From positions 37,756-101,755 of the forward strand of contig JBPOIT010000011.1 in assembly GCA_052034235.1 (NCBI GenBank): a stretch of 64,000 bases of DNA, given 5' to 3'. Below, piece after piece: positions 1-64,000 of this stretch. The notes under the pieces are model-generated. The model was not told where the DNA came from. It ran no database searches and saw nothing but the letters and a program-made list of their open reading frames with translations. Origin of the DNA: Candidatus Levyibacteriota bacterium. GTDB lineage: Bacteria; Patescibacteriota; Microgenomatia; Levybacterales; UBA12049. Position 1 is the first letter of the stretch. Every line of letters starts with the position of its first letter. Position numbers and translations under genes: made by a program.

Positions 1-656
1 ATTTCATCTATTGATTTTATTTGTTTGGTCCAGCTTGTAAGACTCTTAACTGTTATCGTATCTCTGGTAATTTTAATATCTCGAGGCTGCTGGTCTTGCT
101 GGCGCATGACTGAAAGTCTGACGTCTGTACCTTTTTCTCCTCTAATTTTACTAACAACCTGGTTAAGATTCCATCCTCCTATTGCCTGATCGTCAACTTT
201 TATGATCATATCTCCTGCTCTCACTCCAGCTTTTTGTGCTGGTCCGCCGTCAAGCGGCGCAACAACAATAATTTGTTTACCTTTCATACCGAGTTCTGCT
301 CCTATACCTTCAAATTGACCTGCAAGGCCCTGTTTGAAATCTTTATTTTGAGCTGGCGGCAAATAGACAGTATATGGATCATCAAGACTCGCAACCATAC
401 CGGCTATAGCGCCGTTAAGAAGTTTTTGTGGGTCAATTGCTTTTTTATCGTAATAGGTATTTTCAATTTTGTTAAGAACTGTCCAGAACATGCCAAAATC
501 AAGCTGGGTTACAGAAGGTGGCGGTTCTTTGCTTGAGATTTCAACGTGAGGCTGATAGTTTTTCCAATCAAGCGCTACTTTATTCACACCGATAAAATAG
601 CCGATAAGACCGACAATAATAAGTGAAACAATTAAACGTAATTGTGCTGGTTTCAT
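1..656 (-). CDS. Carboxyl-terminal processing protease (S41 family, PDZ domain). Partial: the C-terminus lies beyond the window start
   Basis: Reverse-strand ORF starting at the ATG at 654-656. It encodes MKPAQLRLIVSLIIVGLIGYF... with an N-terminal TM segment, then a PDZ-like segment GIGAELGMKGKQIIVVAPLDGGPAQKAGVRAGDMIIKVDD typical of CtpA/Prc. The start overlaps the stop of the upstream ORF (ATGA). The ORF track does not list it because it runs off the window edge. Confidence 0.8.
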   Translation of the reverse strand, partial: MKPAQLRLIVSLIIVGLIGYFIGVNKVALDWKNYQPHVEISSKEPPPSVTQLDFGMFWTVLNKIENTYYDKKAIDPQKLLNGAIAGMVASLDDPYTVYLPPAQNKDFKQGLAGQFEGIGAELGMKGKQIIVVAPLDGGPAQKAGVRAGDMIIKVDDQAIGGWNLNQVVSKIRGEKGTDVRLSVMRQQDQQPRDIKITRDTITVKSLTSWTKQIKSIDE

Positions 657-1417
657 ACGTGAAGAAGTATTATCGACCTCGCTTGTCCGTCCAAATAAAT
701 TTTTTTGTTCTTCCATGTTGTTAGCTGTTGCAGAGCATCCTGGTCGACTTGTATAACCGGTACGTCTGCATGTTTTTGTCTTATATATTCAATATCGCCT
801 GGTTCTATTTCAGTTCCAATAAATCCTGCTGCGCCAAGTGCGATACCTTTTGTGAGACTTTCTCTGTTTAAATTGACACCGAGAACTATTTTTCCGATTG
901 CTTTACTGTCCAGAAAAAAGAGTTGGTTCGTTGAAGTTGATCCTTCAAAAAGATAAATTTCACCTTCCCCTTTTGCGTCAGTTGCGTTCAAGCCAAGCAC
1001 GATATTTTTATCAACTGCTATGACGATTTTACCATTATCGCATAAAGTAACTATCCCATCAACCGGCGAAACGAACTCCTTTGTAAGACTTGCGTAAGAG
1101 GTCCTGATATATAAATCTCCCGTGTCTCGCTCGTATTTTACAATGGTGCCTGATATTTTACTGATGACTGATTCTTTCTGAAATCCAAAAAATCTTTTTC
1201 TTATAGCAATAACTTCACCCTGAGCAATAGCATCTCCAGGATTCTTTTTTAATACTTTTTTGACCTTGCGAAGTGATATACCTAGTTCTTTTGCTACATT
1301 GATGATTTCTTCATCGGGATTTGTATTTTGAGCAATTTTTTGCCCAGAGGTGATGACGTCATTTATTTGAACGAGAGGAGAAAAACCATCAGGGAGCAGG
1401 ATAGGCAGATTGGTCAT
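653..1417 (-). CDS. Hypothetical protein (254 aa) with an HTH-like segment near the N-terminus, co-operonic with ctpA
   Basis: Long ORF in the same orientation as its neighbours and translationally coupled to the ctpA-like gene. The segment KIAQNTNPDEEIINVAKELGISLRKVKKVL resembles a helix-turn-helix. I do not recognise a catalytic motif. Confidence 0.5.
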   Translation of the reverse strand: MTNLPILLPDGFSPLVQINDVITSGQKIAQNTNPDEEIINVAKELGISLRKVKKVLKKNPGDAIAQGEVIAIRKRFFGFQKESVISKISGTIVKYERDTGDLYIRTSYASLTKEFVSPVDGIVTLCDNGKIVIAVDKNIVLGLNATDAKGEGEIYLFEGSTSTNQLFFLDSKAIGKIVLGVNLNRESLTKGIALGAAGFIGTEIEPGDIEYIRQKHADVPVIQVDQDALQQLTTWKNKKIYLDGQARSIILLHV

Positions 1418-1443
1418 ACGGAATGTTACACCTTTTTTTTATT

Positions 1444-1683
1444 TTATTCTCTGCCTACAAAAGGCAACAGAGCCAAATGGCGGGCATGCTTTACAGCGGA
1501 GGTTAAACGTCTCTGGTGCTTTGCACAAAGACCGTTTCTTGTACGTGCAACGATCTTGCCGCGATCAGTAACGAATTTTTGTAATGTTGCGGTTTCTGAA
1601 TACCATGGTGTTGTTTCATCTTTGCAGAAGAAACATGTCTTTGGTACTGTTATCTTTCTTTTTGGTAATCGTTTCTTTTTCAT
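1444..1683 (-). CDS. rpsR: 30S ribosomal protein S18
   Basis: 79 aa. Basic N-terminus, a CFFC motif and the conserved C-terminal CAKHQRRLTSAVKHARHLALLP. It sits in the canonical rpsF-ssb-rpsR arrangement. Confidence 0.95.
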   Translation of the reverse strand: MKKKRLPKRKITVPKTCFFCKDETTPWYSETATLQKFVTDRGKIVARTRNGLCAKHQRRLTSAVKHARHLALLPFVGRE

Positions 1684-1688
1684 ATTAT

Positions 1689-2192
1689 TTAAAATGGTAT
1701 ATCATCTGGTGCTACCTCTTCGTCACTATGTGTACTTGGAGGTGGTACCTCTTCATCGCTTTTCTTTTTTTCAACAGGTTTTCTTGCTGGAGCTGCGTGT
1801 CCTTGTGAAGAACCTTCTTCAAATTCTTCTTTTGATCCGCCTGGTGCTCCTCCACCCTGTCTGTTATCAAGAAGGATCATATCATCAATAACTACTTCAG
1901 TTGTTGATTTCTGTGCTCCGTCCTGGCCTGTCCAATTTCTGGTTGAAAGTCGTCCTTCGACATAGACTTTTCTTCCTTTTGTTAAGAACTGGCTGCATAA
2001 TTCTGCTAACTTGTTCCAAGCAACAACTCTATGAAAATCAACTTCTTCGCGCTTCTCGCCTGAATCTGTTGTCCATGATCTGTTAGTTGCTAAACCAAAG
2101 GTACAAACGGCATTACCACTTGGTGTATACCGCAATTCAGGATCTCGTGTCAAATTCCCAATCAATTGTACTCTGTTTAAACTCCTGGCCAT
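1689..2192 (-). CDS. ssb: Single-stranded DNA-binding protein
   Basis: 167 aa. N-terminal OB-fold signature MARSLNRVQLIGNLTRDPELRYTPSGNAV, a Gly-rich linker and the acidic C-terminal tail ending in DDIPF. Confidence 0.95.
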   Translation of the reverse strand: MARSLNRVQLIGNLTRDPELRYTPSGNAVCTFGLATNRSWTTDSGEKREEVDFHRVVAWNKLAELCSQFLTKGRKVYVEGRLSTRNWTGQDGAQKSTTEVVIDDMILLDNRQGGGAPGGSKEEFEEGSSQGHAAPARKPVEKKKSDEEVPPPSTHSDEEVAPDDIPF

Positions 2193-2195
2193 ACC

Positions 2196-2474
2196 TTATT
2201 TGGTTCTTAATAACAAATGTCTAATTATACTGTCATTTCGTAATATTTTGGTTTCGACGTCTGCTGCGACTCCTTCTTCAGATTCAAGTTGAAGCATAAG
2301 ATAATATCCTGCGTCTTCTTTCTTGATTTTGTAAGCAAGCGCTTTTTGTCCCCAATCAAATTCTTTAGCGATTTTAACCTTGCCGAGCCACTCTTTAACT
2401 GTCTCTAAAAGCTTTTTTCGGTCAGCTTCTTTCAGTGAAGGCCTCATCACTAATACCAATTCGTATTTCCTCAT
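2196..2474 (-). CDS. rpsF: 30S ribosomal protein S6
   Basis: 92 aa. MRKYELVLVMRPSL... is typical of S6. It is the first gene of the rpsF-ssb-rpsR triplet. Confidence 0.9.
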   Translation of the reverse strand: MRKYELVLVMRPSLKEADRKKLLETVKEWLGKVKIAKEFDWGQKALAYKIKKEDAGYYLMLQLESEEGVAADVETKILRNDSIIRHLLLRTK

Positions 2475-2479
2475 GCCTG

Positions 2480-5400
2480 CTATTGTACCATACGACCAAA
2501 CTTGAACTCAAGTAGGAGTTTGGGGAAGAAATAAAGTACAGCTGGCAAGAGTGATAAAACAATAAGAACAAGACCGTTTAATTTAAAAAACATATCTGGT
2601 TGCACCATAAGTAACCAGCCGCTGGTCATGAGTATACTGATCGTAATGGTTAACCCGTAAGCGAGCAAATTACTCCTGAGTACATACCTTATAAGAAGTA
2701 TACTGCCTACAACGAGCATTATTTGCTGCAGGAGAGATTTTATAATATCTTCGTTTGATTTATTCTGCGGGAGCGCTAGAAGTATTATCAATAACGCAAC
2801 AACCCCACACGTTTTCTTCCAGGTTTTAAGATATCGCTTTATAAGCAAAAGCATTGCCATAAAGAAGAAAACTCCCCCTAGAATCAAAGGCAGCTCGCCT
2901 ATTGCTGAAAGCGCAGGGAAATATGTATCAAGTTTTGGGAATGTTTCAAAGGTTGTCATTGAGGAGAGCCATTCATTGGTACTTAAAACAGCAATCAGTA
3001 CGCTTGAGAGAGCAATCACAATAAACGGTGTTGCATAACTTGCAAGAATTGCATCTTTTACATAGGTAGTTCTCTTTTCTGCTTTATCAGGTAAGATATG
3101 CCCAAATTGTTCTTTCCAAAGCGTTAAAAATGTGGCACTGACAACCGATACCACAAAGAAGCTCACCACAAAAGCCAAAATGCTGATAAGAATTGATTGG
3201 ACAATATAGGTTTGCATTGGAATTGCTGTATTGTAGTTACTATAAAAATTGGAAAGGCTATTTAAGGTAATCAGTATGTTCACAATGGTAATTAACCCAG
3301 CGATTTTGTAAGACAAACGGAAATTAAGTTTTTTCTCGCGCAAGTACGAAAAGAAGCTTTTAAAACCAAACCATGCTATAACAAGACCAAAAATGCCAAT
3401 GATTCCACCAACAAAAAAATCAAAGTTACTCGTTTCACTTTGTTGACGAATCCAGGTTTCAGGCAATTTTAAATTGCTACTAAACCCTGAAACTTTATCG
3501 CCAACAACCACCACTTCAGTTTGAAATACTGCCTCCCCTATTGCGCTTTTCTTTTCTTCGTAAACGAAAACATGATCTGTTCTCTTTTCCTTTTTATCTT
3601 GCTTACTTTCTATTAACTGATAATTTTGCATGTTAAACCCTTTTTCCATTTTCAAATACTCATTAGCAAGTTTTTGTGCTTGGGTTTGAGACAAATTGGC
3701 GCCTGCAGCTTTTTCATCAAGCGAATAAATGACTTGTTCTACTTTTCCGTCTGGCAGCACATCGACGTCGTATGATTCCTTTTGCAGCGGTTTAAAGTAC
3801 GTTACAGTCCAATATCCAAGCGGCAGTTTTTCAGAATAAACAGATTGTAATTTTTTATAATCTGCCACTTCAAGAATATATTTTTCTTCAGATGAGATAT
3901 CGTTTGGGGTAAAAGTTATGACGCTTGAATAGCCATTGGTATCCACCTGGCGTTTGATGAGAGCTTGATCGGCAATTTTTTTGACCTCTTCCCGACCGAT
4001 TGTGGTTGGCAATTCCTCAGTGGGTGCTTGCGGAAAAAATGGTAATACGCTTACCAAACTAACCAGAGACAATCCGAAGATAAGCATTTTCCGTTTTCGC
4101 GTCAGAGGTTTATAAGCAGTATCAACAACTGCGACAACGTGTGTTTGTTTTTCAAGTTTTTCAGCTTTGAGATTTTCGTTCAGGTCTTCTTTTCGCTCGG
4201 GTGCAAATCCTTTTTTTTGTATTGCCAGTAGCAGTAACCCAACTGCCACAATGAATGGTAAAAGCGAGACAAGCGTACTTGAAACACTTGCATAGAAATT
4301 GCCTGATTGATAAAAAGAAATTGCTGTTTGAAGGGCATTAAACGTGTAATGAGCAGTAAATGAAGCTAAAAATCCGTAGCGGACAAATATCCACCCGAGA
4401 ACAACCCCGATTACGCTAATCTCAATTCCGCGCACAAACCACGGCGACTGCGGATAATTACTATGCAAAAATCCCCACACGATTGCGGTGATAATAATTG
4501 CAACCCATGTGCTTTTGAACATTTTTTTCAAAAACGGTATACCAAAAAGTCTAAAAATCCCCTCTTCTGATGCTGCTGCCAAAAAGCCGATAAAAAGCGG
4601 ATACACCCACGGAAGAAGTGTGCTGTAGATATCAGAATAATTGATCGCCGCTGGCGCCCAAAACCCGACAGATTTACCTAGGAAGTAATACAACAGTTCG
4701 TAGGTAAAAAAGATAATCCCGGCAAACGTCCCGACAAACAATGCCTTATTAACTGCCTTTGTTTGGAGTGCAGTTGTATAAAGTGATTCGAGTGAAAGCT
4801 TTTGAGGAAAAACCTGTCTGAACTTTGCTTCTCCTGCAGTTATGACAAACAGCACCGATGCGCCTTCAAAAAGTCCACCCAAGACGCTTACAAGGACAAT
4901 GCTTGCAATAAAAGCTTCCCAACTCACTGTCGTTGTATAGCCAGCAAGAGAAAGCGGAATTGAATTGAGTGCTGTCAAAAGTGCGATGACTGCGGCAGCG
5001 AGTGCTATGTATCGAAGTGAGTTGATGCGAAGATTATTGTGACGATATTCTTTAAAGTACGTGATAACGATTGCAAGTCCAAAGACAAGAAGCATGAGGA
5101 CTTCAGCGACAACTTGTGCTAAATCGTTATTGGAAGTTTCATTTTCATACGCCCGTTGCCAACTTTCTGGGATTTTAAGATATTCATAATACCCTCCAAT
5201 TTTATCACCAAAGATCTGTACTTCCATCCGATACGTTGCTTCATTTGCCTGAAATCCAATTTTCTCCCAGGTAAAGATATGATCTATGCGGGATTTTTGT
5301 TCACTACTTTCACTGTTGACGAGTTTCCACTTTGTTATATCTGTTTGTATCGTTTTTGTGATGAATGCTTCGGCAGTTTTTTGCGCAGCTTCTTTATCAA

Positions 5401-5836
5401 GCGATGCTCCCGATGCATTTTCAGAAATCTCATGATAATATGCGACAAATTTGCCGCTTGGCAGATACGAAACACTTATTTCTTCCTGTTCTAGTGGTTT
5501 AAAAAACCGAGTGGTGAAATGCCAGACATCGATGTCATTTTGTGCCAGTCGCGCAGTTTCAGTCACGCCGACTTCCCGCTCGAGATACGTTTTACTCGCA
5601 TCATCAATCGTAAAAACCGTCGCCTCTTTAAAAGTATTACTAGCAATCCCCTGTTCCAACGCAAACTGCTTCGCCTTCTCAGCTGCCTGTTCCCGTGTGA
5701 TATCAAAAGATATATTATGTTCAGGAAATGCTAACGTTCTGAAGTTGATGAAGAAAAATAAACTAACTAAGGCAGCAAAAAAAAGGACACCTAAAAATAA
5801 TTTTTCCTTTGTTGAATAAAAGTTTTTTATATTCAC
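2480..5836 (-). CDS. Giant polytopic membrane protein with an internal tandem duplication. Each half has two PepSY-like extracytoplasmic modules and a multi-TM domain. The first TM domain is a CPBP/CAAX-type intramembrane metalloprotease (Abi family)
   Basis: 1118 aa. CPBP motifs in the first membrane block: ASEEGIFR (EExxxR), VWGFLH (FxxxH) and FTAHYTFN (HxxxN). PepSY-like repeats occur at ITREQAAEKAKQFALEQGI and LDKEAAQKTAEAFITK in the first half, and at IGREEVKKIADQAL and LSQTQAQKLANEYLK in the second half. The second membrane block lacks the catalytic motifs. Confidence 0.8.
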   Translation of the reverse strand: MNIKNFYSTKEKLFLGVLFFAALVSLFFFINFRTLAFPEHNISFDITREQAAEKAKQFALEQGIASNTFKEATVFTIDDASKTYLEREVGVTETARLAQNDIDVWHFTTRFFKPLEQEEISVSYLPSGKFVAYYHEISENASGASLDKEAAQKTAEAFITKTIQTDITKWKLVNSESSEQKSRIDHIFTWEKIGFQANEATYRMEVQIFGDKIGGYYEYLKIPESWQRAYENETSNNDLAQVVAEVLMLLVFGLAIVITYFKEYRHNNLRINSLRYIALAAAVIALLTALNSIPLSLAGYTTTVSWEAFIASIVLVSVLGGLFEGASVLFVITAGEAKFRQVFPQKLSLESLYTTALQTKAVNKALFVGTFAGIIFFTYELLYYFLGKSVGFWAPAAINYSDIYSTLLPWVYPLFIGFLAAASEEGIFRLFGIPFLKKMFKSTWVAIIITAIVWGFLHSNYPQSPWFVRGIEISVIGVVLGWIFVRYGFLASFTAHYTFNALQTAISFYQSGNFYASVSSTLVSLLPFIVAVGLLLLAIQKKGFAPERKEDLNENLKAEKLEKQTHVVAVVDTAYKPLTRKRKMLIFGLSLVSLVSVLPFFPQAPTEELPTTIGREEVKKIADQALIKRQVDTNGYSSVITFTPNDISSEEKYILEVADYKKLQSVYSEKLPLGYWTVTYFKPLQKESYDVDVLPDGKVEQVIYSLDEKAAGANLSQTQAQKLANEYLKMEKGFNMQNYQLIESKQDKKEKRTDHVFVYEEKKSAIGEAVFQTEVVVVGDKVSGFSSNLKLPETWIRQQSETSNFDFFVGGIIGIFGLVIAWFGFKSFFSYLREKKLNFRLSYKIAGLITIVNILITLNSLSNFYSNYNTAIPMQTYIVQSILISILAFVVSFFVVSVVSATFLTLWKEQFGHILPDKAEKRTTYVKDAILASYATPFIVIALSSVLIAVLSTNEWLSSMTTFETFPKLDTYFPALSAIGELPLILGGVFFFMAMLLLIKRYLKTWKKTCGVVALLIILLALPQNKSNEDIIKSLLQQIMLVVGSILLIRYVLRSNLLAYGLTITISILMTSGWLLMVQPDMFFKLNGLVLIVLSLLPAVLYFFPKLLLEFKFGRMVQ

Positions 5837-5869
5837 AGTGGGTTAAATTCGGATTGAGAGTTTTCGAAT

Positions 5870-6973
5870 TTATGTTCCTATTTTAAACTCAATAACATCC
5901 CCATCTTTGACAACATAATCCCGGCCTTCCATGCGGGCTTTGCCGAGTTCTCTGGCTTTTTTGCGGCCGCCGAGTGAGATGTAGTCTTCAAATGAGACAA
6001 CTTCTGCTTTGATGAATTTTTTGATGAAATCTGTGTGGATTGCTCCAGCTGCATGTTGTGCATCCAAATCTTTCTCAATTGTCCATGCCTTCACTTCCTT
6101 CTCCCCTGCTGTAAGGAAAGAAATAAGTCCAAGTGTGGTGTAAGCCTTTTGAATAAGTCGCTCAAGTCCTGATGCTTTCAGTCCCAAATCAGCCAAATAT
6201 TCAACAGCCTCTTCATCTGAAAGTGCAGCGAGTTCTGATTCGATCTTGGCGCAAATGACAACAAGTTTTTCTTCTGGTTGATTCAATGTCGCCGCAAATT
6301 TCTTGGTTACTTCAGCAATCCCTTCAGTGTTATATTGATCTTCTGACACATTAAGGACGATGATTTCAGGTTTTGCAGAAAGTAAGAATAAATCAGCAGT
6401 CAATTCTTTTTCTTCTTCAGTCAAAGCAATATCCCGAGCGGCAGTCCCGCTGTTCAGTCCTTTATACAATTTCTCAACCGCCACCTTTTTCTTCGCATCA
6501 GTCTTCACAGCCTTTGACTCACGGGATTTCATAACAGTCGAAAGATCAGCAATGATAAGCTCCGTCACAATGGTCTCATAATCAGATTTCGGATCCACAG
6601 CCCCCTCTTTCACAATATCTTCATCTTCAAACCCCCGCACAACATGCGCCACAATCTTCACTTCCCGAATATGAGACAAAAACTTATTGCCAAGACCCGC
6701 CCCTTCAGACGCACCCTTGACGAGCCCAGCGATATCAACAAACTCAATAATCGCAGGTTTTACAGGAGGCAAGCCACCCATCTTTTCCTCTTCTTTCGTA
6801 GCTTCTGCAAGTTGCGTAAGCCGTGCATCCGGCACAGGAACCGCCCCCACATTGGGTTCAATAGTAGCAAAAGGATAATTAGCCGCCAAAGCCTGCTGTT
6901 TCTTCAAAAGAGCATTAAACAAAGTAGATTTCCCAACATTAGGAAGCCCAACAATTCCAACAGATAGATTCAT
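5870..6973 (-). CDS. ychF: Ribosome-binding ATPase YchF (Obg-family GTPase)
   Basis: [23 protein letters not shown]-loop at the N-terminus, as in E. coli YchF. It has a C-terminal TGS-like end ([16 protein letters not shown]). The ORF track gives a longer ORF (to 7033); I prefer the conserved start (M at 6973). An alternative ATG is at 6982. Confidence 0.92.
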
Positions 6974-7295
6974 AAAGGTCATTATACCAAGAAGCCAGAA
7001 GAAACGAAACAAAGAGAAGGTGCAAGCACACACAGACTTTATGCGACAGTAATGCTATTACATACTAAGTTTATTGTAAGAAGTTTAGAGTAGCTTATGT
7101 GTCGGGGTCATCTGGTTCTGACTTTTGGCAGACTTTCTTGAGCTAATTTTCTATCTGTCAAAATACCCATTGATGACCAAACTTTGGATTCCCCACCTCT
7201 GCAAGTATGCCACTGGTGATCTCCTCCAAGAACATCTATTTGCATCTAAAGAAGCAAATTGAGCCATGGCTGCTTTTATATATCGTTGCTAAGTA

Positions 7296-8651
7296 TCACA
7301 CTTGTGCGGCTTGATCTTTTTTTAAATTCCTTACCCTGGCTTGCTGAATTAACAGAACTCCCTCGTGAGGCACATCCGGCCTTGTTCCCTCAAATCCTTT
7401 TCCTTCCTGAAGTAATGGGAAATGTTTATTTTTCGCTAAGAATTCGAGAAGGCTGCCCCATGGGGCTTCTTTAACAGCATCTTTGCCAGTTTGACTTGTA
7501 TAGGCAATCTCTTCAGGATGAGCATGATGTTCTTTCTGCCCACCAACTTCATCCAGCGTTAACCAACTAAGTAATTTACCAGGTAATCCTGAATGAACAG
7601 TGTCTGTTGTCACTGAACCATCTTCTTCATTCAAATGGATATCATATTTTGTTCTCAGTGCAGCCTGAACTAATCTATTTTGATCAAAAACGCCTGCATG
7701 CCCCATAGAGTTTGTAACATTGCCCCCCACAAGCTCCAGACCTACACGAGCAGCATTTATTGCTGCACCAGTTATTACTGCTTCAGCGACACTCTTCCTA
7801 TCAAACTTTCTTCTCGTAAAAAGCACTGCTGCCGCAGGAATAGCAAAACCTGCAATAACATCACGAGCATGTGTACTTGTATTCTTACCATCAGGATGTT
7901 GCAAATCATCTGGTTTTCTTTCCGGATGATCAGTAAATAGTGCAGCTGCACGTTGATATAAACCGATATTTTTTAAAGCGATTCTCTTTACTCCATTTTC
8001 TCCTCCAGTCAGTACCGGAGAATGCGGATCTGTGAGAAGTATTTGTGCCATATCTTCAGTTGTCCATTCTCCTTTATGATGTTTATAATCGGGGTAAACA
8101 TAACGCGGGCTATGAGGATTTAATATTTCTCTGACTTCATCCGCAGTATAATCAGTTTTTTCCTGGTACACATCTCCTAATTTTTCTTTAATATGGTCTT
8201 TAGCTAAATTTCCTATTGTAACAACTTCATCAAGAGAAAATTCTGGTACAAAGGGGTCAAGATGAGGAAAAGCCTCGGGAACTTCTACTGTTCCGACATT
8301 TTCCGGACGCTGCGCCCACTCTATTGCTCCAGCCATTTGGAAAAAAGGAAAGAGTGAAGCGTCAGTCATTTCATGGTGGATTCTGTGAACAGATGCCCAT
8401 ATCGTTGGATCGCCAACTCCAAGTGAGCTTTGCTCTGCTTTAATAAGTGCCGAGACAACTGGATGAGGCTCCAAACTTCGGTGGGTTAAGTTTCGATGAT
8501 GCTCGATTGTAATTCCTGCAACGCCAATAAACCCTGCTGCCGCTCCTCCACCAATAATTTTCGCTGCTCTGCGCAAACCTTTATGCTTTCCATCTTCTGT
8601 GGAAGCTATTCTCTGTTCTTTTGACATATGATCATTTATTATAATGTACAA
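7296..8651 (-). CDS. Acyl-CoA delta-9 desaturase-like di-iron His-box protein, atypical (long insertions, few TM segments)
   Basis: His boxes HRNLTHRS (HxxxxH) and HRIHH (HxxHH) are 38 aa apart, as in stearoyl-CoA desaturases. NSMGHAGVFD resembles the conserved NSAAHxxG, followed by EHHAHP resembling HNNHHAFP. Alternative start at M9 (8627). GC looks higher than in neighbouring genes. Confidence 0.65.
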   Translation of the reverse strand: MYIIINDHMSKEQRIASTEDGKHKGLRRAAKIIGGGAAAGFIGVAGITIEHHRNLTHRSLEPHPVVSALIKAEQSSLGVGDPTIWASVHRIHHEMTDASLFPFFQMAGAIEWAQRPENVGTVEVPEAFPHLDPFVPEFSLDEVVTIGNLAKDHIKEKLGDVYQEKTDYTADEVREILNPHSPRYVYPDYKHHKGEWTTEDMAQILLTDPHSPVLTGGENGVKRIALKNIGLYQRAAALFTDHPERKPDDLQHPDGKNTSTHARDVIAGFAIPAAAVLFTRRKFDRKSVAEAVITGAAINAARVGLELVGGNVTNSMGHAGVFDQNRLVQAALRTKYDIHLNEEDGSVTTDTVHSGLPGKLLSWLTLDEVGGQKEHHAHPEEIAYTSQTGKDAVKEAPWGSLLEFLAKNKHFPLLQEGKGFEGTRPDVPHEGVLLIQQARVRNLKKDQAAQV

Positions 8652-8715
8652 AAGAGCTTAGTCAAGCTGATAAATAAAGTATAACCACACATGCTTTGAA
8701 ATTTCTAGAGCTTTA

Positions 8716-8758
8716 GTAATTCTAAAACCTTATAAACAACAACTGCTGGCCAGAATAT
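8716..8758. repeat. 43-bp perfect direct repeat, copy 1 (gtaattctaaaaccttataaacaacaactgctggccagaatat). A remnant copy of the 3' end of the small membrane-protein gene
   Basis: Identical to 10079-10121. The flanking ~15 bp are also similar (gaaattt...). On the minus strand it encodes ...IFWPAVVVYKVLELLKL* but is preceded by an in-frame stop, so it is non-coding here. Confidence 0.85.
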
Positions 8759-9092
8759 AATCGACACGCTCAGATTGGCAGATACTCAGGCTTTACCAAA
8801 TTTCCTAACATTTGTAACAGTTAAAGAAGCGCGTTTGAAGATTCAAGCATAACTGAAGAATCACCTACTCGATACGAAGCTTCACCATTCTTTCCGGTAA
8901 ATTCTCTTACCATCTCTACGAGTGTGCCTATTTCTACTTGCTTTTCTTGCATAAACTGCGATTATAACTGCATACTCATCCATAATCAAACAAAGCGCCG
9001 CTTATATTATGCTTTCGACGATTTTCTTATGACAATAGAATCAAAAAGTAGAGGTAATTGTTAATTTATATCTTATAGTATATAATCGTGAG

Positions 9093-10019
9093 ATGACCGA
9101 ACGTTCAGAGGGATTATCTCCGGCAAATGCAGAAACACAAGAATTGACACGAGAGCAATATAATTATCTTTCGAAACAAGCATATTATTTTTTTCCTTTT
9201 TTGAGGAAGTACTATGCCATCTTGAGTCGTTCTAGTGCTGAAGATGAACAGTTTCAGGCGGAAAGCATGCAGCGCATGAAGGATATCGTTTTATATTACG
9301 GTGGTGCTTTTGCACTTGGAGAATTTGCTATTGACCGGGAACAGAGTCTTATTGATAAGTTAAATGGAACCATTCAGAAAAGATATACCGAAGATGAACT
9401 CTATAATAAGTTTTTGATCGTTGGAGAAAATACGGTTGCGAAATCTGACGGAGAAACGGCTGATTATATATATGGCACTATACCATGTAGAGATTTAGTT
9501 AATATAGATCTTCCTGGAGCACCTTTTTATTCCTTAGGATTGTCAGGAGGCATTATAGAAAACAGTGGCAATCGTCGCAAAAATTCTGTCCTCAATGCTT
9601 TAACAAGTTACATCTCTGAACACCATGCAGATCAACCAGTAGCAGTTTGGGGTAATGTCGCTCGCGGATCAATAGAGGCTGCAGCAATCCATAAAAAATT
9701 TGAACAAGCAGGTATTGACTCTTCCTTTCATCTTTTTAGGGCTTCTTCAAAAGCATTTAATGATCGCGAAGCATTTTCAATTGCAGAACCGACTTCTCTT
9801 ACGAATTCATGGAACATTGCTGTTGATACTATGTCAGCAGGTGGAAATAGTGTTCCAATGATGCGATCCTTTTTACAATCCTTAGGTTCCAATCGATCAT
9901 CAGTTTATTTAACTCATGGTGGACGCTTTTGGAATAAGGAAATGCCTGTAGAATTTAAATCTCCAGAATATGAGCGCTTTGGAATGGGAATTCTTTTAGA
10001 AGCAAAACCAGTTCGGTAG
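9093..10019 (+). CDS. Hypothetical protein (308 aa), the orphan cargo ORF between the direct repeats
   Basis: Long ORF with a TATAAT-like element (tatagtatataat) just upstream. No motif recognised. Confidence 0.55.
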   Translation: MTERSEGLSPANAETQELTREQYNYLSKQAYYFFPFLRKYYAILSRSSAEDEQFQAESMQRMKDIVLYYGGAFALGEFAIDREQSLIDKLNGTIQKRYTEDELYNKFLIVGENTVAKSDGETADYIYGTIPCRDLVNIDLPGAPFYSLGLSGGIIENSGNRRKNSVLNALTSYISEHHADQPVAVWGNVARGSIEAAAIHKKFEQAGIDSSFHLFRASSKAFNDREAFSIAEPTSLTNSWNIAVDTMSAGGNSVPMMRSFLQSLGSNRSSVYLTHGGRFWNKEMPVEFKSPEYERFGMGILLEAKPVR

Positions 10020-10067
10020 TAAGCGTGTTTCAACTCGCAAATTATAAATTCTTAAAGCCTAGGAAAT

Positions 10068-10256
10068 TTAAAGTTTGAGTAATTCTAAAACCTTATAAAC
10101 AACAACTGCTGGCCAGAATATGGCCATTATGATACCAATTAGGCCGTCTAGAAATGATGTGGAGGTCTGTAAAAAGTATACAAGCGCTCCAATAACACCC
10201 AAGCCGTAAAGCCCTCCTGTTCCCGCGTTACATTTCATGTTACTCACCCCCTTCAC
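10068..10256 (-). CDS. Small Gly-zipper membrane protein (62 aa), the putative integration target
   Basis: MKGVSNMKCNAGTGGLYGLGVIGALVYFLQ...IFWPAVVVYKVLELLKL has two predicted TM helices. Its 3' end is duplicated as the direct repeat. Confidence 0.5.
   Translation of the reverse strand: MKGVSNMKCNAGTGGLYGLGVIGALVYFLQTSTSFLDGLIGIIMAIFWPAVVVYKVLELLKL
10079..10121. repeat. 43-bp perfect direct repeat, copy 2. Forms the last 14 codons of the small membrane-protein gene
   Basis: Identical to 8716-8758. On the minus strand it encodes IFWPAVVVYKVLEL of ORF 10068..10256. Confidence 0.85.
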
Positions 10257-10351
10257 ACCACTATTCTATACCTGTATATTTACCCACACAATGATCTATC
10301 TCACGATATTATTAATTTTCCATACATTAAGGCTATGGTATAATCTATCTA

Positions 10352-10531
10352 ATGAAAGAACATCCATCAGTAGCAGAACGAAGTAATGGTCGCTTTGCTG
10401 GAATGTTCTTGGTATTTCGACGCAGAAAACCAGAACCTCAAAAATCACGACTAGATTATCATCAACTCCAAGATACTGTTGCTCGTACCGTATTGTCTAT
10501 CGGCCTCCAGCAAAACTCACGTAAACGATAG
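10352..10531 (+). CDS. Small basic hypothetical protein (59 aa)
   Basis: ATG at 10352 is preceded by ggtataat (a -10-like element 8 nt upstream, possibly leaderless). Translation MKEHPSVAERSNGRFAGMFLVFRRRKPEPQKSRLDYHQLQDTVARTVLSIGLQQNSRKR. Below the 60-aa cut-off of the ORF track. Confidence 0.3.
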   Translation: MKEHPSVAERSNGRFAGMFLVFRRRKPEPQKSRLDYHQLQDTVARTVLSIGLQQNSRKR

Positions 10532-10560
10532 TCTCAAATTTTTCGATATACTATACTGCA

Positions 10561-10803
10561 ATGAAGATTTCTGTTATCGTCCATCCAAATGCAAAACAGC
10601 CTAGGGTTGAAAAAGATCTATTGGAAGTGCTGCATGTATATGTATCTCAACCTCCTCTTGAAGGGAAAGCAAATGCAGCAGTTATAAACACCTTGGCTGA
10701 GCATTTAAAGGTAAAACGAAATCAAATACTTCTCATTTCTGGTGAAAAAACAAAATATAAAGTGTTTCAAATTAACTCTGCATTCTTGACAAATTCTTCA
10801 TAA
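10561..10803 (+). CDS. DUF167 (YggU-like, UPF0235) family protein
   Basis: 80 aa. ISVIVHPNAKQPRVEKD...LHVYVSQPPLEGKANAAVINTLAEHLKV matches the DUF167 pattern (V.V.P.A...; PP.EGKAN..L...LA). Confidence 0.75.
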   Translation: MKISVIVHPNAKQPRVEKDLLEVLHVYVSQPPLEGKANAAVINTLAEHLKVKRNQILLISGEKTKYKVFQINSAFLTNSS

Positions 10804-10841
10804 AAAGAGACTATAAATAGAGAAGATAAATATACACACCT

Positions 10842-11777
10842 ATGGATCAAAATATTCCAAACTCTAGCCCAACTGTAAATCCGGTAAAGAATCCCGAACC
10901 TCCGGTTAATCAACCACCAGTTGAACATGAGCAATCCTTTCAGCTAAATCAAACGCCAGCCACAACTCCACCACCTAGTAAAAAGCTTTCGATTCCTGTG
11001 GTGATTGTCCTTTTAATCCTTTCGTTCTTAGGAGGACTTTTCCTTGCAAGTTGGTATTATCAGAATCAGCTCGTAGATCTTAACAAAGCAAAGAAAGAAG
11101 TTGCTCCTGTAACAGCTAAAAATGAACTCATCATCGGAACAGATCCAACTGCGCCACCTATGGAATCATTAAGCGCATCAGGAACACTTATCGGATATGA
11201 CATAGACTTGGGTAATCGCATTGCTGATGGGTTAGATATGAAAGCAAAATTTGTCTCTACACCATGGGATACGATATTTGAGGATTTGGAAAATGGAAAA
11301 ATTGACGTCATTATTTCATCAGTCACCATTAATGAAGAGCGTAAGCAGAAATATGGTTTTTCTGAACCGTATATAAATGCAGGGCAAGTTATTGTATCCA
11401 GAAAGGATAATCAAATCACATCTGTTGAACAGTTGCGTGGAAAACGAATTTCTGTCCAAAAAGGCACGACCAATGAAAATGAAGCTTTAAAATACACCGC
11501 TAAAGAACTTGTCATCAGCTATGACGAGTTCGTAGTTGCTGCAAATGCAGTTTCAGTCGCATCAGCAGAGGCTATGATATCAGACTTAACTATGGCAAAA
11601 GGATTTATTGAAAAATATGATAATTTAAAAATTACGACCGATCCTTTTACAAATGAATATTACGGAGTAGTCATACGGAAAGATAATGTAGAGCTGCAAA
11701 AGAAAGTTAATGATGTATTATCAGTTCTTCGCGTCAATGGTGTCTTAACAGACTTAAAACAAAAATGGCTTGAATAG
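10842..11777 (+). CDS. Membrane-anchored family-3 substrate-binding protein (polar amino-acid ABC-type SBP fold)
   Basis: Pro-rich N-terminus plus a TM segment, then ELIIGTDPTAPPMESL...GYDIDLGNRIADGLDMKAKFVSTPWDTIFEDLENGKIDVIIS, typical of SBP_bac_3. Confidence 0.85.
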   Translation: MDQNIPNSSPTVNPVKNPEPPVNQPPVEHEQSFQLNQTPATTPPPSKKLSIPVVIVLLILSFLGGLFLASWYYQNQLVDLNKAKKEVAPVTAKNELIIGTDPTAPPMESLSASGTLIGYDIDLGNRIADGLDMKAKFVSTPWDTIFEDLENGKIDVIISSVTINEERKQKYGFSEPYINAGQVIVSRKDNQITSVEQLRGKRISVQKGTTNENEALKYTAKELVISYDEFVVAANAVSVASAEAMISDLTMAKGFIEKYDNLKITTDPFTNEYYGVVIRKDNVELQKKVNDVLSVLRVNGVLTDLKQKWLE

Positions 11778-11792
11778 CCTTACCTCGAATGA

Positions 11793-14033
11793 ATGAAATT
11801 AACGATACGAGCAAAATTACTGATAGGATTTACCTTGTTACTCCTTTTGTCTTCACTAGGGCTCGCCTTTTCATTCACAGCAACAGGTGACTACATTTCC
11901 TCACTCACCAAAGATAATCAGGCACAGGAAGCGAAAAAAGGTTCAGTACAAATTCAAAATTTCTTTACCAATATAAATGATATAACTTTTGGACTCGCTC
12001 GAACCTACAAAGATACTTTTTTAAATGCAAGTCAGTCGGCAGCATTTACAGATTTTAGTGCAATCAATCGCTATAGTATTCAAAATAATGAGCAGATCAA
12101 TAAAATAACCTACCTCTTACCTTCAGGACGACAACTCTATCGATTTGATATCCATGGACAAGTACCCCAGGATAGTTTGAATTATGAAGTTTATTCAGAC
12201 GCTTTCACTAATGCAGCACATGGAAAAACATCCATTTCAAAAGTGTACTTTATAGATCAATCATTAGGTCCACATTTAGATGTTTTTTCTCCTATTTATG
12301 ACAACAACCACACGGTGCGAAGTATCGTTAAGATGCAAATCAAACTTGAATCTCTGCGCAAGAAACTCGAAACGATTAAGTATGGTGAAAGGGGGTTTTT
12401 ATATGTTGTCGATGAAGAAGGTCGCCTCATAACACACCCATCCCAGCAATATGTTATACAGCGGCCAAACTTAACATCCCGAAAAATCGTTGCTATGACC
12501 GCACAGAACAAAAAGATAACTAAAAACGATGAAACTTATGTGAACGAAAAAAATATACCTGTTATTGCCAAGGCTGAGAAAATTCCAGGTATCAACTGGA
12601 TTGCAATTATTGAAGAACCACAAGTCGATGCAAATAGCTATCTCATTTTTCTTCGTAATCTTTTTATCAGTACCTTCATTGGAGCCTCACTCTTATTACT
12701 GCTTGTTTCACTCTATCTCAGCGAAAATTTCACACGGCCGATTAGACGATTACAGAAAGACGCTGAGAAAATTGAGAAAAAGCAAATGGACACTATGGAA
12801 ATAATAAAAACCGGAGATGAGATTGAAGCGTTATCGCGATCGTTTAGTTCAATGGTGAACCAATTATTATTACGCGAAAGCTCGATAAAAAATGAAAACC
12901 AAAAAATGATGACCTTACAACAATCCCTTTCAGATGCTGTGATTGGCCTTGATTCAGAATATCAAATTATCGCATTCAATAGAGCAACTGAAAAAATTAC
13001 AGGTTTTAAAGCGGAAGAAGTAAAGGGGAAACATATAAACGAAGTCTTATTGCTTTACTCTGATCACGAGAGAATTATATTTGATACATATAGCGATCAA
13101 AATCCATCAATGAAAGAAAAACTCCGCGAAAAAGGCTTAAGAATGACAAACACACGGGGAGAAAAACTTACTATTTCAATTACTACCTCCCCTATTCTTT
13201 TTGACGATAAAAAGACAGGTTATATCATAGCATTCCATGATATGACGAAAGAGCATGAACTGGAAGAAATGAAACTGGACTTTGTGTCTATGGCTGCACA
13301 TGAACTTCGTACACCTTTAACAGCAATTAGAGGCTATGCATCAATTCTTCAGCAACAGAAACAAGATCTTCTGGATGTTGTAGGAAAAGAAATGCTTCGA
13401 AAACTTATTATCACCGGTGAAAATCTAAGTAACCTGATAGATAATTTGTTAAGCGTTTCACGTATTGAACGCAATATGTTTAGTCTTGATAAAAAACCGG
13501 TAAAGGTAGATATGCTCATTACCAATGTCGTTGATACGCTAAAAAATCAAACGACAATGAAAAAACAACAATTGAACATTAAAGTCCCAGGCGATCTCCC
13601 CGAAATTATGGCTGATCCGTTTCGTATCACGCAGGTAATTTTAAACCTTGCCGCAAATGCGAGTAATTATACTTTTGAGAATGGAAGTATTACTATAGAA
13701 GCGCAAAAAAAGGACGGCTTTATTCAAGTATCTGTAACAGATTCGGGGCAAGGCATTCCAAAAGAAGCATTATCCAAGCTTTTTACTAAGTTCTTTAGAG
13801 TATCGGGCACACTTGAGCAAGGATCCAAAGGGACAGGATTAGGGCTTTATATTTCCAAATCGATAATAGAAATGCATAACGGTAAAATTTGGGTAGAAAG
13901 CGAGGTCGGCAAAGGATCAATATTTACTTTCGAACTTCCAACAGCTACTGATGAAGACATCAAACAATACAACGAACGAAACACAGCTCTCAAACTCTCA
14001 CAAGCAAACACACCTACCATACACCATAGCTAA
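11793..14033 (+). CDS. Sensor histidine kinase (Cache-like extracellular domain, HAMP, PAS, HisKA, HATPase_c)
   Basis: 746 aa. TM, a large periplasmic domain, a second TM, then a HAMP-like region. PAS at SLSDAVIGLDSEYQIIAFNRATEKITG. H-box at FVSMAAHELRTPLTAIRGY. G-boxes at GTGLGLYISKSIIEMHNGKIWVES. It lies 15 nt downstream of the SBP gene. Confidence 0.9.
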   Translation: MKLTIRAKLLIGFTLLLLLSSLGLAFSFTATGDYISSLTKDNQAQEAKKGSVQIQNFFTNINDITFGLARTYKDTFLNASQSAAFTDFSAINRYSIQNNEQINKITYLLPSGRQLYRFDIHGQVPQDSLNYEVYSDAFTNAAHGKTSISKVYFIDQSLGPHLDVFSPIYDNNHTVRSIVKMQIKLESLRKKLETIKYGERGFLYVVDEEGRLITHPSQQYVIQRPNLTSRKIVAMTAQNKKITKNDETYVNEKNIPVIAKAEKIPGINWIAIIEEPQVDANSYLIFLRNLFISTFIGASLLLLLVSLYLSENFTRPIRRLQKDAEKIEKKQMDTMEIIKTGDEIEALSRSFSSMVNQLLLRESSIKNENQKMMTLQQSLSDAVIGLDSEYQIIAFNRATEKITGFKAEEVKGKHINEVLLLYSDHERIIFDTYSDQNPSMKEKLREKGLRMTNTRGEKLTISITTSPILFDDKKTGYIIAFHDMTKEHELEEMKLDFVSMAAHELRTPLTAIRGYASILQQQKQDLLDVVGKEMLRKLIITGENLSNLIDNLLSVSRIERNMFSLDKKPVKVDMLITNVVDTLKNQTTMKKQQLNIKVPGDLPEIMADPFRITQVILNLAANASNYTFENGSITIEAQKKDGFIQVSVTDSGQGIPKEALSKLFTKFFRVSGTLEQGSKGTGLGLYISKSIIEMHNGKIWVESEVGKGSIFTFELPTATDEDIKQYNERNTALKLSQANTPTIHHS

Positions 14034-14053
14034 TATACCAATGATGACTGAGG

Positions 14054-16261
14054 TTAATTGTTTGGGGCAATTGGAATTCCTGCGGTATTGACGTTTGGAA
14101 ATGGTATATCAGTAGGTTGAGGAACTGACGGTTTTTTCATAGGATTAAACGCCAACAGAAATGCTAAACCTTTATTTCTGTCAGGAGAAATATAATTCTG
14201 AAAATCTTTGTCAGTTCGCAATTCTTCAGGCAAACTTTTCCAAAATTCTTGCCAGGTAAAATCATCACCCTTTAACAAGGCTTCAGATAATTTCACCAAA
14301 ATTCCATCATTAATTTTCATGGTTCCCGTACTCTTGGTAGCAATAATTTGATTCTTCAGCACTGCCTCTAAGTTACCATACCCACCGCAAGATCCTAAAA
14401 AAACGAGCTCTACACCAGGTGGGATATGTGAGATAGTTTTCTCAACATGAGTGCTATGTCCGCGATGAGCAGCAACTTTCACCTGCTTACCCGCAACATC
14501 TAAAGCAGTCTCTATATCTTTTATACCCTTAACATCTTCAGAAGGTTTATTTGCCCAAATTTCTACTTTCTTTCCATTTACTTCTTGCGTTAGCACAATA
14601 TAACTTCCTTTATCAACAACCTTTACTCCATTTTTTTCTGTTGTTGGAATTTTGGCTATTATTCCCTGTTCATCCCACACTGCATCAAACCCATAACTAT
14701 TGAGCATATGCTTAAATGAATTATGACCGTCTAGTCGCTCCTCCCCTTTATCATTATAAAAATAGAATTGTTGCACATTTGTGTTATTAGCATCAAAAAA
14801 ATCTGCTGGTTTGACCTGATTCAAACTTGGTAGCGAATATTCCAAGCGAAGTTGTTTAATTATTGGATTCTCACTTCCATTATCTGCCAATACAGCTCCC
14901 AATAAGCCATATAGCTTTCTAGCATCCTTCCCAGTATGTCTATCCTCTGATACTCGTTTATATTCACTAATAATTAAATCTTCAAGCATCCGACGTTGGG
15001 CTGTATCTGAAATTGTTCCGAGAATATCAGCGGCTACCATGCCCTGTTCTGTAGGATTCTCTGCCTGTTCCAATCCCTTAACTGCGGTTAACAAAACCGC
15101 TGTCGCGTCTTCTTTTTTCATTGTACCGAGGAATTCATCAAGACGATTAAACTCTACAAGTTGCTTTACAAAACTGCTACGGCGAACATTACCAACCTGT
15201 GTAAGCAGTTCATTTCCATCTATGTGATTTGTTTGCATATCGGCCATCATTCTATTAAATAAACCATTAAACGATGAGGTATAAATACGACCGTCATTGT
15301 ATGCTATAAGTGGGTAAATTAGTTTTGCGGGTAAGCCCTCTACAACAGAGAATCTTTCAGAATCTTCTTGATCATGAAGATTATTTATATAGCTAACTTT
15401 ATTTTCAGCTATATTTAAAATTTCCCGTTCAACTGCAAAAGCTGCCAGATGATCAGGTACAGACTTAATATCTATAAGTTTTTTTAAGGCTATATTAGGA
15501 TGATTTAGCTGCCAATCCGCTGTGTCTTCATTTAAATTTCCGTTCATCATATCTTCAAGCAATATTCCTGTAGTTGGCATCGATAACGAGGCTATCTTTT
15601 TAACCACAGGGGATGCTTCAGGGTCATTTGCAAGTATTTCATCGAAAAGCTCTCTATAATGATCTTCTGCAATGAGTCGTGGATCTTGTACAAAAGCTGC
15701 TTCTAATAACTTTTTATATTCTTCTTTCACTAATAAACCTTTGAGATTTTTTTCATATTTCATATACGTTTCGGGAGACTGCGCAGTCAGATGCTCTATC
15801 TCCTTTTTAATTTCAGGTGTTATTTTTATGTATGGAACCATTCGTAGAAACTCGTCAGGATCTTTTTTCCTGAGCATTATGAGATCGCCCATAATTTCAG
15901 GGGTTAATACCGGTGGATGCTCTGTTGTAACCATTTGAGGTTCTTTTTTTTGTCCTACCGCATTTATTCTCTCAGTTATACTCTCGATTGTTAAAAATTT
16001 TTGTTCCTGCACCTGCTCAATCCCCTGATTAACTTTAAAGGATGATTCATTACCGGGAGATGAATCGATAGTGGATTTTGAAAAAGGATTAACAAGAGTA
16101 AGAACTGCAAGCCCAGCACTCATAGCTCTCGTTGTTCTATCAAATCTACGAACTGGTGGTTCTCCTCTTGGTGGTGAGGACCGAGCCTCATGTTGTCCAT
16201 GACGTGCTGAATGCTTTGATTTTAATGTCTCGTATATACTATCATCTCGTGTTTCACTCAT
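14054..16261 (-). CDS. Large hypothetical secreted or membrane-anchored protein (about 735 aa from the preferred start)
   Basis: The ORF track extends to 16390; I prefer the start MSETRDD... (ATG at 16259-16261). A single TM or signal anchor occurs at RAMSAGLAVLTLVNPF. The C-terminal VAAHRGHSTHV...VELVFLGSCGGYG weakly suggests a His/Cys hydrolase dyad (speculative). Confidence 0.65.
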   Translation of the reverse strand: MSETRDDSIYETLKSKHSARHGQHEARSSPPRGEPPVRRFDRTTRAMSAGLAVLTLVNPFSKSTIDSSPGNESSFKVNQGIEQVQEQKFLTIESITERINAVGQKKEPQMVTTEHPPVLTPEIMGDLIMLRKKDPDEFLRMVPYIKITPEIKKEIEHLTAQSPETYMKYEKNLKGLLVKEEYKKLLEAAFVQDPRLIAEDHYRELFDEILANDPEASPVVKKIASLSMPTTGILLEDMMNGNLNEDTADWQLNHPNIALKKLIDIKSVPDHLAAFAVEREILNIAENKVSYINNLHDQEDSERFSVVEGLPAKLIYPLIAYNDGRIYTSSFNGLFNRMMADMQTNHIDGNELLTQVGNVRRSSFVKQLVEFNRLDEFLGTMKKEDATAVLLTAVKGLEQAENPTEQGMVAADILGTISDTAQRRMLEDLIISEYKRVSEDRHTGKDARKLYGLLGAVLADNGSENPIIKQLRLEYSLPSLNQVKPADFFDANNTNVQQFYFYNDKGEERLDGHNSFKHMLNSYGFDAVWDEQGIIAKIPTTEKNGVKVVDKGSYIVLTQEVNGKKVEIWANKPSEDVKGIKDIETALDVAGKQVKVAAHRGHSTHVEKTISHIPPGVELVFLGSCGGYGNLEAVLKNQIIATKSTGTMKINDGILVKLSEALLKGDDFTWQEFWKSLPEELRTDKDFQNYISPDRNKGLAFLLAFNPMKKPSVPQPTDIPFPNVNTAGIPIAPNN

Positions 16262-16432
16262 ATTCGTGTACTTAAATAATACCATAACATGATATTTATA
16301 TTTATAACTTGAATTGCTTTTTAATAAAATTAAAAATTCTGGCAGCCAAAAACTATCATGATCTTTATCACGAGGTGAGCAATTTGACAATAAAAATGAT
16401 TCATTGTACCATGCTACATATCATATGATTAG

Positions 16433-17761
16433 ATGTTTACCTCAAACAGCAAATACATATCGCTAGTCGTTTTTATTACCCTTTTATTTACAATTGGCAA
16501 TCTTTTTCTGCTATATAAAAACGTGCAAACGATAAGAGCAAACGCAGCCTCAGTCAACCATACCCACACCGTCAAACAAGAACTAGCAGGAATCTTGCAA
16601 GCCCTGACCGATGCTGAAACTGGTCAGCGCGGTTATTTAATAACAAATGATGAGAGGTATCTAAAGCCTTATATCGATGCTAAACCTACTATGTTTAGGT
16701 ATTTAAACGATGTTGAAAATTTAACCCACGATAACCCAATACAACAAGCCAACGTCGACGAATTAAGAGCATTAGTGCAACAACGTATGAACTGGCTTGA
16801 AGAAGGTGTTAAAATGCGAACTGAACAAAATTACGAATCTGCACAGACTTTTATAACCACTGGTGTTGGTATAACGACAATGATTGAGGTGCGAGAGAAA
16901 GTATCAGCCATGCTGATCGAAGAAGATCGACTCCTGAAAGTGCGTGAAAATCAAACGAATAGCAGTTTTAGAACCCTCAATATTACGAGCGGCATTGGAG
17001 GTTTATTTAATATTGGATTAATACTTTTGTCTTTCTATTTAATAAAAGAAGAACTACAACGGCGTAATCAACTTGAGAAGAACAAAGACGATTTTATCAG
17101 TATGGCGAGTCATGAATTAAAAACGCCAATTACAAGTCTAAATATTTACACACAAATCGCCGTAAAAAATCTTGAGAGAAAAAAGTATACCGAGACAAAA
17201 AAGCTGCTTGAGAAAATAACCAACCAAACAGCTCGACTATCCTCACTCGTTACGGATTTACTGGATATCTCACGTGTTCAGACAGGAAAATTAAAAATTG
17301 AACACTCCCCTTTTGATATCGATGCACTCATTCATGAAACGGTCGAAAGTATCCAGCAAACGACAGCAAAGCATAAAATTACCGTAAAATCTACTATAAA
17401 ACGTCAGGTAAACGGAGATAGATATCGCATTTATCAAGTGTTAACAAACTTGCTAACGAACGCTGTCAAATATTCTCCCAAAGGAAAGAAAATTACCGTA
17501 CATGCGAAATCAACACGTAAAGAAGTAGTTATTGCTATAAAAGATCAAGGTATCGGTATTGAAAAGAAACATCAAAAAAAGATATTTCAAAAACTTTATC
17601 AAGTAACTGACTCTCATGGGAATACCTATCCTGGATTTGGGATCGGACTTTATATCAGTTCACAAATAATCAGGCAGCACCGTGGAAAAATTTGGGTAGA
17701 AAGTAAAAAAGAGAAAGGTTCAACATTCTCTTTTAGCATTCCGTTTAATGATAATGCATGA
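16433..17761 (+). CDS. Sensor histidine kinase with a CHASE3 extracellular domain
   Basis: 442 aa. TM, a CHASE3-like region (TDAETGQRGYLITNDERYLKPY), a second TM, an H-box at FISMASHELKTPITSLNIY and HATPase motifs at GFGIGLYISSQIIRQHRGKIWVES. Confidence 0.9.
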   Translation: MFTSNSKYISLVVFITLLFTIGNLFLLYKNVQTIRANAASVNHTHTVKQELAGILQALTDAETGQRGYLITNDERYLKPYIDAKPTMFRYLNDVENLTHDNPIQQANVDELRALVQQRMNWLEEGVKMRTEQNYESAQTFITTGVGITTMIEVREKVSAMLIEEDRLLKVRENQTNSSFRTLNITSGIGGLFNIGLILLSFYLIKEELQRRNQLEKNKDDFISMASHELKTPITSLNIYTQIAVKNLERKKYTETKKLLEKITNQTARLSSLVTDLLDISRVQTGKLKIEHSPFDIDALIHETVESIQQTTAKHKITVKSTIKRQVNGDRYRIYQVLTNLLTNAVKYSPKGKKITVHAKSTRKEVVIAIKDQGIGIEKKHQKKIFQKLYQVTDSHGNTYPGFGIGLYISSQIIRQHRGKIWVESKKEKGSTFSFSIPFNDNA

Positions 17762-17818
17762 ACCTGCATTTTTAAAAAACTCTTGCCAATTGTTGAGTTG
17801 TGATGTATTATTACGATA

Positions 17819-18325
17819 ATGAGTGATTTTGAAGAAAAGAAAGACCAAGAACCGGAAGAAAAATCAGAGAAAAAAGTTTCTGGTTTTAAAAAACTTCGCG
17901 GTAACCGAAAATTCCGACTTATTTTTATTGGAGTTTTGCTCGTTATAATTGGGGTACTTTTTTACTTCTTTGAAAAGCTTCGTATTGTTCTTGCAATCGC
18001 CTTTATCGCACTTCTCGCAGCATTCGGTCTTGAAGCTTCACAAAATGATTGGGATCTCGGAAAATTATGGGAAACAAAATCTTTCCAGGAATCAAAAGTC
18101 ACTCGTGACGAAAAAGGTAATATTATGTTTGATAAATTGGGTAATATTACTACAGATTCCAGCAAAGGCAAACAAGCAGATGATTATAACTGCAATGACT
18201 TTGCAAACAAACCAGAAGCACAATCCTTCTTTACTAAAGTTGGCGGCACTGGAAACGATTTGAATAGATTAGATGGTGACAAAGACGGCGAAGCTTGTGA
18301 AAGTCTTCCTAAAACAAGTAAATAA
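17819..18325 (+). CDS. Membrane protein with a C-terminal Excalibur (extracellular calcium-binding) domain
   Basis: 168 aa. Acidic N-terminus, a TM segment and C-terminal YNCNDFANKPEAQSFFTKVGGTGNDLNRLDGDKDGEACESLP, which is the Excalibur DxDxDGxxCE signature. Confidence 0.8.
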   Translation: MSDFEEKKDQEPEEKSEKKVSGFKKLRGNRKFRLIFIGVLLVIIGVLFYFFEKLRIVLAIAFIALLAAFGLEASQNDWDLGKLWETKSFQESKVTRDEKGNIMFDKLGNITTDSSKGKQADDYNCNDFANKPEAQSFFTKVGGTGNDLNRLDGDKDGEACESLPKTSK

Positions 18326-19210
18326 TTACCCCTTTTTCTTCATATCTCTACATCCGTGAGGACAAAGAATAACTCCATCTTTAGGTCGACAATCCATACA
18401 CATAATTAAATGTCTGTGGCATTTATCATTACTACAATTTATATACTCCTCACTGATCTTTCCACATTGAGCGCATCTTCCAACAATTTCGTGTTTACTA
18501 CTTTCCGTTTCAAAGCCCATGAGTATGCGATTATCAAAAACATATAATTTACCTTTAAAATCTTCGTTGGGATATTTTGCCATATAGGTCACAATCCCAT
18601 CCTGAAGTTGATAGATATCTTTAAAACCATGTTTGAGTAGTAAACCTGAAGCACGCTCACAACGAATCCCGCCTGTACACACTGTGACAATAGGCCTGTC
18701 ATTATATTTTTTAAGCTTTGGAAGTACCTTTGGTAAATCACGAAATGTTTCAATTGGCGGTAAAATAGAGCCTTCAAATCGACCACTATTATGCTCATAA
18801 TCATTTCGCATATCCATTATGTAAAACTTTTTTTTCTGTTTTATCCACTCGTGCAAATCATCTGCTGTAATATATTTTCCGGTAAGTTGCGAGGGTTCAA
18901 CATCCCACTCTTCAGTCTTATCACTTACCAAATCCTGCCTGACTCTTACTTGGAGTCGTGGAAGCGCATTTCCTGTTCCTTTACTGCGTTTAAACACAAT
19001 GTCAGAAAACCGCTTGTCTTGTTGCATTGCTTCAACATACTTTTCAGTAGATTCAATCGTCCCCTCCACCGTACCATTAATGCCGTTATGGGCAACAATA
19101 ATTCTTCCTTTAAGCCCAAGATCTAGACAAAGTTGTCTCTGACTATCACACACTTTTTGCGGCTCATCAAGAGAAACATATTTATAATAAAGGAGCACCT
19201 GATATATCAT
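18326..19210 (-). CDS. trhO: tRNA uridine(34) hydroxylase TrhO (rhodanese-domain protein, UPF0176/YceA family)
   Basis: MIYQVLLYYKYVSLDEPQ... N-terminus typical of YceA. Rhodanese active site CTGGIRCE. C-terminal Cys-rich tail (CAQCGK...CPHGC). The ORF track extends to 19303; I prefer the start at M32 (19210). Confidence 0.85.
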   Translation of the reverse strand: MIYQVLLYYKYVSLDEPQKVCDSQRQLCLDLGLKGRIIVAHNGINGTVEGTIESTEKYVEAMQQDKRFSDIVFKRSKGTGNALPRLQVRVRQDLVSDKTEEWDVEPSQLTGKYITADDLHEWIKQKKKFYIMDMRNDYEHNSGRFEGSILPPIETFRDLPKVLPKLKKYNDRPIVTVCTGGIRCERASGLLLKHGFKDIYQLQDGIVTYMAKYPNEDFKGKLYVFDNRILMGFETESSKHEIVGRCAQCGKISEEYINCSNDKCHRHLIMCMDCRPKDGVILCPHGCRDMKKKG

Positions 19211-19302
19211 ATTTTGCTTAGATGAATTATAACAATATTTTTGAAGAAGTAAAATGTTGTGTGGAATAAGTATAATTGCTATGCTGTATATAAAGCTCAA
19301 CA

Positions 19303-20235
19303 ATGAAACCTATACTCATTTTCTTTATAGCCACAACCATGCCTCTTGTCATCTTTATTGCAACATTACTCTATGGAGATGTGAGCAATGAACAACTGAA
19401 AAAAGCTCTTAAGGAATCAGGAGTTTATGAACAAATGAGCACATATCTCGTTCGTGGAGATATTGAACTCGATGTGCCCTTCCTTAATGTCGTTAAAGAC
19501 AGGTTCACCGATGAATATTTATATACCAAAACAGAAACGGCATTAGATGTTTCCACAGCCTGGATATCCGGAAAATCACAAACGAGACCCGTCATTTCAT
19601 TTCCGGAACTTAAAGAAGATTTGAATGAGCGTGACCCTGAACTTCTTGCATCATTACAAAAAATTCCTCAGAAAGAAGATTTAGACAAAGCCGGTATAGA
19701 ACCAGAGCAACAGGAAGCATATCTCCAACAAGTAAAGCAAATAAGTGAATTCACAAAAAATGACTTTTCAATAAGACTTGATGACCATTTACAGGGTTTC
19801 AAATTTGCATATGATGGATTAAAAATAGCCTTACCGATACTTGTGCTCCTCATGTTTGGAAGTTTATTTATGGTTTGGAAACTGGCTGACGGATTGCCGG
19901 CAAAATTTAAATGGCTAGGAATTACATTTATTGTTTGTGCTGTCACTGGGTTTAGCGTTATGCTTTCTCATTCGATGATTACCTACGGTATAACAAAAGT
20001 AAGTATGCTTAATGATGCTGAGGTTGTGAAGATGCTTACACCAATTCTGCTTTCTATACTTAACCACTATATGAAACTTTACGCATCGTATCAGGAGCTC
20101 GTAGCTGCTTTCTCACTTATAGTTGCTGTCTTATGCTTTATATTGATGATTGTTACGAGGAAACAAGCGGCCCTAAGTGTGAAACCCCTCAAAGTTCAGC
20201 GCTCCTACTGGGAGAAATCTAATAAGAAGAAGTAA
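19303..20235 (+). CDS. Hypothetical polytopic membrane protein
   Basis: 310 aa. N-terminal TM, a soluble acidic middle region and three C-terminal TM segments. No motif recognised. Confidence 0.55.
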   Translation: MKPILIFFIATTMPLVIFIATLLYGDVSNEQLKKALKESGVYEQMSTYLVRGDIELDVPFLNVVKDRFTDEYLYTKTETALDVSTAWISGKSQTRPVISFPELKEDLNERDPELLASLQKIPQKEDLDKAGIEPEQQEAYLQQVKQISEFTKNDFSIRLDDHLQGFKFAYDGLKIALPILVLLMFGSLFMVWKLADGLPAKFKWLGITFIVCAVTGFSVMLSHSMITYGITKVSMLNDAEVVKMLTPILLSILNHYMKLYASYQELVAAFSLIVAVLCFILMIVTRKQAALSVKPLKVQRSYWEKSNKKK

Positions 20236-20252
20236 GAGCGCCAAAGATTTGA

Positions 20253-20579
20253 TTATACTTTGAGAATTTTGTATTCTCCAATAAGCGGCAATGGTTTCAT
20301 TTCACCATTTGCTGCACTAATAATTCCCATTATCCAAAGGACGAGTCCACCTATACTGACTACACCACTTATCAATGAACCAATAACTGGAATAAAACTT
20401 GAGATTATATTTCCAGCAAAGAAAATAATAAGTATAATCAGCGATTGATTTGCATGAAATATCGCAAACTTTGAATTTTTTGCTGACGTAATTAAAGGGA
20501 TAAAAAATAAAATATACGATAATATCGCCATTGTTTTGTTTTGTGAAACATCACTAGATTCAGATGACATAAAAAACAC
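20253..20579 (-). CDS. DUF4870-like small membrane protein
   Basis: 108 aa. ILSYILFFIPLI...FAIFHANQSL matches the DUF4870 core. 2-3 TM segments. Confidence 0.55.
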   Translation of the reverse strand: MFFMSSESSDVSQNKTMAILSYILFFIPLITSAKNSKFAIFHANQSLIILIIFFAGNIISSFIPVIGSLISGVVSIGGLVLWIMGIISAANGEMKPLPLIGEYKILKV

Positions 20580-20591
20580 CTCCTTTCTTTT

Positions 20592-21497
20592 TTAATATTC
20601 TTCCGGTGCACTATACTCGACCGGAGGCTGAGAATCAAATTCGGATTGAGCAGTATCTGCCTCTTTTTGATATTGTTCCATCATTTTTTGAACATCTTCA
20701 TTATTCATATCCGGAGTGCTGCTATCAAAAGTGTTCGGTTCACCTTCTTTAACAGGTGAAGGTTCAGATATCGATACTTTTCCATAAGTATAAACGGACT
20801 CATTTACCATACCGCTTTTATCTTCCATTCTCATTTTTCTCATTAAATAATCTTTATCATCAAACCAAATATACATTTTGGTATCTGTAGAATCAGGACT
20901 GACCATTTCGTATTTAAAACACGTAAGATCACCACAAGGTTCTTTGGCTATAAATTGATATGTGGTATTGTCCTCGAGCGCAGTATTCTCGTCAAAAGTA
21001 TTCTTATCAATTAACTCTTCAGTTGAAGTTTGCTTTGTATCGTCAACTTTAAATGTTTGCTTCCACCATTTATTATCAGAATAATCTAAGGTATAGGTAA
21101 CATCCCCAATTGAGATTGTGTTCATATTTTCCTTGCCGTTCATTTTTGAAGCCATATGAAACTTATCGGTTCCGTCAATTTCATATATTGATTCTGTTGT
21201 CATCTCATCGAATTTGCCAGTTGATGATACTGCGTAGTTCGTTTGTGCCGGAAAATTATTTATGAATTTACAAAGTTCAGGATCGTTGTATTTGCAATTG
21301 GGATTAAGTGCAGGTTTGACAAATGGCAAAGCTGAGCTTCCAGCTCCTCCACCTTTTTGTGTAAAAAAATAAACACCACCAGCACCCACAAGCACAACGG
21401 CAACGATTGCGACAAGTACAATTTTTGAGATTCCTCGGGGTTTAAACGTAGATTTTCTTCTGACAGTTTTCTGTTTCTTTTTAACTATTTTCTTCAT
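20592..21497 (-). CDS. Hypothetical membrane-anchored extracytoplasmic protein
   Basis: 301 aa. Basic N-terminus plus a TM segment. Two Cys pairs (CKYNDPELC, CGDLTC). Acidic C-terminus. Confidence 0.55.
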   Translation of the reverse strand: MKKIVKKKQKTVRRKSTFKPRGISKIVLVAIVAVVLVGAGGVYFFTQKGGGAGSSALPFVKPALNPNCKYNDPELCKFINNFPAQTNYAVSSTGKFDEMTTESIYEIDGTDKFHMASKMNGKENMNTISIGDVTYTLDYSDNKWWKQTFKVDDTKQTSTEELIDKNTFDENTALEDNTTYQFIAKEPCGDLTCFKYEMVSPDSTDTKMYIWFDDKDYLMRKMRMEDKSGMVNESVYTYGKVSISEPSPVKEGEPNTFDSSTPDMNNEDVQKMMEQYQKEADTAQSEFDSQPPVEYSAPEEY

Positions 21498-21553
21498 TCT
21501 ATATGTAGCATACGCATTTCACGAATCTATTGTCAATACATGAGTTTTGAGAT

Positions 21554-23509
21554 TTAATTTTCCGGGTTATAAACAGAAAGAAATTCTTTAACCTGCTTAT
21601 GCTCCTCCAAAGTCTTTTTGGCAAGAATATCAATTGAAGAGAGTTTCTTTTCAAATATCTCTGTTTGCGCAAAGAAAGGATTTCTTTGAAGTGCTCGTCT
21701 TGCTTTTGTTGTGTGGTTGAGAATATCACTATAAATTGAAATAATATTTTTTTGCCAAAATTGCTCGTTCGTTTTTGCAACAAGAAGATCGATATTTAAT
21801 GCTAATTCCTGTCCTTTTTTCTGCAAATCTAATAATGCTTTTGCTGCAATTGCATTGATATGTCCATGTCTTAGATCCTCTTCAAAATCGTGCGCATCAT
21901 CATTGAGTTGTCGGGCAATTATATAATGATAGAAAAATTTCAAAAGCAACTTTACTTCTGGTGATTTTCTGTTATATCCTAAAGCAAACAAAACGGCAGT
22001 AGGCGCAATTGCATGACCCATTGAACGTTTAGCCAGCATTTCATATTTCCCATATTCAGGCACGTGAATATCGCCGATCCTAACAATCCCTGAAACATTT
22101 ATTCTGCATGTCTTAACCTCCCAACTATTTGCTAATTCTAACTCGTCCATTGTCTGGTGAAAAAATGTAAGAAACTCATCATTGTTTTCTAGAACTGTTG
22201 TGAATATTATGGTTAATTCCCGAAGTGCAATGTTTGCAATTGGCAGCATTTTAGCCTCTCCTTCCCCATCCAAAAAATCATCGTAAATTGTATAGGCAAT
22301 CCAACCATATAAACTTGCAGATCCCAAAATGATTATTTTTTCTATAGGGACTGTTTTATGAGTATTCTTACGACTAGCTAAAATTAAATATGGCAGAGCA
22401 GTTATTTCTGAACCCATCGCTCCATTAATTGTTTGGTTAATAATCGAATGGGCATCAGTTTTTAATTTGCTACTCTCTCGAATAAATCTACGAGAAACAC
22501 GACGAACCACTGCGTCTTGCACACGAACTACTTCAGTTAATTCATCATCAGTTGCGTTTTGTTTACTACTTTTCGTAAGCAATTTGTTATACTTTTCTAT
22601 TGCAAGTAAACAAAATGTAGTCGTTAATGCTTTCGAACCTGCATAATGCTTTTTTCCATCCATGACTGGATCTACGTAAAATCCAAAAGGATTCCATGCT
22701 CCACTTCGTTGTTGTGATACTAAATATTTTATATCTGCTTCAACTTTAGAAGGCGGCATTTTAAAATTAAGAAGCGCTAAAACGATAAGAGCACGAAGCA
22801 TTGGATTATCAATATGTTTATTCTTTAAATTAAGTAATATATCAATAAGTAACTTTTTTTTCTGACCCTTATACCAACGTGAAATAGAATAAATGACGGG
22901 AATTTCAGAATTATAATAAGGTGAGTTTATTTTATTATATTTAATGGCTGTATCGACGAAATTTACGAGACGAGGAAGTTCAATTTCTTGCAACGCAAGG
23001 AAATATGCAATGTTGCTATTAACGACAATATCTACATCCTTCCAAACAGATGATGCGTCTTCTGAAACTAACCATGTTTTATATGGTCCCCCTTCTTTGA
23101 CTTCAAGCACTGTCAATAGTGAAATAATACGTGCTAATGCAGCTCCATCCAATAATTTCGGATTAAATTCGTATAGCGCCGCTAGTGCACAAAAGGTATC
23201 ATCTAAATCATCAGGATAAGGAAATCTTATCGATTCTTTTGAATTACGTTCCCAATAATTAAATGACCAATTTTCTGTTCTTTGTGAAAGTAAATATGAG
23301 GCCGCTTTCTTTTTCATTTTTTTAATTTGCAAATTATCATCAATGTGATTCAAACACGTGAGTATCAACGCCGTTGGAAAAATTGAGTGTAATTTCTTTG
23401 AAGAACTAAAATCATCGGGGTTAGAAGATGAATAACTTATAAAACAACCATTTGCACGCTGTTGGCTTTCAAGAAAAGCAATCCCCTTCTCTATCGATTT
23501 TTTATACAT
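21554..23509 (-). CDS. Two-domain terpenoid-enzyme-like protein. N-terminal class II terpene-cyclase-like alpha/alpha-barrel domain fused to a C-terminal squalene/phytoene-synthase-like (class I isoprenoid synthase fold) domain
   Basis: 651 aa. Three QW-type motifs (KGIAFLESQQRANGCF, AASYLLSQRTENWSF, IKYLVSQQRSGAW) plus PYPDDLDDTFCALAAL, which matches the DxDDTA motif of squalene-hopene/CPP-type cyclases. The C-terminal YTIYDDFLDG (Asp-rich motif 1) and ARQLNDDAHDFEEDLRHGHIN resemble the second Asp-rich motif of CrtM/PSY (QL.N...D..ED...G.I). Its start lies 4 nt after the kinase stop, so the two are translationally coupled. Confidence 0.7.
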   Translation of the reverse strand: MYKKSIEKGIAFLESQQRANGCFISYSSSNPDDFSSSKKLHSIFPTALILTCLNHIDDNLQIKKMKKKAASYLLSQRTENWSFNYWERNSKESIRFPYPDDLDDTFCALAALYEFNPKLLDGAALARIISLLTVLEVKEGGPYKTWLVSEDASSVWKDVDIVVNSNIAYFLALQEIELPRLVNFVDTAIKYNKINSPYYNSEIPVIYSISRWYKGQKKKLLIDILLNLKNKHIDNPMLRALIVLALLNFKMPPSKVEADIKYLVSQQRSGAWNPFGFYVDPVMDGKKHYAGSKALTTTFCLLAIEKYNKLLTKSSKQNATDDELTEVVRVQDAVVRRVSRRFIRESSKLKTDAHSIINQTINGAMGSEITALPYLILASRKNTHKTVPIEKIIILGSASLYGWIAYTIYDDFLDGEGEAKMLPIANIALRELTIIFTTVLENNDEFLTFFHQTMDELELANSWEVKTCRINVSGIVRIGDIHVPEYGKYEMLAKRSMGHAIAPTAVLFALGYNRKSPEVKLLLKFFYHYIIARQLNDDAHDFEEDLRHGHINAIAAKALLDLQKKGQELALNIDLLVAKTNEQFWQKNIISIYSDILNHTTKARRALQRNPFFAQTEIFEKKLSSIDILAKKTLEEHKQVKEFLSVYNPEN

Positions 23510-23513
23510 ACAA

Positions 23514-25004
23514 TTACTTTTTTTTAGATTTATTTTTCGTTTTCTTTTTAAGTTTAAGAGACGGATTAAATATCAAGGTAAACGTTGTTCCTGCACCTTC
23601 TTTACTTATTACTTCTATTGATCCTTTAAATTCTTTTTCTACAATATCTTTACAAAGCGCGAGTCCTATACCCGTTCCTTTTTCAAAACTTTTCGTGGTA
23701 AAAAGAGGATCATAAATTTTAGGAATAATACTTGCAGGAATACCAGAACCCCAATCCTGTATTGAGATAATCACAGATCCTTTACTTTTGTTCATTGTGA
23801 TTTTAATTTTATTATTTTCATGATCTATTTTATCGTAGGAATCTATACCATTTGAAATAATATTTGTGACAAGCTGATTGAACTTTAAAGGATTTCCAAA
23901 GAGTTTCACCTCACTTTGAGACTCATATATGATTTTTATATCCTCATGTGATGCTTTATACGTCAACATTTGAATCACTTGTTTTATTTCATCATTCAGT
24001 GAAAATTCCTGACTGATATCTTGGGTTTGGATTTGTTTCCTGGCTGCTCTTAAATAGCTTTCAATTCTTTCAGTTCCTATTTGTGCGCGATTCAAAGACG
24101 AATAAAGTTTTTCCTGAATTTGTATATGCTCGCTGTTCCTTCGTGCTTGTTCTAAATTTAAGGAGATAACATTTAATGGAGCCACCAATTCATGAAATAA
24201 ACCTGAAGATAATCTACCAAATTCTGCAAAGCGATAAAGCTGCATCAGTTTTTCAACCTGAACTTTTTTCAATTCCTGGGTCCTCTCTGCTACCATGACT
24301 TCTAACTGATCACGCTGTTTTTTCAAAGCAAGTTCTGACGACCGTGCACGTCTTAAAGCCTTTTCCATTTCACGATTATACAGCCATGAAATGAGTGCGA
24401 TTATAAAAAGAATGACTGTATACACAGTAACATCCGCTATAGTCGCTGGTAATTGTGTCCATGAAGTATTAAACGTAATAATGTGGTTCTCATAAGCAAA
24501 TAACAAGACTAATAATGTTAAGGATATAAGAATCGTAGCAAAAAGTGCAAATGATGAACTAATGAGAATTCCACCCATAATAATTACTAGGACATATGTA
24601 AGTAACGCAGAGGGAATATCTATTCCCCAGGTATAACTGGTATAAGTCGCTCCTAGGAAAAAAAGCGTTAGTAGAAAATAAGCAGCATATCGGTATTTGC
24701 CTTTATGCGAGAAATAATAATTAAGAAGTAATACAAAAAAAATACAGGAAGGAATTATTGATGATTCACCAACGAAAGCACTCCCTGTATTAGAATCTAC
24801 AACATCCGTAATAAGAGCAGATATAACTGCAACAAAGGTCAAACCTAATGCTGAGGTAAGAAGGATATTCAAAATGAATTTTCTTCTTGCCACATCCTTA
24901 TTATTTGATTTCGACTCAATAAATACTTTATATAATTTCTTTAATTTATAAAGTACGACGTGAGCTATATCAGATGATGTAAATGTATTCTTTATTATTG
25001 CCAT
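23514..25004 (-). CDS. Sensor histidine kinase, intramembrane-sensing type (6 TM, no large extracytoplasmic domain)
   Basis: 496 aa. N-terminal polytopic membrane region. H-box at LSSGLFHELVAPLNVISLNLE. HATPase motifs at QDWGSGIP and GTGIGLALCKDIVEK. Confidence 0.9.
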   Translation of the reverse strand: MAIIKNTFTSSDIAHVVLYKLKKLYKVFIESKSNNKDVARRKFILNILLTSALGLTFVAVISALITDVVDSNTGSAFVGESSIIPSCIFFVLLLNYYFSHKGKYRYAAYFLLTLFFLGATYTSYTWGIDIPSALLTYVLVIIMGGILISSSFALFATILISLTLLVLLFAYENHIITFNTSWTQLPATIADVTVYTVILFIIALISWLYNREMEKALRRARSSELALKKQRDQLEVMVAERTQELKKVQVEKLMQLYRFAEFGRLSSGLFHELVAPLNVISLNLEQARRNSEHIQIQEKLYSSLNRAQIGTERIESYLRAARKQIQTQDISQEFSLNDEIKQVIQMLTYKASHEDIKIIYESQSEVKLFGNPLKFNQLVTNIISNGIDSYDKIDHENNKIKITMNKSKGSVIISIQDWGSGIPASIIPKIYDPLFTTKSFEKGTGIGLALCKDIVEKEFKGSIEVISKEGAGTTFTLIFNPSLKLKKKTKNKSKKK

Positions 25005-25102
25005 GGTCTTGCGACAACTGGAGTTACCAACGCAACTAATGTCAACGCTGTAACACTTCTGGCAGCTTTACTTGTTAGGGTTTTCTTTAATATTTCTTTC
25101 AT
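24995..25102 (-). CDS. Micro-ORF (35 aa) with a signal-peptide-like or TM peptide, between the response regulator and the kinase
   Basis: The sequence aggaggtgataaaATG gives a strong Shine-Dalgarno. Translation MKEILKKTLTSKAARSVTALTLVALVTPVVARPWQ*. Its stop overlaps the kinase start by about 10 nt. Confidence 0.4.
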   Translation of the reverse strand: MKEILKKTLTSKAARSVTALTLVALVTPVVARPWQ

Positions 25103-25146
25103 TTTATCACCTCCTTTCTATTATACTATTTGTTCTAGAATAAGTG

Positions 25147-25815
25147 TTAAGCTTCTAATTTGTAACCCATACCGTGAACTGTTTTTATAAGTTTTTTGTC
25201 AAAAGCTTTATCAATGTGATCTCGGAGGTATTTAATGTGAACATCAATAGTGTTCGTTGAGGGCTCCTCGACTGTACTCCATACATGATCCAGAATCATT
25301 TCTCTCGTAATAATTCTTCCAACATTCCTAGCAAGGTATTCAAGTAAATAAAACTCTTTCTTTCTCAGTGAAATTCTTTTTCCCTCTCTTGATACCCTCT
25401 GATTATTTAAATCAATTTCAAGATCAGCGATCGAAATTATATTTGACTGAAGTGCTTGAGCAGGTCTTCTAAGCAAAGCACGTATCCGCGCTAATAATTC
25501 GTCCATATGAAAGGGTTTTGTGAGGTAATCATCAGCACCGGCGTTGAGTGCATCCACTTTTTTTGCAACAGCATCTTCTCCAGTTAACATTAATACAGGG
25601 ATAGTTTTCCCACCTTCTCTAATAATTCTACAAACTTCCAACCCACTCATGCCTGGCAGATTAAAATCAACAATAATGATGTCATATTCATTAACAAATG
25701 CTGCATATTCTCCTTCTTCCCCAGATAGAGCTATATCAACAACATAATTTTCTTCTAACTCTTCTTTAAGAGTCTGGGCTAAAACATTATCATCTTCTAT
25801 CAACAATATTTTCAT
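25147..25815 (-). CDS. OmpR/PhoB-family response regulator (receiver plus winged-helix DNA-binding domain)
   Basis: MKILLIEDD...IIIVDFNLPGMSGLEVC...DDYLTKPFHMDELLARIRALLRR, then the C-terminal winged helix (DVHIKYLRDHID...TVHGMGYKL). Confidence 0.95.
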   Translation of the reverse strand: MKILLIEDDNVLAQTLKEELEENYVVDIALSGEEGEYAAFVNEYDIIIVDFNLPGMSGLEVCRIIREGGKTIPVLMLTGEDAVAKKVDALNAGADDYLTKPFHMDELLARIRALLRRPAQALQSNIISIADLEIDLNNQRVSREGKRISLRKKEFYLLEYLARNVGRIITREMILDHVWSTVEEPSTNTIDVHIKYLRDHIDKAFDKKLIKTVHGMGYKLEA

Positions 25816-26120
25816 GAGTAAAATTCGGTATCAGTATACCAGATGAAACACTACTAAAACTTTATTAAATTTTTATTAAATGATGAATTATTTACATAAA
25901 TATTACATTTCTGTCATGCTTTTACAATATCAAAGGTATATAGTTAAATTTAAGAATGATACTTAAAGCACAAGGAAAATTTGTGTTTAATTGTTGTTTT
26001 CTTTTTAAGATTGTTTAATCTCTTATGTCGAATTCTTATTTTAATTTAGTTCAATTTGTTGTATACGGGGCAATATTCAGTTTTTATTTTATTATACTGG
26101 AATCAATATTTAACTAAATA

Positions 26121-27155
26121 TTATAGTCCTGAAAGGTCACGAATTTCTTTTTCGCTAAAAGGAGTTATCTTACTTGTAAGTACCGTATTTAATTTTGTGA
26201 TCACAGCATTTGCTATAAATCCATTCACAACCGTGCCTGTATGAACACCATCTTCAAGATAAAAATTATTAGGATTATTGCTTAACATTACTCGCTCAAT
26301 CTGAACTCCGTCAACCGTAAACTGACCACTATCATCCTTTCTGAATAACTCTTTATAGACAGCATTTATATCCACCGTCATCAGATTTTCTTCCTGAGCA
26401 AACTTGTCAATTTCTGCATTCGTATCATTTATAACTTCTGTTACAAAAATTCGCTGTTGTGGCAACGGAAAAGCAACCTTCACTCCTAGATGATTGCCCC
26501 AATCAGGAATTTTGATAAGTACAATTCTGACATCCCCTGCATCTTTGAGCGTGTATACTATTGTTTTAATATCTGCAAGGATATGGTTCTCAATGCTTTT
26601 TTTTGCTGAGTTAGTAAGGTTACCGCTATAAATAGCTTCGTAATGTTCATGTGGCATATAAGGCGAAAAATCAAGCGCCCCTATAAAAACAACGACGACA
26701 TTAACTTTACCTTCTTTTATTTGTTGTGCAGCTCCTATATGCTGCCCGCTTTCTATCACACTATTCGAAGTCGCACCTGTTCTTGCCCAGTTATATTCAT
26801 AACCGTCTCGTCTAGGCTCTTCACGCCTCCCCCACTCACCGACGTTTACATTTCTATATTTGGATAACAGTTCAACCCAGTTATATGTCGTAGAAGCATA
26901 ATTACTCCCCCGCCAGTCATCAGCACGGTATTCGTCCGATTGACTGTCTCCAAGTACCGCCATGCCCTTCATAGTGAGCGGTGCGGGGGTCGCTGACGGA
27001 ATGAGGTATTGAAGTCTATCACTCACCAAACCAGGATTCTGAAATGTGAAAATCGTAGCAGCTAATGAACCTAAGCTAATCACTGCCATCAAAAAAATGC
27101 CGAGAATTTTTATGACTCTTATAACGTGATTAATGTTTTTATTATTTTTCTTCAC
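26121..27155 (-). CDS. Membrane-anchored SGNH/GDSL-family hydrolase (esterase/lipase-like)
   Basis: N-terminal TM, then VLGDSQSD (GDSxxD block I) and a C-terminal DGVHTG (DxxH block V). Confidence 0.7.
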   Translation of the reverse strand: MKKNNKNINHVIRVIKILGIFLMAVISLGSLAATIFTFQNPGLVSDRLQYLIPSATPAPLTMKGMAVLGDSQSDEYRADDWRGSNYASTTYNWVELLSKYRNVNVGEWGRREEPRRDGYEYNWARTGATSNSVIESGQHIGAAQQIKEGKVNVVVVFIGALDFSPYMPHEHYEAIYSGNLTNSAKKSIENHILADIKTIVYTLKDAGDVRIVLIKIPDWGNHLGVKVAFPLPQQRIFVTEVINDTNAEIDKFAQEENLMTVDINAVYKELFRKDDSGQFTVDGVQIERVMLSNNPNNFYLEDGVHTGTVVNGFIANAVITKLNTVLTSKITPFSEKEIRDLSGL

Positions 27156-27207
27156 ATATCTATTCTACCAAAAAAAAATTCTTCGTATTGTATGCTAGAA
27201 TACGATC

Positions 27208-27528
27208 ATGGCCTCAAAGCAGACTACTGTCGATTTTATTACAGAACAAATTGCTGGAGCAGGACAAATTCGCTCAAGGAAAATGTTTGGCGAATATACA
27301 ATTTATTGTAATGAAAAAGTCGTAGCACTCGTTTGTGATGATAAATTATTTGTAAAACCAACCAAAGCCGGCAGACTTTTTATCGAAACTGTTGAAGAAG
27401 GTGAACCATATCCCGGCGCCAAAGCTTACTTTCATATATCTGGAGACTACTGGGAAGACAGACAATGGCTTACTGAATTAATTGCAAAAACCGCCGAAGA
27501 ACTACCACTTCCAAAACCAAAAAAATAG
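27208..27528 (+). CDS. TfoX N-terminal-domain protein (Sxy/TfoX_N only)
   Basis: 106 aa. RKMFGEYTIYCNEKVVALVCDDKLFVK matches TfoX_N. Extended -10 tgctagaat lies 9 nt upstream of the ATG. Confidence 0.75.
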   Translation: MASKQTTVDFITEQIAGAGQIRSRKMFGEYTIYCNEKVVALVCDDKLFVKPTKAGRLFIETVEEGEPYPGAKAYFHISGDYWEDRQWLTELIAKTAEELPLPKPKK

Positions 27529-27530
27529 CA

Positions 27531-27560
27531 AAAAGGCGGGTGTTACCCCGCCTTTTTAAA
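27531..27560. terminator. Bidirectional rho-independent terminator (aaaaggcgggtgttaccccgccttttt)
   Basis: GC-rich 6-bp stem flanked by an A-run and a T-run. It sits between the convergent TfoX (+) and YcnI-like (-) genes. Confidence 0.8.
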
Positions 27561-27584
27561 AGCTCTAAGTAAAAAAACCCCAAA

Positions 27585-28223
27585 CTATTTCTTCTTTCGT
27601 GAACTCAGAAAGAGAGCTCCACCGGATAGCGCAAGTGCAACAACACTGAGTGCTGTTGGCAGACTTGCATCTGTCGAGGCTGGTTTTTCCGTTTCGGAAT
27701 GACTGCCTTCAGCTAAAGCGAGATCATTAACGATCTTCGTTTCAGAATATGGCTTTACATCGTGATCGTCATGATCCTGGCTCGGTGCCTGATCCCAAGC
27801 AACCACTTCTCCATCCGAATAGGTTTGATATGCCTTCCATTGCAATGTTGTTTCTTCAGCAGGTACTTGTGCACTGAATAGAAATTCATCACGCTGACCA
27901 GCAGGAATAGATCCGCCCGTCCAGATAATCTCTGTAACAACTGCTGCTTCTCCTTCTCCAGATTTTTTGACTTCAATCGTCCATCCCGGTTTTACATTGG
28001 GAGTCACATACTGCAGCCCGCTAGGAATAACAAGACGCAACGCAACTGTAGGTACATCTTTTTCATTAGGAACCCCTGTCGTAAATGTTTGGAATGCAGC
28101 TGAACCAACTTGATTTGGTTTTACTGTGACATGCGCTGAAACAAAGGCCGCACTCATTAAAAAGACGCCAGTCAATGCAACACTTACTACTGTTTTTGTT
28201 ATATTCTTTTTTTGATTTTTCAT
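27585..28223 (-). CDS. YcnI-like DUF1775 copper-binding protein with a C-terminal TM anchor
   Basis: Signal peptide, then AHVTVKPNQVGSAAFQTFTTGVPNE...VIPSGLQYVTPNVKPGW, the DUF1775 pattern with His as the first mature residue. C-terminal hydrophobic anchor plus KKK. Confidence 0.7.
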   Translation of the reverse strand: MKNQKKNITKTVVSVALTGVFLMSAAFVSAHVTVKPNQVGSAAFQTFTTGVPNEKDVPTVALRLVIPSGLQYVTPNVKPGWTIEVKKSGEGEAAVVTEIIWTGGSIPAGQRDEFLFSAQVPAEETTLQWKAYQTYSDGEVVAWDQAPSQDHDDHDVKPYSETKIVNDLALAEGSHSETEKPASTDASLPTALSVVALALSGGALFLSSRKKK

Positions 28224-28317
28224 TTATATACACACCTCCTTTCTTTTCCTCATGTGATATGAGTTTTAGACTCGATAAGTTGTTACTTACCGGTGAAAAC
28301 CTTAGAGCTTTTGGGAA

Positions 28318-28677
28318 TTACACAATTTCTGGTGGAGACCGAGGAGAATGATGAAGAGTAACGAAAGGAATATATCTTTGCGGCTGGCATGTTAACTTAT
28401 ATCCATTTAATAAATCACTTTGTGAAAAATCTAAAATATTTGTAATAACCGCAAATTGAGGTAAACAACATGCATGCACTTGTACGTGAGATATCGTTTC
28501 ATCATGAGCCATAAAAAGCATCATCACCGGCACATGATGAAAAGCTATAAAGACGAGCAAGACGCATGAAAGCAAGGCGTGTTGCGTATGAAGTATGTTT
28601 ATTTTATCGCGGAAAAGCCAAAGAAGTAAAACAGCAGGTACAGCAGAAAAAATGATGTGATAAACGTGTTCGTGCAT
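28318..28677 (-). CDS. His-rich small membrane protein (possible metal-handling)
   Basis: 119 aa, about 3 TM. HHVPVMMLFMAHDETISHVQVHACC. Context only. Confidence 0.45.
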   Translation of the reverse strand: MHEHVYHIIFSAVPAVLLLWLFRDKINILHTQHALLSCVLLVFIAFHHVPVMMLFMAHDETISHVQVHACCLPQFAVITNILDFSQSDLLNGYKLTCQPQRYIPFVTLHHSPRSPPEIV

Positions 28678-28680
28678 GTA

Positions 28681-29229
28681 TTATCGTTTTGCCTTTTTTG
28701 TGTGTTTTTTGTAGAGTACCAATGAGACAAGTGAAAAACCAATAATTCCCACACTAAAATGAGGCAAATGATCTAAGAACCAGTTACTCTTCTTTTCTGT
28801 CACGGTATCACTGTTCCGTTCCACTCGCTGGTTAAAAGAAAGCGTAAAATCATCAAATGCTCCAGCAGACAAAGGCTTACCTGTAATTTTTATAACGTAC
28901 ACGCCTCGTTTGGGGAATGCATAATAAACGCTGGCATTTGTAAGACTCGGCTGTGAATTATTTTGAAACAATGGCTGGCTGTAAAGTTCTTGGCCGTTAC
29001 TTGTAACTGAAAATGTACATTCACATAACTTGGGATCAAAAGTATTTTTTTTATCTTTGAATTCAAAATAGAAACTACTTTCCTCCCCGACGACTGGATC
29101 GTCTTCTGGTTGAATATGCATAACTGCACCAATCGATTCATCAATTTTAAGGACATGCGCTAAATTTGATTGTGGGAATGCCAAGAAAACTGCTAAGAAG
29201 AAAACTATATGAAGAATTATTCTTTTCAT
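28681..29229 (-). CDS. Secreted, C-terminally anchored protein. A stand-alone copy of the HxHP-type domain found duplicated in the neighbouring large membrane protein
   Basis: Signal peptide ending in AHV. Contains AVMHIQPEDDP and AFPKRGVYVIKITGKP, similar to FNHIHPDASED and FPKAGEYHLYLDF of ORF 29249..30796. Confidence 0.55.
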   Translation of the reverse strand: MKRIILHIVFFLAVFLAFPQSNLAHVLKIDESIGAVMHIQPEDDPVVGEESSFYFEFKDKKNTFDPKLCECTFSVTSNGQELYSQPLFQNNSQPSLTNASVYYAFPKRGVYVIKITGKPLSAGAFDDFTLSFNQRVERNSDTVTEKKSNWFLDHLPHFSVGIIGFSLVSLVLYKKHTKKAKR

Positions 29230-29248
29230 TACTTTGCCTTATTGTGAA

Positions 29249-30796
29249 TTATTTTACCGTAACTGTAAAGTCTGCTGTAAACAGTTTTGCATCAGGATTA
29301 AACTGAGCAAAGACTCGGTATATTCCTGGTTTTATCGGGCCGTAGAGACCGAGCGGCATAAATTCAACAGTTGGGCCGCCATTGGCGTTTGGTTCTGGTG
29401 GTGTTATATTTGTCGGATGCACATGCAAATATTCAAATGTCTCCTGATTAATCATCACCAAATGGCCATAGGCAGCTAAATATGGTTTAAGCGTCGTTAC
29501 TGGTTTGCCAGATTTATCTTGAATAGTAAATGTCATCAGTTGTTTACCTATTGAGAGTTGCGACGCGAGAAGCGGCTTGGGAGCCTGCAAACTGACTTGG
29601 TAATCGCCAAATGCTTTTTTAAATGATTCATCAGGCACACTCGTTGCTTTAATGGCAGTCCCCTTCGAACCAACGGTTACTGTGAAAGCCATTTGTTGTT
29701 CAATTGCTCCCAATGGTTGAAAATCAAGATAAAGATGATATTCCCCTGCTTTTGGAAATTGCGTCGTTATCACAAAACCATCTTCACTTGCATCAGGATG
29801 AATGTGATTAAAATATGTCAGTGAACTATCTACGATAATTAAATGTACTGGTTTATCATAAAGTGTTTTGAAATAACGCACAGGATTGCCGGAACTTGCA
29901 TCAAAAACTTTAAACTGCAATTGTGTCTTTTGATTTGGTTTGATAGTGTCTTCGTATAGAAAACTTGTTGTGAAGCGTTTTGTTTTGTCACCATCCATTC
30001 CTGGCAGTTTGGGGGTATTTTGGGTAGTGTTCCCCTGTTGAGCCTCTTTCGCTAGTTGAATATGCTGACTGTGGACACTAAAAGGAGATTCTTTCTGCGG
30101 CATCACAACAGATGTTATATAAAAAGTAAGAACAGAAGCCACTACTATGATTGTTACCATACCAAACTTAGGGATTGATGGAAATTTATTATATAAAAAG
30201 GAATCAAATCGTATCGCTTCAAGTATAACTAAAAATGTTAATGCCCCAAAGAAAATCTGTGGGATGAATTCAGAGAAGGACCTGAAATGAGTTCCAAGCA
30301 TAAGTGCATGGATAACAATAAACAAACCTGCAAAATAGATAATTTGCTCCCACACTTTTGCTCTAAAAAAACGAAACCTCTTAACCAGAATCTCTATAGA
30401 CAGAAGCGAAACTATCGTAAGAATGGCTAACGCACAAAAACCAAGCACAGCGTTGAGGACATAACGATCGCTCAAAAAGAAAAGGCCCTCCCAGCCACCT
30501 AATAACCCGTAAAAAGCGATAGCTGCATGAATGGCTGCAAAATACCATGCTACGGCAATCGCGGGTTTATAAATACTTTTGTAAATGTTAAGCCAAGGAA
30601 GTGTGGGAAACGAATAATTGAGAGGTCTATATAGTAAAGCTATGTATAAACTTGTCAGTGCACTTAATGCATAGACTTGCGCAAGTCTGATAAGAAAAAC
30701 TGATCCATCTGAATAAACTAGCTGCAACAAACCAAAAACCAAGGCTGAATAAAGTACACAAGAGAAGAGCAGAGACAGTTTGCTTTTGTTGAGCAT
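29249..30796 (-). CDS. Polytopic membrane protein (ferric-reductase/CopD-like His-containing TM core) with two C-terminal extracytoplasmic HxHP-motif domains
   Basis: 515 aa. About 7 TM, with His in helices (AAIHAAIAFY, IVIHALMLGTHF). Duplicated ~110-aa domains carry FNHIHP / YLHVHP and FPKAGEY / IKPGIYRVF. Confidence 0.6.
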   Translation of the reverse strand: MLNKSKLSLLFSCVLYSALVFGLLQLVYSDGSVFLIRLAQVYALSALTSLYIALLYRPLNYSFPTLPWLNIYKSIYKPAIAVAWYFAAIHAAIAFYGLLGGWEGLFFLSDRYVLNAVLGFCALAILTIVSLLSIEILVKRFRFFRAKVWEQIIYFAGLFIVIHALMLGTHFRSFSEFIPQIFFGALTFLVILEAIRFDSFLYNKFPSIPKFGMVTIIVVASVLTFYITSVVMPQKESPFSVHSQHIQLAKEAQQGNTTQNTPKLPGMDGDKTKRFTTSFLYEDTIKPNQKTQLQFKVFDASSGNPVRYFKTLYDKPVHLIIVDSSLTYFNHIHPDASEDGFVITTQFPKAGEYHLYLDFQPLGAIEQQMAFTVTVGSKGTAIKATSVPDESFKKAFGDYQVSLQAPKPLLASQLSIGKQLMTFTIQDKSGKPVTTLKPYLAAYGHLVMINQETFEYLHVHPTNITPPEPNANGGPTVEFMPLGLYGPIKPGIYRVFAQFNPDAKLFTADFTVTVK

Positions 30797-30840
30797 AAGA
30801 TTATTATACTAAATTTACATGCAATGGTATAATTATTTAT

Positions 30841-31992
30841 ATGGTGAAAAGAGTCATATATCTCATCCTTGTCCTTGTATTCATACTGCTGCTGATAATT
30901 GTACTGATACCGTGGTTGAACAGGACAAAAAATGCCGAGGCGTTGCCAGCACCAACCGGATCAATAATTACAAAAGACAAAATCTCTGCAGATCTACCGA
31001 GAGTTTCAGTCGTTGCATCAGGACTTGAAGTGCCGTGGGCTTTGGCCTTTCTACCGGATAATAGTTTACTTATAACCGAGCGCCCGGGAAAAGTTCGCTT
31101 GATAACTAGTGACGGTAAATTGCTCGCTGATCCCTTATTAAGCTTACCAGTCGTTCAAAAGATACAAGGTGAAGGTGGACTCCATGGAATTGTCCCTCAT
31201 CCGAATTTCACTGAAAACAACTATATATACCTCTATTATACGTATGAAAACACGGGGACAGGTTCACTTAATAGGGTCTCACGTTTTACTTTTGAAAAGA
31301 ATAAACTCGTTGATGAAACCACTATCGTAGACAAAATACCAGGAGCACTTTTTCATGATGGTGGAAGAATAAAATTTGGGCCTGATGATTTCCTCTATAT
31401 TACAACCGGTGATGCTCAAGAGCCATCATTTGCTCAAGACAAAAATTCACTTGCCGGAAAAATTCTTCGTGTCACTGACGACGGCCGCCCTGCACCTGAT
31501 AATCCTTTTAAGACTATGATTTATTCATACGGACACCGCAATCCCCAAGGGATCGCATGGGATGACACAAACAAACTTTGGCAGACAGAGCACGGAAGAT
31601 CAAATCCTTCCGGATACGATGAAGTCAACCTCATTCTCGCTGGCAAAAATTATGGCTGGCCTGAAATTGAAGGCGATGAAACAAAAACCGATATGGAAAC
31701 ACCGAAAAGCCAATCAGGACAGTCATTAGCATGGGCTCCTGGAGGCGCGACGTTTATAAATAATTCATTCTTTTTTACTGGACTTCGGGGACAAACACTC
31801 TATGAAGCAATAATTCAGAAAGATAACGTTGTCTCTTTTAAAGAGCATTTCGCTGGAGAATATGGTCGATTAAGAGACGTCATAACAGGTCCAGACGGTA
31901 TGTTGTATATGACGACAAGTAACAGAGACGGCAGGGGTATACCGGCAGGAAACGACGACAAAATTCTGAGAATTAACCCAGATAAATTATAG
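30841..31992 (+). CDS. PQQ-dependent sugar dehydrogenase (soluble glucose/sorbosone dehydrogenase family), membrane-anchored
   Basis: N-terminal TM. GLEVPWALAFLPDNSLLITERPGKV, GHRNPQGIAWD and the beta-propeller pattern typical of the YliI/Asd family. Confidence 0.85.
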   Translation: MVKRVIYLILVLVFILLLIIVLIPWLNRTKNAEALPAPTGSIITKDKISADLPRVSVVASGLEVPWALAFLPDNSLLITERPGKVRLITSDGKLLADPLLSLPVVQKIQGEGGLHGIVPHPNFTENNYIYLYYTYENTGTGSLNRVSRFTFEKNKLVDETTIVDKIPGALFHDGGRIKFGPDDFLYITTGDAQEPSFAQDKNSLAGKILRVTDDGRPAPDNPFKTMIYSYGHRNPQGIAWDDTNKLWQTEHGRSNPSGYDEVNLILAGKNYGWPEIEGDETKTDMETPKSQSGQSLAWAPGGATFINNSFFFTGLRGQTLYEAIIQKDNVVSFKEHFAGEYGRLRDVITGPDGMLYMTTSNRDGRGIPAGNDDKILRINPDKL

Positions 31993-32013
31993 CCTCCCGT
32001 TTATATTTTTGAG

Positions 32014-32436
32014 CTACATCAAACCTAACACAACTCCCATAGCAAGCATTGATGCGAGTTGATAACCTGTATGAATAGCAAATAATGCCCATTTCTTTCC
32101 ACCAAAAATAACATCTGTTGCCTGAACTGGCATGATAAAACCTATCCACATCCAGAAAGCTGAACCAACTCCTGCGAGCAACATGTTATATTGATAAAAA
32201 TTTTGTGAGAGTGCCATGACATGGGATAAAACATATACTGTAAGTAACGAAAGAATAAAACTGACACCATACATCGGTCCCATTTTTTTCTGTGCTTCTT
32301 TCAAGCTTTCTTTGGTGTAACCCATGAGTTTCATCCAGGGCTTACCAAATAATGCATACGAATACCACAAAAAACCAATTGCCATACTCACAACGCCAGC
32401 GAGAATAACTGCCAAATAATTAACCTGAACATCCAT
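32014..32436 (-). CDS. DUF1761 family membrane protein
   Basis: 140 aa. YLAVILAGVVSMAIGFLWYSYALFGKPW matches the DUF1761 N-terminus. 4 TM. Confidence 0.7.
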   Translation of the reverse strand: MDVQVNYLAVILAGVVSMAIGFLWYSYALFGKPWMKLMGYTKESLKEAQKKMGPMYGVSFILSLLTVYVLSHVMALSQNFYQYNMLLAGVGSAFWMWIGFIMPVQATDVIFGGKKWALFAIHTGYQLASMLAMGVVLGLM

Positions 32437-32547
32437 AAAACCTCACCCCCTCCCAAAGTGAAAAACACTTCAACTTGAGAGTAACATACTGTGCTAGAAA
32501 GAAAAAGTGTGAAATATATATAAATGTAGTCTCAGATTATTACTTGA

Positions 32548-33297
32548 TCAATATTTGGTGAGTTTGAGGAATTCGTTGAGGTAGGTAATGAGCATGGTTT
32601 CGAATTGTTTTTTTGTTACTTCTTCAGGCATGAGAAGCATGAATTTTTTGAAGAATTCATATTTTGCTGCCATAGGCTTATTAACTTGTGTGAGAAAAGT
32701 TCGTACTGCTTTCTCAACATGTCCACCTTTGTCGGCGATATTATGGCGCTGCAGATTAGCTTGTGCAAACGCAGTACCCAGAAGTGCATCAGCATTTTCC
32801 CATTGTTGCACCTGAGTCTTAGGTTTTTTATGTGGCGTATGAATCCAGCTTAAGAAAAATTCATTGAGATCGATCTCCGGAGAATTCTCGTTGAATATCT
32901 TAAATGAGATATCATCTGCGTAGAGATCTTGTAAATGATTAAGAATTGAATGCAAGATTTTCTCCTGATATTCTTCAACTGCTTGTCCATGCATTACCCA
33001 AGCAGTGATTGCTGTTAACAATTGATAATCGTGGGATGGATGATTGTGTAATGAATGATACACATGACTGAGTTCATGAATGAGCAAATTTATCGCAGCG
33101 CCTGACGCAAGCGCATCACCTGACACAACGATAACTGGTCTGCCATTTTGTTCTGTTGTATATCCCATATATGGGAGATTTTCATCCAAAATAACATCAA
33201 CATGCTCAGGGACAGGAAAGCCAGCATCGTCCATCATCGCAAGTGCCTGTTCTTTCACAATCAATAAATCTTCGTTAATAGATGTTTTCTTTTTCAT
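32548..33297 (-). CDS. Putative zinc metallopeptidase (HExxH motif), otherwise hypothetical
   Basis: 249 aa. LLIHELSHVYH. No further motif recognised. Confidence 0.5.
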   Translation of the reverse strand: MKKKTSINEDLLIVKEQALAMMDDAGFPVPEHVDVILDENLPYMGYTTEQNGRPVIVVSGDALASGAAINLLIHELSHVYHSLHNHPSHDYQLLTAITAWVMHGQAVEEYQEKILHSILNHLQDLYADDISFKIFNENSPEIDLNEFFLSWIHTPHKKPKTQVQQWENADALLGTAFAQANLQRHNIADKGGHVEKAVRTFLTQVNKPMAAKYEFFKKFMLLMPEEVTKKQFETMLITYLNEFLKLTKY

Positions 33298-33350
33298 AGA
33301 AGTGGTGTGATTATAACAAATGTAGCGAAAAAATGGCGGACGAAGACTTT

Positions 33351-33419
33351 TTTACAAAAAAAAGAGCATCGCTTTCGTTATGTTAAAGATAAGTTCAAAA
33401 TACGAGAAGCAATGCTCTT
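33351..33419 (-). terminator. Candidate rho-independent terminator downstream of the helicase gene (hairpin plus T-run on the minus strand)
   Basis: 8-bp stem aagagcat/atgctctt with a long loop, followed on the minus strand by a 9-nt T-run (the A-run at 33352-33360 on the plus strand). A second 9-bp hairpin gtacttaat/attaagtac lies at 33428-33466. Confidence 0.4.
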
Positions 33420-33606
33420 AGGGTAAAGTACTTAATCCTTCAGATAAGAGAATAAAATTAAGTACATATATATTAAATCAAATTTTTCACAGCGCTGTCA
33501 AGGTAAAAATCTGAAGCTAAATAACACGAATTGCATTGCTAATCCAACGAAAATTTTCACAACTGCAGAGTTACGCACATAAGACAATTTTCTTACAATA
33601 AACTAC

Positions 33607-34992
33607 TTATTTCTCCTTCAAAAATGTTAAAAAGTCTTTTTGCATCTTCTCTACTTTTTCAGTTCCCATTTTATGTAAATCCATAACAGCTTCGTTTGAT
33701 TCATTTATAAACTTTCGGTCCATCTCAGCAACATCCTGATTCACCACAAGAGCCATTTGGTTCATGCCCATGAGTTTGAGACCATTTAAACTCCGTACAC
33801 GTGAGAGTGCGACATATCCCATCCCAGGAACAAATGAACGACTAAGGTCAATTTCTGCAGCGTCCAAACTCATACCCTGACTTTTGTGAACGGTAATCGC
33901 CCAAGCAAGCCGCAAAGGCAGTTGAGATATACCTGCAAGTTCTTTATCATCCTCTTTTACTGTCCAATCCTCTTTTGAAACAGTAATTTCAGCACCATCA
34001 AATGTTCGCACTTTTGGCAAACCACTATCATCAAACCCAATTACCTCGCCCAATGTTCCATTTACATAACCCGCTTCCCAATTATTTTTAACAAACATAA
34101 CTTGCGCATTTTTTTTGAGGATCAATGTTTCAGGTGCAAGACAACTTCGACGCAAACCCTCAGTTAAACCCAAACTTCCCCTCCATGTCATATAATATTC
34201 CTTTACCTCCCCTTCAATCTGCTCCAAATGTTTGAGATTAATCGCATCGACATCGGTATTATGACTAAAAAGTCGTGTCGGCTTTGAATACCCTTGCACA
34301 TCTTTATCCAAGCGCTCGGATAAATACTCAACAGTCATTTCAGTTACATCACTATTTCTAATGTCGTTGAGAACACGTAAAAAAGCGCCATCATCTTGTC
34401 GATGTTGCTCATCCAAATAGCAAATTCGCAAATTCATATCATTCCAAATATCTGATTCAGTGACAAAATCAGCTTTGGGCTCTTTGGGTGGTACTTGCGA
34501 TTCAAATGAATCATCAAATGTTTGCTGGTTAGTTTGCACGGGAATTTTCTTTTTTGTAACTGGCGGCAGTTGGAAAAAATCACCACACATAATGACCTGC
34601 AAACCGCCAAATGGCGCACTATTCCCACGAAACGCTTTGGTAAGCATATCAATCATATCCAACTGATGAGCATGCAGCATTGAAATTTCGTCTATTATTA
34701 ATACTTTTGTTCTTTGCAGATTTTTACGCAGATACGGCCGTTTCATAAGTTCTGTTACATCGTGTTCATGAATCACATCTCGTATCCCAATCCCCGACCA
34801 ACTATGAATAGTTGTACCGCCCATATGTGTCGCAGCAATGCCTGTGGATGCAGTCACACCTACTGGGATTTTGTGTTCTTTCAGATACTTTATATATTGA
34901 TTAAGTAAATACGTTTTCCCAGAGCCAGCAGGTCCTGTGAGAAACACATTGTTGCCAAGTTTTAAAATATCAAGGGCTTCTTTCTGGGTCAT
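33607..34992 (-). CDS. PIF1/RecD-like ATP-dependent DNA helicase (AAA_30 / Pif1 family)
   Basis: Walker A at FLTGPAGSGKT. LIIDEISMLHAHQLD. PIF1 motif GGLQVIMCGDFFQLPPV. C-terminal ITVHKSQGMSLD. The ORF track extends to 35037; I prefer the start MTQKEALDILK (34992). Confidence 0.85.
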   Translation of the reverse strand: MTQKEALDILKLGNNVFLTGPAGSGKTYLLNQYIKYLKEHKIPVGVTASTGIAATHMGGTTIHSWSGIGIRDVIHEHDVTELMKRPYLRKNLQRTKVLIIDEISMLHAHQLDMIDMLTKAFRGNSAPFGGLQVIMCGDFFQLPPVTKKKIPVQTNQQTFDDSFESQVPPKEPKADFVTESDIWNDMNLRICYLDEQHRQDDGAFLRVLNDIRNSDVTEMTVEYLSERLDKDVQGYSKPTRLFSHNTDVDAINLKHLEQIEGEVKEYYMTWRGSLGLTEGLRRSCLAPETLILKKNAQVMFVKNNWEAGYVNGTLGEVIGFDDSGLPKVRTFDGAEITVSKEDWTVKEDDKELAGISQLPLRLAWAITVHKSQGMSLDAAEIDLSRSFVPGMGYVALSRVRSLNGLKLMGMNQMALVVNQDVAEMDRKFINESNEAVMDLHKMGTEKVEKMQKDFLTFLKEK

Positions 34993-35050
34993 AAAAAGTA
35001 AGGGTATCACGGGTACACCGAGTATCACAAGTAGCACATGCCATTAAGCT

Positions 35051-35920
35051 TTATCCGAGAACAATTATCACCACACCAATAACCATAATTGCAGCTCCAA
35101 AAAAACGCTCTTTAATATTATCCTCTTTAAATAATAATTTACCCCAGAGGATACCAAACAAGGCGCTCGTACGCTTTACTGCTGTAACATGTGGAACCAT
35201 AGTCAGTGAATAAGCTAACGAATAAGAAAGCATCGAAAGCCCTGTAAAGATACCAATTGGCACCAAAATGTGTATTTTTTTAAACACCGGCTGAAAAGAA
35301 ACTCTTTTGAAAAGGATAACGCATGTTAACAGAATGCTCGTCATACATGCTGAAGCGAATGCATAGATAAAAGAGTTTGCATTTACTATTGCCATTCTGT
35401 CAAAATTTGACGAAATACTCCAAGTAAAGGCAATAATCAGCATCATCCTTGACCCTTTATCTTTGACTAAACTCAATAATGGCTGCCATACACCATCTAC
35501 TCGTTTACTTAGGTTAAGAATATAAGACCCAACCACGGTAATAACAATCCCAAAGACACCGAAAACACTTGGGAACTCTCCAAGAATTATCGGTGAAGTA
35601 ATCAGTGCAAATATAGGTACAAAAGAAAGTATGGGCAAGGTGAGTGAAATTGGGCTTTCCTTCATCGCCTTAAAAAAGAGAATAGATGTGTATGAATAGA
35701 GAATCGAAGAAATAACAAGTGCTGTTAAAAATGTTGTATTAACAGGCTGCATGGAATGTGTGAGCATACATAAGGGAAAAAGGATCAGTAAAGAAAAAAT
35801 ATATTGAGACCATGCCATAAGTAAAGGATCAATTTTTTGAGTACCCCTTTTGCCAAAGATTGCAATAATCGACTGACAAAAAGCAGATAAAAGTGAAAAG
35901 ACAAACCACTGCATAGGCAT
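35051..35920 (-). CDS. EamA/DMT-superfamily transporter
   Basis: 10 TM, with two EamA-like halves. The start is trimmed to MPMQWFV (about 35920) because the upstream MgtC-like gene ends at 35949. Confidence 0.7.
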   Translation of the reverse strand: MPMQWFVFSLLSAFCQSIIAIFGKRGTQKIDPLLMAWSQYIFSLLILFPLCMLTHSMQPVNTTFLTALVISSILYSYTSILFFKAMKESPISLTLPILSFVPIFALITSPIILGEFPSVFGVFGIVITVVGSYILNLSKRVDGVWQPLLSLVKDKGSRMMLIIAFTWSISSNFDRMAIVNANSFIYAFASACMTSILLTCVILFKRVSFQPVFKKIHILVPIGIFTGLSMLSYSLAYSLTMVPHVTAVKRTSALFGILWGKLLFKEDNIKERFFGAAIMVIGVVIIVLG

Positions 35921-35948
35921 CATTATAGCAGTATAAATAGAAAAAAAT

Positions 35949-37295
35949 TTAGCGGACGAAAAGTACTCCAAACAGACTTGCAACGATGATAAGTGCCATA
36001 CTGATGCCAAATTTGATCGTAAACTCTCGTGTTCCCATTGCATAGCTATACACTGTCTTTCCTGCGAGGTTTACAAAGTTTGCGAGAATAAATGCCCAAA
36101 CAGCAAGCTGTGTATCAATACTTTTACCTACAAGTTGTGCAGTGTTAATAATAACTGCGTCCAAACCAATCAGCGCGCCGATACCCGTTGCAACTAAAAA
36201 TCCGCTGTTACCAAAAAATTCCAAGGCAATTTTTGAAAAGATACTTATCACGAGAAACAAACTCGTAAACTTCAATGCGCCTTTTAAATTAATAATTTCT
36301 GAACTCTTGGCAGTTTCTTTTTCAGAAGCACTACTCTGTTTCGTCTTTTCTTTTGACCTGAGAAAATAAATCAGTGTTATCAAAGCTGCTGCAATCATCA
36401 AACCTAAAACCGGCAGTAAAGAAATAAGAAACATGCTGCTTAACGCGGCGATGATAAAAGCAATTTGGAAAAAACTGACCATGTTGGCAAGAACCGCTGC
36501 CGCCACAAGATGATTGACTCCCCTATTTGAACGGCTTTCCTGCGCAAGTGATTGCGTCGTTGCAGTAGAAGAAATAAACCCACCTGCTGCACTTGCGAGT
36601 AACCATCCACGTTTTTGTCCAATTGTTCGCTCAAGAACATAGCCAATCAAATCAACTCCTGTGACCAAAGCAACAATGAGCCATAATTTGAACGGATTAA
36701 AAAGTTCAAGTTCGGCAATCTTTTTTATATTCACACCAACATTTGCAAGAAGATCACGCATGACTGGGATATCTGCAATTGAATAACTCGTGTTAGGCAA
36801 AAACGGCAAAATAACAAGCGCAATAATGGCAAAACTTATAAAAGCGTTTAGCTCGGTTTTTTTGATATCTTCAACGACATTTTTAATTCTCGCTTTTTGT
36901 GAGAGAAGAAGAATAATAAGTACAGTCAAAGCCAGTACCAACTGGATTGGCACGACTTCTAACATTAACAGAAGACCAATTAGAAAACTGTAAAGTACTG
37001 CAATTTCTGTTGTAAAACCATGATCTTTTGTTTTTTGTACATCAAGAAAATAAAACAGCAGAAGCATTAATATAAATCCACCCGCGATTAGAATTGCTAA
37101 TGGTAAAAATTTGAGATACAAAAGTCCCGCAATTGCTCCCAAACCCGTAACAAGAGAAAACGTCCGAATACCTAACACTGCCGAAGGTTTATTGTGGTAA
37201 TTGCCTTCCTTCTCATTTATTTCTCTTTCAAGGCCGATTACGCCGCCGAGAATAAACGCCATAAATAATTTAACACCTTCAGAAATATTTTCCAT
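35949..37295 (-). CDS. MgtC/SapB-family N-terminal domain fused to a DUF4010 membrane domain
   Basis: MENISEGVKLFMAFILGGVIGLEREIN is the MgtC signature. A long polytopic C-terminal region follows, typical of DUF4010 fusions. Confidence 0.7.
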   Translation of the reverse strand: MENISEGVKLFMAFILGGVIGLEREINEKEGNYHNKPSAVLGIRTFSLVTGLGAIAGLLYLKFLPLAILIAGGFILMLLLFYFLDVQKTKDHGFTTEIAVLYSFLIGLLLMLEVVPIQLVLALTVLIILLLSQKARIKNVVEDIKKTELNAFISFAIIALVILPFLPNTSYSIADIPVMRDLLANVGVNIKKIAELELFNPFKLWLIVALVTGVDLIGYVLERTIGQKRGWLLASAAGGFISSTATTQSLAQESRSNRGVNHLVAAAVLANMVSFFQIAFIIAALSSMFLISLLPVLGLMIAAALITLIYFLRSKEKTKQSSASEKETAKSSEIINLKGALKFTSLFLVISIFSKIALEFFGNSGFLVATGIGALIGLDAVIINTAQLVGKSIDTQLAVWAFILANFVNLAGKTVYSYAMGTREFTIKFGISMALIIVASLFGVLFVR

Positions 37296-37387
37296 GGGGC
37301 TATTATAGTAAAATTATTGAGAATTGCAAATCTTATAGGGTTTATTGCAAATCTAGGACTGCTGATGTATAAATAGCTCACATCAAT

Positions 37388-40165
37388 ATGCGTAGACTTT
37401 TTTCCTGGACTGTCATAGCTGTTTTAGCTTTTAGCTTTTTCTTTGCGTCCAGTATTATCAATTTCATCACTGATTGGTGGTGGTTTAGTGAAGTTAAATT
37501 CACAGAGATTTTCATTAAATCTTTAACAACCCAATTAATCGTTGGAGTCGGAGCTGGGCTTTTTGCTCTCATTTTTCTCCTGACAAATTTCCTCATTGCA
37601 GCAAATTCTCGAATTCCCTGGTTTGCAATTTTGCCAGAATCGCTTTTTGGCCGACCTCTCACTATCAATGATCGTGTAGTAAAGAGAATCTTTATACCGC
37701 TAAGTATTATCTTTTCTTTTCTCATTGGTTTAATCGTTTCAAGTTTTTGGCCTGAATTCCTCAAATTTTTCGCAGCAACCCCTTTCACTCAAAAAGACCC
37801 GCTTTTTAACCAAAACATAGGTTTTTACGTTTTCACTCTCCCCGTTTATTCAATTATCTTAGGAATCCTTAAAGTGCTAATTGTCGTTTCGCTTATTGGC
37901 TGCGCGCTTATTTACGTCTTACGTAGAATATTTAACTTCAAAGAAATTTTCGGCAAACTTTCATCAAAAAATGGCTTTTCATCCTTGCATGATTCAGTAA
38001 AGACGCATCACGGTGCACGTTTACACCTGGCACTTCTCCTCTCACTCTTTTTGTTAATAACCGCAGGGAGTACATACCTTTCAATATACGATTTACTTAT
38101 CACACAAAGCGGACCAGTTTTTGGAGCAGCATTTACTGACTCGACAATTCTCATTCCAATTCTCAAAGCTTCAGCATTTATCTATGTACTTACCGCAGTA
38201 TTTGCATTTCTTTATGGTATTAGCGGAAGAATTTCTCCACTTATCGGTGCCTTTGGGCTTATCATTATTACCAATGTGATCTCAGTAATAGTTCCCCCAG
38301 TTGTCCAACGATTTATCGTAGCACCAAACGAACTCGTTAAAGAAACACCTTTTATCAAAAATAATATAGCGGCAACACGAGAAGCATATAATTTGAAGAA
38401 TGTCGAGGTTCGTAGGATTTCTGCGGATCAACCGCTTACTCCTGAGGATATCGCAGAAAATAATCCCACTATTAAAAACGTCAGACTGTGGGATCGTGAT
38501 CCGCTTCTTTCTACATTCTCTCAGATTCAGGAAATCCGTACCTATTATGAATTTGCATCAGTTGATAATGATCGTTATATGCTAAATGGAGAACTTCGCC
38601 AAATCATGCTCTCACCGCGCGAACTTCAATCAAATAGTCTCCCAAACAGAAACTGGATAAATGAACACCTGACATTTACTCATGGTTACGGCATTGCGGC
38701 AGGTCCTGTAAATCAAGTGACACCAGAAGGTTTACCTGTACTTTTTGTTAAGAATCTTCCCCCGGTCACTGATGTAAAAGAACTTGCGGTAACAAGACCG
38801 GAGATCTATTTTGGAGAAATCACAAATGACTATGTCATAGTCAATTCAAGCTCGAAAGAATTTGATTTCCCCAAAGGTGAAGAAAATGTGTATGCAAAAT
38901 ATGCAGGAAAAGGCGGTGTGCAAACAGATTCGTTCCTAAAGCGACTTCTTTTTGCGATTCAGTTTAATGAATTAAAAATGATTCTTTCAAGTGATGTGAC
39001 CAACCAAAGCAGAATAATTTATAACCGTAATATTAAAGAGCGCGTCGAAAAAATTGTTCCATTCCTCACGTTTGATCGTGACCCATATCTTGTTGTTGCT
39101 GACGGCAAACTTTACTGGATACTTGATGCGTATACAACAACTGATAGATATCCCTATGCTGAACAAACTCAAACAGAGAAAGGCTCTGTTAACTACATCC
39201 GCAACTCAGTCAAAGCAGTTGTTGATGCGTATAACGGAGACGTTAACCTTTATATAGCTGACGATAAAGATCCGATTATAAAAACATACAGTACTATTTT
39301 CCCAAATTCCTTCAAGCCTCTTAGTTCAATGCCTAAGAGTTTGCTTTCACATTTACGTTATCCTGAAGATATTTTTACACTTCAAACACAAATATATACA
39401 ACCTATCATATGGATGATCCACAGATTTTCTATAACAAAGAAGATCAATGGGAAATTCCTGGAGTTTCTCCCGCTACTGGTTCAACTGAAACCACAGAAA
39501 CTGCTATGACACCACGGCACATGATTATGAAGCTTCCAAATGTTGAAAAAGAAGAATTTATTCTCATGCTTCCGTTTACACCACGGGCTAAAGATAATTT
39601 GTCTGCTTGGATGGTTGCACGAAATGACGGCGCTGAATATGGAAAGTTGCTCGTTTATGCATTCCCTAAAGATAAACTTATTTTTGGCCCCAAACAGATT
39701 GTCGGGCGAATCAATCAGGATCCTGAAGTCAGCCGCCAAATTGCACTTTGGGATCAGCGAGGTTCGCAAGTCATTCAAGGTTCCCTTCTTGTTATCCCGA
39801 TTGAAGAATCACTCGTCTATGTGCGTCCACTTTATCTTAAGGCAGAAAGTGGAAAAATTCCTGAACTCAAACGCGTCATTGTTGCTTATGAAAATAAAAT
39901 TGCAATGGAAGAAACGCTTGAGAGAGGTTTGGCAAAAATCTTTGGCGCAGGAGCAAATGAACCAGCACCGACTGTACAACCTGGTCAAGGGACACAGCCA
40001 ACTCCAACACCAGCTCAGAACACCTCCTCAACTCCTTCAAATGAAGATTTGAGTGCAGCATCAGATGCATACGATGCAGCTCTTGAAGCGCAGCGAAACG
40101 GTGATTGGGCAAAATACGGAGAAGAAATAAAACGCCTCGGAGAAATTCTTCAGCGACTAAACTAA
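37388..40165 (+). CDS. UPF0182-family large membrane protein
   Basis: 925 aa. N-terminal 7-TM block beginning FITDWWWFSEVKF (compare TDWLWFDSLGY of UPF0182), a large extracytoplasmic region, and a C-terminal Thr/Pro-rich segment plus coiled tail. Confidence 0.7.
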   Translation: MRRLFSWTVIAVLAFSFFFASSIINFITDWWWFSEVKFTEIFIKSLTTQLIVGVGAGLFALIFLLTNFLIAANSRIPWFAILPESLFGRPLTINDRVVKRIFIPLSIIFSFLIGLIVSSFWPEFLKFFAATPFTQKDPLFNQNIGFYVFTLPVYSIILGILKVLIVVSLIGCALIYVLRRIFNFKEIFGKLSSKNGFSSLHDSVKTHHGARLHLALLLSLFLLITAGSTYLSIYDLLITQSGPVFGAAFTDSTILIPILKASAFIYVLTAVFAFLYGISGRISPLIGAFGLIIITNVISVIVPPVVQRFIVAPNELVKETPFIKNNIAATREAYNLKNVEVRRISADQPLTPEDIAENNPTIKNVRLWDRDPLLSTFSQIQEIRTYYEFASVDNDRYMLNGELRQIMLSPRELQSNSLPNRNWINEHLTFTHGYGIAAGPVNQVTPEGLPVLFVKNLPPVTDVKELAVTRPEIYFGEITNDYVIVNSSSKEFDFPKGEENVYAKYAGKGGVQTDSFLKRLLFAIQFNELKMILSSDVTNQSRIIYNRNIKERVEKIVPFLTFDRDPYLVVADGKLYWILDAYTTTDRYPYAEQTQTEKGSVNYIRNSVKAVVDAYNGDVNLYIADDKDPIIKTYSTIFPNSFKPLSSMPKSLLSHLRYPEDIFTLQTQIYTTYHMDDPQIFYNKEDQWEIPGVSPATGSTETTETAMTPRHMIMKLPNVEKEEFILMLPFTPRAKDNLSAWMVARNDGAEYGKLLVYAFPKDKLIFGPKQIVGRINQDPEVSRQIALWDQRGSQVIQGSLLVIPIEESLVYVRPLYLKAESGKIPELKRVIVAYENKIAMEETLERGLAKIFGAGANEPAPTVQPGQGTQPTPTPAQNTSSTPSNEDLSAASDAYDAALEAQRNGDWAKYGEEIKRLGEILQRLN

Positions 40166-40168
40166 ACG

Positions 40169-40756
40169 CTATTTGTCCTCAATATAATAACGAATTTCCT
40201 CTTTTTGTGGATTGAGTGTATTAAAAAGAAAGGTTATATCTTTATCAGAATGACGTATACATCCTGAGCTGCCTGGGTTTTCTTTTGATAAACGCGTCTC
40301 ATCACCGTTTACCCCATGAAGACCAAATGCGCCCGGTAACACCCAATTACACTGCCCACTACATTCATTATACGGTGAAGGTCCAAACGGCTCTTCTTCA
40401 ATACCTGGCACATTAAGTGTTAAAAAATATGGAGCTGTTTCAGGGTTTTCTTCAGAAGATTCTTTTTTTATAAGAACCCAATACTCTCTTCCAACCAACT
40501 GCGGCAACGGTGTCGGTCTTTCACCCGGAATCCCAGTTTTAACTTTAAATGTTTTTAAAAGTTCACTTTTTTCTTTGTCCCCTGCCACACCATAATAAAA
40601 GTATTCAACATTTGATTTCCTGTGTAACACAAACCAATGTGTTCTCTTTTCACTTATAGTCACTCTTTCAGTGTCTTTCAAATTTATAAACAAATATGCG
40701 CCAAGAGAAAGACATGCTGTAACAAATAATAAAATCCAAACACTCCATTTTTTCAT
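40169..40756 (-). CDS. L,D-transpeptidase (YkuD-domain) protein with a signal anchor
   Basis: C-terminal HGVNGDETRLSKENPGSSGCIRHSDKDITFLF, the His ... SxGC(I/V)R catalytic motif. Start chosen at MKKWSVWILLF (40756). Confidence 0.85.
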   Translation of the reverse strand: MKKWSVWILLFVTACLSLGAYLFINLKDTERVTISEKRTHWFVLHRKSNVEYFYYGVAGDKEKSELLKTFKVKTGIPGERPTPLPQLVGREYWVLIKKESSEENPETAPYFLTLNVPGIEEEPFGPSPYNECSGQCNWVLPGAFGLHGVNGDETRLSKENPGSSGCIRHSDKDITFLFNTLNPQKEEIRYYIEDK

Positions 40757-40837
40757 GATGCAATTATAACATTTAAGCTCAATTCTGCTATTAAACACAT
40801 TTGCCGATTTTGATTTCTCCTGCTACAATATTGCTTC

Positions 40838-41923
40838 ATGATTATTCGTCCCTTTATTATTGTCGTTTTGATTGTATTGGCAGGGTTTATTGTTGAGTTT
40901 ATTCCCCAGGAAAAGCACGAAGTTCTTTCAGCAGCACGCAGTATCACACCTACACTACCAGTTCCAACAACCACACCAATACCAGATAAAAAAATCTTAT
41001 CCAACAATTATCATATTTTTCAGTCATTTAATAACTGCGGACCAGCTTCACTTTCGATGGCACTTTCCTATTTCGGCATTAATAAATCACAAGAAGAATT
41101 AGGGCAAGAACTCAGACCATGGCAGCATCCCGAAGGCATACAAGATGATAAATCAGTAACGCTTGCAGAACTTGAAAATAAAGCTAAAGAATATGATCTC
41201 ATTGCATATCATCGCCCAAACGGCAACATAGAAATAATGGAACAACTTATTGCAGCAGATATTCCAGTCATAACTCGAACATGGCTTCATGCAGATGAAG
41301 ATATTGGCCACTACCGTGTCGTTAAGGGATACGATAAAAGTTCGCAAACTATAGTGCAGGATGATTCTTTCCAAGATAAAAATCTTGTCTATACCTATGA
41401 TGAATTTAATGAGATTTGGGAAAAATTCAACTATGAATATCTCGTAATCTTTCCAAAAGAAAAAGAGCAAATCGTCTCATCAATTTTAGGAGAAAATGTT
41501 AATAAAGAATATTCATGGGAGCAAGCAAAAAATGCAAGTTTGAATGCTACTCAAAAAGATCCGGATAATATTTATAATTACTTTAATCTATCAGTCGCAT
41601 ATTTCAATTTAAAAGAATATAAAAATGCTGTTGATGCATATGAAAAAGTTTCAACACAACTTCCCTTCCGCACTCTATGGTATCAAAGTGAACCGATTAT
41701 GGCATATTATGAAATTGGAAATTTCGACAAGGTATTTGCAATAACTGATGAAATACTAAACGGAGAAAATAGCGCATACTCTGAATTGTATTTCCTCCGC
41801 GGAAATATCTACAAAAAACAGGACAATCTCGAAGCAGCAAAAGCTGAATATGAAAAAGCAGTCTACTACAACAGTAACTACAAAGAAGCACAACTAGCTC
41901 TTCAGTCTCTTTCTTCTCAGTGA
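40838..41923 (+). CDS. Membrane-anchored C39-like papain-fold peptidase domain fused to TPR repeats
   Basis: N-terminal TM. FQSFNNCGPASLSMALSYFG has the catalytic Cys context of Peptidase_C39_2. The C-terminal half shows TPR-like repeats (NYFNLSVAYFNLKEYKNAVDAYEKV...). Confidence 0.7.
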   Translation: MIIRPFIIVVLIVLAGFIVEFIPQEKHEVLSAARSITPTLPVPTTTPIPDKKILSNNYHIFQSFNNCGPASLSMALSYFGINKSQEELGQELRPWQHPEGIQDDKSVTLAELENKAKEYDLIAYHRPNGNIEIMEQLIAADIPVITRTWLHADEDIGHYRVVKGYDKSSQTIVQDDSFQDKNLVYTYDEFNEIWEKFNYEYLVIFPKEKEQIVSSILGENVNKEYSWEQAKNASLNATQKDPDNIYNYFNLSVAYFNLKEYKNAVDAYEKVSTQLPFRTLWYQSEPIMAYYEIGNFDKVFAITDEILNGENSAYSELYFLRGNIYKKQDNLEAAKAEYEKAVYYNSNYKEAQLALQSLSSQ

Positions 41924-41949
41924 AGTTCTGAGTTTTTCTTTTGAATATT

Positions 41950-43296
41950 CTATAACTTTGTGGGTAAAGAAGATATAGATGTTGAAAGTTTGTAGTCCCA
42001 ATTAGTATCGCCTATTTCTTTTTCGGTTCCAGGAATATTTATTCTGTCAGTTGTCAGGAGCCAATCTTGCATTGGGATGATGACTATTTTAGAAGGTGAA
42101 GAAATAACTTCATTTCTAAGATTTTTGGCAAACGATATATCATCTGTATACTCAATATTAATCGAAGTACCAAGTACCGTTTTTTGTTTTTGGGTTAATG
42201 ACTGTATATACCCAAGGAGCGTTTCAGTATCATGGGTTGTTGTGTACGCGACAGAATTCTCAGGATATGAATTAATAATGGAATATCGTTTATTTACCTC
42301 ATCCCCTTTTATCGCAAAACGAAAAATTCTCAGTCCAGGAATATGCATCTCTTCCATCGCTTTTCTAAGTACTTTCGTTTTATCACCGCTGTCTTCTGCA
42401 AAAATAGAAATTCCGTGATGCTGAGCATAACATACGAGTTCTGTGAAGACATCCACGCCCGGACCATTCACATATTTATCGTGCAAAGGATTTGCCATAT
42501 CTATGACACCGTATGCGAAAAAGGCTTTTGCATGATCAAATCTGAGATGATCAAAAATTGAGGCGAGGTATTTTAACCTCAGTTTCCAAAATGAAATCAC
42601 CTGCTCTTTTTGCTCATCCCAATTATAAAGTGGATGCCCCCATACTTGCCTTCCAAAATGTGTGTTAGGCGTATCAGGAATGCCTGATACAAAAGGCATT
42701 TTACCATCCGCAGTAATCTGAAAAACTTCCTGATGCGCCCACACGAGCGAACTTCTAAATGATGGATAATAAGGGATATCCCCAATTAAGACTATCCCCT
42801 TTTCAGAAGCCCTTTTATGTAACAAAATATAACTTTCATGCAATTCCCATTGCTCTTTGATATATCTTAAAATTTCTGATTTCAATTTTTCATTCCAATT
42901 GGCAACAGCATGTTCTTCTTTTTTGCTAATCATACTATCCCATAGTGTCCAGTCGTCAGTATCAAAATGATCTCTCAACGCGCAAAAAAGTGCATAATCA
43001 TGAATCCACTCGCTATGCTTCCGGACAAATAATTCGAATTTCTCTTTATCAAATGAAATTTTAGAGGCGGCATGATATTTGGGATCCAAACCTATACCAT
43101 AACTTTTGTAAGGTGATGGAACATGTTTGGTTTTTGATCCCTGTTCAAGTTGCGTTTCATGCAGTGGGAGTAGAAGCCAAGCATTTTGGTTGGTTTTTTC
43201 AAGCCAATCCAGAAAAGTCTGTGCTGAGAAAAAGTCAGACTCTGGTAGAGCAAACAGCGGCATCAGTGTCCCAACAATTTTATCCCTTTTTTGCAT
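41950..43296 (-). CDS. malQ: 4-alpha-glucanotransferase (amylomaltase, GH77)
   Basis: LIGDIPYYPSFRSSLVWAH (compare LIGDLPIxVxxDSADVW), LRFDHAKAF (RxDHxxG) and TTTHDTET (T-HD-) match GH77 blocks. Confidence 0.85.
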   Translation of the reverse strand: MQKRDKIVGTLMPLFALPESDFFSAQTFLDWLEKTNQNAWLLLPLHETQLEQGSKTKHVPSPYKSYGIGLDPKYHAASKISFDKEKFELFVRKHSEWIHDYALFCALRDHFDTDDWTLWDSMISKKEEHAVANWNEKLKSEILRYIKEQWELHESYILLHKRASEKGIVLIGDIPYYPSFRSSLVWAHQEVFQITADGKMPFVSGIPDTPNTHFGRQVWGHPLYNWDEQKEQVISFWKLRLKYLASIFDHLRFDHAKAFFAYGVIDMANPLHDKYVNGPGVDVFTELVCYAQHHGISIFAEDSGDKTKVLRKAMEEMHIPGLRIFRFAIKGDEVNKRYSIINSYPENSVAYTTTHDTETLLGYIQSLTQKQKTVLGTSINIEYTDDISFAKNLRNEVISSPSKIVIIPMQDWLLTTDRINIPGTEKEIGDTNWDYKLSTSISSLPTKL

Positions 43297-43356
43297 GAAG
43301 CTATTATACTAGAGTTGAAGGAATACGATAATAGGTAATCTCATTGACAAACTCAA

Positions 43357-44385
43357 GTGAATCTCGTTATTATGAAAGGGTCTATGAAAATCACACTGAC
43401 CTCACGTGCACTTTTTGGAATTCTTTTCGTCCTCGCAGCACTCGTGGGAACCCCAATTGCAATTTTCCAACTTCAACAACAACAAGAAATCAGACAACGT
43501 GCTGATACTGGCATTGCTTGGTCCACAAGCCAATCAGCATCATCAAGTTGTCCCACAACCGGATCAGGAGCAATCATTACCGCCACTTTTAACAACACAG
43601 AACCTGACAGGTCAAACTATGCAATGAATGTTGTTGCGAAAGATAGACAAACTGGTAAGTCAGTTAATTTGGGTAGTATAAGGGGCGGCCAAAGTAAGTC
43701 AGGAGTTATTCAGACTGGAAGGACATCACTTAGTGCTGGCACTGTTGACTTTGCACTGACCTGGACTGATGGTCATAGCGGTATAGATAGTAGATCTGCA
43801 GGATATCAAACAATCAGCAATTGTAATACACCAACTCCAACACCACCACAAAGTGAACCTGTTTGTCCAGCTGGCACTGATCAGGTTGACGTCATAACTG
43901 GAGGTCCACTCCTTGCTAATGGGACTCCGTCGAGTAAAACACATACATTAACGCTTGATAACGCAGCCAAACTGATCTTTAGCGGATTCTTAAAAGAAGG
44001 TCATCCCGAGGATTGTCCAAATGGTCCAAGCTGCAATCAAGGCCAACTCTATGAGGAAATTACGCTTTCTGTTAATGGCACCAAGATCGGCGAAAGCACA
44101 GACACAGGCGGACCAGTTGACGCATGGGTTCCTATCGGTCCATGGGAAACATCATCAACAATAAATAAAGGCTCTGTTTCAGTCGTTATTAATCACCGTA
44201 AAAGAAGTACAAAAGGTCCAGAATCAGTAGATTACAAATTGGCAGTATGTGCACAAAAACCACAATCAACGCCAGTTCCTTCGGCTTCGCCTACTCCAAC
44301 GAAGCCAAATGATCCTACGCCAACCGTTTGCCCAACGCTGGCACCAGTAAAGAATGTCCGGATTGATTGTCCTAATTGTCCTTGA
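43357..44385 (+). CDS. Secreted/anchored Cys-containing surface protein, paralogue A
   Basis: N-terminal TM. The domain at aa ~40-150 is homologous to the N-terminal domain of the next ORF (WSTSQSASSSCP...FALTWTDGHSG versus [13 protein letters not shown]...[11 protein letters not shown]). Pro/Thr-rich C-terminus ending in a CPNCP motif. Confidence 0.6.
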   Translation: MNLVIMKGSMKITLTSRALFGILFVLAALVGTPIAIFQLQQQQEIRQRADTGIAWSTSQSASSSCPTTGSGAIITATFNNTEPDRSNYAMNVVAKDRQTGKSVNLGSIRGGQSKSGVIQTGRTSLSAGTVDFALTWTDGHSGIDSRSAGYQTISNCNTPTPTPPQSEPVCPAGTDQVDVITGGPLLANGTPSSKTHTLTLDNAAKLIFSGFLKEGHPEDCPNGPSCNQGQLYEEITLSVNGTKIGESTDTGGPVDAWVPIGPWETSSTINKGSVSVVINHRKRSTKGPESVDYKLAVCAQKPQSTPVPSASPTPTKPNDPTPTVCPTLAPVKNVRIDCPNCP

Positions 44386-44392
44386 ATAATGC

Positions 44393-45796
44393 GTGAAGAC
44401 TTTGACACTACATAAACTATCACCGAGAACATCACTGATAATTGTTTTGGTACTCCTTTTACTAGGAATACCTCTTGCATTGTATCAATCTCAAATCCAG
44501 CAAATTTTTAAACAATTTGCATGGCAAACATCTCAATCAGCAGCAGCGGTCTGTTCTCCTCAAAATGGTAAGATTTTTATCAGCGTTCAATTTACAAATA
44601 AAGAGACATCACGAGCCATGGATGTCACCGCTAAAGATGTGCAAAGTGGACAGGAAATAACGTTAGGAACTGTTAGACGTGGAGAGACCAAAACCGGAGA
44701 TATTATTATTGAGAAAACAAAAATCAATGCAGGCTCTGTCATTTTCAATCTCGCATGGACTGATGGCTCAAAAGGAACGGATTCTTTTACTGCCAATTAT
44801 AAAGCAGTCGATGGATGTAGCAGCCCAAGTCCCACACCCTCGGCTCCTTTCTGTCCTTCAGATGCTCCAAAAAATCAAGGTTTTTGCAGATGGGATCCTC
44901 AAAATAGCGCGGTAGAATATAAAGTTGTTATTACTGATGTTGAATCTGGAGAAAAAATAAAAGAAGAAACAGTCAAACATCCAGCTGCGGAAAGTGACTT
45001 TATTATGGAACCAAATAAAGCTTACCAATGCAGCATAACTGCGGTAAACGCATGCGGCAATAGCACACAAGTGGAAAGTCCAGAAAAAGTATGTACAGTT
45101 CCTACGCCGACGCCTTATTGTCCAGCTGAGCCACTTAAAGAATCGTCATGCGTCTGGGATCCACTGCCTGGAGCAATGTTTTATAAAGTCGAAATCCTCG
45201 ATGCAGATGAAAATGTGCTTAAAACAGAAAAGGTAAATCATCCTAACAACCGTGTGACATTCCCTTCAGAACCTGGACAAGCATACAGCTGCCGTGTTAC
45301 ACCTACCGGAAAATGCAGTGAAGGCAAACCTACCACTAGCGAACCTAAAGTCTGTGTTAATCCATCTGGGACACCTGCTCCTACAGTCACACCAACAGAT
45401 GAACCAACGCCAACTCCTACTGAGGAGCCAACGCCGACATTGACACCAACAGAAACTCCTACTCCAACCATGACGCCGACACCGACGTTAACACCTAGCC
45501 CAACACCAACAAATGCACCAACGCCAACACGTGCACCAACGCCAACACGACTACCGACGCCAACACCGCGCATAGTGCAGCAGCCGGGACAAACAATCGT
45601 GCAGCGTGGTGGTGTAAGAGTTGTACAACAACCAGGTCAGACAGTCGTACAACAGCAACCAAACAACGTTGTCGTCGTCCAGACAACACCAGGACCAACT
45701 GTTGCCCCTACTGGGGATAACACGATGCCAGTCATCGCAGGTGGAATCACACTTATCATGGCTCTCGCCGGAGCAATCCTCTTCTTCGCACTATAG
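44393..45796 (+). CDS. Surface protein, paralogue B. Shared N-domain, three tandem ~70-aa four-Cys repeats, a PT-rich linker and a C-terminal hydrophobic anchor
   Basis: Repeats begin [31 protein letters not shown] and [15 protein letters not shown] linker [22 protein letters not shown].... Tail [31 protein letters not shown]. Confidence 0.65.
45370..45565 (+). repeat. Low-complexity Pro-Thr (PT) repeat coding region inside ORF 44393..45796
   Basis: acncc(a/g) periodicity encoding (P-T)n with E/N/A/R/L substitutions. The antisense frame gives the spurious GVGVG ORF 45238..45573. Confidence 0.8.
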
Positions 45797-45837
45797 TGTC
45801 TCACAGGGTGTAGTGTTGTATCGTTCTTTTAAGAACC

Positions 45838-47241
45838 CTATGTCGTTTTTGGTGTGGTTACTAACTTCGAATACACTTTGACTATTTTCCCATTCATTTC
45901 TTCAGGTGTAACTCCACCGCCTGCATCCCGTACAACATTCGTAACCTGCGTGACCTCAGCTGTACCGATACCAACTCCTCTGGTTATAACTGGTGATATA
46001 CTAATTCTTGCACCTTCTGGGCCTATATCTGATCCCTCTGGTATAAATTCAATTCCCATCGCTGATCCAGCAGGCATGCGAAGTAATCCTCTATCACGCA
46101 AATCATAAATTCTCCGCAATACTGTGGGATTTGTAATATAGTTTTCATTAACCTCACTTTCCCTGCTGTGTTCAAAATATTTTTGGAATATTACATCAGA
46201 AAATACACCTTGAGCACATGCACCTTGCATGTATCTAATAACATCTTGTCTTTCAGAGTGAAACGCTGTTCTATGTACCCTATCTAACTGACGATCAGTC
46301 TCTACATCAATAGGCTGCAATAGGCCGTCTATAATTGTTTTCCCTTTCTTATTGTCTAAAAGATGTTCTGGAGTAAACCCTGGCAACCAGATTGTAGTCC
46401 CCATATTATCTGCAAATACCTCTGCTGTGTCCCAATATTCAGATGCAGGTGCACGAAGATCATATGCCATCTCTTGCCCAAGATAAGCACTTACCCCACC
46501 ATCATATCCTTCTTGTTTATCACGCAAATCAAGTGCTTGTTCAGGTGAATAGTTATGCCCATTTCTCCACGAGTGGACATGCAATCTATAAATAGAACGC
46601 AAACCACCATCTTTTACTGAATATGAACGATTAATTCCCATTTTGACATCTCTCTGTTCTCCATCTTCTACACCTTCTTCATTTAATTTCTGCAAATGTT
46701 GCAGCATATTAACTTGCTGTTTTAAATAGAGATTCTTTGCATAATTCGGCAAATTGGGTAAACCATCCACATCCTCTTTAAAATACATATACATCATATG
46801 ATGAGGTCCATAAGTACTTACTGGAACAATCCATGCTCCATCGATGCTGTTAAAGAGTGTTTCATCAACTGTTTCTTTCTTGCGACCGTCAGCAGCAGTT
46901 GTCGTTTCTCTGAATTTTGTGACTCCTTCATCTGTAACGAGATACTGCGTGACTCGATTTTCAACCGATTCTGTTACTAGACCAGCAACAGTTCCTTCTC
47001 TATCGTGCACGGCAACTGCGTTATTGAGAAGACTTAATTTTGCTTTTCTTGCACGTTCAATACTCTCTGCTGGTGTTACCTTTTCAGATGTAAATCCTGT
47101 GGGGAAAATTTGTGAGGGAGTCACAATTGAGTCAGTAGTAATAAGTAATTTTTCACCTATATGACTCCCTAAAGGAGGCATGCCATCCCGCTGCCGTACT
47201 GGCGATTGCTCTTTTGATCCAACTTCTATTCTTGTTGCCAT
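45838..47241 (-). CDS. Hypothetical cytoplasmic protein (467 aa), last gene of the nuclease operon
   Basis: Long ORF. No signal peptide. His-rich patches (GPHHMMYMYF, RLHVHSWRNGHNY) are not assignable by eye. GC somewhat higher than neighbouring genes. Confidence 0.6.
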   Translation of the reverse strand: MATRIEVGSKEQSPVRQRDGMPPLGSHIGEKLLITTDSIVTPSQIFPTGFTSEKVTPAESIERARKAKLSLLNNAVAVHDREGTVAGLVTESVENRVTQYLVTDEGVTKFRETTTAADGRKKETVDETLFNSIDGAWIVPVSTYGPHHMMYMYFKEDVDGLPNLPNYAKNLYLKQQVNMLQHLQKLNEEGVEDGEQRDVKMGINRSYSVKDGGLRSIYRLHVHSWRNGHNYSPEQALDLRDKQEGYDGGVSAYLGQEMAYDLRAPASEYWDTAEVFADNMGTTIWLPGFTPEHLLDNKKGKTIIDGLLQPIDVETDRQLDRVHRTAFHSERQDVIRYMQGACAQGVFSDVIFQKYFEHSRESEVNENYITNPTVLRRIYDLRDRGLLRMPAGSAMGIEFIPEGSDIGPEGARISISPVITRGVGIGTAEVTQVTNVVRDAGGGVTPEEMNGKIVKVYSKLVTTPKTT

Positions 47242-47308
47242 AATTGTCTATAGGCCTATATTATAGCAACTCTTCAATAAAATACCTGACAATCCTGACA
47301 TTATTTGC

Positions 47309-47944
47309 TTAATTTTTGCATATGTTATCTTCCCAAAGACCCCTTTTATATGTTTGGGCTTGCTGTTGTGCTCGTTTGTATTCAGTTTGATATCGATAGG
47401 GCAAATCGTAAGTATACTCATAGCCGAATCCCTCCTGAATTGCCACCTTGCCATAATCTGAATTATCTTCTAAAAACACAAATCTTAAAAGCCTTCCATA
47501 TTTGTCACGTTCAGATTGGCTTGCATCTGGTTCAAGATAGACTGTTTTTCCGCTTAGTGTTTGTTTTGCAAACGCTGAAGCTTCCCGCCCAAAACATTCT
47601 ACCCCTTTTCTTGGATCAACTGTTTCAGGCGTATTTAAACCGATAATTCTAATGGTATCCGTTGTTCCATTTATCGAAACCGTAATCGTATCGCCGTCAA
47701 CAACTTTTACGACGTGAGCAATTTGCCTTTCAACTTTTGCTCCCTCAACCTTTTGATCAGCTTCTTGTTGTACTGTTTGATCCTGGACGCTTTCAGCAAC
47801 TGTAGGTACGAGGGTTGGTTTTGGAGTTAAGATCTTTGACAGAGTACTATCAGCAGTTTGTAATGAAGAATATACAAGAAATAGTAATGCGACAAGCAAT
47901 GCCAAGACGATATTTCTACCGTTGAAAAAAGTACGGACAGTCAT
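47309..47944 (-). CDS. Secreted thermonuclease (staphylococcal-nuclease/SNase fold)
   Basis: N-terminal signal anchor. VVKVVDGDTITVSINGTTDTIRIIGLNTPE, DKYGRLLRFVF and YKRGLWED match the SNase catalytic core. Confidence 0.85.
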   Translation of the reverse strand: MTVRTFFNGRNIVLALLVALLFLVYSSLQTADSTLSKILTPKPTLVPTVAESVQDQTVQQEADQKVEGAKVERQIAHVVKVVDGDTITVSINGTTDTIRIIGLNTPETVDPRKGVECFGREASAFAKQTLSGKTVYLEPDASQSERDKYGRLLRFVFLEDNSDYGKVAIQEGFGYEYTYDLPYRYQTEYKRAQQQAQTYKRGLWEDNICKN

Positions 47945-47950
47945 GATAGA

Positions 47951-48751
47951 TTATTTGAGTGAGCGAAGTTTCTTGGTAAGTCGCTCTTGCACATCTGTTA
48001 AAGGCGCAAGCGAAACATGTGCAGCTTCTTTCTCATCTTCATAATAATCAAACGGATTATCAAGATCTTTAATAAGTGCAATCATGTACAGCATCAAAAA
48101 TGTGGCAATACCGACAAAAAAGACAGACTCATAAAATGGATCAAACTTCGCAAGAAGGAAGCCCAACGTTAAGAGAAATGTTGTGATTTCAGCAATGGCA
48201 TAGCCAACTGATACAAAATTAGTTTCACGGATTGTTCTCACTCGTATAATCATATTGCGAAGAGCATGTTGTTCTTGTTTGAGACGAACAATAAAGTTAG
48301 GCTGAGTTAATTTTTCGAAAGCTAAATAATAGGTATTCAAACCATTAAGTTGGTCAAAAAGTTGATTAGTATGTGCTTTTTTATAAAACCATTTATGTAG
48401 AGTACCGAGAAATTCGTTGAGATGTATGAGCGCAGCTTTTGCTTCTTTTGCCTTTTTATTTTTATAGGTAATCTCCATTTCATCACTGATTGTTTCAATA
48501 CTTGCTGCAAGCTGTCCAGGAAGACGTTCACTTTCTTTATAATCTGATAATGTGCCGGCTAAGAGAAAACCTAAGAGAAAAACATTCGCTGAAATAATAC
48601 TATTAAAAAGCGAGCTTAGTGAAATAATTTCCCATCCAAGTTCATGAACAACTAATTTCAAAACGAGAATAATGATAATAAGCGGCAAAATTTTAATTGC
48701 TAAAGTCCATTTTCGCGCGATAATATTTTTCATAATGATTTCGGTTTCCAC
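47951..48751 (-). CDS. Hypothetical 4-TM membrane protein (possibly bestrophin/UPF0187-like, weak)
   Basis: 266 aa, two TM pairs separated by a soluble helical region. The DLDNPFDYYEDE acidic motif lies after the last TM. Confidence 0.5.
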   Translation of the reverse strand: METEIIMKNIIARKWTLAIKILPLIIIILVLKLVVHELGWEIISLSSLFNSIISANVFLLGFLLAGTLSDYKESERLPGQLAASIETISDEMEITYKNKKAKEAKAALIHLNEFLGTLHKWFYKKAHTNQLFDQLNGLNTYYLAFEKLTQPNFIVRLKQEQHALRNMIIRVRTIRETNFVSVGYAIAEITTFLLTLGFLLAKFDPFYESVFFVGIATFLMLYMIALIKDLDNPFDYYEDEKEAAHVSLAPLTDVQERLTKKLRSLK

Positions 48752-49047
48752 AGTGACAAAGTAAGATCTACTTTATCGTTGTGAAATTTCACTCCTTCCT
48801 TTTGCAGTATCTGCTTCTTTGTCACTATTCCCTCCCCTGCTGAATAACCAGTTAAATTTCCATTTGAAGCGACTACTCTGTGACACGGAATGATTTTCAT
48901 ATTAGGATTTGTCTTCATACACATCCCCACAGCGCGGGCAGCGCCAGGACTTCCAGCTAAAGCAGCGAGTTGTCCATATGTTACTACTTTACCTTGGGGA
49001 ATTTGTTTTGCAATGTTGTAGACACGATCTCTAAACGTAGATTGCAT
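48730..49047 (-). CDS. Methylated-DNA-[protein]-cysteine S-methyltransferase DNA-binding/active-site domain protein (MGMT family, short form)
   Basis: YGQLAALAGSPGAARAVGMCMKTNPNMKIIPCHRVV contains the PCHRV active site. The start is trimmed to MQSTFRDRVY. Confidence 0.8.
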   Translation of the reverse strand: MQSTFRDRVYNIAKQIPQGKVVTYGQLAALAGSPGAARAVGMCMKTNPNMKIIPCHRVVASNGNLTGYSAGEGIVTKKQILQKEGVKFHNDKVDLTLSLWKPKSL

Positions 49048-49095
49048 GCAAGTATTGTAAAATAACACCTTACATAATGCAACCCAAAAACCGAG

Positions 49096-49572
49096 CTATT
49101 TTAAACTAATAACTGTGTAAACTTTTTTACCTGCAGGGATTTCCATAACAACTTCATCACCAACTTTTTTGTTGGTAACAGCTTTGCCAAGTGGTGAGAG
49201 TAAAGAAATTTTACCTGCTGAAGGATCTGCTTCCCAATCTCCTACTATTTCATAAACTCGTTCTCTCTCCCCATCAGAAAGCGTCACTGTTTTTCCAATC
49301 TCAACAACTGGATCAGCACTGCTTTCAATAATTTGTGCATATTTCAGAGCATACTCCGTCCTACGAATTTGACCATCGATAAAATTGAGTTTTTGACGTG
49401 ATGCTTTGTAATACCCATTTTCACTCAAATCCCCCATCTCGCGAGCTTTTTTGAGTTCTGAAACAGCATGAGGCCGCTGGTCAATCAAATCAGCATGCTC
49501 TTTTTTAAGTTTCTCAAATCCTTCCTGCGTAAATCGTATTGGGTCTGGTTGTAGCCTAACTGCTTTTTTCAT
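49096..49572 (-). CDS. greA: Transcription elongation factor GreA
   Basis: 158 aa. N-terminal coiled coil with EMGDLSENGYYKASRQKL (the conserved D..EN..Y motif). C-terminal FKBP-like domain. Confidence 0.95.
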   Translation of the reverse strand: MKKAVRLQPDPIRFTQEGFEKLKKEHADLIDQRPHAVSELKKAREMGDLSENGYYKASRQKLNFIDGQIRRTEYALKYAQIIESSADPVVEIGKTVTLSDGERERVYEIVGDWEADPSAGKISLLSPLGKAVTNKKVGDEVVMEIPAGKKVYTVISLK

Positions 49573-49574
49573 AA

Positions 49575-50453
49575 TTAAAAATTTTTAATTCGCTCTATAA
49601 AGGAAATCACTTTCCCAATTTTTGTCTTCTGGCGTATAGTATACGCTATTGCATCTTGAATTTGTGGAAGCATTTCCTGAGCAGCTTGCTCCCCAGCTTC
49701 AATAATCGTTTTAGCCTTATCGTTACTGAAAAAATAATTCCATCCCAAGAATCCTACTTGAAGCACATCTTTTGGAGAGATAACAACGTCCGCAGTTTTA
49801 ACTGCATGCAAAGCCAAATTATGCCGCAATATATTTATCGAATAAACAGGTATTTTTGAAAGTGGTGGAATCACCGATAATTCATTTTCATAATACACAG
49901 TATCCAAATTCACTGCAATGACAATATCAGCACCCATGCTCCTTACAATATCACCAGGAACTGGGTTTGAAAGTCCACCATCTGAAAGCAATCTTTTATG
50001 AAATATCACGGGTTGAAAAAAAGCTGGAGCTGAGATACTAACACGAATTGCTTTTACGAGATCGCCGTCACTCAAAACTACAGCCTCCGCAGTATTTAAA
50101 TCAGTGGCAACTGCCGCATAAGGAATTTTAAGATCTTCAAATTTTGCACCCTCAAGAATTTCTTTTATAAACTCTTCAGCTTTTTTACCTTTAATTAGTC
50201 CACCTTTCCAAGTCGGATCAAACAGCTGAAAACCCTTACTTCTATTAAAGCCAAGGATCAGCTCTTCCAATTTTTTCGTATTCCGATGAGCTGCATAATG
50301 AGCACCTATAAGTGAGCCAATGCTTGATCCTGCAATGTAATCAATGGGTATGTTGTTTTCCTCCAGAGTTTTAAGAACGCCAATGTGTGCAAGTCCTTTT
50401 GCTCCACCGCTCCCCAACGCTAAACCTATTTTTGGTAACAAACTAATAGCCAT
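49575..50453 (-). CDS. Patatin-like phospholipase
   Basis: LALGSGGAKGLAHIGVLK (oxyanion GGxK/R), GSSIGSLIG (GxSxG) and a downstream DGG. Start chosen at MAISLLPKIG. Confidence 0.85.
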   Translation of the reverse strand: MAISLLPKIGLALGSGGAKGLAHIGVLKTLEENNIPIDYIAGSSIGSLIGAHYAAHRNTKKLEELILGFNRSKGFQLFDPTWKGGLIKGKKAEEFIKEILEGAKFEDLKIPYAAVATDLNTAEAVVLSDGDLVKAIRVSISAPAFFQPVIFHKRLLSDGGLSNPVPGDIVRSMGADIVIAVNLDTVYYENELSVIPPLSKIPVYSINILRHNLALHAVKTADVVISPKDVLQVGFLGWNYFFSNDKAKTIIEAGEQAAQEMLPQIQDAIAYTIRQKTKIGKVISFIERIKNF

Positions 50454-50515
50454 ATTTTTATTATACTCTTTTAGTAACCGCTGCAAAGTAGACAGGGCGT
50501 GCTATAATAACTCAT

Positions 50516-51349
50516 ATGATAAACGTACTGAAAACATTTGTGCTCCTAGGAATACTAAGCGTTATTTTTATCACTATCGGTGGCTATTTTGGTGGGAGAA
50601 GCGGTATTTATACAGCGTTTTTCTTCTCGCTTCTGATGAATGGAGGCATGTACTTTTTCTCAGACAAGCTGGCACTTAAAATGAGCGGTGCAAAACCTCT
50701 TGATCCGCATAAGTACAAAGATCTTTATACAATGATTGAGGAATTAACTCACAAAATGAAGCTACCGATGCCAAAGCTCTATATAACGCCGGAAAGACAA
50801 GCTAATGCATTTGCAACAGGTCGTGACCCATCACATGCATCAGTTGCTGTGACGCAAGGTATTCTTGATACGCTGTCTAAAGACGAACTTCGAGCGGTTC
50901 TCGCCCATGAAATGGGACACGTCAAAAATCGTGATATTCTTGTCGCCTCAGTCGCTGCTGTCTTAGCAAGCGCAATTTCGTTTATCGCCAATATGGCAAT
51001 GTGGGGAGGCTTTTCAAACAATAATGAAAATAGAGGAAGCGGTGCACTTGGTATTGTTGTTGCACTTCTTGTTCCTATTGCAGCATCTGTCATTCAAATG
51101 GCAATTTCCCGCCAACGAGAATACGGTGCAGATGAAACAGGTGCAAAAACCATTGGTGACGGTGAACCTCTCGCAAAAGCATTACTTGCAATTCATGACA
51201 CAACGAGACGCGCACCTATGAAAACCAACCCAGCATTTTCATCGCTCTACATTGATAACCCACTGGGTGGACTTGGCGGCAGTATGGTAAATCTCTTTTC
51301 GACCCATCCTCCAGTTGAGGAACGCGTTAAACGCTTAAGAAAAATATAA
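50516..51349 (+). CDS. htpX: Protease HtpX (M48 family zinc metalloprotease)
   Basis: TM pairs, VLAHEMGHVKNRD (HExxH) and a downstream EYGADE (the EAD motif region). Confidence 0.95.
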   Translation: MINVLKTFVLLGILSVIFITIGGYFGGRSGIYTAFFFSLLMNGGMYFFSDKLALKMSGAKPLDPHKYKDLYTMIEELTHKMKLPMPKLYITPERQANAFATGRDPSHASVAVTQGILDTLSKDELRAVLAHEMGHVKNRDILVASVAAVLASAISFIANMAMWGGFSNNNENRGSGALGIVVALLVPIAASVIQMAISRQREYGADETGAKTIGDGEPLAKALLAIHDTTRRAPMKTNPAFSSLYIDNPLGGLGGSMVNLFSTHPPVEERVKRLRKI

Positions 51350-51370
51350 TACAATTTCTCCTTTGAACTG

Positions 51371-51616
51371 CTAATACAGACTTGTAACAAAAAAGAAAAT
51401 TATAAGAACTACCGTAAAGAGGGCAGTAAAAATGCTTGCCTTGACTAGTACACTGATGTTTTTAGGGGGATGTATATCTGTATCTTCTCGAGAAGAAAAA
51501 ACACGTACCAAATATATCCAGTTATAAAAAACGATGATAAGAGCTATAAAAAGGGATATGAGTAAAACTGAAAATTTTATTCCTTGCGTTAATACTTCGC
51601 CATTTATTATATTCAT
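51371..51616 (-). CDS. Small hypothetical membrane protein (81 aa)
   Basis: Three hydrophobic segments. No motif recognised. Confidence 0.4.
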   Translation of the reverse strand: MNIINGEVLTQGIKFSVLLISLFIALIIVFYNWIYLVRVFSSREDTDIHPPKNISVLVKASIFTALFTVVLIIFFFVTSLY

Positions 51617-51693
51617 ACACGGTACTCCCTACCTGACTACATAAAGTCCAACGTTGATTGTGAACTCTCGCTCAAGTATCGTGTAACTCTTTT

Positions 51694-52314
51694 TTAACTT
51701 TTTGCCACACTCACATCTCGATTGTAAGATTTAAACCAAATTGGCTGAATGTTAACATTTTGTCTTTGTGAACTTCGATCAAGTAATTTCTGGGTTAAAA
51801 AGACTCCTAGTTTGTAAGATTTACTGATATCTCCAAAGACGAATTCTTCCTGATGTGTCGGTCTGTCAAAAGTCAGAACAACATCTCCCATATCAATCAG
51901 CTCATTTAAGAAACCGCTTCTCCTAAAATCTATCTGCGTGCAGTTAACTTGGTCTAGAAGAACGTCATTCATAACGTGTGAATAAAGCGGCGCATACCAT
52001 ACCTCAAGAATTTTTCTGCTCGTCAAAATGTAGAGATGGAAATGCCAATCCATAATGCTTTTGGTAATAAAGGTGAGCAGCAGACTAATAAAAAGCAGCA
52101 CTGTTGTAATAAACAGCGAAGGAGATGGGAATAATGTGGTGAAAAGAATTGCCGAGCAGAAAATCATCAGGCAGATAATAAATGTGATCAGTAATATAGG
52201 GAAGAAAATGGTGAATGGATGTTTTCGTTTGACGAGTAATAATTCTTCTCCATTAAGTGTAAGAAATTTGTCCCAGTTACCTTGTGTTATCATTGATTTT
52301 TCGTCGGTATCCAT
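51694..52314 (-). CDS. Bacterial PH-domain (YdbS/YdbT-like) membrane protein
   Basis: 2 TM, then KSIMDWHFHLYILTSRKILEV...FDRPTHQEEFVFGDI, typical of bPH_2. aaggagg lies 7 nt upstream of the ATG at 52314 (M12 of the track ORF). Confidence 0.6.
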   Translation of the reverse strand: MDTDEKSMITQGNWDKFLTLNGEELLLVKRKHPFTIFFPILLITFIICLMIFCSAILFTTLFPSPSLFITTVLLFISLLLTFITKSIMDWHFHLYILTSRKILEVWYAPLYSHVMNDVLLDQVNCTQIDFRRSGFLNELIDMGDVVLTFDRPTHQEEFVFGDISKSYKLGVFLTQKLLDRSSQRQNVNIQPIWFKSYNRDVSVAKS

Positions 52315-52533
52315 AACTGTTCCTCCTTTCTTTTTATGAGAAGTCAACTGCCTGGTCTTTTTGATATTCGCCTTGGTGCAGTTGACTTTAAGTTTATTTA
52401 TTCTGGCATCATTACTGTTTTGTCTAATTCATTTTCTTTTCTTTCATCGTATCAAGCATGCCGGAATTATATAAGGATTATATGAAGATATTGTGAGAAA
52501 GAGATAAGAAAAATATCCGTTTGGACTGGTATA

Positions 52534-52932
52534 TCAAGAAAATCGTTGTCGCAATTTGACAAAGGGGTTTAAAGAATGTCGCTGTTCTTCTGGATCATGT
52601 GCTTCTTCATCATATACTTGTCCCTCGTCACGTAACCGCAAATTTTCCAGTTCAAGCTGATGATTTCGCTCTTCGAGCTTGTGAATCTGTTCTTCTGCAC
52701 TGTGGATTCTCCCCTCGTTTCCTCGTAATCTCATTGATGTAGAAACAAACCCAACAATACTAATGAGCCAACTTACAAAGATACCGATCAGCATTGCACC
52801 TAAAACGACTGCATATAAAGGAATATCAAAAAAACCATATTGCCACAAAATAACCGACGTTGGTTGCGTATTTTGGGTAGCGAAAAAGGCTACGCCAACA
52901 CCGAATAGTATTAATATAAATAAACTAATCAT
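52534..52932 (-). CDS. LapA/YciS-like (DUF1049) inner-membrane protein with a C-terminal coiled coil
   Basis: Two N-terminal TM segments (ISLFILILFGVGVAFF, LYAVVLGAMLIGIFVSWLI), then a charged helix. Confidence 0.55.
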   Translation of the reverse strand: MISLFILILFGVGVAFFATQNTQPTSVILWQYGFFDIPLYAVVLGAMLIGIFVSWLISIVGFVSTSMRLRGNEGRIHSAEEQIHKLEERNHQLELENLRLRDEGQVYDEEAHDPEEQRHSLNPFVKLRQRFS

Positions 52933-53059
52933 ATGAATATATCTATTATGTGATATGTGTTTGAGAAATACTTGAGTATATCGTTAAAGAAGTGTAAGAA
53001 TATTTGCGTTAATATGCTTGTCAGCGCATATTAAAGTTGTTACACTTATATTACTGTCC

Positions 53060-54346
53060 ATGGGATACATTAAAAATTACGATTCTCTCGCAACAAGTGT
53101 GCAGCGTAAAATAGTTTTGGAACTCGTTGAAGCTGCATTTGCTTCGGTCGCGCCTCAAGAGGTCTTTAAGAATGGCTTTTCATTTGAAAACAAAATTCTT
53201 AAAATTCAGGATCAAACATTTGACCTAAATAAGTATGAGCGTGTGTTTCTTGTTGGATTTGGAAAAGGCAGTGCGGGAAATGCAAAAATGCTTGAAGATA
53301 AATTGGGTGATGTCATAACAGACGGTTGGGTCAATGATGTCGTTGAGGAGCAATTTGCCAAACTGCACGCTACAAAAGGCACCCACCCACTTCCCTCTCA
53401 GGAAAATTTTGATTTTACAAACACTGTTCTTGAAAAACTCACTGGCTTAACTGAAAAAGATTTTGTCATTCTTATCACTTGTGGAGGCGGTTCTGTGTTG
53501 TTTGAAGCACCTAACTCATTTACGCTTGAGCAAATGATTGCAGTTAACAAAGCACTTCTCCAATCAGGTGCAAACATCACTGAAATGAATGTGATCAGAA
53601 AACATCTCTCCAAAGTAAAAGGTGGAGGTCTCGCAAAACATTTGTACCCGGCAACCGTTGCCAACCTTATTTTCTCAGATGTACCGGGTAATGATTTGTC
53701 AGTTATCGCATCAGGTCCACTTGTGAAAGATAAATCATCACAAGAAGAAGCAACTGAAATTTATAAAAAATATAACCTCGAATCCTATCATGCTTTTACC
53801 CCAGCAGATTTTGTTGAAACACCCAAAGAAGATAAATATTTTGAGAAAACATCCAATATTCTTATGCTGAGTAATTTAACAGCCATCAACGCTATGGAAA
53901 AACTTATCAGGGAAAAAGGTTATACACCGTATGTTATGACTGACAGACTCCAAGGTGATGCACGAAAGCTTGGTGAGCAATTGATAAACGAAACGTTGCC
54001 TGGACATATTCTGGTCGCAGGTGGTGAATCAACAGTTAAAGTAACCGGTAAAGGATTGGGAGGCCGCAATCAGGAACTCGTTCTTAGTGCACTCCCCTTT
54101 ATCAAAGAAGGCACAGTTCTTGCAACATTTAGTACAGACGGTTGGGATTTTTATTGGTTCTGCGGAGCAATTGCAGATATGGAGACTATTAAAAAAGTGC
54201 AGGAAAAGGAAGTTGATGTAGAGTCTTACCTCGCTGATGATAACAGCTACGGTTTCTTCGAACACATCGGCGACGGTATCCAAACCGGCAAACAAGAATC
54301 AAACGTCTCAGATCTGTTTATCGTCCTCAAAGACGAACGTCCATAA
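53060..54346 (+). CDS. Glycerate 2-kinase, MOFRL family (DUF4147 plus MOFRL domains)
   Basis: VFLVGFGKGSAGNA, ILITCGGGSVLFE, KGGGLAKHL, and LVAGGESTVKVTGKGLGGRNQELVLS match the MOFRL signature. Start chosen at MGYIKNY (53060). Confidence 0.85.
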   Translation: MGYIKNYDSLATSVQRKIVLELVEAAFASVAPQEVFKNGFSFENKILKIQDQTFDLNKYERVFLVGFGKGSAGNAKMLEDKLGDVITDGWVNDVVEEQFAKLHATKGTHPLPSQENFDFTNTVLEKLTGLTEKDFVILITCGGGSVLFEAPNSFTLEQMIAVNKALLQSGANITEMNVIRKHLSKVKGGGLAKHLYPATVANLIFSDVPGNDLSVIASGPLVKDKSSQEEATEIYKKYNLESYHAFTPADFVETPKEDKYFEKTSNILMLSNLTAINAMEKLIREKGYTPYVMTDRLQGDARKLGEQLINETLPGHILVAGGESTVKVTGKGLGGRNQELVLSALPFIKEGTVLATFSTDGWDFYWFCGAIADMETIKKVQEKEVDVESYLADDNSYGFFEHIGDGIQTGKQESNVSDLFIVLKDERP

Positions 54347-54430
54347 TAGGCTACAAACGTTCTCTCCTCCACGATTTTTGTCATAGCGAAAAATATAGTC
54401 GGTGGTATAATAGTACTTCATTTTACTATT

Positions 54431-56260
54431 GTGAATTCTTTACAAGAGTTAACAAAACTCATCCGCTATTATATTTTGCTCTCAACTACTGAGGCAGGAT
54501 CTGGACATCCGACCTCATCCCTTTCTGCGGTCGAACTTATGACAGTACTCTTTTTTGACGGTATCCTCAAATATGACCTAAAGAATCCTGACAATCCGCT
54601 CAATGATAAAATTATCTTTTCCAAAGGCCATGCCTCCCCGCTTTTTTATGCACTTTTTGCTGCAGCTGGAAAAGTAACAGAAGATGAACTCAAAACCCTT
54701 AGAAAATTCGGGAGCAGACTTGAAGGTCATCCAACCCTTGCCTTTCCCTACACACTTACACCAACAGGATCGCTTGGACAAGGTCTATCCGTGGGAATTG
54801 GAACGGCACTTAACGCTAAATATTTAGACAAAACTATGTATAACACCTATGTACTGCTTGGTGATAGTGAAATTGCTGAAGGATCGGTTTGGGAAGCAAT
54901 ACAACTAGCAGCTCATTACAAACTAAACAATCTCATCGGTATTTTGGATGTGAACAGACTCGGACAAAGTACCCAAACACTCTATGGTCATGATGTAAAA
55001 ACTATCGCTAAAAAGGTCGAGGCATTCGGCTGGAACGTTATAACAATCGACGGTCATTCGATCCCTGAAATCCAAAAAGCATTTGCGAAAGCCAAAGAAT
55101 CAACAGACTCGCCTGTTATGATTGTTGCCAAAACATTTAAAGGCAACGGCGTCTCACTTGTCCAAAACAAAGATAATTGGCATGGCAAAGCACTAAACAA
55201 AGAACAATTTGAAGAAGCACTGAAAGAACTTGGAACTATTAATAAAGATCTCATAGGCAAAGTACTCAAACCAAAAACGACTTCCATTGCAAAACAAAAA
55301 AGTACACAAGTCCCCCAGCCTCATTATGAAAAGGGCATTAACGTTGCAACGCGCAAAGCGTATGGCGACGCCTTAACAAGGATTCTCCCACAATATCCTG
55401 AAGCCGTTGTGCTTGATGCGGAAACAAGCAATTCAACATATTCAGCAAAAGCACGTGATGTCGACCCAAACAGATATTTTGAAATCTATATAGCTGAGCA
55501 AAATATGGTAGGTATTGCGATAGGATTATCACGCGTCGGTAAGATACCATTTCTTTCAACTTTTGCTGCTTTCCTCTCGAGGGCTTTTGATCAAATTAGA
55601 ATGTCTCAATATGCAAACGCCAACATAAAAGTTGTAGGATCACATGCAGGAGTTTCAATCGGTGAAGACGGCGCCTCACAAATGGGACTTGAAGATATCA
55701 CGATGTTTCGAACACTCATTGGTAGTGTTGTTCTCTATCCGAGTGATGCAGTATCGTCTGAACGATTACTCGAAGAAGCAGCCAAACATACTGGGCTTGT
55801 TTACATTCGTGAAACTCGCAGCGAAACACCAGTTATTTATGACAATAATGAACTCTTCTCTATAGGCGGAAGTAAAACTTTGAAGAAAAGTCCTACAGAT
55901 GTCGTTACGGTAGTTTCTGCAGGTATCACCCTTCACGAAGCTCTCAAAGCATACGAAGAGCTTAAAGCGGAAGGTATTATAATACGTGTTATTGACCTTT
56001 ATAGTATTAAACCGCTTGATGAAAAAACACTGAAAAAAGCAGGTAAAGAAACCCAAGCACTCATCGTCGTTGAAGATCACTACGAAGCAGGAGGCATCGG
56101 TGAAGCAGTTGCGAGTGCACTTTCAGAAGAAGCAATTCCCGTCTATTCACTCGCAGTTCGCAAAATGCCAAGAAGCGGTAAACCGCTCGAACTCCTAGAC
56201 TACGAAGACATTTCAGCCCGCGCAATTGTTAAAAAAGTAAAAACTCTTCTGAAAAAATAA
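54431..56260 (+). CDS. tkt: Transketolase, single-polypeptide form (TPP-binding, pyrimidine-binding and C-terminal domains)
   Basis: 609 aa. GSGHPTSSLSAVELMTVLFF and GDSEIAEGSVWEA (TPP-binding). EQNMVGIAIGLS (Pyr domain). C-terminal domain present. Confidence 0.9.
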   Translation: MNSLQELTKLIRYYILLSTTEAGSGHPTSSLSAVELMTVLFFDGILKYDLKNPDNPLNDKIIFSKGHASPLFYALFAAAGKVTEDELKTLRKFGSRLEGHPTLAFPYTLTPTGSLGQGLSVGIGTALNAKYLDKTMYNTYVLLGDSEIAEGSVWEAIQLAAHYKLNNLIGILDVNRLGQSTQTLYGHDVKTIAKKVEAFGWNVITIDGHSIPEIQKAFAKAKESTDSPVMIVAKTFKGNGVSLVQNKDNWHGKALNKEQFEEALKELGTINKDLIGKVLKPKTTSIAKQKSTQVPQPHYEKGINVATRKAYGDALTRILPQYPEAVVLDAETSNSTYSAKARDVDPNRYFEIYIAEQNMVGIAIGLSRVGKIPFLSTFAAFLSRAFDQIRMSQYANANIKVVGSHAGVSIGEDGASQMGLEDITMFRTLIGSVVLYPSDAVSSERLLEEAAKHTGLVYIRETRSETPVIYDNNELFSIGGSKTLKKSPTDVVTVVSAGITLHEALKAYEELKAEGIIIRVIDLYSIKPLDEKTLKKAGKETQALIVVEDHYEAGGIGEAVASALSEEAIPVYSLAVRKMPRSGKPLELLDYEDISARAIVKKVKTLLKK

Positions 56261-56297
56261 CTTGACTCAAAACGAGTTTTCCCGCATGATAAGATAA

Positions 56298-57161
56298 GTG
56301 CTGCAAGATCTCTACGAAGACAAATTAAAAGACTTAGAAAAGAAAGCTGAAAAAGCTCGTGAACTGCTGATAAGTACATTACTTGAAGCTGGTTCAGGCC
56401 ATTCTGCCGGCCCACTAGGCATGGCTGATATTTTTACAGCTTTTTATTTTCATATCCTCAATCACGATCCGAAAAACCCGGAATGGGAAGATCGCGACCG
56501 ACTCATACTTTCCAACGGACATATATGCCCTATTCGATATGTTTCGATGGCGCAAGCTGGATATTTTCCAGTCGATGAACTTAAGACACTTAGAAAAATA
56601 AATTCACGCCTCCAAGGCCATCCTCATCGAACTGTTCTTGCAGGTCTTGAAACAACATCAGGCCCACTGGGGGAAGGATTGGGACAAGGTATCGGCATCG
56701 CGCTTGCTGCAAAGATGGACAACAAAAAATATTATACATACGTCATAACTGGAGACGGTGAGCTTAACGAAGGCAATATTTGGGAATCGGTTATGTTTGC
56801 AGGTAAAAATAAAATGAATAATCTCATCATGGTTGTAGACCGCAATAATATTCAAATAGACGGGTTTACTGAAGATGTTATGCCGCTAGAACCTTTGAAA
56901 GAAAAGTTTGAAGCATTTGGCTGGCATGTTTTGGAATCCGACGGCCAGAATATTAAACAATTCGTCGACGCAATCGCTGAGGCACATGCAATTTATGAGA
57001 AACCGACAGTCATTATTGCTCACACAATCCCTGGCTTCGGCGTTGATTTTATGGAGAAAGATTTCCATTGGCACGGCAAACCACCAAATGCCGAAGAAGC
57101 AAAGATTGCACTTGATGAATTGAGAACGCTTAAGGGAAAAATTGTTGGAGAACACAAATAA
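56298..57161 (+). CDS. Transketolase N-terminal (TPP-binding) subunit, split form
   Basis: 287 aa. AGSGHSAGPLGMADIFTAFYFHIL and ITGDGELNEGNIWESVMFAG are paralogous to the N-half of the preceding gene. Confidence 0.9.
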   Translation: MLQDLYEDKLKDLEKKAEKARELLISTLLEAGSGHSAGPLGMADIFTAFYFHILNHDPKNPEWEDRDRLILSNGHICPIRYVSMAQAGYFPVDELKTLRKINSRLQGHPHRTVLAGLETTSGPLGEGLGQGIGIALAAKMDNKKYYTYVITGDGELNEGNIWESVMFAGKNKMNNLIMVVDRNNIQIDGFTEDVMPLEPLKEKFEAFGWHVLESDGQNIKQFVDAIAEAHAIYEKPTVIIAHTIPGFGVDFMEKDFHWHGKPPNAEEAKIALDELRTLKGKIVGEHK

Positions 57162-57164
57162 TCT

Positions 57165-58157
57165 ATGCTTAACCCGAAACTTAAACTCAATCCTAAATTA
57201 TTTGATGAAAAAGTTGAAACTGCGCCAACTCGAGCTGGTTTTGGCACAGGGCTTTTGACATTGGGCGAAATTAATCCCAATGTCGTTGCGCTTTCTGCTG
57301 ATCTCACCGAATCAACACAAACCCATAAATTTGCAGAAAAATTTCCTGAACGATTTATCCAAACAGGAATTGGAGAGCAGAATATGGCAACCATTGCAGC
57401 AGGACTTGGGGTTACAGGAAAAGTTGCTTTTATCTCTTCTTACGCAACGTTCTCTCCTGGCAAAAATTGGGAAACACTCAGAACAACTGCTGTTTATAAC
57501 AGAGCCAATGTCAAAATTGCAGGCCATCATTCAGGTATTATGACTGGCCCTGACGGTGCAACGCATCAGGCTACTGAAGATATCGCCATCACCCGCTGCT
57601 GGCCTGATATTCACATTTATGTCCCCTGTGATAGCATTGAAGCTCACAAGGCAACTATTGCCGCAGCAGATATAGATACGCCAGTCTATCTACGGTATTC
57701 TAGAGATAAAACTCCTGTCATAACAACAGATAAAACACCGTTTGAAGTTGGCAAAATGCAGGAATTCTGGACACATGAAAGTCCCCAAGCAACGATCTTT
57801 GCAACCGGATATATGCTCTACTACGCACTCGTTGCAGCAAAGGAGCTCGAAGAAGAAGGATTCCCTGTGCTGGTTATTAATGTTGCGACAATCAAACCAC
57901 TTGATATGGATGGACTTATGCGTTTTACTGGGCATACGAGAGCTGTCGTCACCGTTGAAGATCATCAGGTAACAGGCGGACTTGGCAGTGCAATTGCCGA
58001 AGCTCTTGCAAAGACCAATCCCCTTCCGATAGAATTTATAGGCCTGCAAGATACATTTGCCGAATCCGGAACTCCAAAAGAGATTCTGGAAAAATATCAT
58101 ATGGATCCAAAGGCAATCAAAAAAGCTGTAAAAAAAGTTGTCGGACGGAAAAAATAA
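57165..58157 (+). CDS. Transketolase C-terminal (pyrimidine-binding) subunit, split form
   Basis: 330 aa. TRAGFGTGLLTLGEINPNVVALSADLTEST and GEQNMATIAAGLG. It starts 4 nt after the N-subunit stop. Confidence 0.9.
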   Translation: MLNPKLKLNPKLFDEKVETAPTRAGFGTGLLTLGEINPNVVALSADLTESTQTHKFAEKFPERFIQTGIGEQNMATIAAGLGVTGKVAFISSYATFSPGKNWETLRTTAVYNRANVKIAGHHSGIMTGPDGATHQATEDIAITRCWPDIHIYVPCDSIEAHKATIAAADIDTPVYLRYSRDKTPVITTDKTPFEVGKMQEFWTHESPQATIFATGYMLYYALVAAKELEEEGFPVLVINVATIKPLDMDGLMRFTGHTRAVVTVEDHQVTGGLGSAIAEALAKTNPLPIEFIGLQDTFAESGTPKEILEKYHMDPKAIKKAVKKVVGRKK

Positions 58158-58158
58158 T

Positions 58159-59817
58159 ATGAACGCTGCCCTAATCGAAGAACTCAAAAGCATCCTAGAC
58201 GGTGATGTGGCTACTGATGAAGAAACTCTCATCAAATATAACCATGACGCTAGTATTTTTGCGGTTAAACCACAAATTGTTGTTTTCCCAAAAAATGATG
58301 ATGATATAAAAAAACTAGTAAATATTGTCGCGAAATACAAACACGCATTTCCAGATCTCTCACTCACCGCTCGTGCTGCAAGTACGTGCATGTCTGGAGG
58401 CGGCCTTACTGATTCAATCCTTGTTGCCTTCCAAAAATATTTTAATCACAAACCAAAAGTTGACGTTAAAGCAAGAACAGCAAGCGTTGAGCCAGGAGTT
58501 TTTTATAGAGACTTTGAAAAGGAAACCGTCAAACACAAACTGCTCTACCCTGCTTATCCATCATCTCGTGAACTCTGCGCGATTGGCGGGATGATTAACA
58601 ACAACGCCGGTGGTGAAAAATCCCTCGAATTCGGAAAGGCCGAAGACTATGTCCATTCATCAAAAATGGTGCTCGCAGACGGCAACGAATATACTTTCAG
58701 CAAACTCAACGAAACTGAGCTTCATAAAAAAATGAAGCAGCAGGATTTTGAAGGAGAAATTTACCGTGAGATTTTTAAACTTATCGATGACAATTACGAA
58801 ATACTCCAAAGCGCCAAACCAGATGTGAGCAAAAATTCAGCGGGCTATTATCTCTGGAACGTTTATGACCGTGAGAAAAAAACATTTGATTTGAATAAAT
58901 TATTTGTAGGGGCACAAGGAACACTCGGACTCATGACAGAAGTGGAACTCAAACTTGTCCCGGTTACCAAACACTCAGAAATGCTCGTAATCCTTCTTAA
59001 TGATTTTTCTCACCTGTCAGATATCGTTAATGCGGTACTCCCACTGAAACCAAATAGTTTTGAGACCTATGATGATAAAACATTGAAGCTTGCGCTGCGT
59101 TTCTTCCCGGAATTTGCAAAAAAACTTGGTACAAGAAGTCTCCTTACAACCGCACTTAAATTCTTACCTGAACTTGAATTGTTTGAAAAAAATAAGCTGC
59201 CTAAACTTGTTCTACAAGTTGAATTTACCGGAGATGATAAAAAAGAATTGCAGGATAAAATTTATGAACTGCAAAAAAGACTTGCGCCTCTTCATCCTGA
59301 TACTCGGGTTGTTCTTGAAGAAGATGAGAAAAAATATTGGCTTATCCGCCGCGACAGTTTTGGACTTTTACGAAGCCATATTAAAGACATGTATTCATCA
59401 CCTTTTATTGATGATATTATCGTCAAACCCGAATTTCTACCCGAATTCCTCCCACGATTTAACAAAATACTCAAGCGCTATCCCTCATTCATTGCGACAT
59501 TCGCAGGCCATATCGGAAACGGTAATTTCCACGTCATTCCACTTGTGAAGCTAACCGATCCAAATCAGCAGCGCCTCATTCCAAAATTGAGTGAGGAAGT
59601 TTTTGCGCTTGTTATGGAATACAAAGGCTCAACAAGCGGTGAACACAATGATGGTCTTATCCGTACTCCCTATCTGCCTATGCAGTTTGACCACATCATT
59701 CTTGAGCTTTTTGAAAAAACCAAACACATTTTTGATCCGCACGGCATCTTCAACCCTAGAAAAAAAGTCAAAGGCGACCTAGCTTACGCCATGCGCCACA
59801 TTAGAACTTCCTGGTAA
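58159..59817 (+). CDS. FAD-linked oxidase (FAD_binding_4 plus C-terminal domain; GlcD/D-lactate dehydrogenase-like)
   Basis: FAD-binding PCMH-type region (FPKNDDDIKKLVNIVAKYK...TARAASTCMSGGG). The C-terminal HIGNGNFHV is typical of FAD-oxidase C domains. Start at MNAALIEEL (58159), 2 nt after the tkt-C stop. Confidence 0.85.
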   Translation: MNAALIEELKSILDGDVATDEETLIKYNHDASIFAVKPQIVVFPKNDDDIKKLVNIVAKYKHAFPDLSLTARAASTCMSGGGLTDSILVAFQKYFNHKPKVDVKARTASVEPGVFYRDFEKETVKHKLLYPAYPSSRELCAIGGMINNNAGGEKSLEFGKAEDYVHSSKMVLADGNEYTFSKLNETELHKKMKQQDFEGEIYREIFKLIDDNYEILQSAKPDVSKNSAGYYLWNVYDREKKTFDLNKLFVGAQGTLGLMTEVELKLVPVTKHSEMLVILLNDFSHLSDIVNAVLPLKPNSFETYDDKTLKLALRFFPEFAKKLGTRSLLTTALKFLPELELFEKNKLPKLVLQVEFTGDDKKELQDKIYELQKRLAPLHPDTRVVLEEDEKKYWLIRRDSFGLLRSHIKDMYSSPFIDDIIVKPEFLPEFLPRFNKILKRYPSFIATFAGHIGNGNFHVIPLVKLTDPNQQRLIPKLSEEVFALVMEYKGSTSGEHNDGLIRTPYLPMQFDHIILELFEKTKHIFDPHGIFNPRKKVKGDLAYAMRHIRTSW

Positions 59818-59863
59818 CACATGCCGTGATTGATATCACAGCGCGTAGAACACCTTTTCATAT

Positions 59864-60307
59864 ATGCTAAATTCTAGGATGAAAAAATGGATTGCGATTA
59901 TTGTTTTAGTTTTGGGGACAATCGGGATAGTTTTTTTCTACTTTCAAATAGGCAATAATACAAACACTATGCAAACAAACCAAGCGACATCAGATCGTTT
60001 ACAACCTGCGGACTTTCAAAAAGCCCTTGCCAGCGGAGAGTATACATTGCTGGACATCCGCACAATCGAAGAATATAACGAAGGCCATTTGAAAGATGCC
60101 ATTCAAAAAGACTTTTATCTAACTGACTCATTCACACAATATCTTCAGTCACTTGATAAAAACAAAAAATATTTAATTTATTGCAGGTCTGGAAATAGAT
60201 CAGGTAAAGCACTGACACAAATGAAAGGCATGGGCTTTACCAACGTCGCGGACTTAGAAGGCGGTATTGGTGCATGGACAGCCGCGAATCTCCCCCTCGA
60301 AAAATAA
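59864..60307 (+). CDS. Rhodanese-domain protein (sulfurtransferase-like), membrane-anchored
   Basis: N-terminal TM. YTLLDIRTIEEYNEGHLKDAI...YLIYCRSGNRSGKA has the catalytic Cys loop. Confidence 0.85.
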   Translation: MLNSRMKKWIAIIVLVLGTIGIVFFYFQIGNNTNTMQTNQATSDRLQPADFQKALASGEYTLLDIRTIEEYNEGHLKDAIQKDFYLTDSFTQYLQSLDKNKKYLIYCRSGNRSGKALTQMKGMGFTNVADLEGGIGAWTAANLPLEK

Positions 60308-60337
60308 TAGAACCTCGCTTGTAGTATAATCAAAAGC

Positions 60338-61525
60338 ATGAAAAAGACTGTTGTCCTTGGCGTTACAAGCGGCATTGCCGCATTTAAAAGCGTTGAGCTG
60401 GTAAAACTACTTAAAGAGGAAAATATCGATGTCCACGTCATTCTGACTGAAAAAGCAGCAAGTATTGTTTCACCTGCAGAACTTGAGACTATTTCTGGTA
60501 ATAAAGTTCACCGTGAGCTGTTTGAGAAAGATTTCGATTATAAAAAAATCCTCAATACTCGAAAAGTTGATCACATAGCACTAGCCGATTCAGCCGATGC
60601 TTTTGTGATTGCACCAGCAACCGCTAATACACTCGCAAAAATCGCTCATGGTTTTGCTGACGACTTCCTCACAACAACTCTTCTCGCGGTGACCAAACCC
60701 GTCATCATTTGTCCCTCGATGAACGTGCATATGTGGAACAACCCGATAGTCAAAGAAAATCTGGAAAAAATAAAAAAGTTAGGCTATGTAATCGTCAAAC
60801 CCGCATCAGGCATGCTTGCTTGTGGTTATGAAGGTGAAGGCAAACTTGAAGAATTGGAAGTCATAAAAAGCGAAATCATGTGCCAACTTGAACGTTCAAC
60901 CGCTTTGAAAGGTAAAAAGTTCATCGTCACTGCCGGTGGTACAAAAGAGAAAATTGATGATGTGAGGTTTATTACCAATAGAAGTTCAGGCAAAATGGGT
61001 GCTGCTATTGTAGAGGCATTATTTCTCCGCGGTGCCGATGTACTTCTCATCAGGGCAAAAGATGCCGTAAAACCTCGCTATGTTGTAAATGAGCTCACTT
61101 TTGAAACATCTGCAGAACTTTCGAATTTAATACAACAAAATGTACCAAACTATGACGTTATCTATCATGCTGCTGCTGTTTCAGATTTTCAAGTTGCTGA
61201 TCCGCACGCAGGTAAAATTTCAAGTAAAGAGGGCTTCACCCTGAGAATGGAACCACAAGCTAAAATCATCAATATAATCAAAGAGTGGAATCACAACATA
61301 AAACTCGTAGCATTTAAAGCAAGTGATGAAACAAACGAAGAGAAATTAATTGAAATTGTAAAAACGAAACTTACTGACAGCAAAGCGGATGCTATCGTTG
61401 CAAATGGGATGAACGCATTTGATAATGACACCAACGAAGTACTCATCGTACTCTCAAACGGAGACATAAAAAAACTGACAATGGCATCCAAACAAGAAAT
61501 TGCAAAACAACTTATTGATCTCTAA
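60338..61525 (+). CDS. coaBC: Bifunctional phosphopantothenoylcysteine decarboxylase / phosphopantothenate-cysteine ligase
   Basis: N-terminal flavoprotein domain (VLGVTSGIAAFKSVELVKLL...PAT-ANTLAKIAHGFADD). C-terminal DFP/CoaB domain (VTAGGTKEKIDDVRFITNRSSGKMG). Confidence 0.95.
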   Translation: MKKTVVLGVTSGIAAFKSVELVKLLKEENIDVHVILTEKAASIVSPAELETISGNKVHRELFEKDFDYKKILNTRKVDHIALADSADAFVIAPATANTLAKIAHGFADDFLTTTLLAVTKPVIICPSMNVHMWNNPIVKENLEKIKKLGYVIVKPASGMLACGYEGEGKLEELEVIKSEIMCQLERSTALKGKKFIVTAGGTKEKIDDVRFITNRSSGKMGAAIVEALFLRGADVLLIRAKDAVKPRYVVNELTFETSAELSNLIQQNVPNYDVIYHAAAVSDFQVADPHAGKISSKEGFTLRMEPQAKIINIIKEWNHNIKLVAFKASDETNEEKLIEIVKTKLTDSKADAIVANGMNAFDNDTNEVLIVLSNGDIKKLTMASKQEIAKQLIDL

Positions 61526-61582
61526 TTGTCTGGTTTTTGTCTTGCAAAAAAGTTTGGTAACCGCTAGTATAGGTAACATACT

Positions 61583-62554
61583 ATGGCTCTTATTACACTT
61601 CGCAAACTCCTCGACAAAGCAGCAGAAGGCAATTACGGCGTTGGCGGATTTAACGTTAACAACATGGAGCAAATTCAGGCAATTATGGAAGCTGCCAAAG
61701 AAACTGACTCTCCTGTCATTCTCCAGGCTTCACGCGGCGCAAGGCAATATGCCAATGATAAATTTCTCTATCACCTCATGCTCGCAGCAGTTGAACTGTA
61801 TCCCGATATACCAATCGTCCTTCATCAAGATCATGGCAGCGTTGAAGCGTGCAAATCAGCAATTGATATGGGATATACCAGTGTCATGATTGACGGCTCC
61901 CTCAAAGACGATCATAAAACACCAGCATCATACGAAGAAAATATCGCTGTGACCAAAGAAGTTGTCGCCTATGCACGAGATAAAGGAGTTTCTGTCGAAG
62001 CAGAACTCGGTGTGATTGGTGGGATTGAGGACGGTGCAGGAACTGGCGATATGAAGAGCGAATACCTCACTGACCCAGACCAGGCTGTTGAATTTGTAAA
62101 AGAGACAGGCGTTGATGCGCTCGCTGTTGCAGTCGGTACAAGTCACGGTGTCTATAAATTCTCAAAAAAGCCAGATCGATCTGTTCTTGTGATGGATCGC
62201 ATTGTTGAAATTCATAAGCGTTTACCAACCACGCATTTGGTTATGCACGGCTCATCAAGTATTCCTCAAGAATTATTACAAATCATCAATCAATACGGCG
62301 GACAAATAAAACCGACGTTCGGCGTACCCGTTGAAGAAATCCAACTTGGCATCCAGCACGGCGTTCGCAAAGTAAATGTCGACACAGACACTCGCCTTGC
62401 GGTTACCGCTGCAATACGAAAATTCTTTATCGAACATCCTGAAAAATTTGATCCTCGCGAATACATGACTGAAGCACGAGAAGCAAACAAACAAATGATC
62501 CTCGATAGAATGAAAGCCTTCGGCCAAGCAGGCCATGCAGGAGATTTTAGATAA
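61583..62554 (+). CDS. fba: Class II fructose-bisphosphate aldolase
   Basis: [44 protein letters not shown] and GTSHG are class II FBA/TBP aldolase signatures. Confidence 0.95.
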
Positions 62555-62565
62555 ATTAAAGAGTT

Positions 62566-63555
62566 TTAACTGAGGAGTTCCTTCATTTCGTCTTTTTTGA
62601 GAAGTCCGGCTTGTGCACCAATGTGTGACACGACTGATGAAGCATTAATTGCGCCCCAGAGCATAGAATCAGGAAGACCGATGCCTTGTACAGCAGCAGC
62701 CAAAAATCCAGCTGAGAATGCATCACCTGCACCAGTTCGTTCCACGAGTTCACCTGGATACATTTCTTGAAAATAGATTTCTTTTTTCTCATCAATCGCA
62801 TACGAGCCATGTCGACCATTTGTCATCACAATTGTTTTCGGACCAAGTTTTTGAAGCTTTTGCATAAGTTCGACCATATATTCTCTATTATCAGGTGAAT
62901 CAGCAGCTACTTTTTGATTAATTAAATGTTCGCCTTCTTCTTTGTTGAGAATTAAGATATCGGTCGACTTCATCACATGATGCACCGTTTCGCGACCTTC
63001 ATGAATTTGTCTTGAGCCTGGATTAAAAACGAGACATGCTTTTTGCTCTTTTACGAAATCAACAATTTTCCTATACGGTTCCTGCCACTTATTACCCATA
63101 CTTGTCAGATATACCATATCTGTTGTTACGTCATTCAGCTGAAAATCATGTTCTCGCTCAACATTTTGGACAAAGACAGTACGTTCGTTATGATAATTGA
63201 TAATAACTGAGAAGTTTGAGGCTCCGTGCACTTGATTAACAAATAGTCGTTCAACTTGCTCACTGGCGAGAAGATTACGGATTTTTATTGAGAATTCATC
63301 ATCACCTGTTTCTGAACATAACGTTGCTTTGACACCAAGTCTATTTAAACCAACAGCAACATTGGTAGCATTACCGCCAATCGTGAAATCATATCGCTCA
63401 ACATCAATTTTATCTCCGTGGGAAAAACTTAACAAACTGTGCTCAGCATCATATGAAATACTGTCACTTGAACGAGGCAATGTCATATACGCATCAATCG
63501 TTGACTCGCCAACTGTTATTACTTTATAGTGTCTTATGACACGTTGTGAATCCAT
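62566..63555 (-). CDS. PfkB-family carbohydrate kinase (ribokinase-like fold)
   Basis: GGNATNVAVGLNRLG (N-terminal GG motif) and TGAGDAFSAGFLAA (C-terminal DTxGAGD anion hole). Start trimmed to MDSQRVIRHYKVITVG (63555). It lies next to fba. Confidence 0.85.
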   Translation of the reverse strand: MDSQRVIRHYKVITVGESTIDAYMTLPRSSDSISYDAEHSLLSFSHGDKIDVERYDFTIGGNATNVAVGLNRLGVKATLCSETGDDEFSIKIRNLLASEQVERLFVNQVHGASNFSVIINYHNERTVFVQNVEREHDFQLNDVTTDMVYLTSMGNKWQEPYRKIVDFVKEQKACLVFNPGSRQIHEGRETVHHVMKSTDILILNKEEGEHLINQKVAADSPDNREYMVELMQKLQKLGPKTIVMTNGRHGSYAIDEKKEIYFQEMYPGELVERTGAGDAFSAGFLAAAVQGIGLPDSMLWGAINASSVVSHIGAQAGLLKKDEMKELLS

Positions 63556-63619
63556 ACTTCTAGCATAGAATATCCGTGAAAACAAATGCAAGAAGGAGAA
63601 TTTCTGTATAATAGAAAGT

Positions 63620-64000
63620 ATGTTCAAAAAAGTCTTATTAGTACTCGCTATTGTACTAATTGCAGCATCCGCCGCTTATTTTTATCTTTCACAAACCTAT
63701 CCTGGAACTTCACCATTTCTTACAGGTTCGTATTATATTGAAAGCATTATGAAGCCACATAGTAAACTTAACAAACATGTCATGGGATTTTTGCCTTATT
63801 GGCGTGTTGATGATATCGACAATATCAAACCACAGCATCTTTCAGAAATTAACTATTTCAGCATCTCACCAGATACTGATGGAAAAATTACCAAACAGAT
63901 AAACGGTGAAACAGAACCAGGCTTTCGCGAATGGAATACTGAAAAGATGAAAAACTTTAAAACGAAAAGCCAAATTATGGGCACCGACTTCACAATTACT
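63620..64000 (+). CDS. Partial secreted protein, possibly glycoside-hydrolase-18-like. Truncated by the window end
   Basis: ATG at 63620. Signal anchor MFKKVLLVLAIVLIAASAAYF. HVMGFLPYWRVDD resembles the start of GH18 barrels (weak). Confidence 0.45.
   Translation, partial: MFKKVLLVLAIVLIAASAAYFYLSQTYPGTSPFLTGSYYIESIMKPHSKLNKHVMGFLPYWRVDDIDNIKPQHLSEINYFSISPDTDGKITKQINGETEPGFREWNTEKMKNFKTKSQIMGTDFTIT

Follow-up and report, generated by a model that had tools for sequence, protein, structure and literature searches.

A conserved operon of Patescibacteria that appears to reduce and relay copper at the cell surface

On the minus strand of the 64-kb stretch of DNA analysed here (the window), four adjacent genes form an operon that appears to be a previously undescribed bacterial route for reducing and relaying copper at the cell surface. 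The reduction of Cu(II) outside the bacterial cytoplasm is an open question, and the fusion of a STEAP-like ferric-reductase domain (FRD) with YtkA-like domains, encoded beside a YcnI gene, makes a concrete and testable candidate. The sole established bacterial cupric reductase cited in PMC13344008 and PMC13038864 is CcoG, which faces the cytoplasm. According to the same papers, the PepSY_TM protein CrpH was recently proposed as a periplasmic cupric reductase, and Firmicutes are said to have no candidate at all. Literature searches turned up no description of an operon of this kind.

Gene 1 (29249-30796; coordinates of all operon features refer to the minus strand) encodes a 515-aa FRD membrane protein with two fused YtkA-like ectodomains. 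It is followed by gene 2 (P182, 28681-29229), for a 182-aa protein with a signal peptide, a β-sandwich ectodomain starting at His25 and a C-terminal TM anchor, by gene 3 (P119, 28318-28677), for a 119-aa protein with two TM helices, and by gene 4 (27585-28223), for a 212-aa YcnI/DUF1775 protein with a signal peptide and a C-terminal TM anchor. The gaps between the genes are 19, 3 and 94 nt, and a strong terminator-like hairpin with a T-run (27529-27558, 12-bp stem, 6 GC pairs) lies directly 3' of gene 4 and closes the operon. Judged from the common strand, these gaps and the terminator, the four genes are an operon, predicted to be co-transcribed. An earlier sequence-only reading had already reported four consecutive minus-strand genes at this place, and the ORF coordinates match exactly. 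No copper regulator, cuproprotein or other copper gene was found in the remainder of the window, and the operon itself contains no recognisable permease (CopD, Ctr, MFS). A two-component system downstream, at 23514-25815, was rejected as a partner of the operon: one gene for a GDSL lipase and another on the opposite strand intervene, and the association is not conserved elsewhere. The adjoining GSDH gene was also rejected as an electron source: it recurs in locus L073 only, and is absent from 64 GTDB loci.

Gene order was counted in 42 species-representative loci having at least 2.2 kb of downstream DNA. The distant high-GC loci L060-L062 were left out of the interpretation, as naive ORF calling is unreliable there. 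In the 42 loci, the order was invariably FRD, P182, (P119), YcnI. P182 was present in all but one of them (41/42), immediately downstream of gene 1, and the YcnI gene in 36. P119 was found in 20 loci, in seven of them as a C-terminal fusion to P182. A gene order repeated in dozens of species-level genomes goes far beyond what chance would produce. The operon is conserved across Patescibacteria, some genomes having two copies, and PKD-FRD fusions tie in the usual fifth gene as well. Genome-reduced Patescibacteria thus retain a copper system of four to five genes. Of about 60 loci, only one encodes a dedicated electron donor beside the operon; in L007, the FRD gene has an FNR-like gene directly adjacent to it.

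The membrane core of gene 1 (residues 1-235, 30092-30796) has seven predicted TM helices and is followed by two β-sandwich domains, in agreement with the former description of a His-bearing 7-TM core plus two ectodomains in a 515-aa protein. The positive-inside distribution of K and R suggests that the N-terminus is inside and the C-terminus outside. Two candidate haem ligands, His90 (30527-30529) and His163 (30308-30310), are invariant in 120 of 120 sequences, and His170 is nearly so. In a profile alignment, H90 and H163 fell on the His residues conserved in TM3 and TM5 of STEAP1/2. As a signature of the YedZ/STEAP branch, TM3 and TM5 provide haem-ligating His, and an Arg stands in place of the first His of TM3 (PMC3591440). 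Gene 1 shows this His/Arg signature, with K77 at the Arg position, 13 residues upstream of H90 (R in 95 and K in 9 of the 120 sequences). The core has the six helices of the FRD fold, and its fold matches FRD proteins. The window protein has no match to PF01794 in Pfam even at E≤10; precomputed matches assign this family to about 94 of the 120 close homologues. Scanned directly against Pfam and NCBIfam, the products of genes 1 to 3 and the isolated domains had no match at all, even at E≤10. Taken together, the core is, on homology grounds, a YedZ/STEAP-type ferric-reductase domain with one invariant His pair near the outer leaflet and a putative haem. The label "ferric-reductase/CopD-like" given to it before is partly supported. 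The STEAP-like metalloreductase fold stands, whereas CopD (PF05425) has no match in Pfam or NCBIfam, nor among the precomputed domains of the 120 homologues, and the fold is that of an FRD. A juxtamembrane His helix (residues 241-253, VHSQHIQLAKEAQ, 30038-30076), recognised by conservation and of low pLDDT, has an invariant H242 and an H245 conserved in at least 90% of sequences; it may be a metal docking site beside the haem.

The two ectodomains of gene 1, D1 (residues 266-380, 29657-30001) and D2 (residues 386-515, 29252-29641), are predicted His-type YtkA-like β-sandwiches. Both carry the HxHP motif that had been noticed in them, as HIHP at residues 331-334 and HVHP at 458-461, and a third invariant His precedes each motif; the triads are H318/H331/H333 followed by P334 in D1, and H445/H458/H460 followed by P461 in D2. 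The FPKxGxY motif, also attributed to each domain, is present in D1 (FPKAGEY) but not in D2 (IKPGIY). D1 and D2 are mutually homologous (hhalign 96.6%, E 6e-10). Against an alignment of eight PF13115 proteins, D1 scored 97.0% (hhalign, E 9e-11, 108 columns) and D2 74% (E 2.7e-5), a value that is not decisive alone and stands beside the homology of D2 to D1. Neither domain matched PF13115 in Pfam, even at E≤10. Among 64 more distant tandem-domain proteins, 19 matched it at E<0.01, and in four of the five distant proteins inspected D1 was the part matched, in most cases with a score under the gathering threshold. The Met-rich M-P-x-M-x-x-M-P motif of the aligned PF13115 members is absent from D1 and D2. 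Its counterpart in D1 reads H-L-I-I-V ... F-x-H-I-H-P, of which only the last His aligns with a conserved His of the YtkA set. The HxHP domain, which the sequence-only reading could not name, is in the light of these profile comparisons a divergent His-type variant of the YtkA/CtaK-like family (PF13115), its invariant His triad probably replacing the Met-rich site.

With YtkA/CtaK, a CuA assembly factor of Bacillus, the window domains share the whole-domain profile homology found for D1, an extracytoplasmic and membrane-tethered position, and a genetic link to copper delivery. They differ from it in missing the Pfam threshold, in having H-x12-H-x-H-P where YtkA/CtaK has M-P-x-M-x-x-M-P ... H, and in always forming a tandem pair. 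The His-triad tandem domain forms some 4,000 clusters at 50% identity and extends to actinobacteria, acidobacteria and a haloarchaeon. In other proteins, this tandem is joined to the CopA Cu(I) ATPase (in a copZ-copA-csoR operon), to HMBD and to cupredoxin domains. Its D1D2 profile found no relative among PDB sequences.

The signal peptide of P182 ends in Ala-His, and a TM helix forms the C-terminus. Residues H25, H38, P41, D43, P45, C69 and C71 (a CxC motif) are invariant, and none of 63 homologues has a Pfam domain over the ectodomain. The top Foldseek match of the AF2 model (pLDDT 89) was PmoD (E 8.6e-4), with CrdA and LPMOs lower down the list; the P182 profile found no relative among PDB sequences. 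P182 had been taken for a stand-alone anchored copy of the HxHP domain with a mature N-terminal His. The anchor and the His were confirmed, but the domain copy was not, since P182 reads MHIQP, has no HxHP, and gave hhalign values of 2.3% and 0.2% against the repeated domains (20% against YtkA). An assignment to CopC (PF04234) failed too: a search of 64 members at E≤1 gave no CopC match, the 50 best Foldseek matches do not include CopC, and the N-terminal His is the only feature in common. P182 belongs to a separate unnamed family of anchored β-sandwiches, whose invariant residues include the N-terminal His, another His, an Asp and a CxC motif. It resembles anglerase, DUF6702, DUF4198, CopC, PmoD and LPMO-type proteins in the cleavage of the signal before an invariant His, in the Ig-like β-sandwich and in the tether, although no relation to any of these was found at the sequence level. 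What sets it apart from them is its own invariant set (H1, H14, D19 and CxC in mature-protein numbering) and its fusion partner, P119, instead of HupE/UreJ or CopD.

P119 fits its first description as a small His/Cys-rich membrane protein. It has an N-terminal HEHxxH, His47/48 in TM2, an H-x-C70-C71-x-P-Q motif and a C-terminal RSPP, and in the family alignment of 23 members the CC pair, located after TM2, is invariant. No Pfam or NCBIfam match was found, in Pfam even at E≤10. For its 2-TM layout and CC pair, we presume a likeness to the small vicinal-Cys metal importers MerT/MerF, in function only. With the His-triad tandem domain and the N-terminal-His family of P182, the CC-motif family of P119 brings to three the families not described in Pfam.

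The product of gene 4 matches PF07987 (DUF1775) with 91.5 bits for a cut-off of 25 (E 8.9e-26), and the solved YcnI structure (PDB 7me6) with E 2e-17, as expected from its prior assignment to DUF1775 with an N-terminal copper-site His. H31, at the mature N-terminus, E54 and W143 align to His27, Glu50 and Trp137 of YcnI; 'AH', 'VP.E' and the W are at least 90% conserved in 42 orthologues. By alignment, gene 4 is a genuine YcnI with the full set of three residues of the mono-histidine-brace Cu(II) site, and it is predicted to bind Cu(II).

Homology, conservation and gene fusions point to a surface-exposed copper relay around a haem-b transmembrane cupric reductase, a reading to which we give an even chance. 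YcnI and P182 (N-terminal His, His14, Asp19) would capture extracellular Cu(II) and hand it to gene 1, at the His triads or the juxtamembrane His residues. The Cu(II) would be reduced by an electron supplied by a flavin or FNR-type donor in the cytoplasm and carried across the membrane through the haem. The resulting Cu(I) would then pass to thiol ligands (the CxC of P182, the CC of P119) for uptake or for the loading of surface cuproproteins. By analogy, such a layout may functionally mirror YcnI plus YcnJ of B. subtilis, with P182 corresponding to CopC, P119 to CopD, and a reductase added; it would also mirror the Fre/STEAP plus Ctr logic of eukaryotes. The fusion of the tandem domain to CopA suits the handling of exported copper equally well.

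A bolder version, which we put forward tentatively and regard as rather doubtful, is that of a first prokaryotic reductive copper-uptake pathway, a bacterial equivalent of Fre1/Ctr1 in yeast and STEAP/CTR1 in mammals. The haem-b cupric reductase, facing outward, would be permanently linked to His-type YtkA copper sites, receive Cu(II) from histidine-brace YcnI and P182, and give Cu(I) to an oligomeric channel of the 2-TM CC-motif protein P119, the whole being retained in genome-reduced, largely non-respiring Patescibacteria. The FRD-YtkA fusion supplies a biochemical hypothesis for the YtkA/CtaK fold: if reductive uptake is true, this widespread fold would serve to accept Cu(I) that has just been reduced or exported.

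Alternatively, the operon could serve copper resistance or sequestration, the His/Cys-rich anchored proteins buffering surface copper, the reductase setting the redox state of copper or thiols, and the YtkA-like domains taking outgoing Cu(I). The tandem domain is indeed found on the outer side of the CopA efflux ATPase in a CsoR-controlled operon, and has the copper resistance determinant CrdA as its best structural neighbour; five loci have CopA genes near the operon, and in L004 a pair of RND efflux genes points away from it divergently. However, detoxification usually oxidises Cu(I) to Cu(II), in the manner of multicopper oxidases, and not the reverse, and the conserved core has neither a copper sensor nor an efflux pump. 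In B. subtilis, moreover, YcnI and YtkA/CtaK act to acquire copper and to assemble cuproproteins (PMC12362106, PMC13344008). Resistance seems to us an unlikely function.

Two further proposals depart from copper. In the first, gene 1 would be a surface ferric reductase supplying Fe(II) for uptake, with β-sandwich proteins that handle iron like P19/FtrA or Tp34; the operon, however, has no permease of the Ftr1, EfeU or Feo kind. YcnI is, besides, experimentally defined as a Cu(II) protein, all of its ligands are kept in gene 4, and the tandem domain is fused to partners specific for copper (CopA with CopZ and CsoR, HMBD, cupredoxin), which makes a task in iron uptake quite improbable. An MsrQ-like electron conduit with a non-metal redox task, for instance the repair of oxidised surface proteins, and with β-sandwiches acting as protein-binding modules, would suit a core of the YedZ/MsrQ-STEAP branch, whose homologues are named 'YedYZ heme-binding membrane subunit' by JGI. 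It would also suit the PMSR gene about 5 kb from the operon in L004 and the NiSOD genes near it in seven loci. Yet the MsrP/YedY molybdoenzyme occurs in none of the loci, in each of the four proteins the invariant residues are of the kind that classically bind metals (N-terminal His, His triads, CC, CxC), and the domain fusions indicate copper; we consider this conduit very improbable.

Returning to the copper relay, the sequence-only reading had seen here a copper cluster recalling ycnJ-ycnI, and this comparison was strengthened by the YcnI ligands kept, by YtkA being the family of the YcnJ C-terminal domain, by the copper-protein fusions and by the STEAP-like core. Like B. subtilis ycnKJI, the window operon encodes a YcnI/DUF1775 protein with the His, Glu, Trp site and a C-terminal anchor, and an N-terminal-His β-sandwich that precedes a His-lined membrane protein and is in some cases fused with it; every part faces outward. 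Gene 1, like YcnJ (CopC-CopD-YtkA), is a polytopic membrane protein that bears a YtkA-like ectodomain. In contrast to YcnJ, this domain is duplicated, with a His triad for the Met-rich motif. The window operon has no CopC or CopD homology, its core being a haem reductase (FRD) and not CopD, and it differs from ycnKJI also by an extra CC-motif protein and by lacking a YcnK-type repressor. Compared with the STEAP metalloreductases and the short bacterial FRD proteins YedZ/MsrQ, gene 1 has a seventh TM helix that carries two copper-type β-sandwiches outside, and it sits in a copper-protein operon of Patescibacteria.

The ccoGHIS/fixGHIS clusters bring together the cupric reductase CcoG, an Ig-like protein of the FixH type and the copper ATPase CcoI. 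They are alike in function, combining a cupric reductase, a tethered Ig-like protein and a P1B ATPase, and these associations reappear here as gene fusions, of the FRD with the tandem domain and of CopA with the tandem domain. CcoG is an Fe-S protein that faces the cytoplasm (PMC13344008, PMC13038864), whereas gene 1 is an outward-facing FRD protein with a predicted haem. Cupredoxin genes are found near the operon in L007 and L008.

Four consecutive ORFs of 515, 182, 119 and 212 aa (genes 1 to 4) were found on the minus strand at 27585-30796, as the sequence-only reading had proposed, with intergenic gaps of 19, 3 and 94 nt and, 3′ of the last ORF, a GC-rich hairpin whose stem spans 12 bp, with a T-run (27529-27558). 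All four are annotated as genes in public assemblies, none with a name, and their close relatives are labelled Saccharimonadales, Levybacteria, Curtissbacteria and further Patescibacteria. The window has a GC content of about 38%; outside 27585-30796 it consists of housekeeping and sugar-metabolism genes, and no further copper genes were found there.

The product of gene 1 (29249-30796) had no match in Pfam or NCBIfam; of its 120 best homologues, about 94 carry the ferric reductase domain (FRD, PF01794). The family profile gave weak matches to STEAP1/2 and to SpNOX, a bacterial NOX (E 0.04-3), and in the profile alignment the invariant His90 and His163 coincide with the His residues that STEAPs conserve in TM3 and TM5. 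The core has a single conserved His pair, which sits in helices 3 and 5 near their outer ends. The residue 13 positions before His90 is Arg in 95 and Lys in 9 of 120 sequences, the window protein having Lys; Arg, replacing the first His, is a YedZ/STEAP signature implying one surface-proximal haem (PMC3591440). The weak STEAP/SpNOX match, the single His pair and the Arg/Lys signature together place the core with YedZ, STEAP1 and other short FRD proteins that lack a dehydrogenase part. The earlier label "ferric-reductase/CopD-like" holds in its first half; a CopD-like core was rejected. Judging from the K/R-rich loops 132-145 and 196-212 and the Lys-bearing N-terminus, this N-terminus would be cytoplasmic, and helix 7 would carry the C-terminal half to the outside. 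A conserved juxtamembrane helix, with His242 invariant and His245 nearly so, precedes the ectodomains.

These ectodomains, D1 (residues 266-380) and D2 (386-515), are predicted β-sandwiches. They are homologous (hhalign 96.6%, E 6e-10), confirming the repeat noted earlier, and each carries three invariant His in an H-x12-H-x-H-P pattern (H318/331/333 and H445/458/460). Against an alignment of eight bona fide PF13115 (YtkA-like) proteins, D1 gave a whole-domain match (probability 97.0%, E 9e-11) and D2 a weaker one (74%, E 2.7e-5). The His-bearing strands replace the Met-rich M-P-x-M-x-x-M-P stretch of YtkA, the final His alone being common to both. Because of the whole-domain match and this replacement, the HxHP domain, which the sequence-only reading could not name, belongs by these alignments to the YtkA/CtaK-like domains, as a His-type variant. 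In B. subtilis, CuA assembly is supported by YtkA, since renamed CtaK, and a YtkA domain forms the C-terminal end of the copper importer YcnJ (PMC13344008).

A profile of the D1-D2 tandem retrieved 3,970 clusters from 1.84 billion representative proteins, many of them secreted proteins or lipoproteins with His-rich N-termini; no related sequence was found in the PDB. Among 64 relatives with other architectures, YtkA-like (PF13115) matches occurred in 19, HMBD in 10, Cupredoxin_1 in 6, Ferric_reduct in 3, PKD in 2 and a complete P1B ATPase in 1, and the YtkA-like match was located on D1 in four of five relatives inspected. The ATPase fusion is a CopA from Paenibacillus antri, encoded in a canonical copZ-copA-csoR operon (locus L074, 5742-9285, VCIW01000008.1), where a ninth TM helix is followed by C-terminal tandem His-type YtkA-like domains, predicted extracellular; by this fusion, the tandem can act on the export side too. 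Tandems without an FRD core were also seen in the haloarchaeon Halalkalicoccus paucihalophilus (L070, 6833-7615) and in Streptomyces, other Actinomycetota and Acidobacteriota (L060-L068).

Gene 4 (27585-28223) encodes a textbook YcnI. It matched DUF1775 (PF07987, E 8.9e-26) and the YcnI structure 7me6 (E 2e-17), and its signal peptide terminates in SA|H, leaving His31 as the mature N-terminus, in agreement with the earlier assignment. His31, Glu54 and Trp143 align with YcnI His27, Glu50 and Trp137, which form a mono-histidine-brace Cu(II) site (PMC8424229). Across 42 orthologues taken from related loci, conservation at these sites is 90% or higher, and all 42 have a C-terminal TM anchor.

Gene 2 (28681-29229) encodes P182, whose 63 homologues include none with a Pfam domain over the ectodomain. 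All members have Ala-His at the signal peptide end and a C-terminal TM helix, and the residues that never vary are His25 (at the mature N-terminus), His38, Pro41, Asp43, Pro45, Cys69 and Cys71. The anchored protein with N-terminal His described earlier is thus recovered; its reading as a stand-alone HxHP copy is unsupported, since no relation to D1, D2 or YtkA was detectable (hhalign 2.3%, 0.2% and 20%). In Foldseek the predicted model, a β-sandwich (pLDDT 89), best matched the copper protein PmoD (E 8.6e-4), with CrdA and two LPMOs lower down amid generic PKD/FN3 matches. A recently published class of membrane-tethered, Ig-like metal binders with N-terminal His (PMC12537917) accommodates P182, though as a family of its own. 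A second anchored β-sandwich with mature N-terminal His (FAHGGIEK...) occurs at L007 11438-12451, adjoining a cupredoxin gene, and near 12.2-12.8 kb in L009 and L013; it shows a weak tblastn match to window 29020-29217, in the N-terminal part of P182 (E 0.002).

Gene 3 (28318-28677) encodes P119, the expected small His/Cys-rich membrane protein, with a conserved N-terminal E-H-x-x-H, two TM helices, a His in TM2, an invariant C-C inside H-x-C-C-x-P-Q and a C-terminal R-(S/A)-P-P. In seven loci P119 is fused to P182, whose TM anchor then substitutes for the first P119 helix, which suggests that the CC motif lies on the outer face.

One genome per GTDB species was scanned with D2 motifs as seed, giving 64 loci annotated by local HMMs; conservation of the partner genes is independent of this seeding. 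Where at least 2.2 kb lay beyond the FRD gene (42 loci), P182 followed it directly in 41, YcnI was present in 36 and P119 in 20, and the order FRD-P182-(P119)-YcnI was constant. A PKD-domain protein, absent from the window, comes next in 32 of 52 loci, and in P0285 and P0315 it is fused to the FRD protein N-terminus. Two MAGs with small genomes each carry two full copies, FRD-P182-P119-YcnI (CAYUPO01, L009 and L015; CAZWRN01, L013 and L022). Metal-related neighbours are occasional: NiSOD with a protease (7 loci), ZIP (6), CopA (5), Fur (4), cupredoxins (L007, L008) and, in L007 only, a gene for an FNR-like NAD-binding protein directly beside the FRD gene. Many MAGs with this Patescibacteria-type operon bear the title "uncultured Gammaproteobacteria bacterium", and others name Methylomirabilota or Sulfotelmatobacter; such titles are evidently unreliable and probably reflect default labelling or mis-binning.

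Together with YcnI, the operon encodes a predicted outward-delivering single-haem FRD covalently linked to two copper-type domains. The building blocks YcnI, FRD and YtkA-like are all of known kinds. No description of the His-triad tandem variant, the P182 and P119 families, the FRD-YtkA fusion or the whole operon was found in Pfam, NCBIfam or the searchable literature, and current reviews of bacterial copper trafficking recognise one cupric reductase, CcoG, and tentatively a second, CrpH. The layout parallels YcnI plus YcnJ, a likeness already noticed, with P182-P119 at the place of CopC-CopD and the reductase additional here.

The invariant residues of P182 and P119 are classic copper ligands: for Cu(II) an N-terminal His, a His and an Asp, and for Cu(I) Cys pairs. 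We give an even chance to our preferred reading, a reductive copper relay, in which YcnI and P182 would capture Cu(II), the gene 1 His sites would reduce it with electrons coming via the haem, and the resulting Cu(I) would pass to the Cys motifs; it may serve uptake, loading of surface cuproproteins or surface detoxification. That the same proteins confer copper resistance or sequester the metal seems rather unlikely, a role with iron instead of copper is more doubtful again, and an MsrQ-like, non-metal role appears very improbable.

Divergent from the FRD gene, 44 nt from its start codon, lies a GSDH/PQQ-type sugar dehydrogenase gene with an N-terminal membrane anchor (30841-31992, plus strand, Pfam E 2.7e-85); this adjacency recurs in a distant PKD-FRD locus (L073) and in none of the 64 GTDB loci. 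Downstream of the operon, minus-strand genes occupy 23514-25815 and 26121-27155. The first interval encodes an OmpR-type response regulator plus a histidine kinase whose sensor region has multiple TM helices; between this pair and the operon stand a GDSL-like lipase gene and a TfoX_N gene on the opposite strand, and other loci gave no sign that the pair is associated with the copper genes. Elsewhere, NiSOD and an S26-type maturation protease lie within a few kb of the operon (e.g. L008/L042, L039, L052), and the ZIP transporters and Fur-family regulators are equally close in their loci. Directly 5′ of the FRD gene, a cytoplasmic protein of only about 90 aa, starting MCYNCGC and without a Pfam family, is encoded at L007 5002-5298, L030 6708-6989, L046 4628-4894, L010 6807-6968 and four more loci, not in the window; it may act as a partner in metal binding or regulation. 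In one lineage a HupE/UreJ metal permease gene lies between the FRD gene and P182 (L006/L017, 7690-8190, minus strand), a permease family also found fused to the published N-terminal-His "anglerase" domains.
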